The notes beneath the pieces are model-generated. The model made no database searches, was not told the DNA's origin, and saw only the letters and a list, made by a program, of their open reading frames with translations. Positions 1 to 64,000 of a DNA stretch of 64,000 bases are shown piece after piece (position 1 is the stretch's first letter; each line of letters starts with the position of its first letter). Origin of the DNA: an uncultured delta proteobacterium (lineage in GTDB: Bacteria > Desulfobacterota > Binatia > Binatales > Binataceae); the NCBI GenBank assembly GCA_963724765.1, contig CAVRVY010000002.1, positions 320,001-384,000 of the forward strand. Direction: 5' to 3'. The translations under genes were made by a program, and so were the position numbers.

Positions 1-406
1 CCGGCGAGACGGAGGCGACGGCGCGAGCGACCTCGGTGCGCTCGTATGGCGTGCGGCGCGGCGGCAGCGCGGCGCGCATCGTAAACGCGAACTCGGCTTC
101 GACCCCGACGGTAAAGAAATCGCGCGCGGAGATTTCAGCCGGAGAGTCGAAGCGGGTGGGCGCGAAGATGCGCGCCGCGAACGGCCCTGAGGCTCCGACC
201 AGCGCCTGCGACTCTTTCGATGCGCATCCGATTTTGTAGCCGACAACCGGCAACTTGCACTCCCGCGCGAACGCTTCCTGGATCGAGTAGGCGTCGTCGA
301 GCGACAGCGGCGCGCCGCTCGGCGGTATCCGCTTGAGCGTCCGCCTGCCGCTGCGCGCCGCGAGCATCGAGGCCACCGCCTCGTCCAGGTCTTTCGCCGA
401 TATCAT
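1..406 (-). CDS. 2-keto-4-pentenoate hydratase / FAH-family protein (3' end truncated by window edge)
   Basis: Manual translation from ATG 406: MISAKDLDEAVASML...LSLDDAYSIQ...VVGYKIGCAS...GVEAEFAF, typical MhpD-family motifs; abuts the stop codon of the upstream gene. Confidence 0.8.
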   Translation of the reverse strand, partial: MISAKDLDEAVASMLAARSGRRTLKRIPPSGAPLSLDDAYSIQEAFARECKLPVVGYKIGCASKESQALVGASGPFAARIFAPTRFDSPAEISARDFFTVGVEAEFAFTMRAALPPRRTPYERTEVARAVASVSP

Positions 407-1123
407 TTATGAACTCCCGCGACTTTCGCCGTCGCCCGTCTCGCGCGCAGTTAAGAGGTAGCACGGATGGTCGGGCGGTGCGGTCCACAGCGCCGGGTCC
501 ATCAGCGGCTCCACGCTGACCGAGGCGAACCCGTGCGCGCGCACCAACCGCGTCATCTCGGAGGACGGCCGGCCTCCGAAGAGCGGCAGGCAATCGTAGA
601 TTTGATTATATTCCTCGCGGCGCTCCGCCGGTCCCCAGTGGCCTTCGATCAGAATCAGCCGCCCGCCGGGCCGCAGCAGCCGGCGCCAGGTGTCGAGCGC
701 GACCTCAGGGTGTGGCAGGGTCCAGATAACGTGGCGCTCGACGACCAGGTCCTGGCTCGCCGCGGCGAGGTCGAGCGTCTCGACGTCGGCTTCGATGAAA
801 TTGATGGCGAGCTCTTGCGCGGTGGCTTTGTCGCGCGCCCGCGCGAGCATCGTGGGCGCGACGTCGGCGCCGGTCACGCGATGGCCTTGCGCGGCGAAAA
901 GCAGGGAGAGAAAACCGGTGCCACATCCGATATCGAGCACGTCGAGCGGTTCCGTGCCGGCGAATCGGGCAATCAAGCGACGCCACGCGTGCGCCTGCGC
1001 GTCGGTGATGAGGCCGTGGCTCGGTTCCAGATCGAAGTCGGCGGCGCGCCGGTCCCAATGCTGGCGCACCAGTTCTTTTACTCGTTCACCGCGTCCATGA
1101 CGCTCCGCCGGCATTCGATCCAT
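407..1123 (-). CDS. Class I SAM-dependent methyltransferase
   Basis: VLDIGCGTG motif I, VTGAD, LLRPGGRL. Confidence 0.9.
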   Translation of the reverse strand: MDRMPAERHGRGERVKELVRQHWDRRAADFDLEPSHGLITDAQAHAWRRLIARFAGTEPLDVLDIGCGTGFLSLLFAAQGHRVTGADVAPTMLARARDKATAQELAINFIEADVETLDLAAASQDLVVERHVIWTLPHPEVALDTWRRLLRPGGRLILIEGHWGPAERREEYNQIYDCLPLFGGRPSSEMTRLVRAHGFASVSVEPLMDPALWTAPPDHPCYLLTARETGDGESRGSS

Positions 1124-1292
1124 ATAGACCGGCGGCGGCGAAAAAAGGAAGGCGGCTACAACTCAGATTGTGGCTGCCGCCTTCGACGCTGAATTCTGAC
1201 TCACTTTCGCGCGAGCTGTACGCGAGAGCGGGTGCGGTCTCGTGCTTATTCTTCACGCGGCGCGGTAATTGGTCTGCGCCGCGCGTATCGAT

Positions 1293-1314
1293 CAGGTACC
1301 TCGCAGGTACCTCG
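1293..1314. repeat. 11-bp tandem repeat CAGGTACCTCG x2 containing palindrome AGGTACCT (third palindrome copy at 1417-1424)
   Basis: Read directly in the divergent intergenic region; regulatory role not established. Confidence 0.6.
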
Positions 1315-1497
1315 GCCCTTCAGGGTGACAGTGATCCCGGCGACCGGATAGCGAAAAAATGCCTATTTTTGGATGGAGGAGTCTCTAAGCAAGCGCTGTA
1401 AAAGTCAGATTAGAGGAGGTACCTTAATGAACTGTCATCCCGAAGCAAGCTTCGGCTGGAGTTTGCCAGGCCGATCTTCATAGGATTAAGGTCCGGC

Positions 1498-2742
1498 ATG
1501 GCCATAAGAATCTCGGACGCGGTAAATATCGACGATCTGCGACGGCTCGCCAGGCGCCGCCTGCCACGGGTAGCTTTCGATTTCATCGAGGGCGGCGTCG
1601 AGGATGAGCACTGCCTTGAAGCCAACGAGAGCAGCTTCGCGCGCCATCGCCTGGTGCCGCGCTACTTTGTCGAGGTTTCGCGGCGCGACCAATCCGCCAC
1701 GCTGTTCGGCCGCGGTTACGCAAGTCCCTTCGGCATCGCGCCGACTGGCCTCGCAGCGCTGTTCCGTGCGGACGCCGACCTCATCCTGGCCAGGGCCGCC
1801 GCGGCCGCGAATATCCCGTTCATAATGTCGGGCGCTTCCACCGCTTCGATCGAAACGGCGGCGCAGATAGCGCCCGCGCATACCTGGTATCAGCTCTACG
1901 CGGCGCGCGACAAAAAGATTTCCGAAGATCTGATCCGGCGCGTACGCGACGCCGGATTGAGCACGCTGGTGCTGACCGTCGACGTGCCGGTGTCCTCCAA
2001 GCGCGAGCGCAACGCGCGCAACGGCTTCGAGCTGCCGCTGAAGCTCAAATGGTCGAAGTCGCTCGAAGCGCTGATGCATCCGCGGTGGATTGCCGGCTAC
2101 CTGCGCCGCGGCATCCCGCGGTTCGACAACTGGGCGCCATACGCCGCGCCCGGCGCCAGCGCCAAGGCGATCGCCGCCTTCGTGGCGCGGCAGATTCCGT
2201 GCAGCGTAACCTGGCGCGACCTCGAGAACTTCCGGCGCCTGTGGCCGCGCCATCTGGTGGTCAAAGGGATCATGCATCCGGACGACGCCGTCCAGGCCGC
2301 GCAGATCGGAGTTGACGGAATCATGGTGTCCAATCACGGCGGACGTCAGCTCGATCGGGCGCCGGCTCCGCTGGACATGCTGCCGGCGATCTGCGCGGCG
2401 GTCGGGGACAAGCTCACTGTGATGCTGGACAGCGGCGTGCGGCGCGGCGCCGACATCCTGACCGCGCTGTGCCTGGGAGCGCGCTTCGTTTTCGTCGGCC
2501 GCGCGACCCTCTACGGCGCCGCTGCGGGCGGGCTCCCCGGCGCACAGAAGGCAATCGACATCCTGCGCAAGGAAATCAATCTCGTGATGGGCCAGATCGG
2601 ATGCCCAAGCCTCGATGGGCTCGGCCCCGGTTTCCTGCTGCAACCGGACGCGCCCGTGATGCGTACTGAAATACACGCGGAGCCCGATGGCGCTTCCGGT
2701 CCCAGCGAACGCCGGCTAGCGGAGCAAGGCGCGCGGCGATGA
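1498..2742 (+). CDS. FMN-dependent alpha-hydroxy acid dehydrogenase/oxidase (LldD/mandelate dehydrogenase family)
   Basis: APTG, WYQLY, LTVD, SNHGGRQLD, DSGVRRG motifs. Confidence 0.93.
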   Translation: MAIRISDAVNIDDLRRLARRRLPRVAFDFIEGGVEDEHCLEANESSFARHRLVPRYFVEVSRRDQSATLFGRGYASPFGIAPTGLAALFRADADLILARAAAAANIPFIMSGASTASIETAAQIAPAHTWYQLYAARDKKISEDLIRRVRDAGLSTLVLTVDVPVSSKRERNARNGFELPLKLKWSKSLEALMHPRWIAGYLRRGIPRFDNWAPYAAPGASAKAIAAFVARQIPCSVTWRDLENFRRLWPRHLVVKGIMHPDDAVQAAQIGVDGIMVSNHGGRQLDRAPAPLDMLPAICAAVGDKLTVMLDSGVRRGADILTALCLGARFVFVGRATLYGAAAGGLPGAQKAIDILRKEINLVMGQIGCPSLDGLGPGFLLQPDAPVMRTEIHAEPDGASGPSERRLAEQGARR

Positions 2743-2791
2743 TTGTTCCCAACCCGGGAGCGTAGCAATCCAACCCGGCGGACGCGGTGCG

Positions 2792-3427
2792 GTGATGAGA
2801 ACTGGATTTATTCCGGGACTGTTTTTTCTCGCTGCGGCGGTCGCATCCGGATGCACCATTCAGCAGCCAGCCGTCGCTCCGGCGGTGGCTGAGACGGCCC
2901 CACGGCCGCTGCCCTTCACGGGGCGCCTGGCCGAGGGCGATGCGAGCACAGTGCCGCGGGCGGTGGCGATGTCTCTATCCAACACTTCGGCGGTGACATT
3001 TACCTACCGTGAGGAACTGACCCACGACGATTATCACATACCGCTGATCGTCACCGCGTTCGACCCGGTGACCTACGTGGGGGCCCCGCTGGGCGATCTT
3101 GGCGTGACCGCATTTGCGTCGCTTTCGATCACCGACGGCGACCGCGTGCTCGGCGATTACACCGCCAAAGTACACATCTCGAAGTCTTACACGCTCTACA
3201 AGGAACCGACTCACAAGCAGGTTGAGGAAGCCGCGCGCGCCGCGGTGCGCGAGAAGATCGATCAGAAGCTCTACCGCGATACCGACCGCTTGGCGCAGGC
3301 CTTCGCCGACGCGGGCCAGTCCGCGGCGGACGCGAGCCAGGCCGCGGCTCCAGCGGCCGATCCGAATCAGCCCGCAGCTCCTACGGCCGACATCGGCCAA
3401 CCCTCAATCCCCACGGCGAACCAGTGA
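2792..3427 (+). CDS. Hypothetical lipoprotein
   Basis: Signal peptide with lipobox VASG-C; Ala/Pro-rich repetitive C-terminus. Confidence 0.75.
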   Translation: MMRTGFIPGLFFLAAAVASGCTIQQPAVAPAVAETAPRPLPFTGRLAEGDASTVPRAVAMSLSNTSAVTFTYREELTHDDYHIPLIVTAFDPVTYVGAPLGDLGVTAFASLSITDGDRVLGDYTAKVHISKSYTLYKEPTHKQVEEAARAAVREKIDQKLYRDTDRLAQAFADAGQSAADASQAAAPAADPNQPAAPTADIGQPSIPTANQ

Positions 3428-3431
3428 GCCA

Positions 3432-3857
3432 GTGAATCATCACCTTGCGGCAATCCTGCTTGGCGCCGCGATAGTGTTGTTTACCGGATGCGCGGTGCAG
3501 GGGCATCCGTTTGAACGTGCCTCCGCGCCTCCCAACAATGTGGTGATCTACGTTTATCGGCCGTATCACTATGGCTCGTCGCTGCTGCGCCCCGCGGTGA
3601 CTTGCGGCGATGACAGCGCGCGTATCGGTCCCGGGGGCTACCACGCCTTCATCGTTCCGGCCGGCTCCGAGCAGATCCTTTGCAGCATCGAGGGCGCCGA
3701 AAGCGCCGACCAGGTGGAGATCGACCCGCACACCCGCGTTTACTACATCCGCGAAGAGTTCGTGTGGGGCGTGCTAAGCGGCCATCCGCATCTTAACCCG
3801 GTCGACACCGACCAGGCGCACACGGAGATCGAGCAGTGCTGCGTGCAGGAACCATGA
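3432..3857 (+). CDS. DUF2846-like lipoprotein
   Basis: GTG start 4 nt after upstream stop; lipobox FTG-C; VIYVYRP and GGY motifs typical of DUF2846. Confidence 0.72.
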   Translation: MNHHLAAILLGAAIVLFTGCAVQGHPFERASAPPNNVVIYVYRPYHYGSSLLRPAVTCGDDSARIGPGGYHAFIVPAGSEQILCSIEGAESADQVEIDPHTRVYYIREEFVWGVLSGHPHLNPVDTDQAHTEIEQCCVQEP

Positions 3858-4049
3858 GGACAGGAGCTAATACGGTTGACCAGCCTTCTGAGACAGGTCG
3901 TGCGCAAATGTCGTGCAATTGTCAGTCGGAATGCTTGATATAAGTTCCGCTTCGGGGTCCTTGCTTTGAAAACGATGAAACCGTCGACGACGGTTTTCGT
4001 CTACGGGAAAGATCCCGCGAAGCCCGGCTAATTTCCGCTAGAGGAATGT

Positions 4050-5978
4050 ATGAAAGGATTGATGCGTGCCGCCAAAGCCGTCCTGGAAAACCTTCCGTTG
4101 GCGCGGGCACAGACCGTCGCGCTGCTCGCCGCCGCAATTGCGATGGCCTTGGCGGCCACGGCCGCGCCGGCGCAAGCTCAGAGCCTGCCGGCGAATGGCA
4201 ACGGAGGCGGCGGGAATCAAACGGGTTGGTCGAGCGGGCAAAACCAGCCAACGGGTGTAGCGGCGAGCATCTCTCCCGGCGCTGAGGCCCAATTTGAAAG
4301 CTCCCCTATACTCTCACTGCCGAAGATGTTCGCTCGCCAATGGATGTTGCGTAGCGACAGACTGCCGGTCGAGCAATTCGCAGCGTCGGAGGACAACCTG
4401 ACCCAAAAGGTCACCCTCAAGGAGGCCATCTATCTGGGGCTGAGGAACAACCCCGGCCTTGGTTCGGTGGCGCTGGATCCAATCGCGGCAACCTTGAGCG
4501 TGAAGTCAGCGAATGCCGTGTTCGACCCGCAGTTGAGTTCGCAGATCGACGTGGAGAAGGAAGTCTCGCCGGTTGGCTCGCCGTTTCAAAACCCCGGCAG
4601 CGTCGCCAACGTGCAAAAGTACTACGATTGGAATTTCGGCGTTAGCAAAGTGCTTCCGCTGAGCAACGGCACCCTGGGCCTCACCTTCAACAACGATCGC
4701 GAACTCACGAACACCGAATTTAGCCCGGTGAATCCCGTATGGACACCCACCGTCGTGATGTCGCTTTCCCAGCCGTTGCTGCAGAATTTCGGCTGGCAGT
4801 TTGCGACGATCAACGTGCGCCTGGCGGAGTCGGCGCAGCGCTCCTCCCAGTGGAACTATGCCTCCTCGCTCAACGACTTCGTCCAGCGCATCGGTAACGA
4901 CTATTGGGGCGTCGTGCAGGCCCAGGAGAACCTGGAAGTCGCGCAGGCCGCATTGAAGTTCAACAACGATCTCGTCCGCGTCAACCGCGCCAGCGTACGG
5001 ATCGGCATGATGGCGCCGGTGAATCTGACCGAGGCCTTATCCGCCGCTTCCACGGCGCGCGCAAATGTCGAGGCGGCGCAGGCGGGACTGGATATAGCCG
5101 TCACAACGCTGCGGCAGGACGTCGGGCTCAATCCCGACAGCGCCGTGCTGGCGCGGGAAATCGAACCCGTGCAACGGCCCGACCTGGCCCCGGCGCCGGA
5201 GGAGAACGAAAGCGATAAGACGGCATTCGACCAGATGCTCAGCTACAGCCCGGCGCTGGCAGGCATGCGTGAGTCCATTCGCAGTGCGTTGATCCAGGTC
5301 AAGTACGCGGAGAATCAGACCCTGCCTCAGCTCAATCTCGGCGCGCAATTCGGCGTAACTTCTGAAGCGGGCGACGCCACTTGCACCGCCTCGATCACCG
5401 TGCCCACCTACGCTAATTGCTTTACCCCGCGCGGCCCCGTCGTGCGGCCTGGCCAGAACAACGCGGCCGAACTTCCCTTCGGTGGCGGCTACGCTTCAGC
5501 ACTGAACCGCATGTTCAACTTCGCCTTCTACGACTATGCTGCGGTGCTGGGGTTTTCGATGCCGCTCGACAATGCCGCTCCCCAGGCCGCACTCGGGCAG
5601 GCTCGCGTTGCGCTGGAGCAGAGCCGTCTGCAGTACCGCCAGGCGTTCTACCAGGCCGCTTTGCAGGTCAAGAGCACGCAGGTCAATCTGCGCGCGTACA
5701 AAGAGCAGGTGGTGTCCACCGGGGAGGCCACTTCTTACGCGCGGGAGAGCCTGCACGACGTCCAGGTTGAATTTCGCATCGGTACCGCAACTACCAACCA
5801 GCTATTGCAGTATCAGAGCAATCTCGTGACTGCTGAGGGTAGCGAAGTTCAGGCCGATGTCGGTCTGGAAAACGCACGACTGGCGCTATGGCACGCCGAA
5901 GGTACGCTGCTGGAGCACTTCAACATCAACTTCGAGATTAGTAACCCTCATCAATCACCCTGGTATTCGCGCTTTTGA
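4050..5978 (+). CDS. TolC-family outer membrane efflux protein
   Basis: Signal peptide; TLKEAIYLGLRNNP; two OEP-like repeats (SLSQPLL, LPQLNL, FSMPL). Confidence 0.88.
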   Translation: MKGLMRAAKAVLENLPLARAQTVALLAAAIAMALAATAAPAQAQSLPANGNGGGGNQTGWSSGQNQPTGVAASISPGAEAQFESSPILSLPKMFARQWMLRSDRLPVEQFAASEDNLTQKVTLKEAIYLGLRNNPGLGSVALDPIAATLSVKSANAVFDPQLSSQIDVEKEVSPVGSPFQNPGSVANVQKYYDWNFGVSKVLPLSNGTLGLTFNNDRELTNTEFSPVNPVWTPTVVMSLSQPLLQNFGWQFATINVRLAESAQRSSQWNYASSLNDFVQRIGNDYWGVVQAQENLEVAQAALKFNNDLVRVNRASVRIGMMAPVNLTEALSAASTARANVEAAQAGLDIAVTTLRQDVGLNPDSAVLAREIEPVQRPDLAPAPEENESDKTAFDQMLSYSPALAGMRESIRSALIQVKYAENQTLPQLNLGAQFGVTSEAGDATCTASITVPTYANCFTPRGPVVRPGQNNAAELPFGGGYASALNRMFNFAFYDYAAVLGFSMPLDNAAPQAALGQARVALEQSRLQYRQAFYQAALQVKSTQVNLRAYKEQVVSTGEATSYARESLHDVQVEFRIGTATTNQLLQYQSNLVTAEGSEVQADVGLENARLALWHAEGTLLEHFNINFEISNPHQSPWYSRF

Positions 5979-6030
5979 GCGCGAAGGGGGCGCGACCGCG
6001 CCGGTAGAGCGGACACGCGAATCAACGGTA

Positions 6031-6696
6031 ATGTCTGATCTTCAAAACCCTTCTCCGCAAGGCCGCCAGAAAACGCGCGCAGTGCCGACTGCGTTGAGAT
6101 TTTTGTTCGTGCTCGCGCTGACATTGATATTCGTGATGGGGCTCAAAGTGGGGTGGGCTCAATTGCCTGCGCCCAACGCGCTGGTGGTGCCGCCGCTGCC
6201 GCCCAGCCCTCCGGCCCAGTTGCCAGCCCCGGTGAGCACGGCTGTCGTGCCAGTCCCGCAGTCGATTCCGTCCCTGCCGGTGCCGTACTCAGCTCCTGGG
6301 CCACGGGTTTTCAACTGCACCTGTTCCGGCGTCGGCACGCCGACTCATTGGATGGGGCAGGTGACCGCTTCCGGCTACTCGAGCGCCAGCGCGAGCGCGG
6401 GGGGCGCCTGCGCTGCTTACTACCAGGGCAAAGCCCCATCATACGGTACAGCAGGAGGTATCGGCGCCGCCAATTTCTTCGGCTCGCTGCCCGGGGCCGC
6501 GCAAAACGCGGGCGCTGCCAATTCCTATGGGTCTCCGGGAGTTGCGCAAAGTTCGACCGCCCCCAGCTCGCTTGGTTCGCTGCCGGGCGCCGCGCAGGGT
6601 GTCGGACAGGCGAGTTCGTTCGGTTCACCCCAAAGTGCGCTGAGTTTTTCCAGTGCGCAGCAGCAGCGACTTTGTTCGCGCTGCGCCTGCTACTGA
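6031..6696 (+). CDS. Hypothetical exported Pro-rich, Cys-containing protein
   Basis: Hydrophobic N-terminal segment, Pro-rich linker, CxC...C...CxxCxC, duplicated GSLPGAAQ segment. Confidence 0.65.
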   Translation: MSDLQNPSPQGRQKTRAVPTALRFLFVLALTLIFVMGLKVGWAQLPAPNALVVPPLPPSPPAQLPAPVSTAVVPVPQSIPSLPVPYSAPGPRVFNCTCSGVGTPTHWMGQVTASGYSSASASAGGACAAYYQGKAPSYGTAGGIGAANFFGSLPGAAQNAGAANSYGSPGVAQSSTAPSSLGSLPGAAQGVGQASSFGSPQSALSFSSAQQQRLCSRCACY

Positions 6697-6856
6697 CTTC
6701 AACAATTTCACGATCAGCGGTGTGAATGAGTGGGCAGGCTTACCCAACGGACCGGCACAGGGGCGGCCGCTCAAAGTTCAGCAATGTTGGGTGCGGGAAT
6801 ACCGGCGCAGGAAACCTGCGTTCGACCTGTCAAAATGCGACCGCTCAAAGCCCCCC

Positions 6857-7504
6857 TCAAAGTCCCCACGACATGTCCGTGTAAAGCTCGGAAGCGACCT
6901 GCTGCATCATATTGCCCTTTGCAACCGCCTCCTGCGTTGCCGCTACCTGCATATCGGTCATGTTCAGTATGTCCGGACCGCGAAGATTCTGTTTCAAGAA
7001 CTGCGGCGTGGTAGGCACGATGGCTTGCGCCACTACAGAAGCCTGAGACGAGCCGCTAATACCCCTGGTGCGCCATACGACCGCTTTGGTTCGCCGATCG
7101 GTAAGCGTTGCCGCGACCATGATTGTGTTACCGTAGCTCAGCGGTTCGGATACACCGCTTAGGCTCGCAGGCGCCGCATTTGTATAAAGAATTTGCCCCG
7201 AGAGCAGCAAATCCGCCTGCCCCGGATCGTCTACCACCACCAACCTTCCACGCGAAGAGATGGCGTCCTTCATATAGCGCATGAACTGGTCGTTAACACC
7301 GGAAACGAAAGTCAGATTTTCGAAAGGAGCGACATAAATCGTTTTCGCCGAGCTGGGTAGCGAGCTACCGTTGTCGGCAAAGTGCAAGGCACAGCCCTCA
7401 ATTGCAGCGCTCGCCAAGGCAAAGTACATCAATGGCAAGGCGGTGTGAATCAACGAAATGATGGACAACAGCCAAGAGACCGCAGCGGCTCTATACGTAC
7501 TCAT
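6857..7504 (-). CDS. lptE: LptE-family lipoprotein
   Basis: Lipobox IEG-C followed by LP..KTIYVAPFEN, ADLLLSGQI; directly downstream of lptD-like gene. Confidence 0.75.
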   Translation of the reverse strand: MSTYRAAAVSWLLSIISLIHTALPLMYFALASAAIEGCALHFADNGSSLPSSAKTIYVAPFENLTFVSGVNDQFMRYMKDAISSRGRLVVVDDPGQADLLLSGQILYTNAAPASLSGVSEPLSYGNTIMVAATLTDRRTKAVVWRTRGISGSSQASVVAQAIVPTTPQFLKQNLRGPDILNMTDMQVAATQEAVAKGNMMQQVASELYTDMSWGL

Positions 7505-7577
7505 CGGCTCAACTCTTCTGCCACCCTCTGTTCCTTTGAATGTTTTCTCCTCTTGCCGGGAGCGATAATCCGCCGTC

Positions 7578-10109
7578 CTAGTTGGAATTGGAAGTCGTAG
7601 ATCTTTCAGCGGCGTCCGGTGGCGGGACTATTGAACGGCTTGGCACCAGGCCCATGAGCTGAAACGGGTTGCTTCCGAACGGGGAACCGGTGCCCAGCGA
7701 GCCCAACCCGGAAAGAGTAAGCTGGAAAATGTAACTCGTGTTGTTCGGATTGTAAGTATCGTCGATAGCAAAATCGGCAAACCAGCAGTCACAGGAGGAC
7801 TTCAGTCGAAACCCGAACACACTCGACAACGTTCGTGACTCGGCCAAGTCGTATACGGGCGCGAAGAAAACCCCGACACGATTGAACAGGCCCATGTAAG
7901 TTGATAGCGAAACTGCACTGATGGCATTCACGGATTTGCTGGTATTTATCAATACGGCGTTCGGCGCGGCGTAAGTATATGACAATTGCATAAACGAGCC
8001 TTGCAACGCCCGCCCCGTATAGACGCTTGGCGAAGTCTGCCCGGGTGGCTGAAAAGACAGCGAGAAGTTGAACGCATCGAGACCCTGCTTAGGGCGCGGG
8101 CTCCAGTCGAGCGTGGACCCGGCGGAAAGGATGCTGGTCGGGAAAAGCTGTCCCTGCAAGGCCACGTCCGAGAGATGGGAGCCATCGTTCGACACCGCGT
8201 GGGTCGTGTCGTAAGCCTGTTCGACGCTGAAGCGCAGAAGCTCCGAAGTGGAGCCGCTCGCGCTCGTGAAGCTCGGCCCCAGCATTGCCAAAACCCGGTT
8301 GCCTAGGTTAACGCCCGGCGTCCGGGCCTCGGCCTGACCGAAAATCCGCAGACTGACTCCATAGTCAATGAGACTGCGGGCCTCCATTCGGTCGGTGCTG
8401 TCAAATATTGGAAATTGGTTCTGGTTAATGGTGGGAACATAACTGTACTGCGTGAATGGCTGGATCAGGGTCTCGATCTTGCGCAAGCCCCATTTGTTCA
8501 GATCGTAACTGTCGATCAGCGCGCTGCGCACCCCGACGTTGGTGTAAGGTATGGCGCGAGCCATCAAACCGCCCGGCGCCAGCCCGCCCAACGTCAGACC
8601 ATTATTGTATATTAGACCCTGGGTTCCCACCGGGATCACGTTTACCTGATGTCCGGAGACGTCATAGGCGGCCGTGTCCACTCCCGCGCTCATCCAACCG
8701 TCCAGATAACGGCTCCACATCCAGGGCACCGTCACACGCGGATTCAGGTCAAGCCTCGAGCCGTCGATACCTTGTTCGCGCCAGTAATTCACCGCGGACG
8801 CGTCGTAGTCGAGATAGGCCAAACCACCGGCCAGACCCTGGAACCCGCTCCATAGCAACTTGGGCAAAGTCTGCAAGGCGAAACTCTGTGGTTGAATCAG
8901 GTCCTGGTTCCACACCGTTTCCAGTTGCAGGTAGCTATTGTCGAATTCCTGGAACAGCCCAAAGTTTGAGGTTGCAACGCGGTCCGTTTGCCACAACCCA
9001 CTGCCCGATAACCCGTCGGTCGTCCAACCATAATCATGCGATAAGGCGACACTGGGGATCTCTCTGAAAAATCGGCTATCGCTACCGTAAGCCAAGCTGC
9101 CGTATGTGAAGAGACTCGGCGTTAGGTATTCCTGCATGAGACCCACAAAGCCCCAGCGATTGATAGGAATCGTTGGATCGGCGATCTGCGGATCAACTTG
9201 GTCGCTTAGTCGGTTTTGTTCGGAGCGGATGGATTCGTTGAAGAAGCTCCCCGTGACAGAAATATGATCTTTCTCGCCATTCACCAGGCGGTATTCAAGT
9301 TGTCCGCCGATACGCGTCGAGGTTTCGACGTCGAGCTGTGCGGTCATGTCCTGACTTCTGCTGATATCGATGAAATAAGGCTCCAAAAGTGTGGCGCCGT
9401 TCAAGCTCGAATAACCGTATCGCGGAGTAAGGAAACCACTGTGCCGCTCGCTGTTCGTGTTAAATTCCAGGAACGGGACCGGCAGCACAGGATGGCCCAA
9501 AACATCGAAGTACGCGTCACTCGTTGTGGCCGTACCACCAAGATGAAGGTCGATTTGCTTTCCGCTGATGCTCCATTCCGGCCGTTTCGTGTCACCCGTA
9601 CAGGTTGTAATGGAAGCATCGGTAGCCTGGTAGTGCTGCCCGGGAAGTTTGCGTACGTCTTTGCCGGTCAAGTAATAATTGCCGTTGAGAGCAAGAATAC
9701 GGGCATCGGCCAGCCTGGCGGTCTCGTTGTGCAGGTCGAACCAGGCCTGGGTAGAATGTATGTCAGAGGTGGGATCGACTATATGGACATGCCCCACGGC
9801 TACGCCGCGGTAGCGGTGCTGCAGTACGATTTGGTCTGCCGTTATCGTTGTCGGGCCCTGCTCAACCCTCGCCGCTCCAGTGATGGTATAGGTATCGGTC
9901 TTGGCATCGTGATCCAGGGTATGGCCTTCAATATAGACGGGCATGCTGGAGGTTTTACGCTGAGGCCGCAGGGTGTGCAGTTGACTTTGAAGAAACTGCT
10001 GCTCGGTCGGCATTTTTGGCTGGCGCGTTTTCGACGCGGCATGACTATCGGCGGCATACAAGACCAGGCCGACCAGCAACATCAGAACCGCTGCGTTACG
10101 TCGCGCCAT
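7578..10109 (-). CDS. lptD: LPS-assembly protein LptD family
   Basis: OstA-like N-terminus, ITTC..P.W motif, ERHSGFLTP, beta-barrel C-terminus with CDCW. Confidence 0.88.
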   Translation of the reverse strand: MARRNAAVLMLLVGLVLYAADSHAASKTRQPKMPTEQQFLQSQLHTLRPQRKTSSMPVYIEGHTLDHDAKTDTYTITGAARVEQGPTTITADQIVLQHRYRGVAVGHVHIVDPTSDIHSTQAWFDLHNETARLADARILALNGNYYLTGKDVRKLPGQHYQATDASITTCTGDTKRPEWSISGKQIDLHLGGTATTSDAYFDVLGHPVLPVPFLEFNTNSERHSGFLTPRYGYSSLNGATLLEPYFIDISRSQDMTAQLDVETSTRIGGQLEYRLVNGEKDHISVTGSFFNESIRSEQNRLSDQVDPQIADPTIPINRWGFVGLMQEYLTPSLFTYGSLAYGSDSRFFREIPSVALSHDYGWTTDGLSGSGLWQTDRVATSNFGLFQEFDNSYLQLETVWNQDLIQPQSFALQTLPKLLWSGFQGLAGGLAYLDYDASAVNYWREQGIDGSRLDLNPRVTVPWMWSRYLDGWMSAGVDTAAYDVSGHQVNVIPVGTQGLIYNNGLTLGGLAPGGLMARAIPYTNVGVRSALIDSYDLNKWGLRKIETLIQPFTQYSYVPTINQNQFPIFDSTDRMEARSLIDYGVSLRIFGQAEARTPGVNLGNRVLAMLGPSFTSASGSTSELLRFSVEQAYDTTHAVSNDGSHLSDVALQGQLFPTSILSAGSTLDWSPRPKQGLDAFNFSLSFQPPGQTSPSVYTGRALQGSFMQLSYTYAAPNAVLINTSKSVNAISAVSLSTYMGLFNRVGVFFAPVYDLAESRTLSSVFGFRLKSSCDCWFADFAIDDTYNPNNTSYIFQLTLSGLGSLGTGSPFGSNPFQLMGLVPSRSIVPPPDAAERSTTSNSN

Positions 10110-10859
10110 TTGCCACTCGCCTTACCTTTGCCTCGGTGATCGCCACGAGTGCAACAGTTCCACCAATGGCCGTACCTTGCATCGGCATTTACTCCGGTCA
10201 GTTCTGCTCGGCCCGTCCAAATGTTCGCGGGGTTGCCAGCGCGAGCCGCGGTCGAGGCGAAAAAGCTCGCAGTACGAGCAGCGTTTCGGTCCTCACGAGC
10301 GCCCCGCAGCCAAAGGGTTCACCAGCGTCCCACGACCTACGCCGTCGGTTGCCGACGGTTACAAAAATTTGGCCGAACCTCTGCAAAAGGACCCCCGCAG
10401 TCCGGACGCAGGACCGTTTGAAACCAAGCCGCAGTCGCTGACCCCCTGGCCCACCGGGCCGACGATGTTTCCAGTTGCCGTCGGCGCCAACTTTCCCGCG
10501 TCAGCGTATGGCCTTTCCCACCAAACGTCAAAGCAGTGAGATCGATTGTCAGCGGGCTCGCTCGGCGTCACGAGTTTGTCGCTGATGGCATAAATCTAGC
10601 GCCGCCGGCTGGCGTTGGCTTCGCTGGGCTGCGGACTTTCGTGGCCTGACGGCCCGATTAAGGCGCATTGCAGTGCGGCAACTCGTTTTCACTCACGGCT
10701 TGGAAGTTGCTCAATGCGCAGAGTCATGTTAGCGATCGACTCGGCGGGTGGGCGTTCTTGATGCTAGAGACTCCGGTTCGCAGGTGGAATAAATCGGTAA
10801 TCACGGCGGTTCGCTTGAAACAAGGAACCGCGCACGCCAACGGAGGCGCTGCCGGGAGG

Positions 10860-12137
10860 TTGACCGCGTTTAAGCTGAGCCGTCCCTGGCTTCTATTTCT
10901 ACTCCTCATAATGTTGGCACCGGGTTGCACGGGAAGCGACGGCGGATCGCAACCGTCGCCATTGCCGACCGCTACGTCGGCGCCTTCGCCTATACCTTCA
11001 CCCACGCCTACCCCTGCACGAGGGATCATTCACTTTGTTCCGAACTCCCATGCGTTCTGGAGCAACCCGGCGAACTGGACCAGCAGCTATGGCCCGGCCT
11101 ATGCCAATATCCTGCTCACAGGCAGCAATTTTCTGCCCTGCAGAGGCGGCCCCTTCGCGCTCTGTTATTACTCGGGCCCCAACACCGCTCCCGAAGACTT
11201 ATCCTGCACGTTGACCGCGGACGGGCTTTACGCGAACTGCAAATGCTACGACATACCCTATGGAGTGTACTTCGTAGATATAAATGGCATCCTTAACCAC
11301 TCGGTGTATGAGAATACCATCGCACAATGCGGGACCGACGGCAGCCTGTGTGGGACGATCAACTCGGCTCCCGTATGCCAGGCGGTTAATCAGGGGACAT
11401 TGATTCCCGGCACGAACCTGTTCTCGGCCTTCAGCTTCGATTGCATTCCGACCAATGGAATTGGCCAGACCAATTGCACGCAGGCGCCATACGCCGGATG
11501 CATGACCGCGCCCTGCTTCAAGACCAATCAGCCCGGTATCGTCCAATGCTCCTGCCCGGTCTTCGATGGTCCCTACCAGGTGGGCCAGAACGACCAAGCC
11601 TGCATGCTGGGCGATGACCTGGTGTGGTCGGCCGCGTACGCTCCGCCCACAATGGCCGCTTCTTCGCTCAATTTATCCGCCCCGGCTGAAGTTGCGGCGC
11701 CGGCGGCCGTTCCCAGTCCGGGCACCTGCCTGCCGGATGCCCCTGGCGGGATGGGATGTCCACTGTATGTGCCGGGAACCACCATGCTGCCAGCCGATAG
11801 CGGCGTTGACTGCGCAAAGGTTTGCAATGAATACCGCACTTGTCAGCAAACGGGAGGGGTTCAGACGGGCTTTACCTGCGATGCCACCCTTTGTACTGAC
11901 GAATGCAATGACCGGGACCTGGTGGGAACCGCCTGCTCCGGACTGGGAAAGTGCGAGCTTTCGGAAATAATCAAGGCCGAGACGGCTGCGGAATGCAGTT
12001 GTTGCGCGAGCCAGCTATGCGGATGTGACCCGAACGGCAAAACCAATACGGCCATCGCCGGGCTGAACCAGCAGCAGCGCGACCGCAGTATCGAACCGCA
12101 ATGCGATATCAATGGCACTCTGTGCGGAACGCCCTGA
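10860..12137 (+). CDS. Cysteine-rich hypothetical lipoprotein (33 Cys)
   Basis: ORF 10668-12137; likely start TTG 10860 before the hydrophobic stretch and lipobox LAPG-C; Pro/Thr linker; start uncertain. Confidence 0.75.
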   Translation: MTAFKLSRPWLLFLLLIMLAPGCTGSDGGSQPSPLPTATSAPSPIPSPTPTPARGIIHFVPNSHAFWSNPANWTSSYGPAYANILLTGSNFLPCRGGPFALCYYSGPNTAPEDLSCTLTADGLYANCKCYDIPYGVYFVDINGILNHSVYENTIAQCGTDGSLCGTINSAPVCQAVNQGTLIPGTNLFSAFSFDCIPTNGIGQTNCTQAPYAGCMTAPCFKTNQPGIVQCSCPVFDGPYQVGQNDQACMLGDDLVWSAAYAPPTMAASSLNLSAPAEVAAPAAVPSPGTCLPDAPGGMGCPLYVPGTTMLPADSGVDCAKVCNEYRTCQQTGGVQTGFTCDATLCTDECNDRDLVGTACSGLGKCELSEIIKAETAAECSCCASQLCGCDPNGKTNTAIAGLNQQQRDRSIEPQCDINGTLCGTP

Positions 12138-12233
12138 TTCGCCGCTCCTGCATCACGCAGCGGACGCGAACTTTTCACCCCCTGCGCGGCGGGGGGGGGG
12201 GCCGAACAGCTCTAAAAAGTCCGGTGAGAAAAA

Positions 12234-12591
12234 TGGTGGAGGCGGGGGGAATTGAACCCCCGTCCGAAAACCGCCGAGCGGTGGCCACTACACGCTTATT
12301 CCGCGATTTAATCTCACCGCCTCAACGCCCACGGACGGGCTGTGCTGCGGCCAGCCACTTTGCGTTTCGGGTGCGCGCCCAAGTGGCCGACGGCGTTTCC
12401 CTAGCCCACTAAATGACGCCCCGCCCCGCTGTCATGGGCGAACAGCGGCGGGACGCTAGCGGCCCTTAGGCCGCCAGAGCGTAACCGTTATTGTCTGCGG
12501 GTAAATTTCGCAGTCTGTTTGTTTAACGGGATAACAGCACCCCGGCGTGCGACCACGGCTTTCTTGTTTCCGTCGAACCCGGTTCGCCCCC
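12234..12591 (-). ncRNA. ssrA: tmRNA; tag peptide (A)ADNNGYALAA*
   Basis: 5' GGGGGCGAACCGGGTTCGACGG, 3' GGGGGTTCAATTCCCCCCGCCTCCACCA, 358 nt, internal ORF GCA GAC AAT AAC GGT TAC GCT CTG GCG GCC TAA. Confidence 0.97.
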
Positions 12592-12803
12592 ATTTTGGGC
12601 AAGCCTTGCGACTCGCGTCAGCCGTTACGCTCCTTCCAATCTAGAGACTGCGCAGGCCGGACGCAACCGCTGATTCCGCGTGCGAGACGCCCGCCCGTTT
12701 GGCGCTGCGCCGAGTTGGTGTAGCCTGTAGCGTCAAGCGTGAGCGAAACCGCGCCCCATACGTGCGCCGGACCGCCCTACGTTGCCCCAGGCAGCGCGAA
12801 ACG

Positions 12804-14648
12804 ATGGCAAAACGAATCCTCGGCATCTCCGCCTATTATCACGATAGCGCGGCCGCCCTCGTGTGCGACGGCGAAATCGTGGCCGCCGCTCAGGAGGAGC
12901 GCTTCACGCGCAAAAAGCACGACGCCGACTTCCCCCGTCACGCCGCCGCCTGGTGCCTCGGCGCGGCCGGACTCAAGGTCGAGGACCTCGATTCGATCGT
13001 TTTCTACGACAAGCCCTGGGTAAAGTTCGAGCGCATGATGGAGACCTACCTAGGCTACGCGCCACGAGGGCTCGGGTCGTTTCTGACCGCGATGCCGATT
13101 TGGCTCAAGGAGAAGCTCAACCTGCGCTCGGCGCTCAAGCGCGAACTCGCCTCGCTCGACGGCGGCAAGCTCAACGCGCTTCCGCCACTGCTCTTCACCG
13201 AGCATCATCAGGCCCACGCCGCCTCCGCCTTCTTCGCGAGCCCCTTCTGGCGCGCCGCCGTGCTCTGCCTGGACGGGGTGGGCGAGTGGGCGACGACCTC
13301 GGTGTGGCTGGGCGAGGGCAACCGACTGACGCCGCGGTGGCAGATCGATTTTCCGCACTCGCTCGGCCTGCTCTATTCGGCCTTCACCTACTACACCGGT
13401 TTCCGGGTGAACTCGGGCGAGTATAAGGTGATGGGCCTTGCGCCATATGGCGAGCCGCGCTACGCCGGCGCGATCCTCGACCATCTGATCGACGTCAAGC
13501 CCGACGGCACGTTCCGCCTCAACACCGAATATTTCAACTACGTCACCGGCCTGACGATGACCAACCAACGCTTCGACGCGCTTTTTGGCGGGCCGCCGCG
13601 CAAGCCCGAATCGCCGTTGACCCAGCGCGAGATGGACCTTGCGGCCTCGATTCAGAAGGTCACCGAGGACGTGGTCTCGCGCCTGGCGCTGACGGTCCGG
13701 CGCGAGCTTGACGCCGACTATCTCTGCCTGGCAGGCGGCGTAGCGCTCAACTGCGTCGCCAACGGCCGCTTGCTGCGCGAGGGCACCTTCCGCGATATCT
13801 GGATCCAGCCCGCCGCGGGCGACGCCGGCGGCGCGATCGGTGCGGCACTGGCGGGATGGCACCTATACGGCGGCGCGGCGCGCGAGGTCGACGGCGACGA
13901 TCGGATGCACGGCTCGTTTCTGGGCCCGAGTTTCGGCGAAGCCGAGATAAAAGACGCGCTCGATCGCGCGGGCGCTCACTACCAACGCCTGCCCGAGGCC
14001 GACTTGCTGGAGTCCGTCGCCGCGATGCTGGCCGAGGGCGCGGTGGTCGGATGGTTCCAGGGGCGGATGGAGTTTGGGCCGCGCGCGCTCGGCAACCGCT
14101 CGATCCTTGGCGATCCGCGCAACTCGAAAATGCAATCCGTGATGAATCTCAAGATCAAGTACCGCGAATCGTTCCGGCCGTTCGCACCCGCCGTGCTGGT
14201 CGAGCGCGCTGCGGAATACTTCGAGCTCGATCGGCCGAGCCCTTACATGGGGCTGGTCGCCAAGGTGCGCGAGGAACTGCGCCTGCCGATGAGCGACGAG
14301 CAGCACAACCTATTCGGCATCGACAAGCTCAACGTGCCGCGCTCGAGCATCCCGGCCGTCACTCACGTCGACTACTCGGCGCGTATCCAAAGCGTCGACG
14401 CCCGCACCAATCCGCGCTTCCATCGGCTGCTCGAGCGCTTCGCCGCGCGGACCGGATGCGCCGTGCTGGTCAACACCTCGTTCAACGTGCGCGGCGAGCC
14501 GATTGTGTGCACGCCCGAAGATGCGTACCGATGTTTCATGCGCACCGAGATGGACGTTTTGGTGCTGGAGGACTTCGTGCTCGCCAAGACCGACCAGGCC
14601 GAGCGTCCGCGCGACGAGAGCTGGAAGCGCGAGTTCGAACTGGACTGA
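12804..14648 (+). CDS. O-carbamoyltransferase (NodU/CmcH/SxtI family)
   Basis: ILGISAYYHDSAA, HHQAHAAS, GEYKVMGLAPYG, EFGPRALGNRS, NTSFNVRGEP. Confidence 0.95.
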   Translation: MAKRILGISAYYHDSAAALVCDGEIVAAAQEERFTRKKHDADFPRHAAAWCLGAAGLKVEDLDSIVFYDKPWVKFERMMETYLGYAPRGLGSFLTAMPIWLKEKLNLRSALKRELASLDGGKLNALPPLLFTEHHQAHAASAFFASPFWRAAVLCLDGVGEWATTSVWLGEGNRLTPRWQIDFPHSLGLLYSAFTYYTGFRVNSGEYKVMGLAPYGEPRYAGAILDHLIDVKPDGTFRLNTEYFNYVTGLTMTNQRFDALFGGPPRKPESPLTQREMDLAASIQKVTEDVVSRLALTVRRELDADYLCLAGGVALNCVANGRLLREGTFRDIWIQPAAGDAGGAIGAALAGWHLYGGAAREVDGDDRMHGSFLGPSFGEAEIKDALDRAGAHYQRLPEADLLESVAAMLAEGAVVGWFQGRMEFGPRALGNRSILGDPRNSKMQSVMNLKIKYRESFRPFAPAVLVERAAEYFELDRPSPYMGLVAKVREELRLPMSDEQHNLFGIDKLNVPRSSIPAVTHVDYSARIQSVDARTNPRFHRLLERFAARTGCAVLVNTSFNVRGEPIVCTPEDAYRCFMRTEMDVLVLEDFVLAKTDQAERPRDESWKREFELD

Positions 14649-14657
14649 CGGGCGGCG

Positions 14658-15065
14658 ATGGAGCACCGGACAGGGGAGCGACTACCCGAGTCGGAGTTGC
14701 GCAATTTCGGATTGGTGCTGGGGGCGCTGCTCGCGGCGCTCTTCGGCGTGCTGCCCCTGCTGCGCCATCGCACGCCCGCGCTATGGCCGTGGATCGTTGC
14801 CGCGGTGCTGTGGCTGGCGGCGCTTCTGTGGCCGCGCAGCCTCACGCTGCTCCATCGATGGTGGACGCGGCTGGGGCATGCGTTGGGATGGTTCAACACG
14901 CGGGTCATCCTGACCCTGATTTTCATGATCGTGATCACGCCGTTCAGCTTCGTGATGTGGGTTTTCGGCCGCGACCGGATGAAACGCGGCTTCGACCCCA
15001 AGTGCGAGAGCTACCGGGTGCCGAGCCCGCCGCGTCCGCCGCAAGGAATGGAGAAGCCCTTCTAA
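14658..15065 (+). CDS. SxtJ-family membrane protein
   Basis: ELRNFGL, W..LG..LGWFN, terminal MEKPF; follows carbamoyltransferase. Confidence 0.85.
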   Translation: MEHRTGERLPESELRNFGLVLGALLAALFGVLPLLRHRTPALWPWIVAAVLWLAALLWPRSLTLLHRWWTRLGHALGWFNTRVILTLIFMIVITPFSFVMWVFGRDRMKRGFDPKCESYRVPSPPRPPQGMEKPF

Positions 15066-15220
15066 GGCTGCTTAGCTTCCCGAACGTCTCGGCCGGTCTC
15101 ACATAGAGACCGTCGGGGCGTTGCACATATGAAGCGTAACGAGAGTTCCTGCGGAATGATTATGAGCTTCCGCGTCACGACCTGTAGAATACTCGGTCAT
15201 TCAGAAGCCGTCTGAAGAAT

Positions 15221-15261
15221 TCGCGCAACGCTCGGCAAGCGAAAAGCCGAGCGTTGCGCGA
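15221..15261. terminator. 16-bp perfect hairpin between convergent genes
   Basis: TCGCGCAACGCTCGGC / GCCGAGCGTTGCGCGA with 9-nt loop. Confidence 0.6.
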
Positions 15262-15316
15262 TCACACTAAATGACGAACTGACGATAGTCTCCCAAGGGC
15301 ACTTGAATTGCGCTCT

Positions 15317-16960
15317 TCAGATGGGAGGGTAGCCGCCCGGAGTCCAGGACACGCCGCGCAGGACCTCGCCGAACCCGGCGCTGCGCAGAACATGGAAACT
15401 CTCGGAAGCCGGAAGCGTGGTGGCAGCCAGCTTGTCGCTAATCGCAACGAGCTTGTTCGGATCAGCTCCCTGGTCGCCGCCTCCGCTGACCGTCGAGGTT
15501 ATCGCATAGATGGTCGCGGTACCGTTGCGATTCACGATGCCGGTTATATTGCGGAGTCCGTCGGTCTCGGGAGCCCAGGCCAGATTGGTTGCCGGGTTGT
15601 TCCCGGTCGGATAGCCGGGGACCGTGTACTGCACGCCGAGATTCAACCCGTTCTGCAACACGTAGGCTTCCTGCCACGCGCCAGTCGACGAATTGAAGAT
15701 CCACTTTTGCAGTCCCGCGAACCTCGACGTCGCGGCGTCGCTGAGTGTCCCGTCGCCCTCATCGGCAACATAGAGCGTGGTCGCATTCGCGAACCAGATG
15801 CCGAAAGGAAACGAATTCGTCGAGGTCTTTGCGGACTGGGTCGGGAAGCCGTTAAGGATACACATGTTGCTCGGCAGCGCTCCGCCGCTCTCGATGGTTG
15901 TTGGATTGTACGCCAGCGGTGAGTCCGGCAGAGTCGCGGAACTTGACGGAAGTCCAACCCCCTTGGGACAGGCCGTGCCCGTGGTATCGACAAAGTAGAC
16001 AGTATTGACGCCGTTACTGCCGCTGCCCTTGGTGTAATAGATGACGTTGTTGAAAATCGTCAGGCCGCGGAAGTTGTCGTCCTTGCCGTTCTTGTCCGCC
16101 TTGTCTCCCAGGAGTGTGACCGAAAAGCTGCCCACAGGCGACGGAGTCCCCGGATCCTGCGCCACTTCGGCGATAGTCTCGGGAGTGATGAACTGCGCGC
16201 CGGCGCCAAGCACCACGCCCGGAGGCTGCGGATTGCTGCCGTTACCGGCGTTGCCGGCCGTATAGAAAGCGTCCCCTTCGGTATTGAAAATCGCCGCGCG
16301 GCCATTGTCGCCGCTGTACGCGTTGGTCTCGGTGAAATTGAATCTGCCTTCGCGATCGACTTGCGCGACTGCCCGGTAATAGCTGGTGCCAACCGGATTG
16401 GTCGGATCGACGACCCCCGGCGTATTCGCATTGGAGACGTCCAGCGCGTTCACCGGAGCAACGTAGCCCATGAACGTCAGATAGTTGTGATCCAACGAGA
16501 GGTTAAGCGCCAGCTCAGATTTTGAGCTGAAACCGGTGACCAGGTGATCCCGCGTGGAGGAAAGCCCGAGTTGCAAGCTGTTGGGCACTTCGAGCGAACC
16601 GAGGGGAAGGCCAAACGGAGTGATCTGGTCGAGGAAAATCCGCGAGGTGATGCCGAAGCTGCCGTCGACCAAAGCGTTGTTAAAGACTTGCGGATACGTG
16701 CCGTTGGCGGTCGCGGTCGTGCAGTCGCCGGTCGCGATCACGCAGTCAGGCGGTAGAGGCTCGTTCACCGTCACGTTATTTGGGTTGTTGTCGTAAACGC
16801 TGCGGCTGACCACGAGGTTGCTAGGCAGGAAAAAGAAGGGTTGGGAATGCGGCGTATCCGCGAATACGGAGGCGCCAGCCAGAGAGACCAGCGCTATCGC
16901 AGCGATAGCACGCGCAAATCCACGGATTTGCCATCCCAATTCCGAACTCTTACGAATCAT
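15317..16960 (-). CDS. Secreted hypothetical protein (Gly/Asn/Thr-rich, probably beta-propeller-like)
   Basis: ATG 16960 preceded by GGAGGA; signal peptide ending VFA; NLVVSR, FRGLTIFN, TLYVADEGDG repeat-like strands. Confidence 0.8.
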   Translation of the reverse strand: MIRKSSELGWQIRGFARAIAAIALVSLAGASVFADTPHSQPFFFLPSNLVVSRSVYDNNPNNVTVNEPLPPDCVIATGDCTTATANGTYPQVFNNALVDGSFGITSRIFLDQITPFGLPLGSLEVPNSLQLGLSSTRDHLVTGFSSKSELALNLSLDHNYLTFMGYVAPVNALDVSNANTPGVVDPTNPVGTSYYRAVAQVDREGRFNFTETNAYSGDNGRAAIFNTEGDAFYTAGNAGNGSNPQPPGVVLGAGAQFITPETIAEVAQDPGTPSPVGSFSVTLLGDKADKNGKDDNFRGLTIFNNVIYYTKGSGSNGVNTVYFVDTTGTACPKGVGLPSSSATLPDSPLAYNPTTIESGGALPSNMCILNGFPTQSAKTSTNSFPFGIWFANATTLYVADEGDGTLSDAATSRFAGLQKWIFNSSTGAWQEAYVLQNGLNLGVQYTVPGYPTGNNPATNLAWAPETDGLRNITGIVNRNGTATIYAITSTVSGGGDQGADPNKLVAISDKLAATTLPASESFHVLRSAGFGEVLRGVSWTPGGYPPI

Positions 16961-17080
16961 GAGAATTCCTCCCGGAAGTGCTTTGACTTTGCGGGAGACT
17001 AAGCACGGCCTGTTTCCGCAGCTTGATCCGAAGTTTAAGCGCGAATTGCGATCTAAAGAATTCCTGTTTAACCGGGCCTC

Positions 17081-17239
17081 TAGCCGCGTCATCTTCACCG
17101 CCTGCTTGCCCTCCTTGATCCATCGTTCGGCGACTCGTTTGTTGTAGGATCGCGCTGCCACCCAGCTCTCGGCCGTGAGGTTGGTCACGATGAAAGCCGA
17201 CACGGGGAATAACTCCCCAAAGTGAAACTCGACCTTCGC
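17081..17239 (-). pseudogene. IS1380-family transposase fragment
   Basis: AKVEFHFGELFP[RVG]FIVTNL...YNKR.AERWIKEGKQAVKMTRL matches the IS1380 DDE signature; local frameshift at PRVGF; rest of gene absent. Confidence 0.75.
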
Positions 17240-17485
17240 CCATCCGCCGCGCGCAAGGGATGGAGAAGTCATTCTGAATCCGATACATCGGCGCGGCGTA
17301 CTCCCCTGAGGCGCCTGGATTACGCGTTGCGGCTGCCGGCCCTCGCCGTGGCTTGGATCGCCTTAATGTCTGACCGCTGGAAGGATGCCTTTTCGCCAGA
17401 AGCCTTGCTTCTACCCTGTGGAATCGTCCTATGCTTGTGCGGCGGGCCGGCCGCGGCTGCGCCATCTACCGGAGTGAGCCTGACG

Positions 17486-17638
17486 ATGCTGGATTTGCTA
17501 AGAGACCTGTGGGGGTTTGCGAGCGAGCGCAAGAAGTTCTGGCTGGTGCCGCTCATCGGCACGCTGCTGGTTCTAAGCGTACTGATCGCAATTGCCGAAT
17601 TCTCCACCGTCGCCCCATTTATCTACACGTTGTTCTAG
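17486..17638 (+). CDS. SxtK/DUF5989-family small membrane protein
   Basis: 50 aa, DLWGF..ERKKFWLVP...APFIYTLF. Confidence 0.87.
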   Translation: MLDLLRDLWGFASERKKFWLVPLIGTLLVLSVLIAIAEFSTVAPFIYTLF

Positions 17639-17642
17639 GCCG

Positions 17643-18929
17643 GTGAGCAGGAAAAAGCGCGTTGCCGCCAATCTCGCGCTGGTGTTGGCCGGCGTGGCGA
17701 TCGCATTCCTGATGGCCGAGGTCGCGGTGCGTGTAAGCGGTCTGGCCAAGGTCAGCCTTTACACCTGGGACGCATATCGCGGATGGGGCCTCAAGCCAGG
17801 CGCGTCCGGATGGCAGCGCGAGGAGGGTGCGGGCTTCGTCAGCGTCAACAGCGCCGGGTTTCGCGGCCCGCAATGGACGATCGCCAAGCCGCCGGACACG
17901 CTGCGCGTGGCGGTGGTCGGCGACTCCTTCACCGAGGCGCCACAGGTCGCGTACGATCAGACCTTCTGCTCGGTAGCCGAGCATGCGCTCGGCGGATGCA
18001 AGGGGCTGGGCGGCAGAAAAATCCAGGTGATGGACTTCGGGACCGACGCCTACGGCACAGCGCAGGAGCTGATCACGCTGCGCCGCCATGCCTGGCAGTA
18101 TTCGCCCGACCTGGTGGTGCTGGCTTTTTTTTCGGGCAACGATCTGCGCAACAACTCGACGGTGCTGGAGAGCGATAAGTGCCGCCCGTTCTACGTCTTT
18201 GATGACGGCAAGTTGACACTCGGCGGGCCGTTCGAGCGCTCGCGATGGTTTTATCTGTCGTGCATGATGCGGTTCGAATCGCGCCACTCGCAGGTGCTCA
18301 ACCTGATCGGCGACGCCAAGAGCGATATCCGGTCGAAAATGAAAGCGATGGAAGCTCGGCCGCCGTCAGCCGGCGAACCCAGACCCGCGGCCAGCGTCCT
18401 TAAACCCATAGGGCATGCGAGCGTCGGCGGCTTCACGCCGGTCGCCGAACAGCAGCCAGCGCCGCTGGGGCACGAGGCGGGACTCGAGGATAATATCTAC
18501 AATCCGCCGATGACGCCGGTATGGAAGGACGCGTGGCGAGTCACCGAGGGGATCATCACGATGATGGCGCGCGAGACGGCGGCGCATCACGTGCCGCTGC
18601 TGGTGGTGACGCTCGCCAATCCACCGCAGATCTATCCGGATCCGACCGTGCGCGGCTACTACTTGATGACTTACCGTTCGACAGACATCTTTTATCCCGA
18701 CCAGCGGATCAAGGCGCTCGGCGAACGCGAGGGTTTCGAGGTGCTGAACCTGGCGGCGCCAATGCAGGCCTACGCCGATGAGCATCATATGTTCCTGGCC
18801 GGCTTCAAGGACACCAAGCTGGGGGTCGGACACTGGAACGCGGTGGGCCACCGGCTGGCTGGCGAGCTTATCGCACAGAAAATCTGCGAGATGCTGTCGG
18901 CGAACACGCATCCCGCCGCCGCCCGCTGA
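17643..18929 (+). CDS. SGNH/GDSL hydrolase-family protein with N-terminal membrane anchor
   Basis: VVGDSFT, FFSGNDL, GHWNAVGH. Confidence 0.9.
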   Translation: MSRKKRVAANLALVLAGVAIAFLMAEVAVRVSGLAKVSLYTWDAYRGWGLKPGASGWQREEGAGFVSVNSAGFRGPQWTIAKPPDTLRVAVVGDSFTEAPQVAYDQTFCSVAEHALGGCKGLGGRKIQVMDFGTDAYGTAQELITLRRHAWQYSPDLVVLAFFSGNDLRNNSTVLESDKCRPFYVFDDGKLTLGGPFERSRWFYLSCMMRFESRHSQVLNLIGDAKSDIRSKMKAMEARPPSAGEPRPAASVLKPIGHASVGGFTPVAEQQPAPLGHEAGLEDNIYNPPMTPVWKDAWRVTEGIITMMARETAAHHVPLLVVTLANPPQIYPDPTVRGYYLMTYRSTDIFYPDQRIKALGEREGFEVLNLAAPMQAYADEHHMFLAGFKDTKLGVGHWNAVGHRLAGELIAQKICEMLSANTHPAAAR

Positions 18930-19006
18930 GCGTCGGCGCGCCGCCGGCTCCGATACCGAATACCGCTAGTGTCGTACGGCGTGCGCGCGCTTGATGGATG
19001 AGAGCG

Positions 19007-19031
19007 GGGCGGCTCCGATGCGGAGCCGCCC
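19007..19031. terminator. 11-bp GC hairpin between convergent genes
   Basis: GGGCGGCTCCG-ATG-CGGAGCCGCCC; no U-tract. Confidence 0.5.
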
Positions 19032-19046
19032 TCGATTGACGCAGGA

Positions 19047-19334
19047 CTAATTGTTGCTCTGGGTCGAGGTCTTCTCGGTGGTCGTGCTACTGCTCGGCGG
19101 TACGTAGTTGTCGTTCGAGCTGGTGGTTGTTGAGTTGTAGGACTTCGTCACGGTCGGGTTGACGGGCGCGGAGTCACCCTGCATACCCGTGGCACCGGTG
19201 GCTCCAGTCGCTCCACTCATTCCCGGAGGGCCAGCCGGCCCCTGCACAGTGCATCCGATAACGGCAGTGCCCATCAGCAATGCCATAGCCACTATACCGG
19301 TATAAGTCGCCGCAGTTTTCATAATGGTTTTCAT
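19047..19334 (-). CDS. Small lipoprotein with collagen-like (Gly-X-Y) stretch
   Basis: Lipobox VIG-C then GPA GPP GMS GAT GAT GAT GMQ GDS; Ser/Thr-rich tail. Confidence 0.75.
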   Translation of the reverse strand: MKTIMKTAATYTGIVAMALLMGTAVIGCTVQGPAGPPGMSGATGATGATGMQGDSAPVNPTVTKSYNSTTTSSNDNYVPPSSSTTTEKTSTQSNN

Positions 19335-19578
19335 AGTTAAAGCCTATCAGGATCGGCCGGCCGTTATGCGTTGCAGTTCGAACGTCTTGGTTATTCAAAT
19401 AACCAAATAGTGGGCGCGCATGGCCCGCGGCGGGGGTGCGCATCCCGTTCCGTCCGATGAGCGACAGCAACGCCGCGTAGCCCCATCTGAGCCAGGGCTT
19501 GCGCAGGCGCTCCCGGCCTCTTAAGGTTTTGACGGGCAGCCTGCTTCGATGCCGAATGGGGGAGGGCACGACGAGACC

Positions 19579-20067
19579 ATGATCGAGTTTAAAGGGCTCG
19601 AATTGAAAATGGCGAGCGCAGGCCGCAATCTGCGCAATCTGACAGTGGCCGTGACGGCCGTAATGGGACTGCTCATGCTGACTGCGACGGCGTGGCCACA
19701 GGCTACCCCTCAGCCCACCCCCGCGACCAAAAACGCCAGGCACGCAAAGGACGCCAAACAGGCCGGGCAGGTCAAAAAGCCCCGCGTCATCTCCGTGACG
19801 ATCAACAAGGGCGAGACCTACACCATAAGTGGGCTCGAAAAGGGCGCCAAGACCGACTCGAAGGCGGTCGCGAATCCCAACTCGCTCAGCGTGCAGCCTC
19901 AACCCTCGGGCGACCTTGTACTGCTCGGCACCGAAGCCGGCAGTTGGAAGATTGATGCGACGCTCGCCGGTGGCGAGAAGGTTGTCTACGATGTGACCGT
20001 CAAGGCGGAGGCGCCGCCGATCAATTCACTGATTCCCGGCACTGCTCCAAGTGCGATTCCTCCCTGA
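19579..20067 (+). CDS. Exported protein resembling pilus-formation/secretin N-terminal domain
   Basis: Signal peptide ending AWP; ANP..LSV...LVLLG.EAG pattern; start uncertain (19579 or 19609). Confidence 0.6.
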   Translation: MIEFKGLELKMASAGRNLRNLTVAVTAVMGLLMLTATAWPQATPQPTPATKNARHAKDAKQAGQVKKPRVISVTINKGETYTISGLEKGAKTDSKAVANPNSLSVQPQPSGDLVLLGTEAGSWKIDATLAGGEKVVYDVTVKAEAPPINSLIPGTAPSAIPP

Positions 20068-20182
20068 CTCGGCTCTTCGAGTTTCGATACGCCAGCGCCG
20101 GCGGAACGTTTAGCTGCGACGCATCGGTCACGATCGGCGTTCGCACGCCAGCGCAGCGGCACCTTGCGCCCGAGTGCCCGGT

Positions 20183-20737
20183 TCAGCGGCGCGGCAGCAC
20201 GAGGATCTGGCCGTTCATCTCTGGCTGATGCACGGCGCATCGGAAGCCGTAAAGACCCTCGCGATGGAATGTATAGACGTATGAGGTCTTCGAGAGCGGC
20301 GTCAGCCGCAGATGCATCAGCGCATGGCCGGGACGATCCTCGAGCATGAAATCGTGATCGTCATCGGGCTGCAGGTTCCACAGCGTGATCCGCGTCGGCT
20401 CGTCGCGATGGACCGCGATGAAGCTGGGTGAGAAAGCGTAGACCTCGCCGAAGTGCTCGACGGTCGGCTTGGGCCCCGTTTCCTTCACCGCGACGGCCTC
20501 GGTGAGGACGACCACGCTGTCGGCGGCCGTGCCGGCGCGTGCCACCGTCACGATCTTGGATGCGGCCACGTCGGGCATGAAGTAGCGCGCCGCGCCCGCC
20601 GCGCCAGACATCGTATCGCCCGCGCACGCGGCCGATACGGTGGCGAGTAACACTGCCGCGGTGCAGACGGCGCCGATGTACGATCGCGGCGGGTGGTCCG
20701 AGCGCGGATTAAAGGATGAAGCGCGATGCTGGGGCAT
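20183..20737 (-). CDS. Cupredoxin-domain exported protein
   Basis: H...C-x2-H-x3-M type-1 copper ligands (DHDF...FRCAVHQPEMNG). Confidence 0.8.
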   Translation of the reverse strand: MPQHRASSFNPRSDHPPRSYIGAVCTAAVLLATVSAACAGDTMSGAAGAARYFMPDVAASKIVTVARAGTAADSVVVLTEAVAVKETGPKPTVEHFGEVYAFSPSFIAVHRDEPTRITLWNLQPDDDHDFMLEDRPGHALMHLRLTPLSKTSYVYTFHREGLYGFRCAVHQPEMNGQILVLPRR

Positions 20738-20812
20738 GCGTGTTCCTCGCGTTGGCGATCGCCGCAACGCGACCATCGTGTTGCGGCCGTGATCCGGTTA
20801 GGATTTTAAGCA

Positions 20813-21781
20813 ATGTCGAATGATTTTCGCACCCCGGGCGCGGGACGTATCGTGCTGGTCACGGGCGGCGCCGGATTTATCGGGTCGCATCTGGCCGACG
20901 CGCTGCTCGAGCGCGGACTCACGGTCCGCGTGATCGACAACTTTATGACCGGCAGCAGCCAAAACCTCAACCCGCGCGCCGAGCTTACCGAGGCCGATAT
21001 CCGCCAGCGCACGGCGATCGAGCCGGCCTTTGCCGGCGTCGATTGCGTCTTTCATACCGCGGCGCTGCCGCGGGTGGGGTTGTCGATCGAACGGCCGGTC
21101 GAGACCCATCTGGTCAACGTGGTTGGTACGCTCAACGTGCTGATGGCGGCGCGCGCGGCGGGCGTGCGGCGCGTGGTCTATTCTGGTTCGTCGTCAGTTT
21201 ATGGCGAGCAGTCGGATGAACTGTCGGGCGGGCAGCCGCGATTGCCGCTCATCGAAACGATGCCGCCCAATCCGCTCAGCCCCTATGCGTTGCAGAAGCT
21301 GATGGGCGAGGAATACGTGCGGATGTTCCATCGGCTGTATGGGCTGGGCGCGCTCTCACTGCGTTACTTCAGCGTGTACGGCGCGCGGATGGATCTGGAG
21401 GGGGCGTACGCGACGGTTATCGGAGCGTTTCTGCGTGCGCGGCGTGAAGGACGGCCGCTCGAGATTCGCGGCGACGGCGAGCAGCGGCGCGATTTCACCC
21501 ACGTGCGCGACGTCGTGCGCGCGAACCTGGCCGCGATGGATTGTGCGCTTGGGGACGGCAGCGCGATCAATGTTGGGCGCGGCGATGCGCTCAGCGTCAA
21601 CCGAATCGCGGAGCTGATCGGCGGACCGCGCGTCAACGTCGCGCCGAGGCTGGGTGAGCCGCGTGACACGCTGGCCGACCTTGCGCGCAGCCGTGCGATC
21701 CTCGGATGGAGTCCCGAGATCGAGACCGAGGAAGGCGTTCGTGAGCTGATGCGGCTTCACGGGCTGTCGCCCGTCGGGTGA
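20813..21781 (+). CDS. NAD-dependent epimerase/dehydratase (extended SDR)
   Basis: TGGAGFIG, SSSVYG, YALQK, RDFTHV. Confidence 0.93.
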   Translation: MSNDFRTPGAGRIVLVTGGAGFIGSHLADALLERGLTVRVIDNFMTGSSQNLNPRAELTEADIRQRTAIEPAFAGVDCVFHTAALPRVGLSIERPVETHLVNVVGTLNVLMAARAAGVRRVVYSGSSSVYGEQSDELSGGQPRLPLIETMPPNPLSPYALQKLMGEEYVRMFHRLYGLGALSLRYFSVYGARMDLEGAYATVIGAFLRARREGRPLEIRGDGEQRRDFTHVRDVVRANLAAMDCALGDGSAINVGRGDALSVNRIAELIGGPRVNVAPRLGEPRDTLADLARSRAILGWSPEIETEEGVRELMRLHGLSPVG

Positions 21782-21785
21782 ATCC

Positions 21786-23012
21786 TCAGTAGGGCTTGCT
21801 GACCAACACGCGCTGGTCTTTGAGCGCGGCAATTCGCTCGTCCGGATACCCTAAATATTTGCGCAGGATCAAATCGTTGTGCTCGCCGAGCAGCGGCGCC
21901 TGCTGGTTAACCGGGCTCGGAAATTCCGAGAACCGGATCGGAAAGCCAGGCACCTTGATGTCGCCCAGCACGCGGTCGTGCACTTCGGCCACGGTGCCGC
22001 GCGCGCGCAGGTGCGGATGGTTTATCGCGTCTTCCAGAGTGTGTATCGGCGCGACCGGGACGCGCACCGCGCGCATCGCCTCCAGCGATTTCGCGTCGTC
22101 GGGCATCGAGGCCAGCCAGCCCTCGATAACTTCCGTCACCGCCTCGCGATTTTCGACTCGCGCCGGGAGGCCGGCGAAGCGCGGATCGCGCGCGAGTTCC
22201 GGACGGCCCATCGCCTCGCACAACTGCGCCCAATGACGATCCATCCAGGCCATGATGATGAAGTAAATCTTGCGGCCCTTGAAAACCCCGGCCGGGCTGA
22301 GCCCCGGATAGTGGCGGCCCGATCGCTCGACGCGCGCGGCACCGCCGCTCGCCGTGAACAGCTCCACGCCCATGTCCTGGTAGCCGAAGTAGGAGTCGAG
22401 CAGCGAGACGTCGATGTACTGGCCGACGCCCGAGCGCTCGCGATGGAGCAGCGCGCACGCGATCGCGCCCATCCCATGCACGCCCGTGCTGACGTCGCCA
22501 ATCGCCATCAGTGGAATAACTGGGGGGCCGTCCTTTTCGCCGATAAGTCCGGTAACGCCGGCGTAAGCCTGGCCGATCAAGTCGAAGCCCGGATCTTCCG
22601 CGAGCGGCCCAGTCTGGCCGAAAGTCGACACCGAGCACATCACGATGCGCGGATTGAGTTTGCTCACTGCGGGATAGTCGAAGCCCAGCCGCGCGATTGC
22701 GCCGGGAGCGAAGTTCTCGACCAGCACGTCGACCTGCTTAACCAGTTCGCGCAGGATCGCGACGCCCTCGGGATGGCGCGCGTCGAGGCCGAGGCTCAGC
22801 TTGCCCAGGTTGTGCTGGACGTAGTAACCGCTGCGGTTGTCGCGCACGTAGGGGATCAGGCGCGAACGGTCGCCGTCGGGCGCGAGCTCGACCTTGATTA
22901 CCTCGGCGCCCATCGTGGCCATCAGCCTCGTTACGGTCGGTCCGGCGACGAACTGGGTGAAATCGAGGACTTTGTAGCCGTCGAGCACGTGTCGGAACTG
23001 ACCTGAAGCCAT
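21786..23012 (-). CDS. Family III CoA-transferase (CaiB/BaiF)
   Basis: KVLDFTQFVAGP, GAEVIKVE, DVLVENF, APLLGEHN. Confidence 0.93.
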   Translation of the reverse strand: MASGQFRHVLDGYKVLDFTQFVAGPTVTRLMATMGAEVIKVELAPDGDRSRLIPYVRDNRSGYYVQHNLGKLSLGLDARHPEGVAILRELVKQVDVLVENFAPGAIARLGFDYPAVSKLNPRIVMCSVSTFGQTGPLAEDPGFDLIGQAYAGVTGLIGEKDGPPVIPLMAIGDVSTGVHGMGAIACALLHRERSGVGQYIDVSLLDSYFGYQDMGVELFTASGGAARVERSGRHYPGLSPAGVFKGRKIYFIIMAWMDRHWAQLCEAMGRPELARDPRFAGLPARVENREAVTEVIEGWLASMPDDAKSLEAMRAVRVPVAPIHTLEDAINHPHLRARGTVAEVHDRVLGDIKVPGFPIRFSEFPSPVNQQAPLLGEHNDLILRKYLGYPDERIAALKDQRVLVSKPY

Positions 23013-23088
23013 CGATCACTCTCCCGGCGAAGGCGCGCTGGTGCGACAAAAGTGCTGTAGCAAGCGACGCGCGCGCTTCGCAACCCCC

Positions 23089-23274
23089 CCGCATCAGCGC
23101 AGCGACGGCCCGCGCGCGTTAGCGCGCGGGCCGTCGCTGCGCTGATGCGGAGCGCCAGCACGAAGCGGCCGTTGCGCCGTCGGCGCAACGGCCGCTCCGT
23201 GCTGGCGGGGCCGTGCCGAGGTGCCGCGCAAAGTGCGGCAGGGCGCGGCCGCGTCGCGGCCGCGCCCTGCCGCA
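23089..23274. repeat. Three consecutive long inverted repeats (29, 27 and 20 bp arms)
   Basis: 23089-23117/23122-23150 perfect; 23153-23179/23181-23207 one mismatch; 23234-23253/23255-23274 perfect. Confidence 0.9.
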
Positions 23275-23293
23275 GCGCTCCCGCGTGCGCGCG

Positions 23294-25390
23294 CTAGGCC
23301 ACCTGCGGGCGGATTATCCCAGTCTCGCTGCGCGAGGCCGAAGCAGCCGGCAGTACGCGCACCGGCAGGATCACCAGGCTGAGCCCATGCACCTGTAGCC
23401 AGTTCTGCAATTCGAGCGCGGTGTGGTTGTGCAGGAAGCGGCTGATAAAGCCTTCCAGTTCGGCCTCGAAGATGAGCTTGCCGGCGAAGAACACGGCTTG
23501 CGGGAATTCGTGCGCGACGTCCAGGCACAGCTTGCGCAGCTCCACGACGACGTCGGGGCCGATGCTCACTCGCAGTTCGGAGTGCAGGCCCAGGTCGGTG
23601 CCGAAACGGCAGTATTCGCTGAGATCGTCGGCCACCTGCTGTTCGAGCTGCTTGACCTCTTCGGGCCCCTTCATCCGCGACGATTCGACTTCGCCCACGC
23701 CGACGAAGATCACGTTGCGGTACTGGTCGCGAAACAGCCGGCGCAGCGTCAGCAGCGTGGCCAGGCCCAGGCCGTTAAAACCGTTGACCAGCAGCACCGC
23801 GGTCGGTGCAGTCCGATCGTACTGTTCGGGCGGGCTTTCCTTGGCGGCGAAAAGCTCGGGCAGGATGTCGGCTTCGAGCTGTTCGATCGCATGACTGATG
23901 TACTTATAGTGATGGCGCACCAGGTAGCACAGTGCGACCATCGCGCCGGTTATCACGATCGTGACCCAGCCGCCCTCGTCGAACTTCAGCGTCACCGTGA
24001 GCATCAGGATGAGCGCCGTGAACGAGCATCCCACGCCGTTGATCGCAAGCTTGCGCCGCCAGTTTGGCTCCCTCGCGCGCTCCTGCCACCAGTGCACGCT
24101 CATCCCAAGCTGCGAGAGCGTGAAGGTGACGAACACGTTGATCGCGTAAAGCACAACCAGCAAATCGACCCGCGCATGCGTGAACACCAGGATTGCGATC
24201 GCCGCCAGGCCCATCGCGAATACCCCGTCCTGCGTCACCAGGCGCGAGCTGAGCTGCGCGAAGCGGCGCGGCAACCAGCGGTCCACCGCCATCGTAGCCA
24301 GCACCCGCGGCCCGTCGATGAAGCCGGTCTGCGCGGCTACGAACAACAGCGCGCCCTCGGTGATGAGGGTGAAGGTGATGATGGGCACTCCGACCCGCAG
24401 GCCGAACAGCTTCCAGTTGCTGGCCACGCGCTCAAACAGCACGGCGTTGAGGGTCTGGCCGTGGACCGGGCCGACGTTGAACAGCAAATAACAGACCAGG
24501 ATCCCGCCGGCCAGTCCCGCCAGCGACACGGCCATATAGAGCATCGTGCGCTTGCCTGTCGCCGTGCGCGGCTCGCGCAGGATCGGCAGTCCGTTACTGA
24601 CCGCCTCGATTCCGGTGTAAGTGCCGGCGCCCATGCTGTACGCACGGAAGAAGATGATCGCCAGCGCCAGCACGCCCACGGTGCTGACGCCGGTATGGAC
24701 CTGGCTGATGGCGTCGCGGGTGATCATGGGCAGTTCCGGGCTTCTGATGAGGAGCGCATAGCCGACCAGCCAGATGTGCATCACCACGAAGGCGAGAAAG
24801 ATCGGCAACAGCGAAAGCACCGATTCCTTGACCCCCCGCAGATTCATCCCGACCATCAGCACGACCACCACCAGGCAGACCCAGAATTTCAGCCACAGCC
24901 AGTTGGTCGGCAGGAAGCTGAAGATGGCGTCGGCGCCGCTCGCGATAGAGATCGCGATCGTCAGAACGTAATCGATCACCAGCGCGCATCCCGACGTCAG
25001 GCCCGGATAGGGCCCCAGCAACTTGGTCGCGACCAGGTAGCCGCCGCCGCCCGACGGAAACAGGTCGATGGTTTGCGAATACGAGGCTGAGATGATGAAG
25101 ACGGTCAGCGCCGTCATCACCGCCAGAAACACCGCCAGGTACTGGTTGTGGCCGAGCGCGAGGAAGGCTTCCTCGGGACCATAACACGACGAACTCAGTC
25201 CGTCGGAGCCGAGACCGACCCAGGCCAAAAACGCGATCAACGAAAGGCTATGGAAGATCCCTGGATCGCGGACGTCGCGCGGCGGTCCGATGATGACGTC
25301 GGTGAGAGTACGTTTGCCGCCCCCATTTGGCCCGTCACTGATAGTGCGCTTGGCGCTACCCGGTCCGTCGCTGCCGGATTTATTTCCCAT
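23294..25390 (-). CDS. APC-family permease (KimA/YdaO-like, possible K+ or amino acid transporter)
   Basis: DGLSSSCYGPEE, SGGGGY, TGIEAVSNG, many TM segments plus cytoplasmic C-domain. Confidence 0.9.
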   Translation of the reverse strand: MGNKSGSDGPGSAKRTISDGPNGGGKRTLTDVIIGPPRDVRDPGIFHSLSLIAFLAWVGLGSDGLSSSCYGPEEAFLALGHNQYLAVFLAVMTALTVFIISASYSQTIDLFPSGGGGYLVATKLLGPYPGLTSGCALVIDYVLTIAISIASGADAIFSFLPTNWLWLKFWVCLVVVVLMVGMNLRGVKESVLSLLPIFLAFVVMHIWLVGYALLIRSPELPMITRDAISQVHTGVSTVGVLALAIIFFRAYSMGAGTYTGIEAVSNGLPILREPRTATGKRTMLYMAVSLAGLAGGILVCYLLFNVGPVHGQTLNAVLFERVASNWKLFGLRVGVPIITFTLITEGALLFVAAQTGFIDGPRVLATMAVDRWLPRRFAQLSSRLVTQDGVFAMGLAAIAILVFTHARVDLLVVLYAINVFVTFTLSQLGMSVHWWQERAREPNWRRKLAINGVGCSFTALILMLTVTLKFDEGGWVTIVITGAMVALCYLVRHHYKYISHAIEQLEADILPELFAAKESPPEQYDRTAPTAVLLVNGFNGLGLATLLTLRRLFRDQYRNVIFVGVGEVESSRMKGPEEVKQLEQQVADDLSEYCRFGTDLGLHSELRVSIGPDVVVELRKLCLDVAHEFPQAVFFAGKLIFEAELEGFISRFLHNHTALELQNWLQVHGLSLVILPVRVLPAASASRSETGIIRPQVA

Positions 25391-25400
25391 CGTTTATATC

Positions 25401-25412
25401 TGAGAGCTGCTC
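25401..25412 (+). repeat. Putative att core, left copy TGAGAGCTGCTC
   Basis: Identical 12-mer at 39354-39365; both copies sit at the composition shifts. Confidence 0.7.
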
Positions 25413-25535
25413 ACGTAAAGTAGGGTTTTCAGGCACTTCCAGACACCTCGAGAAACCGCCACGAAGCGAAAAATCCTTTGACGTATGCTAAATCGCACTT
25501 TCGGTCATCTTCATTGAACTTTGAGCCGAGGCCTA

Positions 25536-25579
25536 CGGATACCCCAGCGGAGCACCGAGAGCACCCTAACGGAGCACCC
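25536..25579 (+). repeat. Putative integrase arm-type repeats (GGATACCCC, GAGCACC x3)
   Basis: CGGATACCCCAG also at 39287-39298; CGGATACCCC inverted at 38454-38463. Confidence 0.55.
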
Positions 25580-25854
25580 GCAGCTCGTCGTGATCGCCGA
25601 TCCGTCTCTTTGGCACCGACGCACGTAACAGCCACTATGCAGGCGAAGCAACCCCGCGACGAAGCGCCAACGATCAACGTCCGTCGCACTCGTTCGCTGA
25701 GTTACTCCGGGGCTATCAGGCCAAGGCAGACCGATCCGGATCCCGCATGGACAGAATCGAAAAGCGATTCTCCCAAAAATTTTCCATCGACAAGTCCGGT
25801 CACGACCAGTCACGGCGAGAGACGCAGAGCGCAAAAAGCGCCATAATCGCAATT

Positions 25855-26388
25855 ATGGTCGATGACGTGAAGCCTGCGGGACAGGGCAGGGGAGCACACA
25901 GAATGAGCCTCAAGGACAAGTTGTTAAAACGAAAAGAACAAACGGAAGCCGCGTCACAACAGATAGAAACCAGGCTCCAGGCATGGGATCGGGCACTCGT
26001 AGCCTTGATTCACTTTATCGAGAACACGCTCTCAGAGTCTGTCGAGGCTAAGGTTCTTACCCATGCCAAGACGATGAGCGGACATCAAGATGATTTCCTC
26101 AAGAGGGAAGTCGAATGGCCAATGCTTACCGTGTCAGCGGATGATTTAAAAGTGACCATCCAGCTGGTCGGACTAATCGCCGGAGGCGGCGGCGTAGATG
26201 TCACTGGCGGAGCAGTCCACGGTCGAGGATACGCGCTCCTTTGGGACGGCGCGGGGCAGGCTCCAGAAAACTGGAAAATCGCGCCTGCAGCCGGGGCGCA
26301 AGGGAAGGTGGATCGGGCCAAAGCAAAGCCTTTGACATCGGGCCTCTTAGAAAGAGTGTTATCTGAGCATCTAGGGCTCGGTAAGTGA
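25855..26388 (+). CDS. Hypothetical protein (island cargo)
   Basis: Open frame with protein-like composition; start 25855 or 25903. Confidence 0.6.
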   Translation: MVDDVKPAGQGRGAHRMSLKDKLLKRKEQTEAASQQIETRLQAWDRALVALIHFIENTLSESVEAKVLTHAKTMSGHQDDFLKREVEWPMLTVSADDLKVTIQLVGLIAGGGGVDVTGGAVHGRGYALLWDGAGQAPENWKIAPAAGAQGKVDRAKAKPLTSGLLERVLSEHLGLGK

Positions 26389-26692
26389 TGGTCCTTGCCG
26401 TGGCGGCGGAGCCGCCGGGCAGCCTCGCCGCTTGCTCGCATCCGACCCGCGGTCGACCTCACTTGTATCGCGGGAAAACTCCTATACGTGGGACCGAGAA
26501 GCGCCAACGTCGCCTCCCGGATAGGGCCTGGTAGCGCGTTGATAGTCTTCACGCCGTATCTGACGACCTTCGCGGAGAATTTGTCGAGTGTTGTGGACAA
26601 CTGGCTTCGCGAAGTGGATTTAAGCGGGGCTGCGCATTGATCGCTCCGCGAGGTCGGTTATCCTCCATCCTTCTACTTTGCGAAAGAATTAA

Positions 26693-27815
26693 ATGAATGC
26701 CGAGCGCTTACATGCAGTGGCCAAGGCGCTGCTTAAGGAATTGACCGACGGTCGTATCGTCGAGCATCTACAAGAGCTTATAGGCGGTGTACAAAACGCA
26801 GTGAACCAACTAGCGCAAGCGCAGTTCGCAGAACCTTGTTGCAAGTAAGCGCACGGAATTGGCCCGGCTACTACCTAACGCGCGAAGCAATGAGTTTAGC
26901 CCAGCGTGGCGTCAAATCGTCACGGAGATTGGGGGTACCGGTTTACTCGGCACCGAACTTCGAAATCGAATCGAGAACGTCTTCCAGCGTAACCAGATTA
27001 AGCCTGCTGCAGCTCTTCAAGAGCTGCAGCCGATCCTACAGGCCCTAACGACTTTCAAGAATGGGCTGACTGAGGTTACCAACGGCCTCACACATCTTAA
27101 AATCGGAGCTGAGGAACTTGCACCGGGTGAATGCGAAGTCGGCGTGGCCATCCCACGAGAAGCCATCGACGATGAGTTCAAGACGTTCACCGATGAACTA
27201 GAAGAGTTTGAGTTTATCTTCGCCACTTTTTTGGAACTGTCTACGGGTCACCGCGATCCACTCCCAATACGAACTCTGTCTTCGACAGCGTTGATGGTTT
27301 ACGTCGGTATGGCACAGGCGGCAGCCGCCGCATTCGCCTATGCGGCCGAGCGGATCACCCTAGCCTACAAAAACTTGCTGGAGGCCAGGGAAATAAAAGC
27401 GAGGCTTCAGGCATTGGAAATGCCGGCGAACCATATTGAGCAATTCGAACGGCTTCTGAATGAAAGGATGGCGCACACTGTCGAGCAAGTTTCAATAGAA
27501 GTTGAGCAGAAATTTTTCCGAGTCGACGATGACCTACGACGGCAAGAACTCAAAAATGCTGTCAGAGTATCACTCAGAGGTTTGGCGAATCGGATTGACA
27601 AGGGATACAACATCGACGTTCGCATTGGTCCGCCTACCGACGAACAGAAAGCGGACGCCGAAACAGCGGCAGCAATCCGCACCATAGAGGCTGCTTCGGT
27701 TTCTCTTCAATTCATGCGTTTGGGCGGAGAACCTATCCTGATGCTCGACGAAGGCGAACGAGCTAAAGGCGAGGAAGCGACGGAGGCCAAGCGTCCGAAA
27801 AAGAAGACGAAATAG
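26693..27815 (+). pseudogene. Helical hypothetical protein with a frameshift near 26830-26850
   Basis: MNAERLHAVAKALLKEL... from ATG 26693 stops at about 26848; another frame continues ...RTELARLLPNARSNEFSPAWRQ to 27815. Confidence 0.65.
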
Positions 27816-27823
27816 AAGGCTCA

Positions 27824-28678
27824 TTACAGCCGGGTGTCGCGCTTCCGAGACTTCGACATCGAGAGTATGAGACCGAGCCCCTTGAAAGAGTCGCGCGCGC
27901 CTTGATGTAAGTCTTCCCGCAGATCTGGTATGCCGTCCCGCTCCTGGGTGATTGCCGGCCGGGGCATCTCTATCGGGCTGAGTTGGCCGGGTGCCCCCTC
28001 TTTGAGGATCTCCATCGGATACAGGGACAGCGCCTCGCGGCGGGGCATCATGCGGATTTTGCGAATCCGAGCATTGAGGATCTCAGGCGGAACTAACCAT
28101 TCGCGGAAAGTTGTTTCCTTCACCCATTCATACTGCGCGAGAAACCCGTCCGCGCCGTCAATGATAACTTCGAGCAGCGCGCTCCCGTGCTCGCCGTCGG
28201 CCGTTCGCTCTTCGACCGGGACATGCTCAGTGATTTTGAACAGCGGAATATCGGAGAGCCAGACGCCATCATGACTGCTGTCAAGTCTGAATCCGCTGAG
28301 TAGCAGGATCATTTCCGCGTTTGCGAGGGTCGTTCGGTGAAACAAAATATTCGGCTGAGGCCGTCCTGGCGGGATCGGTGGCTGCGCACCGCGTAGGCCT
28401 TTAACTCGCGCAGCCAATAGCTTAAGGGTCTGGGCCGGGATTTCCCACTGGCGATATGGGTCGCCTTCCGCGGTCTTCTCAAACTCATCGAGCACGCCCG
28501 TGGGCGCATCTATCGTGACCCCGATCACATACTCGCGGTCCTCGTAAATGAGAGGCTCCGTGTACTTCGGATCCGGCGGCTCATCTGACAGCCGGATTGT
28601 GGCAGCACCCTCCCCGAATCCGTGGCGCACGATGATCTCAAAGGCCTGTTGTGGGCTCGTCCGATGCCAGAGTTGCAT
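27824..28678 (-). CDS. Protein with two tandem ADP-ribosyltransferase-like domains
   Basis: Internal duplication: LWHRTS..GF..IRLSD..RQW.IP and LFHRTT..GF..VWLSD..REWLVP; fold call is motif-based. Confidence 0.65.
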   Translation of the reverse strand: MQLWHRTSPQQAFEIIVRHGFGEGAATIRLSDEPPDPKYTEPLIYEDREYVIGVTIDAPTGVLDEFEKTAEGDPYRQWEIPAQTLKLLAARVKGLRGAQPPIPPGRPQPNILFHRTTLANAEMILLLSGFRLDSSHDGVWLSDIPLFKITEHVPVEERTADGEHGSALLEVIIDGADGFLAQYEWVKETTFREWLVPPEILNARIRKIRMMPRREALSLYPMEILKEGAPGQLSPIEMPRPAITQERDGIPDLREDLHQGARDSFKGLGLILSMSKSRKRDTRL

Positions 28679-28746
28679 AAGTCAAAAACTCCCAAAGGTA
28701 AAGTTGGACGGAGCCGACTATCTGGCCGGTCGGCTCCGTCGCGATA

Positions 28747-29238
28747 CTAAGCAGCGGCGCGCAAGGTGGCCGGGCGCGTCTGAAGGCCACGCGCCTGGGC
28801 GAAGGCGGCAACCTTGCTGAAAAACGACTCCGCCCGCGCAGCCAGTCGCCTGCGTGGGGCTCGGCGGTATTGAAGCATAACGAGGCCAATCGCCTGGGGA
28901 TCTCCCGCAACCAACCGGGCAACGAGACCGCGCGCCTCATCGGCCGTCATTCCGGCCCCGAGAGGCAACTGCTTGCGCCGGCCCTTCCAATCCGTCGCCC
29001 AACACTCCGGCCAGATGCCGATCGTGAGGCAGCGCCTGCGGCCGGCCCCATCGACAAAAGAAAAGCGCCACTCGGCCCGCTCGGGGTCCGCGTTCTTTCC
29101 TCGTCTTGGGCGCAGACTGAGACCGTCTCTGCACTCGGTCGCCATGGCCTTGGCTCGCTTATGAGCCCATCGCGCATCCGCTTTGTCCGCTTCTGCTTCC
29201 AGTTGTTGTTGCTCTTCATAACTAGTCTCTATCCCCAC
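28747..29238 (-). CDS. Stand-alone integrase arm-DNA-binding-like domain protein
   Basis: GLSLR...WRFSF..G.RR.LTIG.WP...MTADEAR mirrors the N-terminus of the island integrase; no catalytic domain. Confidence 0.55.
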   Translation of the reverse strand: MGIETSYEEQQQLEAEADKADARWAHKRAKAMATECRDGLSLRPRRGKNADPERAEWRFSFVDGAGRRRCLTIGIWPECWATDWKGRRKQLPLGAGMTADEARGLVARLVAGDPQAIGLVMLQYRRAPRRRLAARAESFFSKVAAFAQARGLQTRPATLRAAA

Positions 29239-29419
29239 TAGTTCGTGTTTGCGGCAGCTCTATTGCTGCTTAGCGCGAATCTACGCAACTCTGCGCAACG
29301 TGTCAAGCAGTGATGTAGCAACTGACCTAGCCACTGTACAATCACTTCTCAACAAATTGATAGTGCACTTGTACATTTGTTGAACCCGTACTGAGTAACT
29401 TAGTTGCTACCTGCCCTAC

Positions 29420-29662
29420 TTAGCTGTGAAACTTGAACCAGCTTGGCTGCAACAAAAACTTCTGCCACTCCTGCGGCTTCGGCGCTCGATGCGCAGCAAC
29501 AGCCTCTTCGAGAGCCTTGCGCCCAGGCTCGCCGTCCGCGATGCGAGCGATTCCCGCCGCGATAAGGCGCACAGCCTGATCGAGCGGCCACGCCGCCGTC
29601 TCGCCGACCTGATATGGGCTTGCGGTTTTTATGTACGTGACATTGAAGAGCTGAGCCGTCAT
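29420..29662 (-). CDS. Small hypothetical phage-type protein
   Basis: MTAQLFNVTYIK..YQVGETAAW...RLIAAGIA; ATGA overlap with upstream frame stop. Confidence 0.55.
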   Translation of the reverse strand: MTAQLFNVTYIKTASPYQVGETAAWPLDQAVRLIAAGIARIADGEPGRKALEEAVAAHRAPKPQEWQKFLLQPSWFKFHS

Positions 29663-30121
29663 TTGCCGGCCCTCCACGGCGTCATCGCTTCGGTTATTTC
29701 GTCGCCGACAAGAACGCGTCGATGCATCAACTGGAAGGCCAACAGTTCTATCTCGGACCAGTACGTCGTTAGCAACTTTTCGGTCTCCGCAAGGAGCGCC
29801 TGATAATCCAACCCGCTCCCCCGTAAAAGCTTCGTCACCTCGTTGAGGGTCGTGCTCGGATTGGTAGTTGATGTAGCTGCCCGTTCGCCTCTCACTGAGC
29901 GGCCAGCCCAACGTGCAGATTATCCTGACCTCCCGGGACAGCGATCGGAAATCCCTAAACGTGCAGATTCCATCGGGCGCAGTGCCGTCTTCCTGAATGC
30001 CGGGCCAAATTTCGACCCGCGAAACACCATTGCCGACCTTAACCCCCAACACCGCGTGCGATGCTTCGTGAGTGGCAACCCTCTCGCGCTGTCGCCTGAT
30101 GCTGTAACTATCGAAGTTCAT
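29659..30121 (-). pseudogene. Peptidase M41-like HExxH protein, frameshifted
   Basis: VATHEASHAV in N-part; C-part YWSEIELLAFQLMHRRVLVGDEI in a different frame. Confidence 0.6.
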
Positions 30122-30364
30122 CTGCGCGGCCGGCGGGCTTTGCCGCCCAGGATGCTGTCAAACGGCTGAAGGTCACATCGGGCTCGCGATGCTCGGCCTC
30201 GCCGATGTCGAGACTTCGCCATCCCTCCGGGCTGCGACGGATGATCTCGCGGCTCTGTGGCCGGGCTGCATGGGCTGCGCGTGTTCTGAGCCGCAAACGA
30301 GCCGCGCCATATCGCATCCGCCGCAACAACTACTAACACGGCGCAAAATAATTATCGCGATCAC
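30118..30364 (-). pseudogene. Small membrane-anchored protein, probable frameshift
   Basis: MIAIIIL joins LLVVVAADAIW in another frame; start and stop overlap the neighbouring genes. Confidence 0.35.
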
Positions 30365-31005
30365 AACTTATCTCCTTGAAATGAGGCTCCGCAGATTCGA
30401 CACGGATTGCCGCAGAAGTGATCCCCGGCAGCCTTGCGCAATTCCTCGCGCTCGCGCCGGGTGAGCGGCTCATGCGCAGCGACATGCTCGACGGACGCCG
30501 CCTCGATCTCCGCCTTGCGCTGGTGCATCCGCTTGGTCAAGGTCGATCGGTACGACGCGCCGTTGGAGCGGCGCGGCTTTCCCTTACTCGGCCCGCGGGT
30601 GCTTGGGCCGAAGGTGCGAAGCGCTGACTGCTCCAGCTGGGTGACAGTAAATTTCCGCTCAAGGCGCGGGAGCTGGGCCGGCACGGTGCGGCGGATCACG
30701 TCAAGCGCCTCCGTGCGCTGGAGTGTGTAAAGAACCGTCGTCAGTCTGAGCAGGACTTTCCGCCTCTTAGTAGGGCTCGCCCATTCCAAATCCAGGCAGC
30801 GCCGAAGCTCTGGAGCTGTGAGGCGGCCGATTACCTCCTCCAGCGTGCGGGCGTTGACGCAGGCATACGTTTCGACGTAGGTGTACCGGCCGCGCTTTGT
30901 CTTCACCACGCGCCGGCCGGAGTCATGGGCTAAGATCGGGGGACCGTCCTTGGCCCGTCGGCGGTTACGGCCTGATCGGCCGGCTGTTGTGGCTTGATCC
31001 GCCAT
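30361..31005 (-). CDS. Basic hypothetical protein with C-terminal Cys cluster
   Basis: 214 aa ORF tightly packed in operon; HFCGNPCRIC. Confidence 0.6.
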   Translation of the reverse strand: MADQATTAGRSGRNRRRAKDGPPILAHDSGRRVVKTKRGRYTYVETYACVNARTLEEVIGRLTAPELRRCLDLEWASPTKRRKVLLRLTTVLYTLQRTEALDVIRRTVPAQLPRLERKFTVTQLEQSALRTFGPSTRGPSKGKPRRSNGASYRSTLTKRMHQRKAEIEAASVEHVAAHEPLTRREREELRKAAGDHFCGNPCRICGASFQGDKL

Positions 31006-31482
31006 CTAGCTCTGTAAGTACCTGCGCTTGAGATTGTCGGGAACTTCGCCGATGCCCTTGTCGCGGTCATAGACCGTAAGCAGGTCGGCGGCGCGGCCTG
31101 AGCACGCATCACAAATCAGCCTTGTCGCGTTGGCCTCGACCCTGACGGGGCCGCGGCAGAAGGCGCAGAACGACTGCCGCCGCGTCCCCCAGCCGCGCTT
31201 ATAGGCTTCCCCTCGAATGATCGCGCGCACGGCTGAATGAGAAGCGCCGAACACCCTGCCAATACTTGAGTAGGACTCACCGGCGGCGCTGCGGCGCTTG
31301 ATCTCGGGGATATGCGCAGCCAATTTACCCTTAAAGGCCGGCGCGGGCGCGTGGGCTGCTGCTGATCCTGGAGTATCAGCTCTCACCCGCGCCGCGCGCC
31401 GGGGTGTCGCGCCGCCCGCGGGCTGATTCGCGTGCTTGCGCGATGCTTTATGCCGCGTCATTCGATGGCCATCCCACATCAA
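31006..31482 (-). CDS. HTH plus C4 zinc-finger protein
   Basis: GESYSSIGRVFGASHSAVRAIIRG (HTH-like); CAFC...ICDAC. Confidence 0.6.
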   Translation of the reverse strand: MMWDGHRMTRHKASRKHANQPAGGATPRRAARVRADTPGSAAAHAPAPAFKGKLAAHIPEIKRRSAAGESYSSIGRVFGASHSAVRAIIRGEAYKRGWGTRRQSFCAFCRGPVRVEANATRLICDACSGRAADLLTVYDRDKGIGEVPDNLKRRYLQS

Positions 31483-31536
31483 CCCTTGCGGATCCTTGCG
31501 TAGGATCCACGAGCGCCAGGCGTTTGCGTGCCGCGA

Positions 31537-32250
31537 CTACGAGCGCCTCACCCTCCGGCGTTGGCGTGCGCCAGACGGCGAAACCTGCGCGATCAACTCG
31601 GCGCACTTATCAGGATCCCAGCCGGCCGCGTCACCCTTGACGTAACCGCCGCCGCCGACGCTGCCGGCGCTATAGTCGCGGATAAACTCGACTATGGTGC
31701 ACGGATGCGGCTCCCGCCGCGCCGGCGGGTTGCACACTAGCTCCTTGCGATGCTGCCAGCTCTGAATCAGCTCCTCGGTTAAAAAAGGCAGCGTGAACTC
31801 GGACGCTACACGGACGCCCGCGGCGGCCGCCTTGGCGACCTCCTGATTGGCGGTATGCACTGCGTGCAGCGCCTTGTCCAGGCGCTCTAACGGTCCGTGC
31901 AGGAACTCCTCGAAATCAAACTCGGCCGCCGCCTTGTCCTTCGCGATCCGAAGCGCCTCTAACTCTGCCTCGGCCGCGCTCACCGACTGCTGATGCCTGG
32001 TGACGGCGCTCTGAAGCCGTGCAACTTCGATGCGCTCGGCGCTCGTATCTCGCACCTCGCCGGTCTCAGAATTGATCGGCTCGGCCTCGGCCGCGTAGAG
32101 CTTCGCCTGCGCAACCGCGAGGGAGGCTACAGCGTTGTTTAACCATACGCGCTTTCGCCCCGTTTGCTGGGCGCAAACATGCCACGTCTGGTGCCCGGCA
32201 TCTTTGGCTTCGCGCTTTATGTTGATCGCCGACTTGGTGAAAAATGCCAT
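31537..32250 (-). CDS. Coiled-coil hypothetical protein, probable 3' frameshift
   Basis: GGAGA RBS; C-terminal VEFIRDY..YVKGDAAGW...ELIAQ; a frameshift restores LIAQGFA. Confidence 0.6.
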   Translation of the reverse strand: MAFFTKSAINIKREAKDAGHQTWHVCAQQTGRKRVWLNNAVASLAVAQAKLYAAEAEPINSETGEVRDTSAERIEVARLQSAVTRHQQSVSAAEAELEALRIAKDKAAAEFDFEEFLHGPLERLDKALHAVHTANQEVAKAAAAGVRVASEFTLPFLTEELIQSWQHRKELVCNPPARREPHPCTIVEFIRDYSAGSVGGGGYVKGDAAGWDPDKCAELIAQVSPSGARQRRRVRRS

Positions 32251-32271
32251 GTCTCCGTCTTCTCCGTGTTC

Positions 32272-32526
32272 CTAAGCCACTGAGTGGCCGTGTTTTATGA
32301 AATGGTCCTGTTTGCTCCGGCGAGGCTTTGTCCGCCGCCGCGGGGTTGCTAACTCGCTACGTAACTGCTTTACGTGCTCTGCCACTTCCTTCCTCAGTGA
32401 CCCAGTGACCAAGGAAAGCAGACCCGAGTTGGTCTCCCTCTCGAGCTGCGTTCGGCACAGCGGCGCGGCTTCGAGGAGACGCGCTTTCATCTCCAGTAAC
32501 CGCTTTGCCTTGTCACTTAACATCAC
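32272..32526 (-). CDS. Small hypothetical protein
   Basis: 84 aa helical ORF, GTGA overlap with upstream ORF. Confidence 0.5.
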   Translation of the reverse strand: MMLSDKAKRLLEMKARLLEAAPLCRTQLERETNSGLLSLVTGSLRKEVAEHVKQLRSELATPRRRTKPRRSKQDHFIKHGHSVA

Positions 32527-32759
32527 TGCAAAACCTCGTCGTTCTCCAGCTCCGAGATCAAAACTCGCATCTCCTCAAGCTCGGCACCCAGCGCGGCGAT
32601 CGCGCCATGAATTTTTACCAGCCGCTCGAACTCGGCCTTGACCGCCGCTATGCGCCGCCTACGATCACAATTTCTGTCGCGCTCGATCCTCTTCCATACT
32701 TCTTCCAGGCTACCCATCGTTGGAAACGCTCTGATTGCTATTACAAATGAGACGGTCAA
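32523..32759 (-). CDS. Small coiled-coil hypothetical protein
   Basis: Helical ORF translationally coupled to the next gene; start uncertain. Confidence 0.5.
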   Translation of the reverse strand: MTVSFVIAIRAFPTMGSLEEVWKRIERDRNCDRRRRIAAVKAEFERLVKIHGAIAALGAELEEMRVLISELENDEVLQ

Positions 32760-32760
32760 T

Positions 32761-33720
32761 GATCAGCTTAATCTCAGTGGCAGAGTCTGTTTAAGCTGCA
32801 GTCAGCGGTCTAAGATAGGTAGCTGCGGCTCTGACTATGTTCTCAGCGTCACGCAGTAGGGTTAGGCGCGTCACTTTACAGAACAGCTTTGGGGTTCGTA
32901 GCTGCGCTCCGCCCCGGATAGGTTGGTACTGATCTGACGACTGCGGCTGATGATTAAGATGGTGAGAAGCATCAGAGGGCAAGCACAGTGCTTGACAGAT
33001 TGAGCACGGGGCAGCGCTAGGCTCGCTACAGTGATAGCAGGGCTGACTAGTCTGGTAAGAGAGAGACGGTAGCAAGCTATAGGGGCTGACTATATTGGCG
33101 GGCGCGGGGTTGATTTACGTAATAATATGGCAGTCAGAGCTTTGAGTGCTGCTATATGAGCATAGAAGAGAGTGCGCTTTTAGCGGAAGAGGTAGCAAAA
33201 TTGCTCAACGCATAGAGCTGGTATTGAGTAAGATCTATATATCGTACTTGCGTCTGAAACTCACGCAGGGCGGTATGCTCGTACTTAGACCAGTACTCAT
33301 GCTCGGCCTCGACAAAACTTGTCACGCTGTCGGCATCGCCGCTTACACGATCATCTGAGTGTGTGCTCTCAAATTGGTTCTCTTTCGGTTAGAAAACGTA
33401 TGAGCTTATTTTAACGCGGCGCGATAGGCACGCTAGAGTTTGTATAGCTCGTAGAGTGTGCTGCAGATACTCTACACTGAGACGCGGATGTTATAGCGCA
33501 CACTCTTTGTACAGTGATGGACGAGAGTAAACTGACTATACTCGCTCTTACATAGGATCCAGGCGGTCAGCACATAGTGCAAATTGCCGGACTGAGAATA
33601 GCTAGTGAGGCGTCGGTGTACTTAAGAAGCAGACAGACTGTCTCATTGACAGCATCGGTGAGAGGTTTTAGGGCTGGTTTTTTCATTGACTAGGTCACTC
33701 AGTTACCAGATTGCTCCGCA
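32761..33720. other. Compositionally aberrant tract with CTGACT repeats; candidate replication origin downstream of primase-helicase
   Basis: CTGACT at 32831, 33043, 33086, 33532; AGTCAG at 32800, 33132; hand count about 11 CC versus about 61 GG on + strand. Confidence 0.5.
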
Positions 33721-33778
33721 TCGACTAATACTTAACAGGCTCAATGTCTCCAAAGAATGCGATTCGCTGTTCGCGACA

Positions 33779-35807
33779 CTAGACCAACGCCACGCGAAGC
33801 GCGTCATCACTAAGATCGTAGTTGCTGCCTTTGAGCTGCCAGATTTTATCCTTCATTTCGCGCTTGGCGGGATTGATTAGGAATCGCTGGCGGATGTTTA
33901 CGGCCCCAGCTTCTTCAAGGGCATTAGTCAGTTGAACGTACTTGCTCTCACTAATAGAGATCTCTCGTTCGGCCGCGGCATATATCTCACGATAGGTAGA
34001 GAAAGTGGGACGCTCATCGTCGCTCATCAACTCTCTTGCGAACAGTTCAAGGCCGCTGCCGCTCGCTTACTGCACGGCTCGCTTCGCGGCTGAGAGTGGC
34101 GCGTTCGAGGTGGCAGACCAGCTGGCAAAGTACACTTAGTGTTCAAGGTAATGCCGGACGTGACTAATGCCGCCACACATCGCTCAGTTATGAATCAGAA
34201 CCCCCAGCTCCCCAGCTATCGGGTTCAGAACGTCGATAACTAGGTACAGGCGGTGATTCAGGGCTATGAACAGAGGCAGACGATCGTTAGAAACGAGAAG
34301 GAAGTTTGCGACGTTGCGCACGGAATGCGCCGGGATAAACTTTTCATTTACGAGAACCTCATCGCCGGTTATACACTCTTTCATCTCTTCTGAGTAGTGC
34401 CAGATGTTACTATTGCCCTTAACCTCTTCGCCAACAATAAACTGCTTATAGGCCATCCAACAGTTGAACGTTGAGCCTAACTCCCGATTACCAATCTTGG
34501 ACACATTAGGCTTGCCGTAAATCGCTCTCATAATCTTGCCAAGCAGGGACTTGCTCGCGCAGGGTGCGCTCTTGATTAAGAGACCACGGTGGATATTGGT
34601 CTCGGGCATCGCTATTGGCGCGGCGAGATACTGCAAGACTGCGCGCCGCAACTCTTCATCATCTGGCACAAGTTGCTTGAGCAGACAGTGGAACGGCGTC
34701 ACATCACCGGGAATGGATGCACAACCGCAGTACTGCCACGCATTGTATTTGCCATCAGGCAGCAACTTAGGTTGACCGGGCAGGTAGTCAATTACGGTGA
34801 AGGTTCTCAGGCCGCCCCACTCGGCACACTCGTCAATGAGATAACAGTACTTGAACTTCTCGGAGCGTTGGCGCACCGGAGCTTTGTTAGGTTTCTCCCA
34901 AACGTCTTTGAGGTCTGAAATTTTGTAAAGTGTGAAGGTGCTATCCGCCTCTTTCATAATGCATGGTGGCGTCTCGATCACGGCGTGACGTTCGTTGTAC
35001 GGCTTGAGCTGTTCCGCTAGGCCATAAGGAATGCGCAACAGAGCCTGATAGGCTTGAAGTCAGAACGCGGTAACGAAGTCGCTCGGTCCCTTAGCTTTGC
35101 CTGGAGGAGGCTTACAGAAGTAGACATTAGCGCCTCGATTGCTGAGCGCCTTAGCGAAGGACTCAAGTGCGGCGAGGGAGGAAGGGTTACCGAAGATGTC
35201 GTTATCGAGGTTGACCTCGATGTCGCGGCCCCGGACCTCAAACTGATTAAACTCCTTGATGAGATACTGCGCGTGCTTCCGATCTCAGTGGTTCCATACG
35301 CGCGCGATCGCGAACGCGAACACACCTCGATCATAAGCCTGACGCACTCGACCTCGCTCTCGACGCCTGTCAGCAGCTTCTTTTTGTCGGCCTGCCACTC
35401 AACACAGCTGTGATCACCGCCCAGCGATGCAAGCACCGGAACGGGCTGGTAGAGCAGCGAACAGGAATACGCAGGTTGCCAGTAGCGGAAGTACGGACGG
35501 CAGTCCGCGGGCTCATCCTTCTTGCGGACCTGGAGAAACCTGACACGAGCGAAGTCGGCAACCTTAGACTAGTCGGGGTTTCAATAGTGGATCAGGAAGG
35601 ACCACACCTTGTAGCTGGTAAGCGCTGCGGTCTGCGAGGGTGTCAGCAGATCGCTGATGATGTCGGCGACAGCGAGCGGGATGCCATGCTCCTCAAAATA
35701 GGACTTGTACAGCTCTCGGCTCTCGTCCATGTCGATGCGGAAGCCGCTGCCTTCGGCCGCGCCAGGCTCTTGCGCAGCGCTGCGTTTAGATTCTCTGAAT
35801 TGAGCAC
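33779..35807 (-). pseudogene. Primase-helicase (DUF3854/Toprim-like plus DUF5906/SF3-like), disrupted
   Basis: YWQP, VESE, VWN, LDND, KGPSDF in the N-part with TGA/TAG stops and frameshifts; degenerate Walker A SAPCASKS, FNCW..KQFIVGEE, VNEKF, NFLLVSN. Confidence 0.8.
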
Positions 35808-35811
35808 GGCG

Positions 35812-36057
35812 TCACTTTCCGGCAGAGGCCAACTGGGCCGCGAGCCAGTCCTCGATCTCAGAGCGGATCCAAAAATTGTTTCGCTCGATCACCGCTTTGG
35901 CTGGCTTCGGGAAAGGAAGTTCCGGCGAGATCTCGCCGCGGACCAGTCTCCTAAGCGTGGATTTGCTGATGTCGAGCGCTGCTTGGACGGCCTCGGAGCT
36001 CATCACCATACGGCCTGCTAAATCTTTGTCCGCCTCGGCCTTCACTCTGATACCCAT
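35812..36057 (-). CDS. AlpA-family regulator/excisionase
   Basis: ISKSTLRRLV..FPKP...WIRSEIEDWL; GGAGG RBS. Confidence 0.82.
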   Translation of the reverse strand: MGIRVKAEADKDLAGRMVMSSEAVQAALDISKSTLRRLVRGEISPELPFPKPAKAVIERNNFWIRSEIEDWLAAQLASAGK

Positions 36058-36289
36058 TTCTTCCCTCCAAATTTTTCTGAGGTGTCATCAACTATTGATA
36101 CCCAGTTTACTACACCTTCAAAAATCTCTAAGGCGGTTTTCGGAAGCGCAATTTCGCCTACGCGCAGAGGGGATTTGCAGCATGGCCGAAGGATTTCGCT
36201 ACTTTTTGTAGCGTTAAGCACGGGTGACTAAGCTCGCTAAGCACGAGCAGAACCGGATGCCGGATGGCGTCGAGCTGGGGTGCTACGCG

Positions 36290-36327
36290 GCTGGGTCTCT
36301 TAGAGCTGGGTCTCTTCGAGCTGGGTC
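36290..36327. repeat. 15-bp-period tandem repeat (core GCTGGGTCTCTT)
   Basis: Two full cores plus a partial third copy. Confidence 0.75.
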
Positions 36328-36360
36328 GGGCCACCTCTTCGGCCGGTTTGGGCCACCGCT

Positions 36361-36651
36361 TGGGACGGGGTGGTGTCCCACGAATTCTTATTTAGATTCA
36401 AGAGGTTAAGCGCTTTGGGACACGGGACACTCAAACAGCGTCAAATACTGCTCGGCTGCGGCGGTGGTGGCTGCGGGCATAAGACATACATACATCTCTC
36501 TCTCTCTCTAAATATTAAGTATTACCCTGTCCCGGCTGTCCCAAACCCTAAAACCTTAACGACTTAAAGGTAAATTCGTGGGACACCACCGCTGTCCCAT
36601 GGCTGTCCCAAGGGTGTCCCACGGCTGTCCCATGGCTGGCGTTGGTGGGAC
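36361..36651. repeat. Iteron-like array: 12 GTCCC/GGGAC copies around an AT-rich core, with an 18-bp perfect inverted repeat
   Basis: IR 36369-36386/36573-36590; four TGTCCCA copies at 11-bp period (36593, 36604, 36615, 36626); (CT)n and TAAATATTAAGTATTA in the centre. Confidence 0.85.
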
Positions 36652-37030
36652 GCACCCAATAAGAGGTGGGCGGCTTCGAGCTGGAAGTGCATCAGCTTAG
36701 GCCTGCACCACCGCCCGCTGCCGCGTCCTGGGCCCGCTCGGGAGATGGTCTCCCGGTAGTGTTTCACAACGACGCCCGTTAGAAGGGCTCGCAGGGCATC
36801 TTTCTAGTGCGATGTGTTTAAACAGAGTATGCGTTTAAACAGACTGGTTCGCAAAATGCGAAAGCTGACGACTGAGTATTGTCTCGGCGGGCTGAGTCGC
36901 TGCGGTGCGAGTGGGTGCTCGGAGAGCGAATGAACTGAGATGCGAAGCGAGTGAGCGACCTCGCACTCGATGCCCGCCGCGCCGCGCACTATGGGTATTC
37001 AGGAGCCCGCTCGGCCGCCTCGCTCGATCC

Positions 37031-38318
37031 TTAGGCCACCTTCGCCTGCCGCCGCGCCGCCAGCTCGTCGCGCTCCGCCGCACGCTCGCACGCCCGCGGC
37101 TCGCCCGCGATCCAGGCCGCCCAGTCGTCTAGCGCTGCACGGCGCTCGTTTATGAAGTCGTAGCTGTTATAATGCTTGCCCCCGATGCTCTGATCGACAT
37201 GATTGAGGATATCTCGCGCACCGCGGCCGGGACGGACCACGAAGCGAGGTAACTGGTGGATACTGAGCGCAGGTCGTGCATCCTGAAATTGACCCGCACT
37301 TGTCGGCTACGAGCTTGCGATGCCAGTACACGGGGTTGTTTATCGGCTTCGCTCGCTCATCGCTGAATACTAACTCCCGCCCATCAGCTACAGCCTTACG
37401 AGCCGAAGCATCTCGACCGCACGTTCGGGCAATGGCACAACCCAGCTGACGCCGTTCTTGGTTCGCTCGCCGGTATGGCCCACAACCTCTCATCGAGGTC
37501 TATCTCAGACGAGCGCGCCTCGGAGACCTCGCTACGACGTGCGCAGCTCCACCACAATAGCTTCTGAAAATCCCGGAACCTCTCATCCTCAATCTCGCAG
37601 ACACTCCGCCACGCAGCGCGAACCTGCTCGGGCAGTAGCTGAAGCTTACGCGGCTTCTCATCAACAAGATTCTTCACGCGCTGCGCGGGGCTCACCGCGA
37701 TAATCTCGTTATCCAGGGCGTAGTTGAAGATCGTTTTGATAACGAAGCCACACGGTTTGAGGTCACGCCGTTCGCGGCCGCAGGAGGATCGCTACCTTCG
37801 GCCTTGCGCGCCGCGCCAGTTCCTCGGCTTCCTCGATGACGGAAACGCGCACGCTCTGGAGCAGTTCGCGGACCTCGGCGCGGGTGATCGAGCCTATCGC
37901 GCGATCCTCCACCTCGGCAATACAAAGTTTTTCAGACGGCGGTGTCATCTTTAAGCGACGCTTACGCCATCCTTCGATCTTCCAATGCGCTATTCTCGAA
38001 GGTCTTTGTCTCGCGACGCAAACGCTCCGCTTCTTCGCGTTCGGCCTTAGCGGCCTCGATAGGTAGACACCTCCGCGACCTTAGCCTTGTGTTCATTTGC
38101 TAATTCACGCGCCGAGCCAGCGTGATCGACGGATACGAGCCGAGCGTCAGGCGGCTCTTCTTGCCGTTCAATGAGTAAAGCAGCACCCAGGACTTCGCGC
38201 CTGAGCTTGTCACGCGCAGCGCGAGCCCCCGCACTTTTGCATCGCGATGCTCGTCGCGCTTACCCTCGGCAGCAGCAGGCGCGGCTTTGACGAATTGGTT
38301 AGTCAGTGTTTGTTTCAT
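37031..38318 (-). pseudogene. Tyrosine integrase (P4-like, N-terminal arm-binding domain), multiply frameshifted
   Basis: GLALRVTSSGAKSW...LTLGSYPSITL; ARRSEV; HDLR; ILNH...HYNSYDF..ERRAALDDW spread over several frames. Confidence 0.85.
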
Positions 38319-38787
38319 TGCCTCGTCTCCGGGTGGGATTGCTCGTTAGTGAGTATTGTGAACCGATGCCAACACCCGTCAACAAGAGGGGGCATCTTAA
38401 ATAATCAGCCAAAAAGCCACGTAGTCGCGGAGCTAATTCGTTCGCAGTCCGCCGGGGTATCCGTCGGGGTGTACTCGTTTGCGGGGTGCTTTGCAACAGG
38501 TATTGACTAAATAACTGAGTATTTACAAGCACTATTCGACGCCACGTTCTGACGCAAATGGGATGCTTCAACATCAACGGAGAGAAGCGAATTTGAGCTG
38601 TAACCCATTTGGTAATGTGCTTTGTAACTGAGCTGCTTTGAGGCGAGAATCATCTGCGGACGGACCATCGGAGAGGGTGACCCTGGGGGTAGGGGGGTGT
38701 CCGGTCCCCTAGCGATCGGTTCGGAAACGGCGGCAGACGTCGCGCTGGTACAAGCTCAATTTATCCGGTCGAGATATGTGAGTTAGA

Positions 38788-39003
38788 GTGAAAGGCATGC
38801 CCTATCGATACACAGAGCCGATCATCCGCATCTGCTCGGAATGCGGTGAGAGCTTCTCGACCGCGACGCCAGCTGCCTCAACCTGCTCGGCCGTCTGCGC
38901 TAGGGCTAGGAAGCTAGGCCTTCAGCGAGCGCGTCGGCGATCGCGCAGCGCGGACAGCTTCGTCGCAGTCCGGCCGCCCAGCGGTTCTATCCGGGGCGAC
39001 TGA
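38788..39003 (+). CDS. Small zinc-finger protein
   Basis: CSECGESF...TCSAVC; start may be ATG 38797. Confidence 0.5.
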   Translation: MKGMPYRYTEPIIRICSECGESFSTATPAASTCSAVCARARKLGLQRARRRSRSADSFVAVRPPSGSIRGD

Positions 39004-39048
39004 GCCAAGGGGCGACTGAGCCAAGGGGCGACTGAGCCAAGGGGTGAC
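38993..39048. repeat. 16-bp tandem repeat GGGGCGACTGAGCCAA x3 plus partial
   Basis: Three perfect contiguous copies without spacers. Confidence 0.95.
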
Positions 39049-39353
39049 CGGGCGGCCCGGGCGCATCGCGGCCGTGTCAGCTTCGCCCGCCTCGTCGCTT
39101 CGTCCCACCTGGGCTAGGAGATCCGGATCCTGAAATCGAGCAGTCCATTTTGGCTGCCCAAAAAAAAATTTTCTCTCAGGAGTCCGGTCGCGAGAGGTTG
39201 TACATCCTGGCTTCGTCCCTTCGTCGCCCCGTTTCTTCGTCGCCCAGTGGCTTCACGCTCCGCGCCGGCCTAGTCACCCGGATGCCCGGATACCCCAGAA
39301 GGGCACCCATCTACCAAAATCGCCTAAAAGACCGCGGAAAGCGATCTTGAAAG

Positions 39354-39365
39354 TGAGAGCTGCTC
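39354..39365 (+). repeat. Putative att core, right copy TGAGAGCTGCTC
   Basis: Identical to 25401-25412; arm-like CGGATACCCCAG 55 bp inside. Confidence 0.7.
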
Positions 39366-39417
39366 CTATTAGGTGGGGCAGTGTAGACGCAAACCCACGG
39401 GCGGGCCAGATGCGCCT

Positions 39418-40344
39418 TCAAGGCTTTGAAATCATTGCAAAATCAAAAGAGTAAGTAGCTCGCTCCAGGCTCAGACTGTAGCGCGCGGCATCGATCAGGT
39501 TCTGCATCAGCGCGAGCACCGTCATTGGGCCGGTGCCCCCGGGATTGAGCGTTACCCATCCTGCGACTTCCTTGACCCGCTCGAAATCGACGTCGCCGAC
39601 GAATTTTCCCTGTCCCACGCGACGAAATCCGACGTCGATCACGCACGCGCCCGGCTTGACCATATCCGCGGTTATCAGGAACGGCCGGCCGATGGCGGCG
39701 CCCGCGCAGGAGACCACGATATCGGACTCGCGGCAGATCGCCGCGAGGTCGCGGGTGTGGCGATGGCACCAGGTGACGGTCGTGTTGTACCTCCGGCCGC
39801 CAAGGATGAGCGCCATCGGCTTGCCCGCGATATCGCTGCGCCCGATCACCGCCACGCGCGCGCCTTCCATCGGCACGCGGTAGTAGTCGAGTAGTATCAG
39901 CACGCCGCGCGGCGTACACGGGATGAAGTGGCCCAACTGCGCGCGATAGAAGTCGCTCACGTTGATCGCGCCCACCGCGTCGACGTCCTTGGCTGGATCG
40001 ATCGCGTCGAACAGCCTGAAACGGTCGACCTTCTCCGGTATCGGCAGTTGCAGCAGGATACCGGCCACCGACGGATCGGCGTTGAGCCGCGCAATTTCTT
40101 CCAGCAGACGCTCCGTGGTCACCTCCTGAGCGGTCATCGTGACCATCCGGTTTTCGAAGCCGAGTTCCTCGGCGAAGCGGCGCTTGTTGCGGACATACTG
40201 GCGTGAGGCCGGATCGTCGCCGATCAGCACGGCGGCCAGCGCGGGGGCGCAGCGGTAGCGCTCCTTAAGCTCACGCGCGTAGTGCTCGAGTTCGGGGCGC
40301 AAGCGGCGGCTGACTTCGCGCCCGTCCATGATTATTGCCGACAT
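39418..40344 (-). CDS. folD: Methylene-THF dehydrogenase/cyclohydrolase
   Basis: DDPASRQYV, GILLQLP, KDVD, PCTPRG, GRSDIAGKP, PGGTGPMT. Confidence 0.95.
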   Translation of the reverse strand: MSAIIMDGREVSRRLRPELEHYARELKERYRCAPALAAVLIGDDPASRQYVRNKRRFAEELGFENRMVTMTAQEVTTERLLEEIARLNADPSVAGILLQLPIPEKVDRFRLFDAIDPAKDVDAVGAINVSDFYRAQLGHFIPCTPRGVLILLDYYRVPMEGARVAVIGRSDIAGKPMALILGGRRYNTTVTWCHRHTRDLAAICRESDIVVSCAGAAIGRPFLITADMVKPGACVIDVGFRRVGQGKFVGDVDFERVKEVAGWVTLNPGGTGPMTVLALMQNLIDAARYSLSLERATYSFDFAMISKP

Positions 40345-40581
40345 TCGGTACTGATCCCTCAAATGATAGTTGCAAGCTAAGAGCCGGTTCGAGTCTCAGT
40401 GTTAGCCCTCGCGCACATAGTACCGGTCTGGCAGGCACAAATCGTCACGTTCGCGCGCGGCGGGAAACTACACGGAAAAATACGATGAACAAGTTACGGC
40501 GGACAAGCTGTGGGTGAACGTGTGTCGCGCCGCCTCGTCGGCTATCCGACCCTATCTTGCCCTTTGATAGAATCGCGTCAC

Positions 40582-41703
<1,122 letters not shown>

Positions 41704-41773
41704 TCTAAACAAGCTAGTTGATAGCGAAACCCAACTGAGTATCGAAATAACCACCGGAGAACATATTCAACCG

Positions 41774-43123
41774 ATGAGATTCTTTGCCCATACCGAGAGC
41801 GACGTTCGCGCGATGCTCGACACGATCGGTGCGCGCAGCCTCGACGATCTGATCGCGCACGTGCCGGACAATCTGCGCGCCAGCGCAACCATAAACCTGG
41901 CGCCGGGGAAGAACGAGGCCGAAATCACCGCCGAACTTGAAGCGCTGGCCGCCCGCAACACGGGCGCCAGCGCCTTTGCAAGCTTTCTCGGCTTCGGCGC
42001 CTACCGCCATCACGTACCGGCCGCCGTGCGCGCCATTACCGCGCGCGCCGAATTCGCCACCAGCTACACGCCCTATCAGCCCGAGGCGAGCCAAGGTACC
42101 ACCGAGGCGATTTTCGAATTCCAGACCATGATTACCCAGCTCACCGGCCTGGAGGTCGCCAACGCCAGCATGTACGAGGGCGCTTCGGCCACGGCCGAGG
42201 CCGTTTTGATGGCGCATCGGCTGACGCCGAAACGCACGCGGGTCGCGCTGTCGCGCGCGCTATGGCCGGACTATCGCAATACGGTGCGCACGTACCTGAG
42301 CGCGCTGGAGCATCTCGAACTGATTGAAGTGCCGTTCGATTCGCAAAGCGGCGCGATCGATATCGCCGCGCTGGAGCGCCTCGCCGACGATCGGCTGCTG
42401 TGCTCGGTAATCGGCTACCCCAACGCGTTCGGTATCGTCGAGCCGCTGGCCGAGGCCGCCGCGCTCACCAAACGCGCGGGCGCGATTGCGATTTCGGCCA
42501 CGGCCGAGCCGCTCGCGCTGGGTCTTTTGAAATCGCCCGGCGAACTTGGCGCGGACATCGCGGTCGGCGAAGGACAAAGCTTCGGCCTCGCGCCGCAATT
42601 CGGCGGCCCAGGAGTCGGATTCATGGCGGCCCGGATGGCGAATCTGCGCCAGATGCCCGGGCGGTTGGTGGGCGAGACGCACGATCGCTTCGGACGGCGC
42701 GCATGGTGCCTGACGCTGGCCACGCGCGAGCAGCATATCCGGCGCGAGCGCGCGACCTCGAACATCTGCACCAACCATTCGCTGTGCGCGCTCGCGGCCA
42801 CGGTGTACCTGGCGATGATGGGGCGGCGGGGGTTGCGCGAATTGGCCTCGCGCAATGTCGAGCTGGCCCATCGCGCAGCCGCGGCGCTCGCGGCCGGCGG
42901 GATACGCGCGCGCTTCGGCGCGCCGTTCTTCAACGAGTTCGTGGTGAGCGTGGACGACGCAGCCGCGGCGCTCGCACGCGCCGAGCGCGCCACAATCCTG
43001 GCCGGTGTCGCGCTCGATAGCTATTGGCCCGAGCTTCACGGCGCGGTGCTGGTCAGCGTCACCGAGATGAATACTCAGTCGGAATTTGAGCGGCTCGCCG
43101 GCGCGCTTGCTGGAGACAACTGA
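41774..43123 (+). CDS. gcvPA: Glycine dehydrogenase subunit 1
   Basis: YTPYQPEASQG, NASMY, TREQHIRRERATSNICTN. Confidence 0.96.
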   Translation: MRFFAHTESDVRAMLDTIGARSLDDLIAHVPDNLRASATINLAPGKNEAEITAELEALAARNTGASAFASFLGFGAYRHHVPAAVRAITARAEFATSYTPYQPEASQGTTEAIFEFQTMITQLTGLEVANASMYEGASATAEAVLMAHRLTPKRTRVALSRALWPDYRNTVRTYLSALEHLELIEVPFDSQSGAIDIAALERLADDRLLCSVIGYPNAFGIVEPLAEAAALTKRAGAIAISATAEPLALGLLKSPGELGADIAVGEGQSFGLAPQFGGPGVGFMAARMANLRQMPGRLVGETHDRFGRRAWCLTLATREQHIRRERATSNICTNHSLCALAATVYLAMMGRRGLRELASRNVELAHRAAAALAAGGIRARFGAPFFNEFVVSVDDAAAALARAERATILAGVALDSYWPELHGAVLVSVTEMNTQSEFERLAGALAGDN

Positions 43124-44682
43124 TGGCGGGGGAGAACAAGATGGCGACGGCGGGCAATATCGTGCACGATATCGAAGAGACGCAAGCACCGACGGCTGCG
43201 GCGGGAGCGCCGGATGCATCGGACGTGCGCAGCGTCGCGCTGCTTTTCGAGGAGTCGGCGGCCGGACGATCCGGCGCGGACGTCACACCGCGCGTTTCCG
43301 GAGAACCCGACGCGGCCGCGATTTTGGGCGCGGAGCTTTGCCGCGACGACATCTCTGGTTTTCCGGAACTCAGCGAGCCGCAGGTGATGCGCCATTTTCT
43401 GCGCCTCTCGCAGCTCAACTTCGGTCAGGCGCTCCAGTTCTATCCGCTCGGCTCGTGCACGATGAAGTACAATCCCGTGCTCAACGACGAGATGGCGGCA
43501 CTTACCGGCTTTGCCGGGCTGCATCCGATGACCCCGGCGCATCTGGCCTCGGGCGCGCTCGAATTGATGGCGCGACTGGAGGCGGCGCTCGCCGAGATAA
43601 CCGGGATGGACGCCGTGTCGCTCCATCCGGCGGCCGGCGCGCAGGGCGAGCTCACCGGGCTGCTGATGATGCGCGCGTACCATCGCAAGCGCGGCGTGGC
43701 GCGTCACAAGGTGATAATCCCCGACACCGCGCACGGCACCAATCCGGCGAGCTGCACGCTGGCGGGGTTCGAGGTCGTGGTCGCCAAGTCGAATCGGCGC
43801 GGCTTTCTGGAGGCGGCCGAGATACGCCGGCTCGTAAGCGACGACGTCGCGGCGCTGATGGTGACCAATCCCAACACGCTCGGAATTTTCGAGCCCGAGA
43901 TTGAAGCGATCGCCGACGCGCTGCACGAGCGCGGCGCGCTGCTCTACCTCGACGGCGCCAACATGAACGCGCTGTTGGGCGTCGCCAAGCCCGGTCACAT
44001 GGGCGCCGACGTTGTGCAGCTTAATCTGCACAAGACGTTTTCGACTCCGCACGGCGGCGGCGGCCCCGGCGCGGGACCGGTCGCCGTGAAGAAGCATCTT
44101 GAACCCTTTCTGCCGCTGCCGCGCCTGCGCAAGGACGGCGAGGCCTGGCGCTTCGACTATGACCGTCCCGACTCGATTGGGCGGCTTCGCGGGTTTCACG
44201 GCAATTTCGGGATGCTCGTGCGCGCCTGCGCGTTCATCCTTGCGCTCGGAGGGAACGGGATGACCGAGGCGAGCCGATTCGCGATTCTCGCCGCCAACTA
44301 CGTGCGCAAGCGCCTGGAGCCGCATTTTCCGAGCGCGACCACGGAGCCGTCGATGCACGAGTGCGTGCTTACGCACGACCTGGAAAAGCGCGCCGATGTG
44401 AACACGCTCGACATCGCCAAGCGCCTGCTGGATTTCGGAATCCATCCGCCGACGATCTATTTTCCGCTGGTCGTGCATGGCGCGCTGATGATCGAGCCGA
44501 CTGAGACCGAGAGCCGCGAGACGCTCGACACTTTCGTCGCCGCGATGGAAAAGATTTACGCGGAGGCGCTGAGCAATCCCGAGATGGTGCGTACCGCGCC
44601 GCATACGCTATGGCTCTCGCGCGTCGACGAGGCGCACGCCGCGCGCCGCCCGGTGCTGCGCTGGCAACCGAAGGATAAGTAG
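43123..44682 (+). CDS. gcvPB: Glycine dehydrogenase subunit 2
   Basis: PLGSCTMKYNP, AHGTNPAS, NLHKTFSTPHGGGGPG, IEPTETES. Confidence 0.96.
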   Translation: MAGENKMATAGNIVHDIEETQAPTAAAGAPDASDVRSVALLFEESAAGRSGADVTPRVSGEPDAAAILGAELCRDDISGFPELSEPQVMRHFLRLSQLNFGQALQFYPLGSCTMKYNPVLNDEMAALTGFAGLHPMTPAHLASGALELMARLEAALAEITGMDAVSLHPAAGAQGELTGLLMMRAYHRKRGVARHKVIIPDTAHGTNPASCTLAGFEVVVAKSNRRGFLEAAEIRRLVSDDVAALMVTNPNTLGIFEPEIEAIADALHERGALLYLDGANMNALLGVAKPGHMGADVVQLNLHKTFSTPHGGGGPGAGPVAVKKHLEPFLPLPRLRKDGEAWRFDYDRPDSIGRLRGFHGNFGMLVRACAFILALGGNGMTEASRFAILAANYVRKRLEPHFPSATTEPSMHECVLTHDLEKRADVNTLDIAKRLLDFGIHPPTIYFPLVVHGALMIEPTETESRETLDTFVAAMEKIYAEALSNPEMVRTAPHTLWLSRVDEAHAARRPVLRWQPKDK

Positions 44683-44684
44683 CT

Positions 44685-44740
44685 GCACGCGCCGCTCATC
44701 GCGGCGGCGATTTTGTGTCGCCAAGGCTGAGCGCGCGTGC
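44685..44740 (+). terminator. Imperfect hairpin after gcvPB
   Basis: GCACGCGCCGCTCA...TGAGCGCGCGTGC followed by GTATTCTTT. Confidence 0.4.
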
Positions 44741-44924
44741 GTATTCTTTGGGCGTTTCGGTAGAAAAGCCGACGATGCGTTTCGCGTGTGAATGTTAAGT
44801 TAGGGTCCAGTCCAGCCCTGCGGATTGGCAATATTTGTTCTTCTGATAACCAAAGTCTCCCTGGTCCTTGATGGAGCTGTCTGCCGCTGAGCATAGAGTG
44901 TTCTCCAGTAGGAGACGGCATTTT

Positions 44925-45212
44925 ATGGTTACAAGACAGTTGTTGCCGATCTTCGTCCTGGTAATCGGAGGACTGTCCTTTCTCGGTTGCGGAAGCCGAA
45001 CGCAGGTCCCGGGCAACGCGACGCAGGCATCAAACCAGATCTTGAGCAGGATCGATTCAGTGAGTGATGCGGGCGATGACGCACCGGTGCCTGGATCTTC
45101 TATGGCCGGCGATGCGCCTTCGTCCAGTGCGCAAGGGCGCGCCACGCAGTTTGTGATGCCTAATCCACGGCAACATGTTTTGTCATCCGGATTTCCTGCG
45201 CGCGACTACTGA
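44925..45212 (+). CDS. Small hypothetical lipoprotein
   Basis: AGGAG RBS, lipobox FLG-C. Confidence 0.55.
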   Translation: MVTRQLLPIFVLVIGGLSFLGCGSRTQVPGNATQASNQILSRIDSVSDAGDDAPVPGSSMAGDAPSSSAQGRATQFVMPNPRQHVLSSGFPARDY

Positions 45213-45281
45213 CCTCGCTTCACGGGGGTTTTCGCACTGGCAAAGATTATCGCTGAGCGCGACTGGCGCCAGGCCAAGTGC

Positions 45282-45926
45282 CTAGGTAATTGCCAGGATT
45301 TTGGCGCGTGCGTAATCTTCGGGCGTATTGATATTGAAGCAGCTAAGCGCGTCGGGATCGGCGCGCCGGTATTCGGCCTCGCAGACGATGCGGGCCGAAA
45401 TATGGGACTTGACCGCGTCGGCGATGGCGCTCAGGCGATGTTCTCCGCGCGAGAGCATCGCGTCCAGCGCGCCGGCGCATCGCCGGCGATACACCGCATG
45501 CAGCGGCTGCAATCGTTCGCCGACCCGCGGAATCACGGCGTCGTCGCGTTCGTCAACTAACGAAAGCATCGACGATGCGACTTCCGAACGCAGCATCGGG
45601 AGGTCGCACGAGCATGCGAACGCAAGCTCGTGACGCGCCGCGCGCAATCCTCGCGCCAGCGCGCCGACCGGCCCTTGGTACGCACTGTCGTCATGCACGA
45701 TCGTCGCCCCGCCGAGTGAGGGAAGGTCGATAGCTTCCGATTCGGGCGCCGCGACCACTACGATGTCGTCGAAGGCGCGCGCGAGTTCGGCAACGGTCCT
45801 TTCGATAAGCGTCATGCCGTCCAGGCGGAGCGTTGCCTTGGGCTGGCCCATCCGCGCACTGCGCCCGCCGGCCAGGATGATCGCGCTGGCGGACTTGACG
45901 ATGGTGCTTTCGCGGCGGTCGCCCAC
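45282..45926 (-). CDS. mobA: Molybdenum cofactor guanylyltransferase
   Basis: ILAGGRSARMGQPK, GPVGAL, CDLP, PLHAVY, NINTPED. Confidence 0.92.
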   Translation of the reverse strand: MGDRRESTIVKSASAIILAGGRSARMGQPKATLRLDGMTLIERTVAELARAFDDIVVVAAPESEAIDLPSLGGATIVHDDSAYQGPVGALARGLRAARHELAFACSCDLPMLRSEVASSMLSLVDERDDAVIPRVGERLQPLHAVYRRRCAGALDAMLSRGEHRLSAIADAVKSHISARIVCEAEYRRADPDALSCFNINTPEDYARAKILAIT

Positions 45927-46065
45927 ATCACAAGCTTAGCAGAGAGCCGCCAGGAGCGCTTTCGCGAACTGGCTTGGGACTTGTGCAAAGCTCTTTTGCA
46001 CAGAGACCAGGGTCACCTCAAATCATTTTGCCGCGAGCGGCGCGGCCCGTTATTGTCGTTCGCAC

Positions 46066-48723
46066 GTGGCAATCAAGAGCTCACCGCTGATCGCACAGTA
46101 CCTCAGCGTCAAGCAGAAGGTGCCCGACGCGATCCTGTTTTTTCGCCTCGGCGACTTTTACGAGATGCTGTTCGAGGACGCCGAGGTCGGCGCGCGCGTG
46201 CTCGATATCCAGCTCACCTCGCGCTCCAAGGACGGCGTACCCTTGTGCGGCGTGCCGTACCATTCCGCTGAACCTTATATCGCCAAGCTGCTCAAGGCCG
46301 GATTGAAGGTCGCGATCTGCGAGCAGACGCAGCCCGAGCCTCGCTCGCGTGTAACTACCGTCGCCGCCGGTCAAATCCCGGGGACGGACGCGCCGTTTCA
46401 ACTGACGCCGCAGCGCGGCCTGATGCCGCGTCAGATCGTGCGCGTGATCACGCCGGGCACGGTGGGCGAGGAGACCGTGCTGGCGGCACTCGAAAAAAGT
46501 TTTCTGCTCGCGCTCGGCGCGGGCGGCGCGGGTGAGGGCGGCTTCGCGCTGGCGGCGGTCGACGTCTCGACCGGAGAATTTCTCGCGACTCGAATTGCGG
46601 GGGCAATCGGAGTGCGCGAGGAGATCGCGCGAATCGCGCCGCGCGAAATTATCGCGCCCAAGGGCGATACCACGCTCGCCGCGCTGCTCGAAAGCGTCGA
46701 TTGCCCGGTTACCTGGCTCGACGGACCGGGCTTCGCCGCCGGGCATCCGCACCAGGCGCTGGCCGCACGCTTCGGGGCCGAAGCCGCCGGCGCGCTCGGC
46801 GACGCGCTCGGCATGGCTGCGGGCGCCGCGCTGGTCTATGTGGAAGAAACCTTCGGACGCGAGCTGGCGCATCTGCGCCCGCCGCATCTTTATCGCGCCG
46901 CCGAGTACATGCTGGTCGACGAGGTCAGCCGACGCCATCTGGAGCTGGTGATTTCCTCCGACGGTACGCGCCGGGGTTCGCTGCTTTCGGTACTCGACGA
47001 GACGCTCACGCCGGTCGGCGCGCGCGCGTTGCAGAACTGGATCGTCTACCCGCTGCTCGACCTCGACGCCATCTGCGCGCGTCACGACGCGGTCGAAGAG
47101 CTGTTCGAGACCGATCTCGGCGGCGAAGTCGCCGACGCGCTGCGGCGGATTGGCGATCTCGAGCGGCTGGCCGGCCGAATCGGAAGCCTGCGCGCGTCGC
47201 CGCGCGATTGCCTCAAGCTGGAGCAGGCCCTTCGAGCGGTCGCCGCGCTGCGTGGCGCGCTCCAGCGATGCCAGAGCGCGCTCATCCGCGAGATTGCCGC
47301 GCGAATGGTGCCGATGCCCGAACTGGCCGCGCGTATCGACGCGACGATCGGGGAGGAGCCGCCGGTCAATCCACGCGACGGCAACGTGATTCGAAGCGGC
47401 CTCAACCCCGAGGTCGACGAGTTGCGCGCGCTCGCTTCCGACGCGCGCGGCGTGATCGCGCGGTTGGAGGCGGCCGAGCGCGCGCGGAGCAACATCCCCT
47501 CGCTCAAGGTTCGCTACAATCAGGTCTTCGGTTACTACATCGAGGTTACCAAACCCAACCTCGACCGGGTGCCCGCGGAATACGAGCGCAAACAGACGCT
47601 GGTCGGCGCGGAACGCTTCACCACTGCCACGCTAAAGGAGCTCGAACGCAAGATCCTCGGCGCCGAGTCGGGGCTGAAGGAGCTCGAACTCAGACTTTTC
47701 GCCGCGCTGGTGCGCGACCTCGCGATGCATGCCGGGCCGATCCTTGCGACGGCGGCCGCGGTCGGCGAGTTTGACGCGCTGCTGGCCCTGGCGACGGTCG
47801 CGCGCCGGCGCGGGTACGTGCGGCCACGGATGAACTCGGGGCTTGCGCTCTCGATTCGCGACGGACGCCATCCGGTGCTCGAGGCCGCGATGCGCGCGGG
47901 CGAATTCGTGCCCAACGATCTCCAGACCGATCCCGACGACCGCCAACTCCTGCTCATCACCGGGCCCAATATGGCCGGCAAGTCGACCTACCTGCGCCAG
48001 GTCGCGCTGATTGTGATCATGGCGCAGATGGGGAGCTTCGTGCCGGCGACCGAGGCGGCGCTGGGGCTGGTCGACCGCGTGCTGACCCGGATCGGCGCGC
48101 GCGACGATCTGCGCCGCGGCGAGTCCACCTTTATGGTTGAAATGCGCGAGACCTCGCGCTTGCTGATGGGCCTCGACCAGCGGAGCCTGCTGTTGCTCGA
48201 CGAGGTCGGCCGTGGCACCAGCACCTTCGACGGGCTAGCGATCGCCTGGGCGCTGGCCGAGCATTTGCACGACAGCACGCGCGCCAAGGTGCTCTTCGCC
48301 ACTCATTTCCATGAACTTACCGATCTTGCGCGCGAGCGCCGGCGCGTGAAGAATCTCAGCATGGCGGTGCGCGAGTGGGACGGTGAGGTGATCTTCCTGA
48401 GACGCGTGGTCGAGCAGCCGGCCAGCCGTAGCTACGGAATCGAAGTTGCGCGGCTTGCCGGGCTGCCCGAAACCGTGGTCGCGCGCGCGCGCCAAATCCT
48501 GGCCAACCTCGAGATGGGCGAGTTGGACGAAGCGGGACAGGCCCGCCTGGCGCATCGTCCCGGTACGCAGGGCGCCACAGGCCAGCTTGGACTCTTCACG
48601 CCGGCTGAGCGGCGGGTGATCGATGAATTGAGGACGCTCGAAATCGAACGGCTGACACCGATCGAGGCGCTCAACGCGCTGGCTCGCGCACTCGATCGGC
48701 TCAGGCATGGTGGCGATTTGTAG
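46066..48723 (+). CDS. mutS: DNA mismatch repair protein MutS
   Basis: GDFYE, TGPNMAGKSTYLRQ, STFMVEM, DEVGRGTST, SYGIEVA; QLGLF clamp-binding motif. Confidence 0.98.
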   Translation: MAIKSSPLIAQYLSVKQKVPDAILFFRLGDFYEMLFEDAEVGARVLDIQLTSRSKDGVPLCGVPYHSAEPYIAKLLKAGLKVAICEQTQPEPRSRVTTVAAGQIPGTDAPFQLTPQRGLMPRQIVRVITPGTVGEETVLAALEKSFLLALGAGGAGEGGFALAAVDVSTGEFLATRIAGAIGVREEIARIAPREIIAPKGDTTLAALLESVDCPVTWLDGPGFAAGHPHQALAARFGAEAAGALGDALGMAAGAALVYVEETFGRELAHLRPPHLYRAAEYMLVDEVSRRHLELVISSDGTRRGSLLSVLDETLTPVGARALQNWIVYPLLDLDAICARHDAVEELFETDLGGEVADALRRIGDLERLAGRIGSLRASPRDCLKLEQALRAVAALRGALQRCQSALIREIAARMVPMPELAARIDATIGEEPPVNPRDGNVIRSGLNPEVDELRALASDARGVIARLEAAERARSNIPSLKVRYNQVFGYYIEVTKPNLDRVPAEYERKQTLVGAERFTTATLKELERKILGAESGLKELELRLFAALVRDLAMHAGPILATAAAVGEFDALLALATVARRRGYVRPRMNSGLALSIRDGRHPVLEAAMRAGEFVPNDLQTDPDDRQLLLITGPNMAGKSTYLRQVALIVIMAQMGSFVPATEAALGLVDRVLTRIGARDDLRRGESTFMVEMRETSRLLMGLDQRSLLLLDEVGRGTSTFDGLAIAWALAEHLHDSTRAKVLFATHFHELTDLARERRRVKNLSMAVREWDGEVIFLRRVVEQPASRSYGIEVARLAGLPETVVARARQILANLEMGELDEAGQARLAHRPGTQGATGQLGLFTPAERRVIDELRTLEIERLTPIEALNALARALDRLRHGGDL

Positions 48724-48791
48724 TAGTAGCAGTGCTAGTTAAACGTGTCGGCACTCGCCGGGCGTGACAACGGCAGCAGCGGGGTGGCGGA

Positions 48792-50195
48792 TTGCGGAGG
48801 GTTTCGCGTTGGACGCGGATGGTAACGGCGCTTAGCGCGTCCGCGTTCGCGCTGGCCGCGTTCGCGCTGGCCGCGCCGAGCGCCGGCGCCGCTGTCCTCG
48901 AAAGCGCCGCGGTCGTTCAGCGCGGCGCGATCGTCGAACTGCATTTCGGACTGCACGGCAACGGGCTTAGCTGGGCGCTGAGCGCGCATGGCGACGAGCT
49001 CTGGATCGATCTCGCGCATACCCGTATCGATCTCCCGCCGCGTGCGCTCTATGGCCGCGAGAGCGCGCCGGTTATAGCCGTGCGCGCGATCGACGTGGGC
49101 GGGACGCGATCGCGCCTGGTGATCCAGGTCGCGGGGAAGACTGACTACGCGGTCGGCAAGCTGCCGCACGAGTTGCTGATTCGGCTGGCGCCGGCGGGCC
49201 AGGCTCCTAACCTGGCCGCGCCCGTGCTGGTGCGTATCGAGCGGCACGGCGAGCGGGCGGCCGCAGGCCGCCCGCTCGCCGCGGCGCCGCCCGCCGCCGT
49301 CGCCGTCGCGCCGCCGATGGCGGCGCGACGGCTCCAGGCGCCCGTGCCGCCGCCAGCATCCGCCGCGATCGCGGCGGATGCTGGCGGCGCGATGCGGGTG
49401 GCGGCGCTGCATCCGCCCGCCCCGTCGGGGCGGGCGGATGCAGCGCCGGTCGCCGGCGCTGCGGCAACCGCAGCGCCGGCCGCGGCAGCTCCGGCGCGCC
49501 AGCCCGTGGTCGTTATCGATCCCGGCCATGGCGGCTACGACTCCGGCACTGAGGCCGGGGCGCCGCTGCTGGAGAAGGACCTCGCGTTGCAAATCGCACT
49601 CCGGCTCCAGGGCGAGCTCGAGCGTCGCGGAGTCCACGCAATACTCACTCGCACGGGTGACTATTTCGTCACGCTCGCTGACCGCACTGCGTTTGCCAAC
49701 AAGGCCGGCGCCGACTTGTTCATCTCGGTCCATCTCAACTCGAGTCCCGCCGCCGCGACGACTGGAATCGAGACGTATTACCTGAACAACACCACGGATC
49801 GGGCGACGATCCGGTTGGCCGCGATGGAGAACGCAAGCGCAGGCGCCTATGGCACCGCGGCGGGGGGCGACCTAAACTACATCCTGAGTGATATGCGCCA
49901 GCAATATAAGGCTAACGAGTCGGTGGCACTCGCCTCGATGATCGAGGCGCAGACTGCGGCCGACCTCAACGCGTCGCTAGGCGTGCAGGCGAGCGCCCTG
50001 GGAGCGATGCGTGGGCCGTTCTACGTGCTGGTTGGCGCGCAGATGCCGGCGGTGCTGGTCGAGTGCGGCTTTCTCTCCAATCGGGACGAGGCCGCACGCC
50101 TGGCTTCCGCGCAATACCAGCAGGTGCTGGCGCAGGGTATCGCGGAGGCGGTAGTCCACTATTTCAATGCCGACGCCGCAGTGGGCAATCTGTGA
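48792..50195 (+). CDS. N-acetylmuramoyl-L-alanine amidase (Amidase_3, AmiC-like)
   Basis: IDPGHGG, EKD, FISVHLN, VLVECGFLSN; signal peptide and Ala/Pro linker. Confidence 0.92.
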   Translation: MRRVSRWTRMVTALSASAFALAAFALAAPSAGAAVLESAAVVQRGAIVELHFGLHGNGLSWALSAHGDELWIDLAHTRIDLPPRALYGRESAPVIAVRAIDVGGTRSRLVIQVAGKTDYAVGKLPHELLIRLAPAGQAPNLAAPVLVRIERHGERAAAGRPLAAAPPAAVAVAPPMAARRLQAPVPPPASAAIAADAGGAMRVAALHPPAPSGRADAAPVAGAAATAAPAAAAPARQPVVVIDPGHGGYDSGTEAGAPLLEKDLALQIALRLQGELERRGVHAILTRTGDYFVTLADRTAFANKAGADLFISVHLNSSPAAATTGIETYYLNNTTDRATIRLAAMENASAGAYGTAAGGDLNYILSDMRQQYKANESVALASMIEAQTAADLNASLGVQASALGAMRGPFYVLVGAQMPAVLVECGFLSNRDEAARLASAQYQQVLAQGIAEAVVHYFNADAAVGNL

Positions 50196-52945
50196 GCGAA
50201 GCGTCGGTTCCAGCCTCCGGCGAGACCGCAGTCATCACGCCGTCCGCAGTCTCGCGCGACGAGGATTCGCTCTACAGCGAGTTCCAAAGCGGCGGGCGGC
50301 CCGGCCAGGCGGCGCGCGCCTGGCTCGACGCCGTGCGCGACGAGCTCGCGCATCGCCATTTCTCCGGCGCTGGCGGGATGGAGATCGTTCGCGAGTACAC
50401 CGGATGTGTCGACCGGTTGGTGCGCGCGCTCTATCGTTACGCGGATCATCATCATTCGCGCCGCTTTTCACGCCTAAACCAGCGCCTCGCCGTTATCGCG
50501 CGCGGCGGCTACGGCCGCGGCGAGCTCAATCCGCAGTCCGACATCGACCTCTTATTCCTGCACGACTACAAACCCGGCCCCTACGCCGAAGTAGTGACCG
50601 AGATAATTCTGCACGCGCTGTGGGATGCGGGCCTTACGGTCGGCCAGGCGGTGCGCAACGTGCGCGAATGTGTGCGCGCGGTCAACGACGATCTGAAGGA
50701 GAAGACCGCGATCCTCGACATCCGTTTTCTCGCGGGTGAGGAGAAATTGTGGGCCGCGCTCGACAAGGCGCTGATCGACGAGGTCCTCAACCGCAACCAG
50801 CAAAAATTCTTCCAGGCCAAGCTTCAGGAAAGCCGCGACCGCCATCGCCACTACGGCGACTCGATCTACCTGCTCGAGCCGCAAATCAAGGAAGGCGAGG
50901 GCGGCCTGCGCGATCTGCATACGGCGCTGTGGCTGGCCAAGGTCAAGTACAAGGTGCACTCGCTGCCCGAACTGGTGCAAAGGGCGATCATCAGTGAACC
51001 CGAGCTCGAGGAGGTCGTGCGCGCAGAGGACTTTCTGTACCGTGTGCGCAATTCGTTGCACTTTCTGAGCCGCCGCCATAACGACCAGCTAACTTTCGAG
51101 TACCAAGAGCGGATCGCTCCGCTGCTGGGCTTTACCACCAACGCCGACGCCTCGGGTAGTCCGGCTTCCGCGCTGATGCGCTTCTACTATGCGCAGGCCG
51201 CCGCCATCCATCGCTTCTCCGAGGGCCTCATCGCGCGCGTCACCGAAGATCCCGCCGTCGGGCGTTTCATGCGGCGCACCGGCGGGCGCCAGATTCGTCC
51301 CGGAGTGCTGATCCAGGGCCGCCTGCTCGCCATCGCTGAGAAGGATTTCTTTACACGCGCGCCGATCAATCTCCTGACCATCTTTGCCGATTGCCAGGCG
51401 CACGGCGTGGAGCTTTCGGGCAGCGCCTACCAGCAGGTGCGCGACAGCCTGGGGTTGGTCGACGACGCTTTTCGATGCGACCCGCGGACCGGGATGGCGC
51501 TGATGGGAATCATGTCGGGGCGCCAGCGCGTAGCCGAGACGCTGGAGGCGATGCATCGCGCGGGCGTGCTGGGCGCGGCGATTCCCGAGTTCGGCAATCT
51601 CTACGCGCGCGTGCTGCACGACCTCTACCACATCTATACCGTGGACCGGCATTCGCTGGCCGCGGTGCGCGAGCTTGAGCGGCTGCGCGCGGGCGAGTTC
51701 AAAGACAGCAATCCGCTCCTGACCGAGGTCGCGCGCGAGGTCACCGCGCTGCCGTTCATTTTTCTCGCCCTGGTCCTGCACGATATCGGCAAGGGCCACG
51801 GCCACGACCATCACGAACGCGGCGCGCTGCTAACGGCCGAGGTCTCGCGCCGCTTGGGGCTGGACGGCGAGGAGACCGACCTGGTGGTGTTCCTGGTGCG
51901 CAACCATCTGCTGATGTCGCAGGTGGCGCAAAAGGGCGACGTCGACGACGTCCGCACGGTCGAGGAGTTCGCGCGCACGGCAGGCTCTATCGACCGGCTG
52001 AAGGCGCTTTACCTGATGACTTTCGCCGACATGCGCGCAGTGGCGCCCAACGTCTACAACAACTGGCGCGATATGCTGCTGAGCGACCTCTACATGCGCG
52101 CGCTCAAGATTTTGGAGCAGGGCGATCGCGAGGCGGTCGATCCGGCGCGCCGGCTCGCCCTGGTCAAAGCCGCCGTGCGCGAGCGCCTTGGCCCACTGGG
52201 CGCCGCGCCCGAGGAGCTTGCGGCCTTTCTCGACCTGATGCCCGATCGCTACTTCCTCACCGTCCCCGAGGACGACATTCCGACCCACTTCGAGCTGATG
52301 CGGGCGCTCGGCGAGGAGGCCTTGGTCTGCCGCCATCGCCATTTTCCCGAGCTCGAGTTCAGCGAGTTTATCGTGGCCACGCGCGATCAGCCGGGCCTGT
52401 TCTCGAAGATCGCCGGCGTGCTCACGGCTAACAATCTCAATATCCTCTCGGCGCGCATCACGACCCGCGCCGACGACATGGCGCTCGATGTCTTCCGCGT
52501 CTCGCACGGCGCCGGGGGGATGGCGATGGAAGAGGAGCGATGGCTGCGCGTCGAGCGCGATCTCGAAGCCGTGCTGGCCGGCCAGCGCGACCTCGAGGCG
52601 ATGGTGGCCGAGGCGCAGCGCGCGCGCGTGGCCGGGCGCAAGTTTGTCCGCCGCGTAGCGACGGAGATCACGATCGACAACCGCAGCTCCGAGCAATACA
52701 CCGTGGTCGACGTTTTCACCCAGGACCGGGTCGGACTGCTGTTCGCGATTACGCATACGCTGTTCAAGCTCGGGATGGTGATTCATCTCGCGCGCATCTC
52801 GACCAACGCCGATCAGGCGCTTGACGTTTTCTACATCAGCGACGCAAGCGGCGAAAAGGTCGTCGAGCTTGACGCGATGCGGCGGCTGCGCGCGGCGCTG
52901 GTCGAGCGGCTCGACGACGTCCCGGCTGCGAGCGGAGCCGCGTGA
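50192..52945 (+). CDS. glnD: [Protein-PII] uridylyltransferase
   Basis: GGYGRGEL.PQSDIDL, KEGEGGLRD, YTVDRH, LHDIGKG, two C-terminal ACT domains. Confidence 0.97.
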   Translation: MSEASVPASGETAVITPSAVSRDEDSLYSEFQSGGRPGQAARAWLDAVRDELAHRHFSGAGGMEIVREYTGCVDRLVRALYRYADHHHSRRFSRLNQRLAVIARGGYGRGELNPQSDIDLLFLHDYKPGPYAEVVTEIILHALWDAGLTVGQAVRNVRECVRAVNDDLKEKTAILDIRFLAGEEKLWAALDKALIDEVLNRNQQKFFQAKLQESRDRHRHYGDSIYLLEPQIKEGEGGLRDLHTALWLAKVKYKVHSLPELVQRAIISEPELEEVVRAEDFLYRVRNSLHFLSRRHNDQLTFEYQERIAPLLGFTTNADASGSPASALMRFYYAQAAAIHRFSEGLIARVTEDPAVGRFMRRTGGRQIRPGVLIQGRLLAIAEKDFFTRAPINLLTIFADCQAHGVELSGSAYQQVRDSLGLVDDAFRCDPRTGMALMGIMSGRQRVAETLEAMHRAGVLGAAIPEFGNLYARVLHDLYHIYTVDRHSLAAVRELERLRAGEFKDSNPLLTEVAREVTALPFIFLALVLHDIGKGHGHDHHERGALLTAEVSRRLGLDGEETDLVVFLVRNHLLMSQVAQKGDVDDVRTVEEFARTAGSIDRLKALYLMTFADMRAVAPNVYNNWRDMLLSDLYMRALKILEQGDREAVDPARRLALVKAAVRERLGPLGAAPEELAAFLDLMPDRYFLTVPEDDIPTHFELMRALGEEALVCRHRHFPELEFSEFIVATRDQPGLFSKIAGVLTANNLNILSARITTRADDMALDVFRVSHGAGGMAMEEERWLRVERDLEAVLAGQRDLEAMVAEAQRARVAGRKFVRRVATEITIDNRSSEQYTVVDVFTQDRVGLLFAITHTLFKLGMVIHLARISTNADQALDVFYISDASGEKVVELDAMRRLRAALVERLDDVPAASGAA

Positions 52946-53943
52946 AAGTCAGGCTTAGCCCCAAACCGGCGGCGCGCCCGGATGGATCGGATGGCCCGGC
53001 GCGGGCGGCGCAGGGCCGGGATCGGGACTGGGACCAGATCATCGAGCGCCATCTCGACCGCTTGCGGGTGGAACGCGGGTTGGGCAACAACTCGGTGCAG
53101 GCCTACGCGCGCGATCTCCGCGAGTTCCAGCAGCACTGTCGCAACCATGAAGTCGAGCCCTCGGCTCTGCAGGCACGTACTGTCAGCGGCTACCTGGAGG
53201 CGATGGCGCGGCGCGGGATGTCGGTGGCGAGCCAGCGGCGCCATCTGGCGAGCATCCGCGGCCTCGCGCGCGAAATGGTCGAACAAAAGATCATCGAGCG
53301 CGACCCGGCCGCAGCAATCAAGCTGCGGCCGCATCCCCGGGCGCTCCCGCGCACGCTTGGCCGGCGCGACCTCGAGATGCTGCTCGACGCGATCGACACC
53401 GCCACGCTTCGCGGCAAGCGCGACCGCGCGATGCTCGAGCTGGCGTACGGATGCGGCCTGCGGGTTTCGGAGCTGATCGGGCTCAGGGCTGGCCAGGTCA
53501 ATGTCGCGGAGCGAATCGTGATCGTGCTCGGCAAAGGCGGCAAGGAACGGATCGTGCCGATCGGATCGGCCGCGGTGCGCGCGCTCAAGAATTATCTCAC
53601 CGCGCGCGAGGCGGAGCCGCGAAAGAAAACGCGCGCGGCGCGGCCGTCGCCGGCGCTGTTCATCAGCCGGCTGGGGCGTGCGATGACGCGTCAGGGGTTT
53701 TTCAAGGCGCTCAAGGGATGGACCGTCGCGGAGCCGCGCCTTTCGTGGATCAGTCCGCACAGTCTACGCCACTGTTTTGCGACCCATCTGCTGGAAGGCG
53801 GCGCCGATCTGCGCGCGGTGCAGGAGATGCTCGGTCACAGCGACATCTCGACCACCCAGATTTACACCCATCTGTCCAAAAGCCATCTGCGCAAGGTCCA
53901 TCGCACGCACCATCCGCGCGCCGTGCGCGCCAGCATGTCCTGA
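52942..53943 (+). CDS. xerD: Site-specific tyrosine recombinase XerD
   Basis: GLRVSEL, GKGGKER, SPHSLRHCFATHLL, LGHSDISTTQIY; housekeeping context. Confidence 0.92.
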   Translation: MKVRLSPKPAARPDGSDGPARAAQGRDRDWDQIIERHLDRLRVERGLGNNSVQAYARDLREFQQHCRNHEVEPSALQARTVSGYLEAMARRGMSVASQRRHLASIRGLAREMVEQKIIERDPAAAIKLRPHPRALPRTLGRRDLEMLLDAIDTATLRGKRDRAMLELAYGCGLRVSELIGLRAGQVNVAERIVIVLGKGGKERIVPIGSAAVRALKNYLTAREAEPRKKTRAARPSPALFISRLGRAMTRQGFFKALKGWTVAEPRLSWISPHSLRHCFATHLLEGGADLRAVQEMLGHSDISTTQIYTHLSKSHLRKVHRTHHPRAVRASMS

Positions 53944-53968
53944 AGATGTCCTGAAGGCGAACCCGCAC

Positions 53969-54610
53969 TTGGCCAACCTCAGCGCATTTATCGTCACGCT
54001 TTCGATCTGGGCGGTGCCCACGGTGTTCGCGATCGTGCTGCACGAGGTGATGCACGGTTATGTCGCGAACCTGTTGGGCGACGACACTGCGGCGCGCGCG
54101 GGGCGGCTCACGCTCAATCCGCTAAGCCACGTCGATCCGATCGGCACCGTCATCATGCCCGCGCTGCTCCTGTTTTTACATCTGCCGGTCTTCGGCTACG
54201 CCAAGCCGGTGCCGGTCGATTTCCGGCGTCTAAGCCGCGCCGGGATGATCGCGGTGGCGGCGGCGGGTCCGCTGACCAACCTGGCGCTGGCGGTCGCGAG
54301 CGCCTTCGTCGCCCGGATGTTCGTGCCGTACGTCAACGCGCCGTGGGGCGAGACGGTCGCGCTGCCGATCGTCTACATGATGCAGGCCTCGGTCCTGATA
54401 AACGTGTTGCTCGCAGTTTTCAATTTGCTGCCGCTGCTGCCGCTCGACGGCGGCCGGGTGCTGGCGGGACTGCTGCCGCTGCCGGCGGCGCGCGCGTTCG
54501 CGCGTCTTGAACCGTACGGACTTCTGATATTATTCGCGTTGTTGTATACGAACGCGGTGGACGTGGTTATCAATCCGCTGATCAACGCGATCGCGCGGGT
54601 GCTGCTGTGA
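53969..54610 (+). CDS. Site-2 protease (M50 family)
   Basis: LHEVMH, GRLTLNP, AGPLTN, FNLLPLLPLDG. Confidence 0.93.
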   Translation: MANLSAFIVTLSIWAVPTVFAIVLHEVMHGYVANLLGDDTAARAGRLTLNPLSHVDPIGTVIMPALLLFLHLPVFGYAKPVPVDFRRLSRAGMIAVAAAGPLTNLALAVASAFVARMFVPYVNAPWGETVALPIVYMMQASVLINVLLAVFNLLPLLPLDGGRVLAGLLPLPAARAFARLEPYGLLILFALLYTNAVDVVINPLINAIARVLL

Positions 54611-55440
54611 GCGACGGTTCGCAGGACGCGGCGGAACGCGTCGAGGCGGCCGCGGGGCCGCGCTTTCGCCTCCCGATCTACGAGGGGCCGCTCGATCTGC
54701 TGCTCCATCTGATCAAACGCGCCGAACTCGACGCGCGCGACATTACCGCCAGCGTCATCACCGAGCAGTACCTCGCCTATCTCGAACTGCTCGACTCGCT
54801 CAACCTGGACGTGGCCGGCGAGTACCTGGTGATGGCGGCGACCTTGCTATTGATCAAATCGTTCTCGATGCTGCCGCATGCGGGGACCGAGGAGCTGGAG
54901 GAGGCCGAGGAACTCAAGCGCGACCTGGTCGCGCGCCTGCTGGAGTACCAGCGCTATCGCGAGGCCGCCGAGAAACTCGGCGCGCGCGCGCTTTTGGGCC
55001 GCGACGTCTTCGCCGCGCCGGGCGAGAAGCAGCCCGATGAGCCGCCGGAAGAGGAGGGCCAGGCGCCACGGCTCAACGTGTCGCTATTCGACTTGGTCGA
55101 GGCGATGGCGGAGGTGCTGAAGCGGCTGACCGACACCACGCCACGCCAGATCGCGCTGCGCGACATTCCGGTCGCCGAATGTATTCCGGGGATCATGGCG
55201 GCGCTCGAGCAAAGCGGCGGCACGGTGGAATTCGCGGCGCTGTTCGAGAACTTTCATGATCTGCGCCATCTGAACGATCGCTCGGTGTTGATCGCGACTT
55301 TCATGGCGTTGCTGGAGTTGATCCGGCAGGGCAGGGTGCGGGCGCGCCAGGAGCGGCGCTTCGGCCCGATCCTGCTCGAGCGGCGCGATCAGGCGCCTTC
55401 CGGCGAGACGCCGCCGCCGCCCGCGGGCGGGCAGCAGTGA
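54607..55440 (+). CDS. scpA: Segregation and condensation protein A
   Basis: YEGPLDLLLHLI, EYLVMAATL, FMALLELI. Confidence 0.95.
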   Translation: MSDGSQDAAERVEAAAGPRFRLPIYEGPLDLLLHLIKRAELDARDITASVITEQYLAYLELLDSLNLDVAGEYLVMAATLLLIKSFSMLPHAGTEELEEAEELKRDLVARLLEYQRYREAAEKLGARALLGRDVFAAPGEKQPDEPPEEEGQAPRLNVSLFDLVEAMAEVLKRLTDTTPRQIALRDIPVAECIPGIMAALEQSGGTVEFAALFENFHDLRHLNDRSVLIATFMALLELIRQGRVRARQERRFGPILLERRDQAPSGETPPPPAGGQQ

Positions 55441-55500
55441 ACGAGCATCATCTGAAAAAAATCGCGGCGGCCCGCGCCTGAGCGGCCCGGCTGGAGTGGG

Positions 55501-56340
55501 ATGGAAGAGGAACGGCTCAAGGCGATTCTGGAAAGCCTGCTGTTTGCGGCGGGTGAGCCGGTGCCGCTCGCGCGGCTGACGGCGGTGCTCGACAACGTTG
55601 TTGCGCGCGAAGCGATCAAAAAAGCGCTGGGCGAAATGCTGCTGGGCTACGGCGGGCGCGGCGTGATGCTTGAAGAAGTCGCGGGCGGCTACCAGTTGCG
55701 CACGCCTAAGGAGCACGCGCTCTACGTGCGCAAGCTGCTCGCCGCCAAGCCGCCGCGGCTCAGCCGTCCGCTGCTGGAGACGCTCGCGATAATCGCCTAT
55801 CGCCAGCCGGTTACCCGGCCCGAAATCGAGCAGTTGCGCGGCGTCGATTCGGGCGGCGTACTTGAAACGTTGCTCGAACGCCGGCTGGTGAGAATCGCCG
55901 GGCGCAAGGAGGCGCCCGGGCGTCCGATCATGTACGCGACCTCGCCGGAGTTTCTCGAGGTCTTCGGACTGCGCGACCTCGACGGGTTGCCCGATCTCGA
56001 AGAGTTCAAGGAGCTGGAGGAGCGCGCCGCGCAGGAAGCGTCCGCCGCGCAGGAAGCATCCGACGTGTCCGCTGCGCAGGCGTCGTTCGAGACGGCCGCC
56101 GCAGCGCGGGAAGGCTCGGGCGGAGACACGCCGCCCGAGCCTTCCCGCGGCGGCGAAGAATCGGCGCCGCCGCGCGGCGCCGAAGCCGCGGATGAGGCGC
56201 CGCTGTCTGGCGACGCGCAGAGCGCGTCGCCAGACACCGCGCCGCCAGCCGTCGCGCCGACGGAGGAGCGGCCTGGGGAGGCGCAGTCGCGGAGCGACTG
56301 CGCCTCCCCAGGCCGCGCGCGCGATGACGAGCCGCAGTAG
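55501..56340 (+). CDS. scpB: Segregation and condensation protein B with long acidic tail
   Basis: ILESLLF, ETLAIIAYRQPVTR.EIE..RGV, PGRP..Y. Confidence 0.95.
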   Translation: MEEERLKAILESLLFAAGEPVPLARLTAVLDNVVAREAIKKALGEMLLGYGGRGVMLEEVAGGYQLRTPKEHALYVRKLLAAKPPRLSRPLLETLAIIAYRQPVTRPEIEQLRGVDSGGVLETLLERRLVRIAGRKEAPGRPIMYATSPEFLEVFGLRDLDGLPDLEEFKELEERAAQEASAAQEASDVSAAQASFETAAAAREGSGGDTPPEPSRGGEESAPPRGAEAADEAPLSGDAQSASPDTAPPAVAPTEERPGEAQSRSDCASPGRARDDEPQ

Positions 56341-56376
56341 ATGTCGTCGCGCGGCGAAGCACATCTAGCTCTCGCG

Positions 56377-59088
56377 CTAGATGTGCTTCGCCGTCGGGCG
56401 CAGGCGCATCCGCGCGTCGACCACTATCGCGCCCTTGCCCGGCGGCAGCACCTTGACCGGATTCAGATCCATCTCGGTCAACTCGGGAATCGCCTCGATC
56501 AGCGCCGAGACACGCTGCAACACGGCGACCAGCGCGCCGCGGTCGCCCGGTGCGGCGCCGCGATAGCCGTCGAGCAGCCGGCCCATCCGCAGTGATGCCA
56601 ACATCTCGCGTGCGTCGATATCGGTAACGGGACTCAGCCGGAACGCGACGTCGTGGATCAGCTCGACCATCACGCCGCCCAAGCCGCACACCAGCAGCGG
56701 GCCGAAAGTCGGGTCGCTGGTGACGCCGACCAGCGCCTCGATTCCGCCCTGCACTTCGCGCTGCAGCAGCAGGCCTTCCAGCACGGCGCCGGCCTTGCGC
56801 GCGCGGTCGGCCAGCGTGACCGCGGCCTCAGCCACGGCGAGCGGTGAGTGCAATCCCATGATCACCCCGCCGATATCGCTCTTGTGCGTGACGCCGGGTG
56901 CGATCACCTTCGCGACCAGCGGATAGCCGATACTATCGGCGACTTGCGGCGCGTCGGCGACCGAGGCGCGCTCGGCCTGCGCGACTTCGATTCCGGCGGC
57001 GCGCAGGAGGGTCGCGATGTCCTCGGGCGCAAGCGAAATCGATCCGCGAGCGTCCTTGAGCACACGATCGACGACCGCGCGCACGGCGCCCATCGCGAAT
57101 GAACTGAGCTCGAGCGCTGCGCCGCGCGGCCGCTCGCGCCATCGGGCATACCGATACGCCGCCGCCAGTACCATCGCGGCGTTTTCCGGAAACGCATATG
57201 ACGGAAGCTTGCCGCGTGCGCCGGCATCAAGCACGGCCGGCGGCCATTTTGAGGACAGGAACACGGTAAGCACGGGTTTGTGTGCCGGCACCTGCGATGC
57301 GCCGCGCGCGATGGCGTCGGCGACAAGGTTGCGCGGCGCCTCGGTGGCCGGGATATAAACCGCCACCACCGAATCGACGTTGGGGTCGGCGCCGACCGCG
57401 GCGATCGCGCGCTCGTACTCCGCGGCACCGGCGGTCGCGGTCAGGTCCACCGGATTGCCGAACGAAGCGCGCGCCGGCAGAAATGTGCGGAGCGTGTCTA
57501 CCGTGATGTCGGCAGGCTGCGGCAGGACCAGGCCCTGCGCTTCGCACGCGTCGGCGAGCAGGATTCCTGGGCCACCAGCGTTGGTAACCACTCCGACGCG
57601 CGGGCCGGCCGGGACCGGCTGCGTCGAGAGCATCGCGACCACGTCGAACAGCTCCATCAGCGTGTTGGTCCGGATCACGCCGGCCTGCTCGAAGAGCGCC
57701 TCGACCGCGACGTCGAGGTTGGCCAGCGCGGCGCTATGGCTGGAGGCGGCGCGCCGACCGGCTGCTGAGCGCCCCGACTTGACCGCGACGATCGGGCGGC
57801 GGCGCGCGACCTCGGGCGCCAGGCGCGCGAATTTGCGCGGATTGCCGACGCTCTCGAGATAGAGCACGACCACGCCGGTGCGCACGTCGTCGAGCCAGTA
57901 GGCGAGCAGGTCGTTGTTGGAGACGTCGGGGCGGTTGCCGGCCGAGACGAAGGTCGAAATTCCGAGCCCGCGGCTGTTCATGTAGTCGAGGATCGCGATA
58001 CCCAGCGCGCCGCTCTGCGAGTACATCCCGATATTGCCGGGCGGCGGCAAGATCGGCGCGAAGGTCCCGTCCAGCCGCACTGCCGGGTCGGTATTGAGCA
58101 CGCCCATGCAGTTCGGTCCCACCATCCGCATCCCCGACGCGCGCACCATCTCGAACAGCCGCTCCTCTTCCGCGCGTCCCGCGGCCGAGACCTCGGCAAA
58201 GCCCGACGTGATCACCACCACGCCATGCACGTGCGCGCGCATGCAGTCCTCGATCGCGCCGTGGACCAGTTGGGCGGGCACCGCGACCAGCGCGAGATCC
58301 ACCGGCGCGCCAATCGCCGCCACGTTCGGGTAGCATCGCAGTCCCATCACCTCGCTGGCGCCGGGGTTCACCGGGTACACCGGCCCATTGAATCCTGCGC
58401 GCTGCAGATTGGCGACCAGCGCGCCGCCGATCTTCGCGCGCGAGCGCGACGCGCCGATCACCGCGACCGAGCGCGGATGGAGCAGCCTGCGGATGCTCTC
58501 GCCGGCCGCGGTCCAGTTGCGCAGCTCGCTCGCCTGGCGCGAGGCCTCGGTCTCGCCGGTCGGAAAGCTCAAGTGGACCACGCCGGCGTCGGTCGAGCGC
58601 TTCACGCGGAAACCGCTCTTGGCGAAAACCTCGAGCATCCGGTTGTTGTCGCCCAGCACGTCGGCCTGGAACTCGGTGATTCCGGCCGCGCGCGCGACGC
58701 GCCCGAGATGGTCGAGCAGAACAGTGCCGATACCGCGTCCCTGATGCTCGTCGAGTACGGCGAAGGCGACTTCGGCGCGCGCCGGTCCGGTGGTGACATA
58801 GCGGCCGACACCGATAAAGCGCTCGTCGGCGCCGGTGCGCAGCGTCGCCACCAGGGCGACATGGCTCGCGAAGTCGATCTCGGTGAAGCGTACGAGGTCC
58901 TGCTCGGTCAGCGAATGCTTCAGTCCGAAGAAGCGGTGGTAAATCGAGTCCTGACTCATGTGGCGGAAGTGATCGGTCAGCCGATCCTTGTCGTCGGCGC
59001 GGATGGCGCGGATATGGATCGAGCCGCCGTCGCGCAGGACCTCGTGCGCGGAATAATTTTTTGCTTCCGGACTGGTATCGTCTGTCAC
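56377..59088 (-). CDS. GNAT plus NDP-forming acyl-CoA synthetase fusion (Pat-like protein lysine acetyltransferase)
   Basis: AEVAFAV.DEHQGRGIG; GPNCMG, SQSGALG, SH, TNAGGPG, HKSDIGGV, DLNPV. Confidence 0.92.
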   Translation of the reverse strand: MTDDTSPEAKNYSAHEVLRDGGSIHIRAIRADDKDRLTDHFRHMSQDSIYHRFFGLKHSLTEQDLVRFTEIDFASHVALVATLRTGADERFIGVGRYVTTGPARAEVAFAVLDEHQGRGIGTVLLDHLGRVARAAGITEFQADVLGDNNRMLEVFAKSGFRVKRSTDAGVVHLSFPTGETEASRQASELRNWTAAGESIRRLLHPRSVAVIGASRSRAKIGGALVANLQRAGFNGPVYPVNPGASEVMGLRCYPNVAAIGAPVDLALVAVPAQLVHGAIEDCMRAHVHGVVVITSGFAEVSAAGRAEEERLFEMVRASGMRMVGPNCMGVLNTDPAVRLDGTFAPILPPPGNIGMYSQSGALGIAILDYMNSRGLGISTFVSAGNRPDVSNNDLLAYWLDDVRTGVVVLYLESVGNPRKFARLAPEVARRRPIVAVKSGRSAAGRRAASSHSAALANLDVAVEALFEQAGVIRTNTLMELFDVVAMLSTQPVPAGPRVGVVTNAGGPGILLADACEAQGLVLPQPADITVDTLRTFLPARASFGNPVDLTATAGAAEYERAIAAVGADPNVDSVVAVYIPATEAPRNLVADAIARGASQVPAHKPVLTVFLSSKWPPAVLDAGARGKLPSYAFPENAAMVLAAAYRYARWRERPRGAALELSSFAMGAVRAVVDRVLKDARGSISLAPEDIATLLRAAGIEVAQAERASVADAPQVADSIGYPLVAKVIAPGVTHKSDIGGVIMGLHSPLAVAEAAVTLADRARKAGAVLEGLLLQREVQGGIEALVGVTSDPTFGPLLVCGLGGVMVELIHDVAFRLSPVTDIDAREMLASLRMGRLLDGYRGAAPGDRGALVAVLQRVSALIEAIPELTEMDLNPVKVLPPGKGAIVVDARMRLRPTAKHI

Positions 59089-59133
59089 GATGGTAACCGC
59101 ACTGTCGTTACGGAACTCTAGTTACCGGATTGA

Positions 59134-60339
59134 CTATTTCTGGCTGCGCGCGAGCGCGCTCCGCAATTTTTCCGGCAGCGCCGAGGCGCGCACGAATACC
59201 CATCCTTCCATCAAGCGGCGCGCCGTGCGGTAGACCGTCGCACTCTCGGCGAACCATTCATTATTTTCGCGCCTCACCATCGCGCCGACCACGGTTAGCC
59301 CCGAGGGCTGCGCGATTCGCACCGGGTCGCCGGGCGACGCAGCCGGCCGCGCGATGCGGTTTACCACCGTGCCCTCGATTCGCGACGCGACCGCCAGAGA
59401 CATCGCGCCCGTCAGCGGGACGGCGCGATGCGGCTGGCCGATCGAGATCATGCGCACCGTCACGTCGGCGTGCTCGGCGGCGAGCCTCTCGCCCGCGAGC
59501 GTCCGCGCCTCGCGCGCCGGCGCGACCATCGCGACCTTCGGAATACTGGGGATTCGCGCGGCGGCTTCGGCGGTTTTCGCGATACCCATCCTGAGGCTCG
59601 CGGCGATCCGGATCGCCTCGAGACGCCGCAGCAACGCGCCGTTGGCCTCCAGCTCATCAGGCATCTCGACTCCGCTTGCGCCGAGCGCATCGGCGGCGAC
59701 GAACACGCACGGATTCGCCGCATCCACCATCGAGGCCTCGATTCCGCGCATCCCGTTCGCGTCAAGCGTGTCTATCGGGTTGCCGGTCGGCAGCAGCCTG
59801 CCGGTACCCGCGCCGCCCGGCTCGAGGAAGTCCAGCCTCACTGGCGCACCGGTGCCGGCGACGCCGGGGAGACTGAAGTCGCCGTCCACGGCGGCGCGTC
59901 CGCCGTCGAGCGGGAAGTGCGCGACGATTAGCTTGCGCGTGTTGGTATTGTGGATCCGTACCGTCGCTTCGCCGGCCGCGTCCGCGGCGGAGGCAGTGAC
60001 AAGGCCCTCGTCGACCGCGAACGGACCGACGGCGGACGACATGTTGCCGCAGTTGCCGCTGTAGTCGACCGAGGCATCCTTAACCGAGACCTGTGCGAAG
60101 GTGTAATCGACGTCGGCGCCGGCGCGAGTCGGCGGCCCGATCACGCAAATTTTCGAGAGCGACGAAATCCCGCCGCCCATCCCGTCGAGCTGGCGTCCGT
60201 TGGGATCGGGGCTGCCGATCACGCCGAGAAAGATCGGCGCCCACAGCTCGCGCTCGGCGGGAAGATCGGCCGCACGCAACATCACGGCCTTGCTGGTTCC
60301 GCCGCGCATGAAGACCGCGCGCAATTTGAGCTGCTTCAT
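59134..60339 (-). CDS. prpF: PrpF-family isomerase
   Basis: MRGGTSK, DGMGGG.SSLSK, GNCGN, RTARRLMEG. Confidence 0.88.
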   Translation of the reverse strand: MKQLKLRAVFMRGGTSKAVMLRAADLPAERELWAPIFLGVIGSPDPNGRQLDGMGGGISSLSKICVIGPPTRAGADVDYTFAQVSVKDASVDYSGNCGNMSSAVGPFAVDEGLVTASAADAAGEATVRIHNTNTRKLIVAHFPLDGGRAAVDGDFSLPGVAGTGAPVRLDFLEPGGAGTGRLLPTGNPIDTLDANGMRGIEASMVDAANPCVFVAADALGASGVEMPDELEANGALLRRLEAIRIAASLRMGIAKTAEAAARIPSIPKVAMVAPAREARTLAGERLAAEHADVTVRMISIGQPHRAVPLTGAMSLAVASRIEGTVVNRIARPAASPGDPVRIAQPSGLTVVGAMVRRENNEWFAESATVYRTARRLMEGWVFVRASALPEKLRSALARSQK

Positions 60340-60361
60340 CAGCGCGCTGTTCGACGTCCAG

Positions 60362-61843
60362 CTACGAGGCGGCGCGCGCCGCGGCGCTCGCGCTGTGGCC
60401 GGCGATCCGGCCGAAGACCGCGCCCGACATCAGTCCCGAGCCGCCGGGATAGTTGTTATGGAACAGGCCGCCGACCATCTCGCCGCACGCGAACAGCCCC
60501 GGCATCGGATCCCAGTCGGTGCCGATCACCTGCGCGTGATCGCTGACCTTCACGCCGCCGAACGAGAACGTGATTCCGCCCGTCACCGGGTAGGCGTAGT
60601 AGGGCGGCGTGTCGAGCTTTTGCGCCCAGTTCGATTTCTTAAGCGCGAGGCCCTCTGTATGCATCCCGTCGCGCACGCCAGGGTTGAACGATCCCTTGCC
60701 GGCCGCGGCGTTGTACTCGCCCAGCGTGCGCGTCGCGGCCGTGCGATCGAGTCCGAGCTGAGCGACAAGGCCGTCGAGCGTGTCGGCGACGATCGGCCGG
60801 CCGGTTGCGTAGCGCGGCTCGAGCAGTGCAACGGCCTTGCTGTCGAAAATCTGCCAGCCGACCGTGCCCGGCTGATTGAGGATGGTCCCGCCGAACTTGG
60901 CGTAGGTGTAAAGGTTCTGGTCCTCGCCCTCGTCGACGAAGCGCTGGCCCAGCTTGTTGAGCATCACGCCGTAAACGTAGGAGAGGCGGTTGGTCTTGTC
61001 GGTAAGCTCGCGATCGCCGTAGGGCGGCGCCTCGGCGTCGATCGGTGTCGCATGGCATCCGCTCCATTGCCCCCACGGCATCGCGCCGATCTCCATCGCC
61101 ATGCGCAGCCCGTCGCCCTGGTTATGCCGGGTGCCGCGCACGCGCGCGTGATCCCACGGGCGGCCGAGATACTGCGCGCGCCACGCCATGTTGGCCTCGA
61201 AGCCGCCGCATCCGAGCACCACCGCGCCGGCGCTGATTTCGCGGATCCCGTCGGCGTCGCGCATCAAGACGCCGCAGATGCGCCCCTTGCGATCCTGCAC
61301 CAGGCGCTGCACCGGCGCGCCGTAACGGATTTCGACTCCCGCGCGGCGGGCGATGTTGAACCACATCCGCGAGAGCCCCACGCCCTCATGCGCGGCGCGC
61401 ACGATCGCGCCCTTGGGCCATTTGATCACGTTGCCGACGCGCACGCCGCTCAGCGACAGCGCGAGTTCGAAGGCCATCCCCTGCTCGGCCATCCAGCACA
61501 CCGTCTCGTAGGAGTTCGCGATCAGGATTTGTGAGAGCTCCGGGTCGGTGCGGCCGTCGGTCACGCGCATGAGGTCCTCGCGGAACGCGTCGGCGGGATA
61601 GGCCTCGATTCCCTCCATGAAGCCTGCGACCTCGCGCGCCTTGGGCACCAGGCGCAGCAGGTCGTCGGGACGGTTGAACGCGAAGCGGAACAGGCCGCCG
61701 CTGAAATGAGTGTTGCCGCCGCGGTCGTGCTCGGGGGCCTTTTCCAGCACCAGCACGCGCTCCGCGCCCGCGCCGCGCGCCGAGACACTGGCCGCGAGCG
61801 CTGCGTTGCCCGCTCCTATAACGATAACGTCGTATTCCGCCAT
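60362..61843 (-). CDS. FAD-dependent tricarballylate dehydrogenase (TcuA)-like flavoprotein
   Basis: GAGNAAL, RGGNTHF, GGFEAN, GDG, G.RFVDEG, GITFSFGG, NYPGGSGLMSG. Confidence 0.88.
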   Translation of the reverse strand: MAEYDVIVIGAGNAALAASVSARGAGAERVLVLEKAPEHDRGGNTHFSGGLFRFAFNRPDDLLRLVPKAREVAGFMEGIEAYPADAFREDLMRVTDGRTDPELSQILIANSYETVCWMAEQGMAFELALSLSGVRVGNVIKWPKGAIVRAAHEGVGLSRMWFNIARRAGVEIRYGAPVQRLVQDRKGRICGVLMRDADGIREISAGAVVLGCGGFEANMAWRAQYLGRPWDHARVRGTRHNQGDGLRMAMEIGAMPWGQWSGCHATPIDAEAPPYGDRELTDKTNRLSYVYGVMLNKLGQRFVDEGEDQNLYTYAKFGGTILNQPGTVGWQIFDSKAVALLEPRYATGRPIVADTLDGLVAQLGLDRTAATRTLGEYNAAAGKGSFNPGVRDGMHTEGLALKKSNWAQKLDTPPYYAYPVTGGITFSFGGVKVSDHAQVIGTDWDPMPGLFACGEMVGGLFHNNYPGGSGLMSGAVFGRIAGHSASAAARAAS

Positions 61844-61995
61844 GACGCTCCTTCGCCTGTGTCTCGAATTCAACGCGATCATTGCACAAAAGGACACGCG
61901 CGCGAAAAGCCGCAACGCGTCGGTTCGCGCGCGCGTGTGGAGCGAGTCCGAAAAGCTTTTCTAATTCCTTTTTGTTATCTGAGGATTTTTCTTAT

Positions 61996-62030
61996 CCCTC
62001 CCCTTGTCCAAGGAGAGGGTAGGGGAGAGG
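61996..62030. repeat. REP-like palindrome CCCTCCCCTTG-TC-CAAGGAGAGGG with G-rich tail
   Basis: Matches the common CCCTC...GAGGG extragenic palindrome pattern; single copy in window. Confidence 0.45.
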
Positions 62031-62114
62031 TCAGAAATCCCGGCGGGCGGATATAATGCGTCTGGAGCGCGCCGGCGCAAGGCGCCGCGGGGATCTATTC
62101 AGGAGGGCATACGG

Positions 62115-63032
62115 ATGACGTGGCTGACGCAAGCGGATAGCGCGGCACCGGCGGGCGAGCGGCTGGCGAAGCTGTGGGAGCGGCCGGGCATCGTGATGAT
62201 TCCCGGCGCGCATAATGGCCTGGCCGCGATGCTCGCGCGGCGCGCGGGCTTCGAGGCGCTCTATCTCTCGGGCGCGGCGCTGAGCGCGAGCATGGGTCTC
62301 GCCGACCTCGGGGTCATGACCGTCGAGGAGCTGTCGATGTTTGCGCGGATGATCTGCCGCGCCGCAGGATTGCCGCTGATCGTCGATGCCGACACGGGCT
62401 ATGGCGGAATTCTCAACGTGATGCGCGTGGTGCGCGAGCTTGAAGACGCGGGCGCCGCGGCGATCCAGATCGAAGATCAGCTACTGCCGAAGAAGTGCGG
62501 TCATCTGAATGACAAGCTGCTCGCCGCGCCGGAAGAGGCGGCGGCGCGGATCGCGGCGGCGCGCCGCGCGCGCCGAAGCCTCCGCATAATCGCGCGCACT
62601 GACGCGGCAGCGTCGGAGGGAATCGACGGAGCGCTCAAGCGTGCGCGGCTTTACCTCGACGCAGGCGCCGACGCGATTTTTCCGGAGGCGCTGACCGACG
62701 CGGAGACGTTCCGGCGCTTCGCGCGCGAGATTCGCGCGCCGCTGCTCGCCAACATGACCGAGTTCGGCCGCACGCCGTATCTCACCGCGCAGCAGTTCGA
62801 GGAGTTCGGTTTCAAAATGGTTATCTGGCCGGTCTCGTCGCTGCGAGTCGCGGCCAAAGCGATCGGCGAGCTATATGCGGAGCTTAAGGCGAAGGGCACG
62901 GCGGAGGCGATGCTCGATCGGATGCAGACGCGCGCGGAGCTGTACGAGACGATCGGCTACAGCGACTACGAAAGCCTGGATGCGTCGGTCGCAGCCAGCG
63001 TCGTCCCGCCTGATCCGCGCGGGCGCCGCTAG
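62115..63032 (+). CDS. prpB: 2-methylisocitrate lyase (ICL/PEP mutase family)
   Basis: LYLSGA, DADTGYG, IEDQ..PKKCGH, ARTDA, LANMTEFG. Confidence 0.88.
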   Translation: MTWLTQADSAAPAGERLAKLWERPGIVMIPGAHNGLAAMLARRAGFEALYLSGAALSASMGLADLGVMTVEELSMFARMICRAAGLPLIVDADTGYGGILNVMRVVRELEDAGAAAIQIEDQLLPKKCGHLNDKLLAAPEEAAARIAAARRARRSLRIIARTDAAASEGIDGALKRARLYLDAGADAIFPEALTDAETFRRFAREIRAPLLANMTEFGRTPYLTAQQFEEFGFKMVIWPVSSLRVAAKAIGELYAELKAKGTAEAMLDRMQTRAELYETIGYSDYESLDASVAASVVPPDPRGRR

Positions 63033-63107
63033 GAGTGCGGGCAGTCGCTACACGATGCGATCGCGCTATACTCGCCCGCACCCTATCGATGACGGGAGTC
63101 GCGTTGG

Positions 63108-64000
63108 ATGCCTTTCTCTTATGACGTAGTCGTGGTCGGTGCGGGTAACGCCGCCCTGTGCGCGGCGCTCGCCGCGCGCGAGTCGGGCGTCAGCGTGCTG
63201 GTGCTGGAATGTGCGCCGCAAGCTGAGCGCGGCGGTAACAGCCGCTTCACCGCGGGCGCGATGCGCGTCGCTTATAGCGGTGTCGACGACCTCGCGCGCC
63301 TGATGCCCGACCTCACCGACGAGGACAAGGCGCGCACCGACTTCGGCGCCTATACCGAGGACCAGTTCTTCGACGACCTCGCGCGCGTCACGCAGTACCG
63401 CACTAACCCCGAGTTGGCCGAGCTGCTGGTTCGCCGCAGCTTCGAGACCATGATGTGGATGCGCACCAAGGGCGTGCGCTTTCAGCCGATCTATGGGCGG
63501 CAGGCGTTCAACGTCGGCGGACGCTTCAAGTTCTGGGGCGGGCTGACGGTCGAGGCGTGGGGCGGCGGGCCGGGCCTCGTCGACGCATTGCACGCGGGCG
63601 CGGCGCATCATGGAATCGAGATCTGGTATCAAAGCCGCGCGCTCGAACTCGAGCACGACGACAGCGGCGTGACCGGCGTCGCGATCCGGCGTGAGGGACA
63701 CACGATGATTGTCGGAGCCAAGGCCGTGGTGCTCGCCGCGGGCGGCTTCGAGGCCAACGCCGAGTGGCGCACACGCTACCTCGGTCCCGGGTGGGATCTC
63801 GCCAAGGTGCGCGGCACGCGTTTTAACACCGGCGACGGAATTCGGATGGCGCTGGAAATCGGCGCGATGCCCTACGGCAACTGGTCCGGATGCCATGCGG
63901 TGGGATGGGACCGCAACGCGCCCGAGTTCGGCGACTTAAGCGTCGGCGATGGCTTCCAGAAGCACAGCTACCCGTTCGGAATCATGGTCAACGGGCGCGG
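63108..64000 (+). CDS. Second TcuA-like flavoprotein (truncated by window edge)
   Basis: Manual translation MPFSYDVVVVGAGNAALCAALAARE...RGGNSRFTAG...GGFEAN...NTGDG. Confidence 0.88.
   Translation, partial: MPFSYDVVVVGAGNAALCAALAARESGVSVLVLECAPQAERGGNSRFTAGAMRVAYSGVDDLARLMPDLTDEDKARTDFGAYTEDQFFDDLARVTQYRTNPELAELLVRRSFETMMWMRTKGVRFQPIYGRQAFNVGGRFKFWGGLTVEAWGGGPGLVDALHAGAAHHGIEIWYQSRALELEHDDSGVTGVAIRREGHTMIVGAKAVVLAAGGFEANAEWRTRYLGPGWDLAKVRGTRFNTGDGIRMALEIGAMPYGNWSGCHAVGWDRNAPEFGDLSVGDGFQKHSYPFGIMVNGR

Follow-up and report, generated by a model that had tools for sequence, protein, structure and literature searches.

Strand-specific loss of CC beside a broken primase-helicase gene suggests a burst of mutation in an integrated bacterial island

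Why should about 1 kb of a bacterial genome, next to a primase gene, be nearly devoid of CC on one strand? We address this question in a stretch of 64,000 nucleotides (the window), in which the plus strand of positions 32761–33720 (960 nt) holds 199 C and 277 G, with 11 CC dinucleotides (observed/expected ratio 0.27) versus 61 GG (0.76), and in which 32941–33280 contains no CC and 28 GG. The same 960 nt contain the words CTAG 5 times, TAG 28 times, CTGACT 4 times, and AGTCAG twice. These values confirm the counts of a preliminary description made from the letters alone (about 11 CC and about 61 GG, no CC across 32941–33280, abundant CTAG and TAG, six copies of CTGACT/AGTCAG). Its title announced a GG depletion; the depletion stands, but the strand wording does not, given that the depleted dinucleotide is CC on the plus strand, equivalent to GG on the minus strand, which is the coding strand of the island genes described below.

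The locus is extreme on every scale at which we ranked it. The interval starting at 32761 has the lowest observed/expected CC ratio among all 960-nt intervals of the window (mean 0.747, sd 0.137), and in a ranking of 22,549 intervals of the 5.4-Mb genome, with CC and GG both scored, the interval at 32801 ranks first for a low ratio (0.285; mean 0.776, sd 0.103). At 376 nt, the gap 32914–33290 exceeds every other CC- or GG-free gap of the genome, the next one elsewhere being 240 nt, and the two gaps that adjoin it (220 and 195 nt) rank 4th and 11th. Weaker CC depletion continues to about 34200 and is patchy farther on, and the CC steps of 32688–32714, just left of the edge, are intact. Using the reverse complement of each trinucleotide as a proxy for the starting state, we estimate that C survival is 0.17 next to another C versus 1.00 after G, 0.86 after A, and 0.74 after T; the loss of CC is therefore not due to mononucleotide skew, an explanation that the preliminary description had allowed for. 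A genome scan for asymmetry between RCCS and SGGY words did not separate the locus from a dominant background of ordinary coding bias, and another locus with long CC-free gaps (C4, 726–729 kb) is ordinary on inspection.

The core of the tract (32715–33733) is about 1 kb long, lacks long ORFs, has a G+C content of 49%, and lies within an integrated island of lower G+C content and about 14 kb (25400–39400), located between an amino-acid permease gene and folD. The island is present in a single copy, with a blastn search of 25001–40000 against the genome returning the region itself and two short matches of 60–81 nt. The left edge of the mutated zone is sharp (32715–32743) and lies immediately upstream of an intact minus-strand ORF (32523–32717, with its ATG at 32717), the next one after the tract. 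This ORF, for which no family was found, heads a run of minus-strand ORFs extending down to 27824; this run has no family match in Pfam, PHROGs, PADLOC, or NCBIfam. The tract occupies exactly the space between the old end of the primase gene (about 33734) and this ATG. To its right are the broken primase-helicase gene (33734–35778, minus strand), an excisionase ORF of the Xis/AlpA-like type (35812–36084, minus strand; NCBIfam Xis_Gifsy_1, E = 1.9e-7, below the curated cut-off), and integrase remnants in several frames (37031–38345, minus strand), with a match to PHROG 1 integrase at 37396–37695. By eye, an N-terminal integrase-like stretch can also be read at 38100–38345, and iteron-like repeats with periods of 11 and 15 nt occur at 36.26–36.69 kb, outside the tract. 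Based on this gene content (integrase, excisionase, and primase-helicase), the island is best explained as a P4-like element. Among four related islands, whose primases are 32–39% identical, none has a CC- or GG-poor tract, and in one of the four the gene that follows the primase is a homolog of 30361–31005.

The primase-helicase gene encodes DUF3854 Toprim-like and DUF5906/VapE-like domains and contains eight in-frame stops and one frameshift near 35324–35326. An intact relative, P0003 (726 aa), is 57% identical to the longest primase ORF and can be aligned in collinear order with positions 35775 to 33734 of the minus strand (677 residues, 54% identity); because of this collinear alignment, we assign the 83-aa ORF that adjoins the tract to the primase C-terminus. 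Relative to P0003, glycine is kept at 24 of 57 positions and proline at 26 of 31 (Fisher p = 2e-4), and tryptophan is kept at 6 of 14. The lost glycines are now serine encoded by AGC or AGT (12), cysteine (4), glutamate (3), or stops (2), and the lost tryptophans are now cysteine (5) or TGA stops (2). The Walker A motif G-x-x-G-x-G-K reads S(AGC)-A-P-C(TGC)-A-S(AGC)-K, and the Toprim-like E-G-E reads E-S(AGC)-E. The comparison with an intact protein thus upholds the earlier reading of lesions at GG codons in these two motifs and of a TGA at a plausible tryptophan.

The ancestral state of the tract can be approached through near-identical relatives, which are short contigs of depth 2–5 from four soil or sediment metagenome runs, compared over 27000–39500; the figures that follow are drawn from 30 of the 74 contig pieces and 40 of the 93 difference rows, and these pieces do not cover the densest core. 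Apart from a loose end, they lie outside 32997–33169 and 33319–33678, perhaps because likeness falls below the 80% limit there, and we attach no weight to this gap. Most flanking pieces have 0–2 differences each from the window, as compared with 2–23% of positions in the tract and to its right. Six flanking pieces have no difference, three of them at 32186–32529 (271, 151, and 151 nt) and three others of 187, 262, and 190 nt, and the general divergence is therefore almost nil. Among the 40 of 93 rows listed, the first difference next to these pieces is at 32743. The difference density is 7% at 32667–32996, 7 of 30 positions in a loose end at 33052–33081, 8% at 33170–33318, 4–5% at 33.7–34.1 kb, 2–4.5% at 34.8–35.7 kb, 0–0.5% at 36.0–36.2 kb, 2.6–2.9% at 36.2–36.5 kb, and 0% at 37.2–37.8 kb, with 0–1.7% in the left arm (28.8–32.1 kb). 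Thus, near 32.72 kb the density rises abruptly from 0 to 7–23%, and to the right it falls off over some 4 kb, as far as approximately 36.5 kb. In the far tail of the mutated zone (36173–36498), 8 of 303 nt and 7 of 240 nt differ, and at all six positions listed there the relatives have C. Similar hits are scattered sparsely left of the edge, at 28276, 30659, and 30817, and the relatives have an additional C after 37292, in the zone of the integrase remnants.

Nearly all of these differences are of one type. A C in the relative corresponds to T, A, or rarely G in the window in 35 of 38 differences for run X1 (window>relative: A>C 15, T>C 18, G>C 2, others 3), 29 of 29 for X2 (A>C 13, T>C 15, G>C 1, others 0), and 35 of 36 for X3 (A>C 20, T>C 13, G>C 2, others 1); this excess is highly significant for each run (binomial p < 1e-14 versus an expectation of 31% C), the three sets of counts being overlapping and not independent. 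The extra C's of the relatives also have one orientation, with five of five beside plus-strand C-runs and none beside G-runs. The direction of change is given by the primase: the 15 listed differences that fall in it affect 14 codons. In the relatives, nine of these codons specify the P0003 residue, two differ synonymously, and three specify some other residue; no codon loses agreement with P0003. The restored residues include glycine (TGA to GGA) and tryptophan (TGT to TGG), and one of the extra C's falls at the frame change. Because the codons of the relatives move towards this intact outgroup, the window represents the derived state and the relatives the ancestral form. The change, as judged from these alignments, is a loss of C from the plus strand, or equivalently of G from the coding strand, and the primase carries damage of the same kind as the tract, with the same process placing stops in it.

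The mutated allele is seen in this one assembly only. No DNA relative of the island was found in 60 related genomes or among phage records; viral contigs yielded one weak and irrelevant locus (L002) with normal CC and GG. Searches with the primase ORF and P0003 as queries returned nothing from viral, metagenome, or genome contigs, a degenerate pattern covering the mutated and intact forms of 33052–33109 had no match in metagenome contigs, and no sequencing run contained half of the sampled words of the stretch (shares of 0.06–0.09).

The signature was characterized at 46 changed sites (39 of them in listed rows and 7 in the loose end, out of 93 rows). The base in the window is A at 24 of these, T at 19, and G at 3, a mixture with which the totals per run agree and which on the minus strand corresponds to 24 G-to-T and 19 G-to-A changes. 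Because G-to-T is as common as G-to-A on that strand, plain cytosine deamination does not fit. In four low-density pieces with trimmed ends, the hit rates, which are lower bounds, depend on the preceding base: C was hit in 18 of 55 cases after C, 3 of 45 after T, 1 of 66 after G, and 0 of 38 after A. The first C of a CC was hit in 1 of 50 cases, G in 0 of 272, and the third C of a run in 1 of 13, and GCC followed by C was hit in 6 of 7. The product also depends on the neighbors, with 19 A versus 4 T before G, as compared with 12 T, 5 A, and 1 G before C (p = 0.001), and with A in 10 of 10 cases after a T of the window; where the relatives have five C's in a row, the window has CTATA. The same 4-mer may be hit at one site and spared at another (for example, GCCG was hit 3 times and unhit 5 times), and the process is therefore stochastic. 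These rules also account for the words that are abundant in the tract: TAG derives from TCG at three listed sites, which explains the TAG excess, and at least one copy of CTGACT (32831–32836) is CTGACC in the relatives. The six copies of CTGACT/AGTCAG compare with 0.9 expected for that word; they are not beyond chance because all 6-mers must be considered, and 36% of 300 first-order simulations contain some 6-mer at least six times.

Several simple mechanisms were considered for this signature and set aside. Dislocation mutagenesis, which copies the neighbor, does not fit, as outcomes (judged by eye) equal neither neighboring base. Cisplatin prefers GpG and ApG, and crosslinks of this type do not fit either, given that G before A, rather than A before G, ranks second among the contexts. 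Starvation for dCTP would not be CC-specific, and resection of a two-ended break would leave, to the left of the edge, a mirror-image cluster on the opposite strand, and the listed differences contain none.

What was the tract before it was mutated? A small-gene remnant at 33194–33343 (minus strand) is 51% identical over 49 residues to P0012, a protein of 86 aa that belongs to no Pfam family; the E-value is 5e-4 in a search of 1.84 billion representatives, 2e-13 in the pairwise comparison, and 8e-9 when the genome is searched. Codon usage scores weakly positive in the frame of the remnant. On this homology, a dead gene makes up at least a part of the tract. The preliminary description had noted a weak resemblance of the minus-strand ORF 32791–33075 to an eroded endonuclease VII, taken as favoring mutation of former coding DNA; the endonuclease VII assignment finds no support in Pfam or PHROGs, but the broader proposal, that former coding DNA was mutated here, is supported by the remnant. 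Read-through of the three minus-strand frames of the tract gave a best Pfam E-value of 0.23 and no PHROG match, and a library match of the tract to P0011, a low-complexity repeat protein, is spurious. At Rfam gathering thresholds, the only match in the 64 kb is a tmRNA at 12234–12591, with none in the tract, and a scan for promoters and terminators gave no more matches than in shuffled sequences.

Candidate enzymes were sought in the island and the genome. No ADP-ribosyltransferase (ART), DarT, deaminase, or defense family was detected in the island ORFs (15 scanned with PADLOC and NCBIfam, and 29–32 with Pfam and PHROGs), and the scanned ORFs contain no reverse transcriptase or PrimPol domain. 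A genome search for DarT and DddA-like families gave no match, as did the controls for both families. The genome does have MafB19-deam matches, and this family is also present in 12 of 14 control genomes; these matches are probably housekeeping deaminases.

Taking this evidence together, we lean, with moderate confidence, towards a recent and real event: a kataegis-like burst confined to one strand of exposed ssDNA, in which damage to bases was followed by error-prone bypass. The best explanation is that this burst hit the integrated island and destroyed its replication module. We envision that one strand of the island was single-stranded for a time, and for longest beside a fixed end at 32.72 kb, which may have been a priming site, a nick, or a transcription start; the exposed DNA could have been an origin. 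A base-directed enzyme or agent would then have marked the exposed strand, either at C in YC on the plus strand or at G in GR on the minus strand, and error-prone synthesis over the marked bases would have inserted A or T. Candidates for the agent include an ssDNA cytosine deaminase combined with uracil excision and an ADP-ribosyltransferase acting on guanine or cytosine. The absence of ORFs from the tract, its TAG and CTAG excess, and its low G+C content would be by-products of the burst.

Several observations bear on this explanation. The tract is unique in 5.4 Mb and absent from the four related islands, and the preference for YC over RC (or GR over GY) together with the sawtooth density is what would be expected of a base-directed agent on transient ssDNA. 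Against it, no simple enzyme that is known produces such a mixture of A, T, and G: deamination by itself should yield T, and oxidation of guanine should not yield G-to-A. Nor did the scanned island ORFs offer a deaminase or ART candidate. The strong dependence of the product on neighboring bases is a further difficulty, as confusion by a basecaller could look alike, and the allele comes from one assembly that is compared with contigs of depth 2–5. The preliminary description had included the footprint of a CC-specific ssDNA deaminase or a G-modifying enzyme among its options; this option is supported in outline by the derived state of the depletion, its single strand, its CC context, and its extension into the primase, but the excess of GG-to-AG that it predicted is absent, with 24 G-to-T and 19 G-to-A changes among the 46.

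The strongest competitor is an artefact of assembly or basecalling, in which the true DNA is intact and C on one strand has been miscalled, for example as a result of bulky or otherwise unusual modified bases in this region combined with a small number of long reads in one orientation. We consider this rather unlikely, although it accords with several observations: this assembly is the sole source of the mutated allele, the outcome at a site depends strongly on its neighbors, the loss of C's from C-runs is an error typical of long reads, and a genome in four contigs with 5% contamination is probably a metagenome bin. However, outside the C-type changes, the assembly is nearly perfect with respect to the short-read contigs (other differences 3 of 38, 0 of 29, and 1 of 36), which argues for a well-supported consensus. 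The errors would also have to be local, graded, restricted to one strand over at least approximately 4 kb, and stochastic within identical 4-mers. Modification disturbs its own strand only, so a consensus drawn from two strands should survive, and methylation-linked nanopore errors, in the available portion of one preprint, consist of a small number of motif-bound A-to-G and G-to-A changes and do not include C-to-A (bioRxiv 10.64898/2026.01.14.699587). If the artefact reading is correct, the locus illustrates a local, strand-restricted, C-specific failure of long-read assembly that creates false pseudogenes and possibly points to unusual DNA chemistry.

A second alternative, which we regard as improbable, accepts the changes as real and attributes them to a low-fidelity polymerase or reverse transcriptase that synthesized the plus strand from 32.72 kb rightwards, mis-inserting A or T for the second C, in repeated rounds that shared a priming site and differed in their stops. 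Such synthesis would account for the sharp start, for a tail that decays 5' to 3' along the plus strand, for changes on one strand only, and for a product that tracks the preceding plus-strand base, which would be the primer end (A after T in all 10 cases; CCCCC to CTATA). It gives no clear reason for an undamaged template G to be miscopied mainly after C, and it does not place the sparse hits that lie left of the edge. Moreover, the scanned island ORFs have no domain of a reverse transcriptase or PrimPol, and the domains of the island primase are limited to the Toprim-like and DUF5906 types.

The weakest alternative, functional design of an origin, a regulatory region, or a long non-coding RNA selected against CC/GG (as an escape from a nuclease, from a primase start motif, or from the island's own enzyme), draws on the position of the tract beside the primase gene, its lack of a long ORF, and its six-copy word, and is already close to refuted and in our estimate very improbable, given that near-identical relatives have C at the changed sites and do not avoid CC, the same process put stops into the neighboring primase, none of the four related islands has such a tract, the repeated word is within chance, the tract has a gene remnant and no Rfam family, better iteron candidates lie at 36.26–36.69 kb, and the scanned ORFs contain no enzyme of the ART, DarT, deaminase, or defense families, so that neither avoidance of an ART-like protein of the island nor an origin architecture, both proposed in the preliminary description, is sustained.

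Returning to the burst on exposed ssDNA, we consider what it would mean if the scar is real. A mobile element of a soil bacterium would have been inactivated in a single burst with base and context specificity and an unfamiliar product spectrum, which would point to an undescribed mutator or defense activity, and the loss of CC from one strand of mobile DNA would provide a signature that can be searched for in other genomes. We tentatively hypothesize, at a probability clearly below that of the burst itself, that bacteria or their competitors possess an APOBEC-like restriction of mobile DNA, in which an enzyme marks C in YC (or G in GR) on whichever strand of a replicating or incoming element is left as ssDNA, error-prone bypass writes A or T, and a heritable one-strand sawtooth scar extending from a priming site kills the replication genes. 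If this hypothesis is correct, the island would be the first case of its kind from nature, and the origin of the element and its direction of synthesis could be read from the scar.

How does the signature compare with known systems? Strand-coordinated clusters on exposed ssDNA are well known in retroviruses, yeast, and tumors; we found no natural cluster of this type in a bacterial genome in open-access papers and preprints. A diversity-generating retroelement can be rejected, as the changes are at C/G rather than adenine, there is no repeat copy, and the scanned ORFs have no reverse transcriptase domain. Repeat-induced point mutation of fungi similarly erases a dinucleotide and kills mobile DNA, but it needs duplicated DNA, acts on both strands, and yields only C-to-T changes, unlike the single copy, the single strand, and the T and A products seen here.

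Among bacterial enzymes, DddA and SsdA are toxins that deaminate cytosine and thereby introduce mutations into the DNA of cells that survive. Of the two, SsdA acts on ssDNA without strong context dependence, and DddA on double-stranded DNA at TC (PMC7901873, PMC12494967). In contrast to the local one-strand cluster of the island, neither is described in the accessible parts of these papers as leaving such a cluster, and the C-to-A half of the spectrum is expected from neither. Base-ADP-ribosylating enzymes offer a different set of parallels. DarT1 modifies guanine in ssDNA, with no consensus motif found in the portion of the study available to us (PMC11543638), and pierisin, ScARP, and Scabin mark guanine, with ScARP and Scabin also acting on cytidine (PMC11359729, PMC12945103). 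In mammalian cells, pierisin adducts convert G:C to T:A, C:G, and A:T, with 5'-RGG and TGG as hot spots (PMC11359729, from the sections available). The GG focus and the mixed G-to-T and G-to-A products of our tract resemble this pattern; unlike the many G-to-C changes of pierisin in mammalian cells, G-to-C accounts for 3 of our 46 sites, and no ART gene was found among the island ORFs. A local heritable scar is not among the effects described for these enzymes in the accessible parts of the same sources (PMC11543638, PMC11359729, PMC12945103).

A further resemblance is to APOBEC3G hypermutation of retroviral cDNA and to APOBEC kataegis in yeast and tumors, where changes at C of one strand cluster in exposed ssDNA. 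In the island, nearly all changes are likewise at C of one strand, in the proportions given above for the three runs, and there is a fixed preference for the 5' neighbor (CC or TC). Kataegis is expected to yield essentially C-to-T products; about half of the products here are A. Additional differences are the bacterial host, the integrated state of the island, and the lack of an APOBEC-like gene among those found. APOBEC3G prefers the third C of CCC, a position that is rarely hit in the tract. On HIV, the density of hypermutation drops at plus-strand priming sites, and the island resembles this pattern in its sawtooth density with a sharp edge. As with APOBEC3G, 5'-CC is the preferred context, followed by TC, with almost nothing after a purine, and tryptophan and glycine codons are converted to stops, serine, and glutamate.

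Three neighboring open reading frames on the minus strand, at 29420-30157, 30108-30329 and 30361-31005 to the left of the tract, appear open in the window. One of the relative contigs, the near-identical metagenomic sequences carrying the intact form of the island, has two additional cytosines relative to the window, at 30301 and 30306. Because of these extra cytosines, we consider that the three reading frames, despite their open appearance, may be fragments of genes that were disrupted by the same process of cytosine loss as the tract. Within the integrase remnants, the contig from one metagenome run lacks six bases of the window in four small gaps at 37785-37793, and a contig from another run agrees with the window here; the gapped contig possibly stems from another organism or represents another allele.

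Iteron-like arrays lie between the excisionase reading frame and the integrase remnants, at 36259-36363 and 36586-36685. An 11-nt unit is present in four to five copies at 36586-36638, and 15-nt repeats occur at 36287-36325, with one more copy at 36662-36684. These arrays are candidates for the real origin of the island or, alternatively, for recombinase arm sites. Dinucleotide frequencies are locally unusual at further places in the island: the segment at 36301-36600, which overlaps the arrays, has a GG observed/expected ratio of 1.62, and the ratio is 0.43 at 29101-29400.

At the left end of the island, a blastn search against the genome gave short matches on contig 4, another contig of the same genome, for 26589-26669 (90% over 81 nt) and for 25651-25709 (88% over 60 nt). 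These short stretches may represent relics of attachment sites or a small repeat element. The tmRNA gene (12234-12591, minus strand, tag peptide ADNNGYALAA) is located 13 kb from the island and, as far as can be seen, is not its integration site.

Two primase homologues, L006 (G016:C13) and L015 (G016:C14), each contain one in-frame TGA, which could reflect either a break in the gene or recoding; both are encoded in a single genome belonging to the same genus as the organism of the window.
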